Assembly (NCBI GenBank): GCA_030167865.1
Contig: JALAGF010006552.1
Span: 62,001-85,634 of the forward strand
Source: Craspedostauros australis
Lineage: Eukaryota
Direction: 5' to 3'
Length of the DNA: 23,634 nt
Shown here piece by piece: positions 1-23,634 of the stretch (positions within the stretch are counted from its first letter, which is position 1; every line of letters starts with the position of its first letter). A program made the translations under genes and the position numbers. Below the pieces are notes generated by a model that worked only from the letters and a program-made list of their open reading frames with translations, had not been told where the DNA came from and made no database searches.

Positions 1-499
1 GCACCACATCGCGGAAGATGGGGAAGAAACGCATCACTCGAATCATGTCAATTGCACGCCCGAGGAGGATATAATCCACCGCGAGACCGTACGACTCGAC
101 CCAGAACAGACCGATTCCATACAGCGACACCAAGGCCGCGCAGAATGCAAGCCCATCAAAAACGCTGTTCAGTCGCGTGATGGGCGCAAAATTGGAACAT
201 CGGAGCGGATTGAAGCGGATGATCAGCTCCAGAAAACCAAGGATCGTGATCACGGAGCCGGCCCAGAGTATGATCTGATCGAACCACACAGCTTCGAATG
301 CCGACGTGAGAAGGACGACGTAAATGAAGTTCAGCACGGCGACAACGACAGCGATGAGCTCTGTGACCATGGCGAAGGTGCTGTTAGAACGCGATGTCCG
401 AATGGACGCGTTCAGCGCCTGTCGTATCTTGGTTCGGAACGTGGCGTAGTCGATGGATCCAACATGGTCAGGATCGATGATGTCCACCAACGCTTTGAC
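1..499 (-). CDS. TPC gene exon 2 (partial, continues past window start): EF-hand-like linker plus S1-S4 of the second channel domain
   Basis: Manual translation is open from 499 to the edge: VKALVDIIDPDHVGSIDYATFRTKIRQAL...ELIAVVVAVLNFIYVVLL...LLGRAIDMIRVMRFFPIFRDVV. It has an EF-hand-like loop and an Arg-periodic S4, as expected for TPC domain II. It is absent from the supplied ORF track. Confidence 0.85.
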
Positions 500-832
500 C
501 TGCGAAGTTATGGTTCGAGCCGTTGTTATCGTTGTTGTCGTATTGTTTGCATTGTCGGATCACGATGACCGATGACGGACAAGCAAGGATGATGGTGAAT
601 GAATGAATAAATGGATGAGGGAAGGGGATAGATAGATGGCGCAAGTGTCCATGGATTGGCGCAAATCATTTGTAAGTATGGATATCACATACTGCAGTAC
701 TCTACTGGAGTATGTCCCGTGCAAATTGAGGTTCAAGCTCTCCATAGTATCAACAGCAACAGAAACTGCAACAGGAACGCAACATTCTCCCATGCACACC
801 TCCCACATAAGACGACGACGACGGCGACCTAC
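500..832 (-). other. Spliceosomal intron (333 nt) of the TPC gene
   Basis: Minus strand reads GTAGGT at 832 and ...TAACTTCGCAG ending at 500. Splicing joins ...HYSSAK to VKALVDIIDPD... in frame. Confidence 0.8.
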
Positions 833-3268
833 CTTGGCGGAACTGTAGTGCGGACGCACGATCTGCAAGGTCTTGCGCACGCTCGCTACGTTGATCCGAT
901 TCTCGTTTTGGAACTCCGCAGCCGCGAGCGCCGCGAAGGACAGTCGGATCGCCTCTTCCCGATCGGCAGCAGGCCGTGCATGGATTTCGGACGCCGCCTG
1001 GATGTAGGTCTGGAACACGACCGACAGGACCAAGGAATGCAGGTAAAAGACCGCGACGACGATGAAGAAGACGAAGAAGAAGGCCGATGTGCGCGACGCC
1101 TTGTACATTGGCATCCACAGCGAGGGGTTGATGACCGTGGTGGAGAGCTCGAAGAGGGACAGCCAGGCCATGGACAAGTTTTCAAAACTGGCGTAGCCAT
1201 GGAACATGCGGCATGCAACGGCGGCGAAGCCGAGGATGAGGAAGACCTCGATGAGGAGAACTCGCGAGACGATGCCCCCAATCCTCCAGACTGCCTCGCA
1301 GGCCTCCTGCGCCTTGGAGCTGACGTAGAAGAAGACCAGCGGCTTGAAGAGCGCCGTGAGGAGCTGGGGGTATCGATCGTGAGGTGCGATGACGTACCAG
1401 AACCAGCTCTCCAATCCGAGCAGCACGAGGAAGAGGATCATGGGACGTATGAGACTGGCCCTGGCTGCCGCGTTGGGCGTGACGTGATCGCTGCCGCGGA
1501 TCTCATCCCGCATGCGGATGTCGGCGATGAAGATGACGATGGCCCACGTGTGGAGCCACGCCGACAGCAATCGGTTCTGGGTGTGTGCGTAGAAGAGCAA
1601 GAGGATTGCGATGGACAATCCCAGCCACCGCCACGTCCACGACATGCAGATTCTGTATAGCTGCAGCTGCGATGGTGTGATGTAGTGAAAGTTCTGCGAC
1701 ATCGTGGGTGGCCGACCTGCCTCGTAGTCCTTCAAGAAGTACGCTGCGATTATGGTGGCCTTTCCCAACGAGAGTTGAGTGAAGTGTGACTTGGACGGCT
1801 CATCTTCGAAGATGTCGTGGAGCGAGACCGACCGTGTGCTGGCCTGATGATGGCTGTCGCCGAAGTGCTTGTCGCTGCTGAGGATGGAAGCCGTGTTTCC
1901 GCCATTGCTCTTTCTGGCATCTGCCGCATGGAGTGGGTGATCCTTCTTGTGAAGGTGTGCATTGGCATTCGCGTACATGCTGCCTTGCGCATCCTCCGGT
2001 TTAACGTACCCCGTTCGTGGCGATGGCAGCGTCGGGATTGCGAGCAAGGGGCTCGTCTCCCAGTTTCCATCAGTCGGTGCCCCATTGTTGCTTTGGTTGT
2101 TGGTATTATTGGCGTGGTTGCGGTTGTTGTTGTTGCTGCTGTTGTCATTGACATTGCTGTTGTTCCCAATGTTGCCCACGTTGGCGGTAGCAGCGTTGCT
2201 GGCTGGACCATTGAGACCAGCGCCGCCCACACCAGCAACCGGCGTACCGACAGTTGGATAATTTGTGCCGACACCAGCGTAGATGCTGCGGATGTTGCTT
2301 GCGGAGCCATATGCCGTCATCGAAGATTTACTGTCCGGGTCGGGACTGACGCGGTAGGGGTACTCCATCGTGGCGGACGAGAGCTGATGTCGGTGCGTCG
2401 GTCGCGTGGCCAAGCCTCCCATCTCGCTGGGCACGATCCCGCTGAGACCGCTGCCGTGCCTTTCCTCCTGACGGGCAGGCGATCGGAAAGAGTAGGCGAG
2501 ATTGGAGATCCAGCTGCGGAAGCTGCCGTTGTTGTCGCTCATGCTGCCGTTGATGCTGGCATTGGCGTGCATGTGATTGTAGGGGTCGGCCGGTGGCGGG
2601 TAGATGATCGGCGTGGATGGATCCGGGGCCATGAGGTTGGCAGAGTTGCGGTCGAAATGGCTGGTCGGGGAAAGTCGATTGGATGGCGAGGAGGAGCCAA
2701 TTCGGACGATGCGCGACGAATCGCAGAAGGACGCATCACGCATCTGACGGAAGGTGGATTCGCCCAACGTCGCCCGCTGTCCACGCTCTATCCGGGTCTT
2801 TGCATCCGCTTGGAAGTAGTAGTCGTCGCTGGTGTCTGAATATTCCATGGCTGACACCGACATGGCGGAAGAGTTCAGAGGTTGCGCTGGTGATGGTGGC
2901 GATGATGGGGATGCTGGTGATGCGCCGGGATAACCGTCCGGCCCGCCTCCACCATCCTGCATGGAGCCGTATCCCTCCAGCCCTGTGGATCCCGAACCTG
3001 CCGGAACTCTCAGGCCTTGTCCATGCTGATGTCCATGCTGATGCTCACGTTGGTATTCATGGGGATGCTGATGTAGGTGAGATTGCGATCCGGCAGACAC
3101 TGCTTCGCCGGAGTCTTGGACATCTGGGAACTGGTGCATCGCCTGCAGCGCTTCTGGATCTTCATCATCCGAATCCACACCTGCGTTGTCAGGCTTTCTG
3201 CGTCTGTTCTGCCTCTGCTTGTGCAGCCTGCGCTGCCTGCGGTTGTTGAATGCGTCGCCCTGGTTCAT
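833..3268 (-). CDS. Two-pore cation channel (TPC/TPC-like), exon 1: long disordered N-terminus plus first 6-TM channel domain
   Basis: Part of ORF 560..3442. Likely start is ATG at 3268 (MNQGDAF...), with an in-frame upstream ATG at 3442 as an alternative. It contains a TPC-like N-terminal helix (AAYFLKDY), TM helices, pore region FENLSMAWLSLFELSTTVINPSLWMPMY and S6 FFVFFIVVAVFYLHSLVLSVVFQTY. The exon ends at a phase-0 donor AAG|GTAGGT at 833/832, after which the ORF translation becomes implausible. Confidence 0.85.
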
Positions 3269-4300
3269 GGTTGCTGAGGACGCCCACGTTCCTGCTTTGG
3301 GCTGTACGATTCGATCAGCGCTCGCCCTTTCACGTCGATTCGCTTTGCTTGTGCGTTGCTGTGAGGGGCAACCCACAGTGAGATGATGGGCACAATTGGT
3401 GATGAACTCGGAAGCAATACAGCACAGGTTAAGGGCATGCAACGATGGTGGTTGTGTTGCGCACTCTCTCGGTTTCTCCCAGCTTCAGCAGCGACAACCG
3501 CGAATCCTTCGCAGCTCTGTCTTTGTCTTCGCCTTGGTATGCGTCTTCTGCTTGGTATGTGCACCTGCGTTGGGGCACTGCCCGTATTTGTGTGAGTATT
3601 GGTGCTGCCACGATTGCCGGAGTGGGATACGACCTCCTGATTCGTTCTCTGCGGATACAGAGAACACGATGCTCCAGCACTCTGCGTGGGTGGAGAGGTG
3701 TTCTAGATCGTATTGGTGGATGTCAACCTGGTTGCTCACCGTGATTGTGTTTGTGATTGTGTTCGTTTTGCTTGTGTTCGTTTGCTTGTCCCTGGCATCT
3801 GCGTGATTCTCCCAACCGCTCTCGTCACTCCAGATGTCTGCCGCCAACGCCTTTCTATTGTCTCCGCGGTGGATGGGTGCCAATACTAATACCGATACCA
3901 ACGCTGCTGGTGAGAGGGGTGTGTACTCTAATAAGCCGTATATTACAATGGTACGACCTATGGTACTATGATATGGTATATAGTAGAATGTGTGTCCGTG
4001 TTCTGTGTGGATGTGGATGGTTGTGATGAACCGCTTGTCGCACGAGTGAGAGTGGAGGCAGTTGATGGAGTTTGCTCAACTTGGACCGACTCAATTCAAA
4101 TCTCGCTTCACAACCTTGTCCGCTGCTTTTGCAGTCGGCTGTGCTTGCGTTTGTGATTGTGCCTTTGTGGTTGATGCGCCGATGACTGGTTGGTTCTTGG
4201 CTTCTTCCCTTGGATGGAGATGATGAACGTCACCCCATCGACAAGCCAACCAACCAACCTGCCAACCAAACAACCAACGAACAAATCGAAGGAGCAACGA

Positions 4301-4326
4301 AGAGAGAGAGAGAGAGAGAGAGAGAG
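4301..4326. repeat. (AG)13 microsatellite
   Basis: Read directly from the sequence. Confidence 0.95.
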
Positions 4327-4633
4327 GCAAACGACAAGGGGAGAGCAAAAGAAAAGAAGGAAAATCTTTTCCTCGGAGGCGAAGGGAGCAAAGGATTGTG
4401 GGCATCACCTCCCTTTTTGTTTTGTGTCTCTTGCCGAATTTTTAATTTTTGTCGCAGAACAACGCGCCAAACTCGTTACTATTTTAGCCAACGAACGGAT
4501 ACGGATAACGTCTGAACGGTGACATCAATGTCAGTTCGGGACAAACTTCCCCTGACTCCAAACTTCTCTTCACAACTTCGCTCCGTACCCCCATCTTCCC
4601 GAAGCACCACGGAGCAAAAAGGGAGGGCAGTGT

Positions 4634-4666
4634 CATCGTTACCATCGTTACCATCGTTACCATCGT
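4634..4666. repeat. 9-bp tandem repeat (CATCGTTAC), about 3.7 copies
   Basis: Read directly from the sequence. Confidence 0.9.
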
Positions 4667-6232
4667 CGCTACAACAACAGCATCAGTGTCATCATTGCTA
4701 TCAGCGTCGCCCTCCAACTATCCTACAATACTTGCATGTATTTTAGAATTGCATGGTCGTACCACCAAGAACTCCATCTGTCTGCTTGTCACCCACTGCA
4801 CGCGTCCAACTTTGACTGCTGGTGGATGTGTTCCAGGTACAGAGTACGCGTATTCGTGTCTACCTGCCTGCTCTGAGTGCAGATCTCTCTCCTCTAGACT
4901 ATACATACTCACGAGTACAAGGCATGCGCTTGCTTTGTTCTGCTGTGATACGTATGATACAATCCTTTACGATAGATCGTAGGTTTGCATTGCACATCCT
5001 CGACTATTGCTCCCGTCATGTTTAGTATTTTCCTGGGGTGCGACCGACATCGAAAGAGCGAAGTGAACCACAGCGCTGTATCCCAACCCAATCACATCTA
5101 ACACATCTAGAGAGAAACAATGCATTACAATATTATAGTATATGTTAGTTGTACGATCTATTATTAGAACAGAACAGAGAAGGGCAGGACATGGTGCCGT
5201 ATCACGAATTCGAGCATGTGCCCATGAGGACTCCAGATCGTAGTCTAACACACGACACATTTGGGCTTGCGTTTTGCGACGCTCTTCGAATTCTTCTGCA
5301 TCTATCCACGTCTGAATATCGCCCGGTGCACGTTTGGAACACACAATCGTGTTGTTCTCAATCCGTTGAGTCGAGACCACGAGAATTCCAACAAGGAAAT
5401 TGACGAAGGCTGCCGTCTGGCCGTGCATCCGTATCTTATCGCTTCCCTCTTCACTAAAGTCGCCTACGCGAAATCCTACGACGTTTGTGGTAAGCCCAGA
5501 TCTCGCCACTGACCACACCAAAAATCATCCTCTGAGGTGAGTCGACGATGGTGGAAATGACGACGATGAAAGCACCATGACGGCCCCGCGATGGCGCGCC
5601 AGGATGACGGCATCAAGATGACAGGAAATCGATGGAAGAGGCGGTCCGAACGATGCCAGGAGCGTTGGAAATGGCCACCTTGATGCTCCTGTGGATGTGT
5701 TTGTGTGTGTGCGCCGTGGTGAACATCGATGTGAAAGACGACAGCGTTGGCGATGACGATGATGATTACGCCGGCATTTGCCTCGAGTGATGCAGCCAAC
5801 ATCAAGGCAGCGCAAGGCAAGGCATGATTGGAAGCGACGAAGGTAGCAACAACGGCGGAGAGAAGAAGAGCGCACTTCCGTTGGCGGTCGACGCATGACA
5901 ACGGTGACACCTCGTGGTGCATCGCAGTGGTCTGTTTGAGAACAGACCAACAAAAACCACCCCAAACACGCGCGCACACACACACACACCACCGATCGTG
6001 AAGTTCCAGTACTCGTTCCATCGTCATTTCACAACACAAATCAAGCACATCAAGCAACTCACAAAAACGATACCCCGCTGCTTCGGCCTCTTTGTTCCGC
6101 TCGTGACTTTCAACACGCCGCAATCGACGCCCTCTGACCACTGATCTCACAACGCGAACCCAAACGCGCACCAACACAACAGGAACAACCGCGGAAACCT
6201 TATTCAGCCAGCAACAACCCAACACGTCCATC

Positions 6233-6481
6233 ATGCCAGTCGATCTCCTTCATCCATCCCCAGATGCCGAAATCCGCACTCACAAGCTGAAGCGACTTGT
6301 GCAGTCTCCAAATTCCTTCTTCATGGATATCAAGTGCCCAGGATGCTTCCAGATCACGACCGTCTTCAGCCACGCGCAGACAGTCGTCCTTTGCGGGAAC
6401 TGCAATATCATGCTCTGCCAGCCAACCGGCGGTAAGGCACGCCTTACAGAGGGATGCTCCTACAGAAAGAAGGTTGACTAA
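6233..6481 (+). CDS. RPS27: 40S ribosomal protein S27 (eS27), intronless
   Basis: 82 aa: [41 protein letters not shown]...[20 protein letters not shown], the canonical eS27 sequence with a C4 zinc finger. Confidence 0.98.
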
Positions 6482-9400
6482 ATCTGTAGTCTCTAGCAAA
6501 CAAACAAGGAAAACAACTTTCAGTAACCAAAGCATAGAACACCATTGGAGCCCATTCAAGCAAAACCCTCGTGTTCGCGACGCCATGATGGCCGCCTGCT
6601 ACTATCTTCTGTTGCCTGGGATGCGGTATCATGGAAGCAAGATGTAGCACACTGTGGTGCGTTCCAAGCACCGCACCGCCCGTATCGCAGGCAAAGCTGA
6701 TGGAGTGAGTAGGCCATTCAAGATGGTGACGTGCCTCTTTCCAAAGCACCCAATCGTGGATTGCGCCTATCGCTTGATACTCATGTGCGCCAAAGTGTGT
6801 CCCTCCTTCTACGGCCTGCTCCAAGAAGCTCTCCAACGATTCGCAATCAAAACGAGCCGCTGTGGACTGTCTCTGCCTCGATTGGAAGTCAGGAGTATGT
6901 AGTTGTCCTGGTCGTGCTCCATTCTCGAAGCAAAAGGACATGACCAGGATAGCTTCGAGCATCCACAACGATTATAGGAGGGCGTACTCCACGTTACCAG
7001 GCATGTTATGGTTGCGCCCGGTATTGTCCCCACATATCACCTTCCGTCATGCTTGATCAATCAATCAATCCATCAAGCAAACCAATCAACTCCACGCACG
7101 GGCTACTATAAATACACATGAGGATTACACTACTCTACCGACATCATCCGCTTTGCTCTCTCCCCGGTTGAACTGCAATCAAGTCCATCCGAAATATAGT
7201 GCCGATTTGCACATTGCTTCTCGCTGAGAAAGGAGTTGCGGTAATTGATAAAATACACTCATAATTCATCGCCCGACACGTACGACGTGCAGACATAACA
7301 TTGTACGGATGAATCTGGCACGGTTGCGTTTGCGTTTGCGTTGTTTGCTCGGTTTGGAGCATAAACACACACCACCGTGACACGACGGTGGTAGCGCTTG
7401 GTTCGGCTTTGGATACGAGTCCTGACATGTACAGTGAGAGCACGTGTCCACATGTTGGTGTGCGGCTCATCCCGAACGTGGCCACGAGCTACTCATACCC
7501 ACGCATGCATCCTGCATGTTCTTCTTTGATTCGTCCGAGATGAACAAACGGAGTCGCGCCGCAGGTTGCTGTGAGAAGAGGCAAGAAGAGAACAACATCA
7601 GACAGAATCAGGCCGGTCAGTTTCCACGGAAGGCGCCGCGATCGATACAACATGATGTTGGGGGCACAAAAATGTCTCTGACGCAGACATCGGAGACAGC
7701 TTCACGTGGACACATGGACGTGCTGGCAACGCGGTTCTATGTGCGACAGCACAACCAAGTGTTGGGACCTGGCTCGTGCCAGCCATGCGATACTTGCGGG
7801 TGGGATGATGTCATCTTTTCCACCATGCTCTCTCTCCCGAGCACGATGAGTATTCTACAAGTTGAAGTGGGGATGTTGAGACGAATTGAGACCCAACCAC
7901 TCTTCGTCTCATCTTGGACATTCCAATCCCTTTTTCGTCACTTGCAGCCTCTTCCTCAGCGACCACAAAGAAGGAGCTGATGGGTGCTCGCAACCCAAGT
8001 CGAAGGGAAGCAGCGCTTGGAGAGATGAGCGAACTGCCACAGCCGCTATGCTGTGCGTACGAGTACCCTCCTCAAAGTAGAGTAGAATGCTCGTGGAGTG
8101 CGTGAATTCAAAAGATCACGGACGAGGTAGATCGAGCGCCCTCACGCTTTACACTTCGAGGGTACTGGCATACTAGCATGTATGCCTTGCAACAGGAACA
8201 TAGGGGTGGGATGGCCTCGTTACGTGCAGAATCAAGAATTTGACCCGCCAGAGACGTGCTCAAAAGCGTTACCTCATACGTATAGCATGGTACGAAGCGA
8301 TACATACATACGTAAGCTGCCACCAAGCACGCAATAACGCTCAGTGTTAGACCCAGCCTCAAACATGTGATCAATCGAGTCCCTCGCAGTCGCGAAATGC
8401 GGTGCATACGCGTACTGGTCGACACAATCCATTGGCGAACAGTTTCGCCAGCGTCCTATTCCCAGCCTCAGCAATTGGACCTCAATCTGGAAAGGCACCG
8501 AAGACTCTGCAGGCAGCCGTCCCTCCAATGGACGTCCACCACCGCTTCGTTTTCCACTCTTACAGGAGCGAAAGCGCTCCCGAAGAAATGGTCGCCTGGC
8601 ATGGACCTCGGTGGACCCACGGCACACAGGAGCTGAATCCCTCACAATCGTATCGTGAATCGATGTCCACTCGAACATCCACTGTAGATCAAGACACACC
8701 CGGAAAGTACAATCACTTTCTGAGCCCTCCATTCCATTCTGCAATGGAAGACATCCTCAGGCTGTCTTGCTACGTCTACACCATCTTGAACTTCCTTGGA
8801 TGGAGAATATCTCAATCTCGCAAATGGCGAGCAGGCATACCAGTCCTTACGAACAGAGTCAGCCTCAACCCGAGTCTTCTGGCACCCGCGCATGCATAAT
8901 TGACACGTCACCATTGCTATACTGTCAAGTTTGACACTTATCCCATCAAGCAGGTATCTTTGGCAGCCAATGCTGCACGGAACAGCCTGATAGCACTCGC
9001 AAGCTTCTTGTCGTGCGTCTTCGGCTGCTCTATAGAGTAAATACAATAGGCAGTGCTGTCTCGAGCAAGGAGTTACAATACCGCGGATCAGTGATGCGCA
9101 AAACGCCGAGAAGCACGTGACTTTGATCTGCCGCTACTTTCTACTTGTGTTGCATCATCTCGTCTCGTTGGGGGAATGCCAAAGAATGACAAGCTCTCTC
9201 TGGACAGGACTCAACCATCTTCCTGAAGACTTCCATGATCCATCGTGCCACATCCAGCAGCCACAGCTCTCCACCATCCGCATCTGCCTTCGGGCATGAG
9301 AAGGAACATTTCCGAGTTGGGAGCTGGTTGTCTCTATGATGCATAGTACGGTCGAGTGTCGTGGGACTCCATGTTCTGATTCCTCCTCCTATCCTTGGTC

Positions 9401-9967
9401 ACCGACGGGTTCGGGTTGTGTGGCCGTGTGTTCGGGAACAGAAGAGGACGAGGATTCGTTCGTGGATGATTTCTTCGAAAGTGTTCCAGGTGATTCAGCT
9501 TTGGTGCCCTCCAAAACACACAACTTGACCATTCGCCAAAAGCCCGGCAGACAGAGACACCATAAAAAGACACACCACAGCAACAGACACAACCGCACGT
9601 GGTTGTTGCACAAATCCTGGCAAAGACGGGACCAGGATTTGTCAACAGGCAGCTGCTCCCTGCTTGAACTGCCTCTCCAATTCGCTCGCGTATCCAAGGA
9701 ATCTCACACCAATGTGAGCAAAGCACCGGAAGGCGGCAGGCAAATCACGTGACTCTCTACGGCAGCGCGGCCGTGCCGCCCCGCTGCGTTTTGCAACAAG
9801 GAGAACTTTGATCGGAACAAACCCGAAGCACGAACTATGGTACCGCACGTGTGCGCAGTGTTCACCCGTATCCACTGACCAAATTGTCAATAGCAGCAGC
9901 TGCTGTTGCTTCCACAAATCTGACATCAAACAAAGATGCTGTGAGACAATGCGGGCTCAATTTTATT

Positions 9968-10010
9968 CCAGCTCAGCTCAGCTCATTTCAGCTCAGTTCA
10001 GGCTAACGCA
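9968..10010 (+). promoter_or_regulatory. Conserved upstream element with TCAG(C/T) repeats (initiator-like), paralog 1
   Basis: Aligns without gaps to 15428-15470 (34/43 identical by hand) at a similar distance from the ATG (138 vs 146 nt). Its function is inferred. Confidence 0.45.
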
Positions 10011-10105
10011 GCGCGATCACAGATCACTTCAAACAACGAGCACAGGCATCAAACTTCCACAAAATACCGATGACTACCGCAAGCACTGAGGCCGACACTC
10101 TCACC

Positions 10106-10351
10106 ATGCGTATCTTCTCCGCCGACGAGTGGCAGCAACTGGATGAGTATTTAGCATATTGCGACGATGACGATGAGCTCCTCATGACAAGCTGCTCGAT
10201 GTTAGACTCCTCCTTTCCATGTCATGGTGAACCTGATATTCGCACGCTTGGCAATGAGATCGTTGAAGCCAGATCAGACCTCGGCTCAGACACCAGCAGC
10301 AACTGCAACTGTGACTTCAGCGGCAGCACTCTCCGTGACGACGACGGCAAG
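10106..10351 (+). CDS. CRAL-TRIO-like/DUF6824 protein paralog 1, exon 1 (acidic N-terminus)
   Basis: ACC-ATG at 10106 is shared with paralog 2. It has 82 codons (MRIFSADEWQQLDE...DDDGK) ending at donor AAG|GTGAGT. An in-frame ATG at 10070 exists only in this copy. Confidence 0.8.
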
Positions 10352-10537
10352 GTGAGTACTTGCGCAATGGCGATGATTCTCCGTAGCCCATGATGACGAC
10401 TACGACCGCGGAAATGCCTACCATAATAGTACGGATGAAGTTGCAACCGCAATGCCGACTGTGAACCAAACCGCATGGTTGAAACAGCTCACAATCCATC
10501 GTCGTCGTCGTCGTCGTCTCTCTCTCTTCATGCCCAG
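10352..10537 (+). other. Intron (186 nt), paralog 1
   Basis: GTGAGT donor, CTCAC branch-like motif, (TCG)n(TC)n pyrimidine tract and CCCAG acceptor. Phase 0, in frame with ORF 10475..12319. Confidence 0.8.
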
Positions 10538-12282
10538 ATCGGGAAACCGAATGAGGATACTGACCACAGCAATCCTGCTTGCGCAGACACATTTGTGAAC
10601 GCCGCAATAGGAGCAGATGCGCAGCAAACCACAAGGTTGACCAACGAGGACATCTTGAACACATTCAAGGTCCTCGATATCATCGCGCAAGAGCTGCACG
10701 CGATGTCACCCGAAGAACGCACGCACATACATGAGGATATCACCGGGAGCTCGACTCCCTGCGAGGAGACCCCCGAGTTCCTGATCGCCAAGCTCGACGA
10801 TATGGAGATGGAGCTGGCCATGGCGACCAGCAACACGACCGCCTACAACATCGCCAGGCAGACGAATCAAGCCTACATCGAAGACACGGACCTGCGCCTC
10901 AAGTTCCTGCGCTGCACCTCCTTCGACTCGTACAAAGCCGCAATGCGATTGATCGCCTGGTGCGATGCCAAGCTGCACTTGTTCGGTCCGCATGTGCTCG
11001 GCAGAGACGTGCTGCTGTCCGATCTATGCCCAGGAGCGATCGCTCTGCTGGAAGCTGGGAATGTACAACCGCTTCCATGCAAGGATGTTCATGGAGGTCG
11101 CATAATCGCAGCGACAGAGTTCGTCCCGAGCATGTTCGACACCTTGGCGAATGCCCGGGCCCTGTTTTACGCAGCCATGACGGTTGTGGAAGACGTCGAC
11201 GCACAGAAGAACGGAGTAGTTATGGTGCATGCACTGGACAAGATGATGCCAAATGTAACGCAAAAACAACGAATGAACATGTGCATTTGTGCGCAGACCA
11301 TCACGATCACGCCGGTGAACGTGAAGAGGATGTACCTCCTATCAGACGATACGGAGGAGATGAGGGCCATGGTAGATATTTTGCAGCTTTCGCTGGCCCG
11401 TCATACTCGCCACCGATTCAAGCCATTCTTCGGTACGCTGGCTGATAACATCAAGAGTCTCTCTTCGCACGGCGTGTCACCTCAGGTCTTGCCATTCAAT
11501 GACTGGGGGATGCTCAAAATGGTCGGAGCCAGTGCTTGGATGATGTATCGCAGAGCGCTGGAAGCCTGCCGAACCGCAATGACCACGCGGACGAGAAACG
11601 GGAATGACACCTCTGTCACTCACGATCATCCTGAGAGCAATGGTGCCAATGACGCAGCGGAGATGCAAGTCGTCCAAGACGCTGAAGGAGAGGACAACAA
11701 TACTGCTGTAGATCTCCAACTAGCAGAATTGTATGGAGATATCCCGGAAACTGCAGTCAAGAATGATATTGAATCACCAACTTCCTCAACTTTGCCAAGG
11801 CAGGTCTCGCTACAGCCGTCAATACCACCACTGCCGCCGCCACAGTTGCCAAAACCTCTTTCATTGCTGCCACTCGTGGCAGCTGATCCAATTGAAAGCG
11901 ACAGCACTCGTCCAAGTTGCAGTCCAACTGAAGTTGACATTCTGATGGGACGTGGAAAGCCGTTTCAAGAGCACTCCGGCAACCAGTACATGAAGGCAGT
12001 CATTGCTGATATGTTCGACGAGTATGACAAAGCACCAAGGTGGGCCAAGCTGGACATCGCTGGAAACCTGGTGCACAAGATGCAGGAGCGCAAGAGCCGC
12101 TTCCTCAAGAAGTGCAAGGAGACAGGCTGTTGGATCGAGGTCACCTTCGTGGAAGCACGGGACAAGGCCGCGCATGGCTTCCGCAAGAAGCGTGAGATGG
12201 ATCTCCTTCGGGCAAGAAGAGATGGGAGACTGCCGCCCGCGACGAAGAAACGGACGAGGCGAGCATCATCGAAATCGAGCAA
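10467..12282 (+). repeat. Near-identical duplicated tract, copy 1 (partner about 16016-17841)
   Basis: Visual alignment shows high identity from AAACCGCA(T/G)GGTTGAAACAGCTCAC in the intron to GAAATC(G/A)AGCAA near the stop codon. Confidence 0.92.
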
Positions 12283-12319
12283 GCGCGCTGCAGTGACCTC
12301 CCTGAACGGAAGTCTATGA
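10538..12319 (+). CDS. CRAL-TRIO-like/DUF6824 protein paralog 1, exon 2 (spliced protein about 675 aa)
   Basis: LRLKFLRCTSFDSYKAAMRL...KLHLFG is a CRAL-TRIO N-terminal-like motif. PTEVDILMGRGKPFQEHSGN...RFLK...WIEV...ARDKAAHGFR matches the DUF6824 pattern. The tail is basic (KKRTRR). Confidence 0.88.
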   Translation: MGKPNEDTDHSNPACADTFVNAAIGADAQQTTRLTNEDILNTFKVLDIIAQELHAMSPEERTHIHEDITGSSTPCEETPEFLIAKLDDMEMELAMATSNTTAYNIARQTNQAYIEDTDLRLKFLRCTSFDSYKAAMRLIAWCDAKLHLFGPHVLGRDVLLSDLCPGAIALLEAGNVQPLPCKDVHGGRIIAATEFVPSMFDTLANARALFYAAMTVVEDVDAQKNGVVMVHALDKMMPNVTQKQRMNMCICAQTITITPVNVKRMYLLSDDTEEMRAMVDILQLSLARHTRHRFKPFFGTLADNIKSLSSHGVSPQVLPFNDWGMLKMVGASAWMMYRRALEACRTAMTTRTRNGNDTSVTHDHPESNGANDAAEMQVVQDAEGEDNNTAVDLQLAELYGDIPETAVKNDIESPTSSTLPRQVSLQPSIPPLPPPQLPKPLSLLPLVAADPIESDSTRPSCSPTEVDILMGRGKPFQEHSGNQYMKAVIADMFDEYDKAPRWAKLDIAGNLVHKMQERKSRFLKKCKETGCWIEVTFVEARDKAAHGFRKKREMDLLRARRDGRLPPATKKRTRRASSKSSKRAAVTSLNGSL

Positions 12320-14420
12320 TGACAAGATACGATCTGTGCGTGCACAGAGTGGAACATCACAGGAACGATCCGTTGATTGGATGGAGATGGCTTCCTTCAG
12401 GTCCATGCGAGTATTGTGCGCACACAAGTACCAAGACTGAAAAACTAGGGTAAAAGTCATGTTGAAGTCATTGTTATGATCGTGGCGGAGTGAACCTTGA
12501 ATGGGAGCTTCATTACTGGTGCAGCGGCTGGAGACGCATGTCCTAGCTCTACCCTGCGCGTACCTATTCCCATTGAGCTCACCGTGCCAGTGGCGACCCA
12601 TCAATGTTATGTTTCGTGTTCGTACTTTGGTAGGTCCAGCCAAGTCACTGGAGTCACGACCTCATGACAATATACAACCACTCATCGGGACACCCTTGCA
12701 GCAAATGACAATACCATATGGTTGAGACGAATACGGGACACACAAACCAAATTCTATTCGAGGAGCTTCGACGAAGTTCCAACAAACGCTGTTCGTGAAT
12801 GTCCGTTATTATTCCAGACCTAACGTATGGGTCAAACCAAGACCATATCTGAACGTCTGATGACCTCGGATGAGAGAAGCACCACTGTATAGAGTGAGCT
12901 ACTCAACGATACGCATAATGAGGGAGGAAACATCTACCCAATACCTCTCTCAACATCATTTGGGAAACAGATTAAAGAGAGCACATCCCAACGATTCTTT
13001 GTCCGCCCCAGACGTTCATCCCGAAGCACAATCATGCTACTCCAGACTCGCGCTGGTCATCTAGCTCGTTATATCCAGACGAGTGGAATGAGTCCGTCTC
13101 GTCAGGACGTAACTGTAGTGACACCTTGCTGTTGCATTGATGACAGATCAACACATGTCCTTGCAGCGCTCAATAGTTCCATGCTGGTTGGCAGTGGAAG
13201 CGCAGATTGAGCCGTCCCAAAACGAAGAACAAAACGGAACAGAGTCGGAGGGAACAATTTCCGTGGATCACAGGAAAAGTGAGCAAACTGGACAGAACAG
13301 AGGGAAAGACACAAAACTCCCGACGACGCAAAACGACAATGACAACTTCACGTGATCACATCAATGTGACGGCTGCACCAGCATGTGCGACGACATCACC
13401 CAATGGCTTGGAGAATGATGTTCATCGGTCAAGAGCACGGTGCACCCCTTTGACGAGTCAGATCGGGGACCAGACGACAACTGAGAACAGTCCATTCTTC
13501 GTCCCGTCTTGATCACTCGGATCCTTCCTTCGTCATCTGCGACCAATGGCGTCATTTCCAGAGGCAACGAGAAGGACGGAAACCAGCAGATGAGAAGCCG
13601 AGAGCGAACGCAAAAGCGACACTCATTGGCATGTGCATGGAAGGTCACGAACAGACTCTGAGGAGCCCCGCTTCACCACGCGACGAGGAATCTCGGCCCT
13701 CGCGCATTCAGCACAGGCAGTCGCGAGATGCCCCTGACGACAGCATTATCGCATGGCACAACCTTGCTGAAAAAAGCAACCATGAATGAGGTTGGAGGCG
13801 GTTGCATACATCACAATTTGTGCGATGGCATACAAGATGCAAGAGCGCACAACGCACAGGACTCTGCGACGGGGGTGCGATCACATCAAGTACCAACCTG
13901 ACACACGTGATCAGGTGGGACCTTGCATAGCGTATAGAGAAGCACAACGCAGCGCGCGACTCTATTGGACTGCACTGGACGCCGTCTATGCGCGAGTGTA
14001 CCAGCTTTCTATTCGCGGACATGGCGAAGTCAGATCTCATTCTGGATAGATACGAGGCGAAATCATTGTTGGCTCACATCTTTGCAGATCTGCAAATACG
14101 CAGAGCAACTCCGCCCGTGCCGAGTACACCCGACACCGGTGGTCATTATTTGAACAGCCATCATAGAATCGTGAGCAGTTGGAAAGGATGATCGCTCTGT
14201 GAGGATTTTACTTCACTCCGCACTGCGAGACACTTCGTCGACACCAATTGCCTTGCAATCTCGAACCTTCTCGGCAACTTGAATGCCTCAATCTCAAAAG
14301 TGTCGCACTCATACCATGCCACTACGAGGAGAAACGGTCCCGGCCCAATTCTTGTGCTGCGCCGTCATCCTATCATGCTGCCATCCTCAACAAGATAATG
14401 CTCGACAGAGCCGCTCCGGG

Positions 14421-14438
14421 AGAGAGAGAGAGAGAGAG
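14421..14438. repeat. (AG)9 microsatellite
   Basis: Read directly from the sequence. Confidence 0.9.
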
Positions 14439-15427
14439 AACTTGATAGCTACATGCAATACCTCTCACCCGTCTTCAAAACAAGTACAATGTAATGGAAT
14501 GGAATGCTACAGATATTATGTAATACATTCCTTCATCTTCTGTTTAGCATTTTCATCAGCACGCGGGTGCACCATACTCTGCTATTGTACAACAATAGGT
14601 TACTCGAACAGCCGACTACTCCAGCAAACGAGTATTGAAATAGCTGGCTCTCTGCTAATATCTCGAGGTCATGGCCCTCGCATCTTGGAATTCTTTTCTC
14701 CCCTTCGAGCAGCTAGTGGAATTCAATGGTTCCTCATGCACCTTTCGTTCCTCGCAATCTTCTGTCTCGCGAGTGTTCATCGTTCAGGAATTCGCTGGCG
14801 CACCACTCCATAGAACGTTTTCGAAACTGTTCCATGGAGTGTGCCTCGCGTTGTGCGAGAAGCTGCGGAGTGGCCATGCGCAAAACTGCACGGTAAATAC
14901 CAGAACGTTGGTACGACATCAATTCAATGCCGCAGGCACGAGTACCACGAATAGTCGCGACGCCTCATAATTTGCGTACTCAAACAGACACTGCGCGGTG
15001 GAGTAGAGTAGAGCCATCTCCCCGGCTCGCGCGGGCACGATCTGCTCAACATCCCAACACTGGGAAGAGGGGATATTGCGAACACGCGTACTTGTACGTA
15101 CGAGTATCCGCACCAACGAAGACCTGCTCGTGTCTCAGTCATTGCCTCTGGTTCGACCACGTGCTCGAAGAATCCCGCGGCAACGCCACACAAGAACATG
15201 ATAATGGAACCTACCCAGCGTTTAGCCACGGGAGCGAACTTCACTCGGAACAAACTTGAAGCATGTACTCGTACCACACATCAGCAATACGCAGTATGAG
15301 CAATACGCAGTATCAGCTCTACGCCAGTCCCCACGTGAAACCCTTCCCAGCATCACAAGCAACGACAACTACGCAGCTTTTGCAAAGCTGACGTTTTGCT
15401 GCACTCCTGCCATGGAACCGGATGCAG

Positions 15428-15470
15428 CCAGTTCAGTTCAGCTCACTTCTTCTCAGCTCAGGTTTGCGCA
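15428..15470 (+). promoter_or_regulatory. Conserved upstream element with TCAG(C/T) repeats, paralog 2
   Basis: Homologous to 9968-10010. Confidence 0.45.
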
Positions 15471-15573
15471 TTACTGGTATACTTACAACATCACTTCAAG
15501 CATCAGACACACACGTCAGAGTTCCGCCCAAACATCAGCCACGACCGCAGGCACTGAGGCCGACACTTTCACC

Positions 15574-15834
15574 ATGAACATCTTCTCCGACGACGAGTGG
15601 CAGCAACTCGATGAGCAGGTCGCGCTTTGCGTCGATAATGATGATCTCTTCTTACCAGACTGCTCTTTCTTAAAAACCTGCTTTCCATCCCATGACGATG
15701 CCGAAGAGGGCGAGCAGAGTGGTCACATGCTTGGCAATGGAATTGTTGAATTCGGATCAGGCCTCAACTCAGAGACTGGCGGCCGCTGCAAATGTAACCA
15801 CGGCGACAGTACTGCTAGTGACGATGATGGAAAG
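15574..15834 (+). CDS. CRAL-TRIO-like/DUF6824 protein paralog 2, exon 1
   Basis: ACC-ATG at 15574, 87 codons (MNIFSDDEWQQLDE...DDDGK), donor AAG|GTGAGC. Homologous to paralog 1 exon 1. Confidence 0.8.
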
Positions 15835-16096
15835 GTGAGCACTTGCGTGCGACTATTGATGATGATTCCCCACCTCATGGATGTTTTCGACATCCCACAG
15901 GACGCGTCTGTAAAATTCACGAGCGCAGACGCGCATACTGACAGATGCAACCACAACAGCGGTCGAAAACTGAGGTTGCAGACCGCAAGCACATTCACGA
16001 GAAAAACATCGACGAAACCGCAGGGTTGAAACAGCTCACAATCCATCGTCGTCGTCGTCGTCGTCGTCGTCTCTCTCTCTCTCTCTTCATGCCCAG
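15835..16096 (+). other. Intron (262 nt), paralog 2
   Basis: GTGAGC donor and CCCAG acceptor at 16096. Phase 0, in frame with ORF 16154..17878. Confidence 0.8.
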
Positions 16097-17841
16097 ATCG
16101 GGAAACCGAATGAGGATACTGACCACAGCAATCCTGCTTGCGCAGACACATTTGTGAACGCCGCAATAGGAGCAGATGCGCAGCAAACCACAAGGTTGAC
16201 CAACGAGGACATCTTGAACACATTCAAGGTCCTTGATATCATCGCGCAAGAGCTGCACGCGATGTCATCCGAAGAACGCACGCACATACATGAGGATATC
16301 ACCGGGGGCTCCACTCCCTGCGAGGAGACCCCCGAGTTCCTGAGCGCCAAGCTCGACGACATGGAGATGGAGCTGGCCATGGCGACCAGCAACACGACCG
16401 CCTACAACATCGCCAGGCAGACGGATCAAGCCTACATCGAAGACACGGACCTGCGCCTCAAGTTCCTGCGTTGCACCTCCTTCGACTCATACAAAGCCGC
16501 GATGCGATTGATCGCCTGGTGCGATGCCAAGCTGCACTTGTTCGGTCCGCATGTGCTCGGCAGAGACGTGCTGCTGTCCGATCTGTGCCCAGGAGCGATC
16601 GCTCTGCTGGAAGCTGGGAATGTACAACCGCTTCCATGCAAGGATGCTCATAGAGGTCGCATAATCGCAGCGACAGAGTTCGTCCCGAGCATGTTCGACA
16701 CCTTGGCGAATGCCCGGGCCCTGTTTTATGCAGCCATGACGGTTGTGGAAGACGTCGACGCACAGAAGAACGGAGTAGTGATGGTGCATGACCTGGACAA
16801 GATGATGCCAAATGTAACGCAAAAACAACGGCTGAACATGTACATTTGCGCGCAGACCATCACGATCACACCGGTGAACGTGAAGAGGATGTACCTCCTA
16901 TCAGACGATACGAAGGAGATGAGGGCCATGGTAGACATCTTTCAGCTCTCGCTGGCCCGTCATACTCGCCACCGATTCAAGCCATTCTTCGGTACGCTGG
17001 CTGATAACATCAAGAGCCTCTCTTCGCACGGTGTGTCACCTCAGGTCTTGCCATTCGATGCCGGGGGGATGCTCAAAATGGTCGGAGCCAGTGCTTGGAT
17101 GATGCAACGCAGAGCGTTGGAGGCCTACCGAACCGCAATGACCACGCAGATGAGAAACGGGGATGATTCCTCTGTCCCCTACGATCATCCTGAGCGCAAT
17201 GGTGCCAATGACGTAGCGGAGATGCAAGTCGTCCAAGACGCTGAAGGAGAGGGCAACAATACTGCTGTAGATCTCCAACTAGCAGAATTGTATGGAGATA
17301 TCCCGGAAACTGCAGTCAAGAATGATATTGAATCACCAACTTTCTCAACTTCGCCAAGGCAGGTGTCGCCACAGCCGTCAATGCCACCACTGCCGCCGTC
17401 ACAGCTGCCAAAACCTCCTTCATTGCTACCACTCGAGGCGGCTGATCCAATTGAAAGCAACAGCATTCGTCCAAGTTGCAGTCCAACTGAAGTTGACATT
17501 CTGATGGGACGTGGAAAGCCGTTTCAAGAGCACTCCGGCAATCAGTACATGAAGGCAGTCATTGCTGATATGTTCGACGAGTATGACAAAGCACCAAGGT
17601 GGTCCAAGCTGGACGTCGCTGAAAAGCTGGTGCGCAAGATGCAAGAACGAAAGAGCCGTTTCCTCAAGCAGTGCAAGGAGACAGGCTGTTGGGTCGAGGC
17701 CACCTACGTGGAAGCACTGGACAAGGCCGCGCATGGCTTCCGCAAGAAGCGTGAGATGGATCTCCTTCGGGCAAGAAGAGATGGGAGATTGCCGCCAGCA
17801 ACGAAGAAACGGACGAGGCGAGCACCATCGAAATCAAGCAA
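16016..17841 (+). repeat. Near-identical duplicated tract, copy 2
   Basis: Direct repeat of about 10467-12282. Confidence 0.92.
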
Positions 17842-17878
17842 ATCAACCAAGCCCATCTCTCGAAAGAAGCATTTTTGA
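16097..17878 (+). CDS. CRAL-TRIO-like/DUF6824 protein paralog 2, exon 2 (spliced protein about 680 aa)
   Basis: Same motifs as paralog 1 and the same exon length (1782 nt). About 45 aa differences by hand count before a divergent 11-aa tail. Confidence 0.88.
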   Translation: MGKPNEDTDHSNPACADTFVNAAIGADAQQTTRLTNEDILNTFKVLDIIAQELHAMSSEERTHIHEDITGGSTPCEETPEFLSAKLDDMEMELAMATSNTTAYNIARQTDQAYIEDTDLRLKFLRCTSFDSYKAAMRLIAWCDAKLHLFGPHVLGRDVLLSDLCPGAIALLEAGNVQPLPCKDAHRGRIIAATEFVPSMFDTLANARALFYAAMTVVEDVDAQKNGVVMVHDLDKMMPNVTQKQRLNMYICAQTITITPVNVKRMYLLSDDTKEMRAMVDIFQLSLARHTRHRFKPFFGTLADNIKSLSSHGVSPQVLPFDAGGMLKMVGASAWMMQRRALEAYRTAMTTQMRNGDDSSVPYDHPERNGANDVAEMQVVQDAEGEGNNTAVDLQLAELYGDIPETAVKNDIESPTFSTSPRQVSPQPSMPPLPPSQLPKPPSLLPLEAADPIESNSIRPSCSPTEVDILMGRGKPFQEHSGNQYMKAVIADMFDEYDKAPRWSKLDVAEKLVRKMQERKSRFLKQCKETGCWVEATYVEALDKAAHGFRKKREMDLLRARRDGRLPPATKKRTRRAPSKSSKSTKPISRKKHF

Positions 17879-18687
17879 TGCAGGAGTATGATTTAGTATG
17901 TACCTATTACATGTGGAATAGAGGACCAAGGACTTGACCCGTTGGTCAGATGGAAGTGGAATCACTAATGTTAGTCATCGTGTTGCATGTCCACATACCG
18001 CAATATAAGTCAAACCTGCAATCACCATTCATCAACCATTCATCTGCACACATGAGCAGCAGAGATAGACAGGAAAACAGATCTCAGGTTTTGATCTTTG
18101 GGTGATGCTCGCGCTTTTGCATGGTTGGACACCAGATTCATGGTCTCGCATCATCAACTTTGCGATGTCCATCTGTAGTGTAACGTGCGTACGCACCAAA
18201 ATAGCAGGAGAAGGAGCGGAAGTACAAGCGGGTCGTCAGACGAGCGCACGTCTTCGACTGCTTTGAGGCGTGCGCTAAAAGTTATCAATATCTCGACGGT
18301 ATCTTACTATGTGGTATGTACATGTGATACTTCATCAGTGCAAGGCGATCTCGCTTGTTGTCGAGATGATCAAGCCATCGCCACTGAAATTGTCGTCCTT
18401 GTCCCAAGTTGCGGAGGTTGTTCTGCCGTTCATGCACCACCGGCAACGCTTTCTATGTTCCTATATCTCTGACCGTGCCCCAACTGCGAAAGATCCGTTG
18501 GCATCCCAACAAAAAGTGATTCATCGATGAAGCGCGCCTTCTCACCTTGACGATTCAGCATGAGAATGGAATGGTGCATGCTCAAGTGGGGCAGAGTAGA
18601 GCTTGCACACGGCGGAGCATGATAGGGTGGGCGACTCACGGCGCGAGCGCAAAGCGTGATGTTCTCAAATGGAGAATTTCGAACCAT

Positions 18688-18693
18688 GTGTCT
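18688..18693. repeat. Target-site duplication GTGTCT (left copy; right copy at 19051-19056)
   Basis: An identical hexamer directly flanks both LTR ends. Confidence 0.9.
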
Positions 18694-18786
18694 TGTTAAA
18701 ATAGCGCGCTGCGGAATCGAACCACGGAGCCAGTCCACGCCCTGCATGAACACAAGAAATTAACGCTTATAACCCATGTCGCGACA
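18694..18786 (-). repeat. 3' LTR (93 bp)
   Basis: TGTTAAAATAG...TGTCGCGACA, identical to 18958-19050. Confidence 0.95.
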
Positions 18787-18794
18787 CCCTCCCT
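18787..18794 (-). promoter_or_regulatory. Polypurine tract AGGGAGGG
   Basis: Plus strand CCCTCCCT lies immediately next to the 3' LTR. Confidence 0.8.
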
Positions 18795-18946
18795 AATTCT
18801 TGGATTCATGCCCTTGAGCCCCCCTATCATGAGGACCCCCCACACTCTATCTTTATACTGCCGCTGTAGGCAGTCGGCAAGTTTCGGGTGTTTCTGTGTG
18901 TTTTTGTAGCAGGGGTGGGTACCAGCCGACGGAATCGAACCTTAGG

Positions 18947-18957
18947 CCACGCTACCA
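18947..18957 (-). promoter_or_regulatory. Primer-binding site TGGTAGCGTGG, probably for initiator tRNA-Met
   Basis: Abuts the 5' LTR. It is complementary to a tRNA 3' end CCACGCU-A-CCA, implying an A1:U72 pair and A73 discriminator, as in eukaryotic initiator tRNA-Met. The host tRNA sequence was not verified. Confidence 0.75.
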
Positions 18958-19050
18958 TGTTAAAATAGCGCGCTGCGGAATCGAACCACGGAGCCAGTCC
19001 ACGCCCTGCATGAACACAAGAAATTAACGCTTATAACCCATGTCGCGACA
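18958..19050 (-). repeat. 5' LTR (93 bp)
   Basis: Identical to 18694-18786. Confidence 0.95.
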
Positions 19051-19103
19051 GTGTCTCCCGTCGCTCCCAACGACGAAGTCTTGCCAACGATCCAACAATA
19101 GAC

Positions 19104-20858
19104 CTATTCATCCACAATGATTGCTGGAGACTCGCTTCGAGGGGAGGTTTCAGCGTCAGCATTGGGGTGGACATCGGGGTCGACATCAGGGCTGGTCGTA
19201 TCACCGTCGGTGTTTTGGCCATTGGTACTGTTGGCATCCTCACCGACTACGGCATCCACCTGCGACTGCGACTGTGGCTCTGGCGACGCCTGCGCCCCAT
19301 CCACCAAGGTGCTCAACCAGGGTCCATCATCAGTGTCATCATGTTCCTCAACCCCACCATTGTTGTCGCCATTAAAATCTAACGATCCATCCAGTTCCAG
19401 TTGAAGCGAAGCATCGCTGGCTCTTTCTTCAAGACCTTGCCGTCGGCGTTCCCACAGATACATCAGCAGGGTTACAGAGGTGGATTGGAATACGAAGATG
19501 GCGCTGATACCAATCATCGCACACGTGAAGAACCAGTGCTTCAGAACGTACTGGTATGGCTTCAGCTCTCTTCCAATACGGACGTGGGCTGCGCTGACTT
19601 GCACATCGTCATTGTAGAGATCGTCATCGTGAGACGTTGTCCATTCTATCGACGCTGTTGGAGAGCTTGCGCGCTGTGTCCGTCGTCGCCGGTTTGTTCT
19701 GCTCACTAACCGAACAGTGATGTACCGTAACGGATGCTGCTTTCGTTCCATGACGTAATGATATGACGGGATCACGATGGTTCGAGTTTCTGGGATGGCA
19801 CCGACGAGATGTGGCACCAGCAGCGTCCATTTTCGAATCAGCGATATCCAGTCACTTTCGTGCGGGTGTTGCGTGGATCGCACAGATGTTGCCAGGGTCG
19901 TTCCATTTGCGGATTGCAATGTCACGTGCACACCGAAGATGCCCAACTCTTGGTTGGTCAGCGATTCTGGAAGTTCCAGCGCGATTTCGATGGTGTACGG
20001 TTGGTTTGCCTTCAACACGGAGCGAGATTGTGGTTTGGGGTGGTGGCCGTCAAGGTATGGTTCCCATTGCGTGTGCTTGGTGAAAAGGTCGGCAGCCGCC
20101 CAAGGCGATTGTTGCAAGGTACGCCGCTGATCGACTGAAAGATTGGGTATTTGGTTCTGCGGTGGCATCTGAGGTTGTGCTTGGGCTTGAGTTTGAGCTT
20201 GAGCTTGCTCATGCGATGGCGATGAGTGGGAGACTGTCTCCTGTTGCGACTTGACGCAAGCCTCGTGATTGCTCTTGCTGCTGTTGCCATCATGATTGAT
20301 GGCGATATCTGTCTCATTTTGTTTGCATTCTTGTACCAGCTCATTCTCCAGTTGATGCTTTCCATCCTCCTGTATCTGCATCTGCATCTGTTTCTGCTGC
20401 AGCTCCAACCACCGTTGTTGCACGAGATGATGTTCAGTTGGATGGGTGGACATCCCAGTGTAATCGAAGTAGAGTGGCATCGTGATGTCGTGGGATGGCA
20501 TCACAATGATGTAGAACAGTCCGTAGGACAACACGGATGTCGAGAGGATCACCATGGCTATGCTCCAGTAGATGACGAGCTTTTGCAACAAGGGAATGAA
20601 GCCCATGAATTCATCTGCGCTGGTTCTGCTGTCATGATCGTTGCCATTGTTGTTTGCACCGTGGTTGCCACCTCCGTCTGTTGCATTGTGCACGGAAGAT
20701 GAGCGATGCAAGATGTTGGAGTTTCCATTGCTCATCGCGATGGCTGTCGTTGCCCATGATGGCACGGGCAGTCCGTACGCAGACGAAAGCAACAGCACAT
20801 CAGACGCAGTCGAAGCCAGGCGGTGAACAATGTGTTGGTCTTGGGAGCTGTCGGTCAT
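19104..20858 (-). CDS. Seipin family protein (lipid droplet biogenesis, BSCL2-like), apparently intronless, 584 aa
   Basis: TM1 is followed by YGLFYIIVMP...PLYFDY. The lumenal signature YTIEIALELPESLTNQELGIFGVHVTL is present, then TM2 WFFTCAMIGISAIFVF and an acidic disordered tail. Confidence 0.9.
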   Translation of the reverse strand: MTDSSQDQHIVHRLASTASDVLLLSSAYGLPVPSWATTAIAMSNGNSNILHRSSSVHNATDGGGNHGANNNGNDHDSRTSADEFMGFIPLLQKLVIYWSIAMVILSTSVLSYGLFYIIVMPSHDITMPLYFDYTGMSTHPTEHHLVQQRWLELQQKQMQMQIQEDGKHQLENELVQECKQNETDIAINHDGNSSKSNHEACVKSQQETVSHSSPSHEQAQAQTQAQAQPQMPPQNQIPNLSVDQRRTLQQSPWAAADLFTKHTQWEPYLDGHHPKPQSRSVLKANQPYTIEIALELPESLTNQELGIFGVHVTLQSANGTTLATSVRSTQHPHESDWISLIRKWTLLVPHLVGAIPETRTIVIPSYHYVMERKQHPLRYITVRLVSRTNRRRRTQRASSPTASIEWTTSHDDDLYNDDVQVSAAHVRIGRELKPYQYVLKHWFFTCAMIGISAIFVFQSTSVTLLMYLWERRRQGLEERASDASLQLELDGSLDFNGDNNGGVEEHDDTDDGPWLSTLVDGAQASPEPQSQSQVDAVVGEDANSTNGQNTDGDTTSPDVDPDVHPNADAETSPRSESPAIIVDE

Positions 20859-20912
20859 GATGGGATGATGAGCCTCGTGGTCTTGGTGGCGCCGATGTCG
20901 CTTCTGACAAGC

Positions 20913-20963
20913 AGAGTAGAGTAGAGTAGAGTGTCTCCTTGCGCTTCCACCTGCGCTTCCACT
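20913..20963. repeat. (AGAGT)4 plus a 12-bp tandem duplication TGCGCTTCCAC(C/T) upstream of seipin
   Basis: Read directly from the sequence. Confidence 0.8.
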
Positions 20964-21639
20964 TCCAAGGATACTTGCGCCTGCTCGTCACAGACAGTAT
21001 CACCCCACCGCAACGTTCCTTCTGTGATCTTCTTTGCTGCGCCTAACCCTCCTCTTGCTGGTCCGAAACAATCATTGCCACAGGCTTTCTTCCTTTGTTT
21101 TTTTTTGGTAGCGACGCGATGTTGGGGTCGCTGTGGATGTTGTTCATCGTGTTGGTTCTTTCTGTTCATTCTTGGTCGGTCGGAGGGAAATAGTCTTGCT
21201 GACCTCTTCTGCAATGTCACGTCTGCGTCGAACACCTCCGAATCTGGGAGAAGTACGGAGTACTGTGTACCTCCAAAGATGTATCGCTTGCAGATACTTC
21301 AAGTAGGGTAGAGCAAGTGACTTCTCAAACACGATTTAAACAATGTTCTTCTCTTGGTGTGAGTGATTGGACAACAAATCGCGACAGATTCCGCTGTTGC
21401 GGACACAACGCTCACGCTCTTGTTCATACCATGTGCTGACGGCAACTGGAAAAGTCCAATTCATCGTCGCCATGATCACATCGATTCTACCAGAGTAGCC
21501 GGATGCAACACAAGCATTCTATGATTCCACATGATCTACTCCACATGAACAAACATTGCAGACAAGAAATTTGAGTGGTGCCGGAGAGTGCTCATGGCAT
21601 GGCACGGATACAGCGACGCCAAAAAGCGACCATTGATGA

Positions 21640-21672
21640 TCTCTCTCTCTCTCTCTGAAGAGGAGAGAGAGA
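21640..21672. repeat. (CT)8 followed by a GA-rich tract (imperfect inverted repeat)
   Basis: TCTCTCTCTCTCTCTCT-GAAGAG-GAGAGAGAGA. Confidence 0.8.
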
Positions 21673-23634
21673 CACAGAAAGCGGCACAAAGCGGAACAAC
21701 GGAGGAACTCGCACTGAATTTGCCCTTGGGTCAGTTCGGCGCTTTGAGCATCATGGATGATGGATGATGGTCGTCATGACAGAGCACATCGCGCACATCA
21801 CACATCGCACATCACGTATCAAAAACCAAACCGTCGAATTCCTGTTCCTCCAGCTGGAATTTGATGCTTGCCGAGGGAACCGCGGTAAATACGTTTTTGG
21901 CGTCGTTTTCCAATGGGACTGCCTTAGTAGTCCATTTAGTCCGTGCGCTTGGCATCACAAAACGCAAAGGTACTACTGTAGACGTGTGATCGACGTCCTG
22001 TGAGCGAGGCTATGAACACTAGGAGCTACTTCTGTTGCCATTGATTGCCCAGTGCAGGACAGTTCGACGGGGCTTAGCCAGCGTCTGCGCCATCAATTTT
22101 TGGCTGGATGTCTTTGGACATGTTGCCACCATCGGTGTCAAGGCCAATCGCCCAGGTACGCGCTTTCTGGGCTTGATCTTCGTTGTGCAGTCTTGCTTCA
22201 ACAGCGGAAACAGTGAGCGCAACCACGAACGCAGGTAGAGGGCAACGCCTCGCGCGTACTCTGTGGTACAGGAAGCACGTATGTTCTGACCAGAATAGCC
22301 TGCGAGTGCGAGCAGACACATCCCGCTCGCCGAATGTGACATGACATGTTCCGTTTGCAAACTGAGGCAAGGGCGATAGGAAGAGAAGGTGGATGGAGTT
22401 GGCGTGAACTTCGAAGCGGTATTCGCCAGTACGATGATTGATACACGGGGCGGCTTGGCTGTCCAAATGTCCGAAAGCGATTTTTTCATCTTGATGAGGA
22501 CGAGCGTTTTGTCCTACAGCAACAGGAGATGGCGGAACAACTATGCCTTCTATGACGTCACAATGCATGAGGAGTGGTCATGCGAGACCGCACCACAATC
22601 CATGCGATTAATTGTTTGACTGCGCAGATAACACGCAAGGTTCGTGGCGTCACATGACTCGAAATGACGCAGTGAGTGTCCACCAGCGCGAACGATGATG
22701 CAGATCGCATCGGCCTTCACGTTGCTTTCGTAGTCACTGATGTGGGAGCAGGTCATTCCCGCACGTTGCCCGATCACTTGTCATCTCGAGTCTGACTCAC
22801 ACGAATGGGGAGAAGTTCTCTTTTCGCTCAGCCTGGTTGGGGAAACGTCAGCACATCATCTGGACCGAACGAGCACAGGAAGCTGCCGGCATTCGTCGTC
22901 CACAGAAGAGTTGGGCCATGGCTATGTGCCATGCGAGACGAGTTGAACTCGTGATCATTGATTATCAGGCATGATTGCGTCAACTTCTTGTTTGTGGTGC
23001 GCAATGTGAGCGACATGTCGGAAACGAGGGGCTCTCTTCCCTCACGCGGAACAGTTCACCTCAACATAGCCCCTCCTCCAGGATCACTTGTTTCGTGTTG
23101 GGTGTTCAAAGAGATGCGCAGAGTGCAATGGTTGTGTTCGAAGTACTGCTTCGCAAGAGACACCCAGTCACTGCTTTCGCTCCTGCCAGTTTTCCTATCT
23201 TCGAGACACATGGCTTTGAGACACCAAGCTAGACATGCGATAGCACATGTATGCAACCACACAGACTGCAAGATAGATTGGTAACATCTTCATTTGCGCT
23301 CATTGACATTGTTGCTAGACGTGAAGAGTTGAGGTAATACTTCTGAAAACTGTACGTGTATGTTCATGTCTGACTATTCAAACAACGGTAGTCTATCCCG
23401 AACGTGGATTGGCCTGACCGATGATGCACGTTTGATGGTGCTCGAGTTGAGGAGGGCCCGGTAGCAGACATCTTCATGGTTGTTCTTCCGCTGGTGAGGT
23501 TGACCGCTGCATGATCGTGACGATCGGACGCGGTGCTGACTGATTCGCCAATCTATTAGTGGTTACCCGCATCCCCCAGGCTGTATTTGTCCGTTGAGTC
23601 ATTGAGAGTCACGCTCAGTACCTGGGAATGATAG

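Follow-up and report, generated by a model that had tools for sequence, protein, structure and literature searches.

The 23.6-kb stretch of DNA analyzed here, hereafter referred to as the window, contains two copies of a 93-nt sequence separated by a short interval. The question raised by this locus is whether these repeats delimit a mobile element and, if so, of what kind and by what means it might be transcribed and mobilized. The positions of the relevant features are provided in Table 1. The two direct repeats are 100% identical, start with TGT and end with ACA, and lie 264 nt apart when measured from start to start, with an interior of 171 nt between them and a total length of 357 nt. Neither repeat can be extended, the preceding bases being t in one case and a in the other and the succeeding bases being c and g, respectively. 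Touching the outer end of each repeat is the hexanucleotide GTGTCT, and its two copies match perfectly. A target-site duplication (TSD) of 5 bp was considered and rejected because it is not compatible with both junctions. Given this misfit and the fact that the repeats cannot be extended, the TSD is assigned a length of 6 bp.

Table 1 Coordinates of the element, its internal motifs, and the adjacent reading frame within the window
Feature	Position	Strand	Remarks
Left TSD copy, GTGTCT (on +)	18688..18693		Same as 19051-19056; adjoins repeat
3' LTR, 93 nt, minus-sense TGTCGCGACA...TATTTTAACA	18694..18786	-	100% identical to 18958-19050
Polypurine tract AAGAATTAGGGAGGG	18787..18801	-	13/15 purines; final 8 nt all purine (18787-18794)
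Non-coding interior, 171 nt	18787..18957	-	No ATG ORF >44 aa, no Pfam match
Interior T-arm/box-B-like motif GGTTCGATTCCG, then TC-GGCTGGT-A-CC	18930..18941	-	Repeat family D2
Primer-binding site TGGTAGCGTGG(CC)	18945..18957	-	Adjoins 5' LTR; complement ..CCACGCUACCA
5' LTR, 93 nt	18958..19050	-	Identical to 3' LTR
LTR box-B/T-arm motif GGTTCGATTCCG	18976..18987; 3' LTR copy 18712-18723	-	CA-GCGCGCT-A next
Box-A-like TGGCTCCGTGG	18986-18996	-	Overlaps LTR box-B motif
TTTT, LTR 86-89	18962..18965; also 18698-18701	-	Possible Pol III terminator or R/U5 end
TATAA, LTR 16-20	19031..19035; also 18767-18771	-	Possible Pol II TATA box (putative function)
Right TSD copy, GTGTCT	19051..19056		Adjoins repeat
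Neighboring seipin-domain ORF	19104..20858	-	PF06775, E=1e-36

The element reads as an LTR retrotransposon located on the minus strand, and it is on that strand only that its signals are coherent. Read in the minus sense, the 5' LTR extends from 19050 to 18958 and ends with ...GCGCGCTATTTTAACA, and TGGTAGCGTGGCC comes next at a distance of 0. The primer-binding site (PBS), TGGTAGCGTGG(CC), which corresponds to 18945/18947-18957 in reverse complement, is positioned at a distance of 0 from the 5' LTR. At the other end of the interior, likewise at a distance of 0 from the 3' LTR, lies the polypurine tract (PPT), AGGGAGGG, which is the reverse complement of 18787-18794 and contains purines at all eight positions. 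A longer version of this tract, AAGAATTAGGGAGGG, shows 13 purines in 15 positions (reverse complement of 18787-18801). The complement of the PBS, ..GGCCACGCUACCA, has the form of a tRNA 3'-end with U72, A73, and CCA. An A1:U72 base pair is a mark of the eukaryotic initiator tRNA-Met, and the PBS, the complement of which (..CCACGCUACCA) displays U72-A73-CCA, is presumably of the initiator tRNA-Met type. Ty1 is primed by the initiator tRNA-Met. The first eight nucleotides of the PBS are the same as the first eight that follow the LTR of Ty1-H3, for which the sequence beyond the LTR is printed in a primer starting at nt 335 (PMC7055915).

The element has no coding capacity. The longest ATG frame lying wholly within it encompasses 44 amino acid residues, and a search with its stop-to-stop frame of 81 codons gave no Pfam match at E ≤ 1. 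The z-scores for folding are -1.23 for the element, +1.29 for the LTR, and +0.63 for the interior, none of which is remarkable. TRIMs are defined as LTR elements of less than 1000 bp that encode no proteins and have an interior bounded at its two ends by a PBS and a PPT; according to the introduction of the same paper, they are known from plants, hymenopterans, cestodes, and bivalves (Kojima 2024, PMC10886601). In common with these, the element possesses two LTRs with TG..CA ends, a PBS and a PPT that bound a short non-coding interior, a length of 357 bp with no protein encoded, and a TSD, here of 6 bp. Both the PPT and the PBS are at a distance of 0 from their respective LTRs, and TGGTAGCGTGG, the putative tRNA-binding site, begins with the eight nucleotides found after the Ty1 LTR. 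The differences reside in the 6-bp TSD, the very short LTRs of 93 nt, and the diatom-like stramenopile host. Because the hallmarks of an LTR retrotransposon are combined with a lack of coding capacity, the element is classified as a TRIM, and in all likelihood it is a real and intact one, of textbook structure and 357 bp in length, on the minus strand of a diatom-like nuclear genome. Weighing against this assignment are the single copy seen and the 6-bp TSD, which is less usual than the 4-5 bp of TRIMs and Helenus.

The individual signals would be expected by chance at frequencies of 1/4096 for the 6-bp TSD, 1/256 for the TG..CA ends, 1/64 for TGG in register, and 1/256 for eight purines in register. 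The joint occurrence of the TSD, the ends, the PBS, and the PPT on one strand and on their proper sides is far beyond chance. These components of the anatomy, together with the absent ORF, are direct observations. A preliminary description of this DNA had proposed a TRIM-like element with identical 93-bp LTRs (TGT..ACA), a perfect TSD, a 171-bp interior without gag or pol, a PBS, and a PPT. The LTRs are present with 100% identity, GTGTCT abuts both of them, and the element holds no ATG frame of more than 44 residues and no Pfam match. The TRIM-like reading is borne out by the LTRs, their TG..CA ends, the TSD, the in-register PBS and PPT, the length below 1000 bp, and the lack of an ORF. The PBS and the PPT were also correctly noted, but both are present in the minus-strand reading of the element only.

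We infer that the element follows the standard LTR-retroelement cycle and, likewise, its mobilization in trans, the identity of its primer, the start and stop of its transcription, and its recency. An RNA extending from the start of the 5' LTR to the end of the 3' LTR would be packaged by the Gag/RT/IN of an autonomous LTR element. A host tRNA of the initiator-Met type, with the 3'-end ...CCACGCUACCA, would bind to the PBS and prime the synthesis of minus-strand DNA, and the plus strand would be primed from the AGGGAGGG tract. Integrase would then join the TG..CA ends across a staggered cut of 6 bp, leading to the duplication of GTGTCT.

Annotations of the TRIM class already exist for a diatom. 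In Phaeodactylum tricornutum, 27 "putative TRIM/LARD" were annotated (Rastogi et al. 2018, PMC5859163), TRIMs/LARDs were annotated in the brown alga Ectocarpus (PMC3145265), and 240 "potential TRIM" were listed for the haptophyte Tisochrysis lutea, in which the non-autonomous TE classes were not hand-checked (PMC5963040). These belong to the same class as the element, but they are pipeline classifications, and the comparison is one of class label alone; what the present element adds to such labels is a full anatomy. TRIMs are short, gene-proximal, and easily overlooked. An apparently intact, anatomized copy provides a seed for tracing the family, its solo LTRs, and an autonomous partner in the host genome, and the element could also be employed as an insertion-polymorphism marker. 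Extreme smallness and a non-autonomous nature are shared with SMART, the small LTR retrotransposons of 292 bp from plants (cited in PMC10886601), a likeness drawn from description rather than from sequence. The retrozymes are likewise extremely small non-autonomous LTR elements (PMC5680766), but they differ from the element with respect to the hammerhead ribozyme, for which no Rfam match was found within it.

A 12-mer, GGTTCGATTCCG, is carried by both LTRs on the sense strand and recurs in the interior after 16 nt. We take it to be a canonical tRNA T-arm with the box-B consensus GGTTCGANNCC. This T-arm/box-B motif had gone unmentioned in the preliminary description. Following the LTR copy, at the spacing of a tRNA, are CCGCA (the 3' strand of the T-stem), GCGCGCT (the 3' strand of the acceptor), an A at the discriminator position, and TTTT, which is the only sense-strand run of four or more T residues in the element. 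The interior copy is followed by CCGTC-GGCTGGT-A-CC. A box-A-like sequence, TGGCTCCGTGG, spans LTR 55-65, where it overlaps box B at LTR 64-74, and represents the sole match to the pattern TRGCY..YGG.

The nearest described kind, as judged by such motifs, would be Helenus/TRIMp3. Helenus is a TRIM whose LTRs contain tRNA-derived sequence and was placed together with Cassandra and Ajax under the name "TRIMp3" (Kojima 2024, PMC10886601). Its tRNA-derived sequence was identified via Censor similarity to tRNA/SINE2, its members are 311-1263 bp in length with a TSD of 4 or 5 bp, GGTTC is conserved in its box B, and its box A follows the pattern TRGCY...YGG; Table 1 of that study includes fungi, six animal phyla, and Selaginella, and no stramenopile (PMC10886601). 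Among the 15 papers listed of 24 since 2024 that use "TRIMp3" or "Helenus", none concerns diatoms to judge by its title. The element and Helenus have in common the TRIM structure, a putatively tRNA-related LTR sequence on the sense strand, a box B (GGTTC...), and a size within the range of 311-1263 bp. The box B, GGTTCGATTCC, is present in both LTRs and in the interior, as known here from one copy. The element differs in that only the 3' half of a tRNA, namely the T-arm and acceptor, is recognizable, and the box-A-like sequence overlaps box B rather than lying upstream of it at a tRNA-like spacing. It differs further in having a second T-arm module in the interior, a 6-bp TSD as opposed to one of 4 or 5 bp, and an LTR module that is complementary to the PBS. 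Through its tRNA modules the element becomes a candidate Helenus-like element, which would be the first in a stramenopile, but it is not filed as Helenus because the box-A spacing fails and the TSD is 6 bp. Cassandra and Ajax, the TRIMs that carry 5S rRNA, would be analogous in that their LTRs bear a small-RNA-type Pol III module, and the R of Cassandra, at 18 bp, is very short (PMC10886601). The element differs from them in lacking 5S similarity: within it, Rfam gave no match to 5S rRNA at the gathering score and none among the matches with E ≤ 10. Should conservation of its box-B modules be demonstrated, the concept of small-RNA-promoter TRIMs, as embodied by Cassandra, Helenus, and Ajax, would reach the SAR supergroup.

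Nested within the TRIM assignment is the possibility that the LTR carries a tRNA-derived remnant that recruits TFIIIC and Pol III, such that the element would be transcribed in the manner of a SINE and mobilized in that of an LTR element. We regard this as somewhat unlikely. In its favor, GGTTCGANNCC is found three times in the 23.6-kb window, in each instance on the sense strand of the element, versus an expectation of 0.21 for both strands. In addition, the copies in the LTR and the interior agree over all 12 positions amid dissimilar flanks, a pattern suggesting that the motif is constrained or that the two arose from separate tRNAs. The tRNA-spaced CCGCA-GCGCGCT-A followed by TTTT, and the agreement of the box-A-like TGGCTCCGTGG with the pattern TRGCY..YGG, point in the same direction, as do the Helenus definition itself, namely a TRIM with tRNA-derived LTR sequence, and a size range that includes 357 bp. 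Searches for a tRNA were less favorable. ARAGORN with default settings identified no tRNA genes in the window, and with relaxed settings 2 of its 19 candidates in the window fell within the element, which is the background level. No Rfam match attained the gathering score; a partial match to the tRNA clan at 18935-18991 on the minus strand (E=0.023) counts for this possibility, but its score of 16.7 bits is to be compared with a gathering score of 70. The LTR appears to resemble that of Helenus, yet no whole tRNA-like sequence is detectable. The D-to-T spacing is missing as well: because the box-A-like motif overlaps box B, the known type-2 promoter is absent. Furthermore, the run of four T residues in the 5' LTR would halt Pol III ahead of the interior, the TATAA at LTR 16-20 permits ordinary transcription by Pol II, and the single copy allows no assessment of conservation. 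For Helenus itself, Kojima 2024 reports no demonstration of Pol III transcription (PMC10886601).

A bolder extension concerns the primer. With the addition of CCA, LTR 78-85, written as ..GCGCGCUA, would pair with the PBS over 10 bp that include one G.U pair, at a computed -17.8 kcal/mol; an equally good pairing with the PBS was obtained for 12 of 5000 random 8-nt ends, and this result speaks for the extension. A trimmed, CCA-tailed tRNA-like RNA derived from the LTR could itself anneal to the PBS. Under the bold reading of the complementarity as a self-supplied primer, the element would constitute the first stramenopile Helenus-type TRIMp3, in which the top-half-like 3' part of a tRNA serves as the TFIIIC/Pol III entry and a trimmed, CCA-added RNA ending in ..GCGCGCUACCA pairs over 10 bp with the PBS of the element that encodes it. 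Were this true, the element would supply the primer for its own reverse transcription, but we consider the combination distinctly unlikely. Complementarity of the LTR's tRNA-like part to the PBS was sought in Helenus and none was found (Kojima 2024, PMC10886601), and that observed here can be explained as a U5-PBS hairpin in cis, which is included in the fold prediction. The plainest reading of the LTR-PBS complementarity is indeed such a cis hairpin or, alternatively, shared descent from an initiator-like acceptor. Self-priming in cis of the Tf1 type was rejected by reasoning: because the U5 strand paired to the PBS adjoins it, cleavage would detach the template.

To return to the element as a TRIM of the ordinary sort, the preliminary description had considered it to be very young and had suggested a possibly active family dependent on an autonomous partner such as a diatom Ty1/copia element. 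No further copies are present in the 23.6-kb window, in which BLASTN with a word size of 7 gave the self matches and others of at most 28 nt with E ≥ 0.46. The 22-nt LTR-PBS junction had no matches in a metagenome scan and none in viral contigs. A second metagenome scan with the pattern boxB-N-TGGTAGCG-N-boxB yielded one locus only, and it contained no copy of the element; this locus was rejected as a relative, as the contig that contains it is GC-rich, bacterial or phage-like, and devoid of LTR structure. Public sequencing runs provided a hint of a different kind. One of three runs contains the locus (X1, share 0.59), and the other two (X2 and X3), from the same study, gave no matches; whether X1 is an RNA or a DNA run is not on record. 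On the seipin side of the element, a 640-nt contig of X1 is identical to 19021-19660 and has a depth of 13.1, and the contigs of the other flank have depths of 3.75-7.36. The contigs of the element itself have depths of 140.1 (18757-18823), 103.9 (18825-18881), and 147.4 (18852-19050). The last of these covers, without a break, the whole 5' LTR from its outer end (19050), the PBS, and the interior as far as 18852, and it shows one extra T at 18900 relative to the window. The element sequence is therefore present at 8-11 times the depth of the flanking seipin contig in a form that is not letter-identical to the window copy, although the depth of a Logan contig does not give a copy number, nor is it a good measure of expression. 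The excess, which is suggestive only, would correspond to several genomic copies or to abundant element RNA. Two of the X1 contigs (4 and 7) overlap the LTR by 30 nt, the rule for bridging being 31 nt. Among the X1 contigs listed, the intervals 17871-18225 and 18510-18722 are uncovered, and such holes prove nothing; no joint of the empty-site form is found among these contigs, and the junction between the 3' LTR and its flank lies within the uncovered 18510-18722. The proposed family accordingly has the 8-11-fold depth as a hint on its side, and against it the lack of a second copy in the window, the metagenome, and the viral scans.

With respect to age, the two LTRs differ at 0 of 93 sites, from which the rule of three sets only an upper limit of about 3% on their divergence. 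The "very young" of the preliminary description, which itself called the dating weak, is possible but weakly supported. Later recombination between the LTRs of different copies is argued against by the intact TSD. Nothing was found to support the Ty1/copia partner, and the TSD of 6 bp contrasts with that of 5 bp reported for the fungal Helenus that depends on Copia (Kojima 2024, PMC10886601). It also differs from the 4-bp TSD (TTCC) of the diatom element Blackbeard. The main text of Maumus 2009 contains no tRNA or PBS information. In the Pfam scan for a partner, reverse transcriptase, integrase, and Gag were absent from the 46 frames covered among the 101 stop-to-stop frames of at least 90 amino acid residues in the window (the remaining 55 were left out). 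These 46 frames comprise 42 plus four long ORFs taken from seven proteins that were scanned separately.

The same observations bear on the proposal that the element is a one-off derivative of a single autonomous element that lost nearly its whole interior after or during one insertion, and hence a dead single-copy relic rather than a member of a miniature family. Internal deletion is a known origin of TRIMs (Kojima 2024, legend to Figure 1), and one copy is what was observed across the window, the metagenome, and the viral scans. The intact TSD and the perfect LTRs show, however, that either the 357-bp form itself was integrated or a full-length form was deleted precisely between the PBS and the PPT. 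In addition, 93 nt would make a very short LTR in an autonomous element, and the X1 contigs of the element, at 8-11 times the depth of the flank, represent an abundant form that differs by 1 nt. For these reasons a deletion relic is judged very unlikely. That no mobile element exists here at all, the locus being a local 93-nt duplication with LTR-like signals arising by chance, is scarcely credible, given that nothing specific apart from the single copy speaks for it, that the 6-bp TSD, TG..CA, PBS, and PPT are jointly far below chance, and that the flanks are unrelated to the element, from which an insertion and not a local duplication is deduced. The best similarity between flank and element had a p value of about 0.03 among four tests, and a GGTTCGA match in the flank had one of about 0.81. 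Nesting of the element within an older copy or a tRNA-like target was rejected in the absence of any significant similarity between flank and element.

The TRIM is located 47 nt 3' of the stop codon of the neighboring seipin-domain ORF in the minus sense, and both have the same orientation. The insertion site is probably the 3' UTR of the seipin gene. Because of this position and orientation, the element may provide or change the 3'-end signals of that gene, which is of relevance to algal lipid biology in light of the role of seipin in lipid-droplet biogenesis. A search of a large protein collection for seipin homologues returned three matches, with identities of at most 35%. As for the host, the "probable diatom" of the preliminary description is backed by two DUF6824 proteins in the window, as identified with Pfam, and by the Atlas clusters nearest to the window, in which the commonest phylum is Bacillariophyta (scores of 0.90-0.92). 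These similarities support the assignment of the window to a diatom-like nuclear genome. The Pfam matches among the scanned frames of the window were Seipin, DUF6824 (twice), and Ribosomal_S27e, and weak matches under the cut-off were observed for Ion_trans and, on the seipin ORF, for PFF1_TM.

Listed in the following table are the features identified in the window. The presence of the ribosomal protein S27e exon confirms a eukaryotic nuclear context.

Features identified in the window, with coordinates and strand
Feature	Position	Strand	Basis or remarks
Ribosomal protein S27e exon	6107-6478	+	PF01667, E=5.9e-26
DUF6824-encoding ORF 1	10475-12319	+	profile match
DUF6824-encoding ORF 2	16154-17878	+	profile match
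Seipin-domain ORF	19104-20858	minus	profile match to seipin domain
(GA)n microsatellites, two	4286-4331 and 14402-14439		similar left flanks TCGA.GGAGC / TCGACAGAGC

The TRIM-like element lies 47 nt past the stop codon of the seipin-domain ORF (window 19051-19106), and the two share the minus-strand orientation. It thus probably resides in the 3' UTR of the seipin gene. A 640-nt contig from X1, a public sequencing run whose kind (RNA or DNA) is not on record, matches positions 19021-19660 at 100%; it starts within the seipin gene and extends as far as the LTR, of which it covers the first 30 nt.

On the other side of the element, the run yielded three contigs over positions 18289-18495. One is identical to the window (18398-18495), and the other two are diverged, the first displaying 12 differences in 138 nt and the second 7 differences plus one gap in 98 nt. 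The diverged contigs suggest that either another haplotype or a paralogous locus is present.

This flank also contains a third T-loop-like GGTTCGAA, 2 nt outside the target site duplication (18671-18687, minus sense ATGGTTCGAAATTCTCC). When the flanks were aligned locally with the element, no significant similarity emerged (p ~0.81 for the GGTTCGAA match). The motif is therefore probably a chance occurrence rather than a remnant of an older copy or a target resembling a tRNA.

The two DUF6824 ORFs are separated by ∼5.5 kb. A comparison of positions 10073-10798 with 15541-16357 reveals stretches that are 78-97% identical, including 300 nt at 97%, and the two genes seem to have been duplicated in tandem recently.

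The locus L001, matched in a metagenome by the box-B pair pattern derived from the element, belongs to a GC-rich contig that is bacterial or phage-like and unrelated to the element. No LTR structure was found at L001. Its positions 1491-1560 are intergenic, lying between two ORFs, and contain two GGTTCGATTCCG motifs ∼46 nt apart. This stretch may correspond to a small tRNA-like or regulatory RNA.
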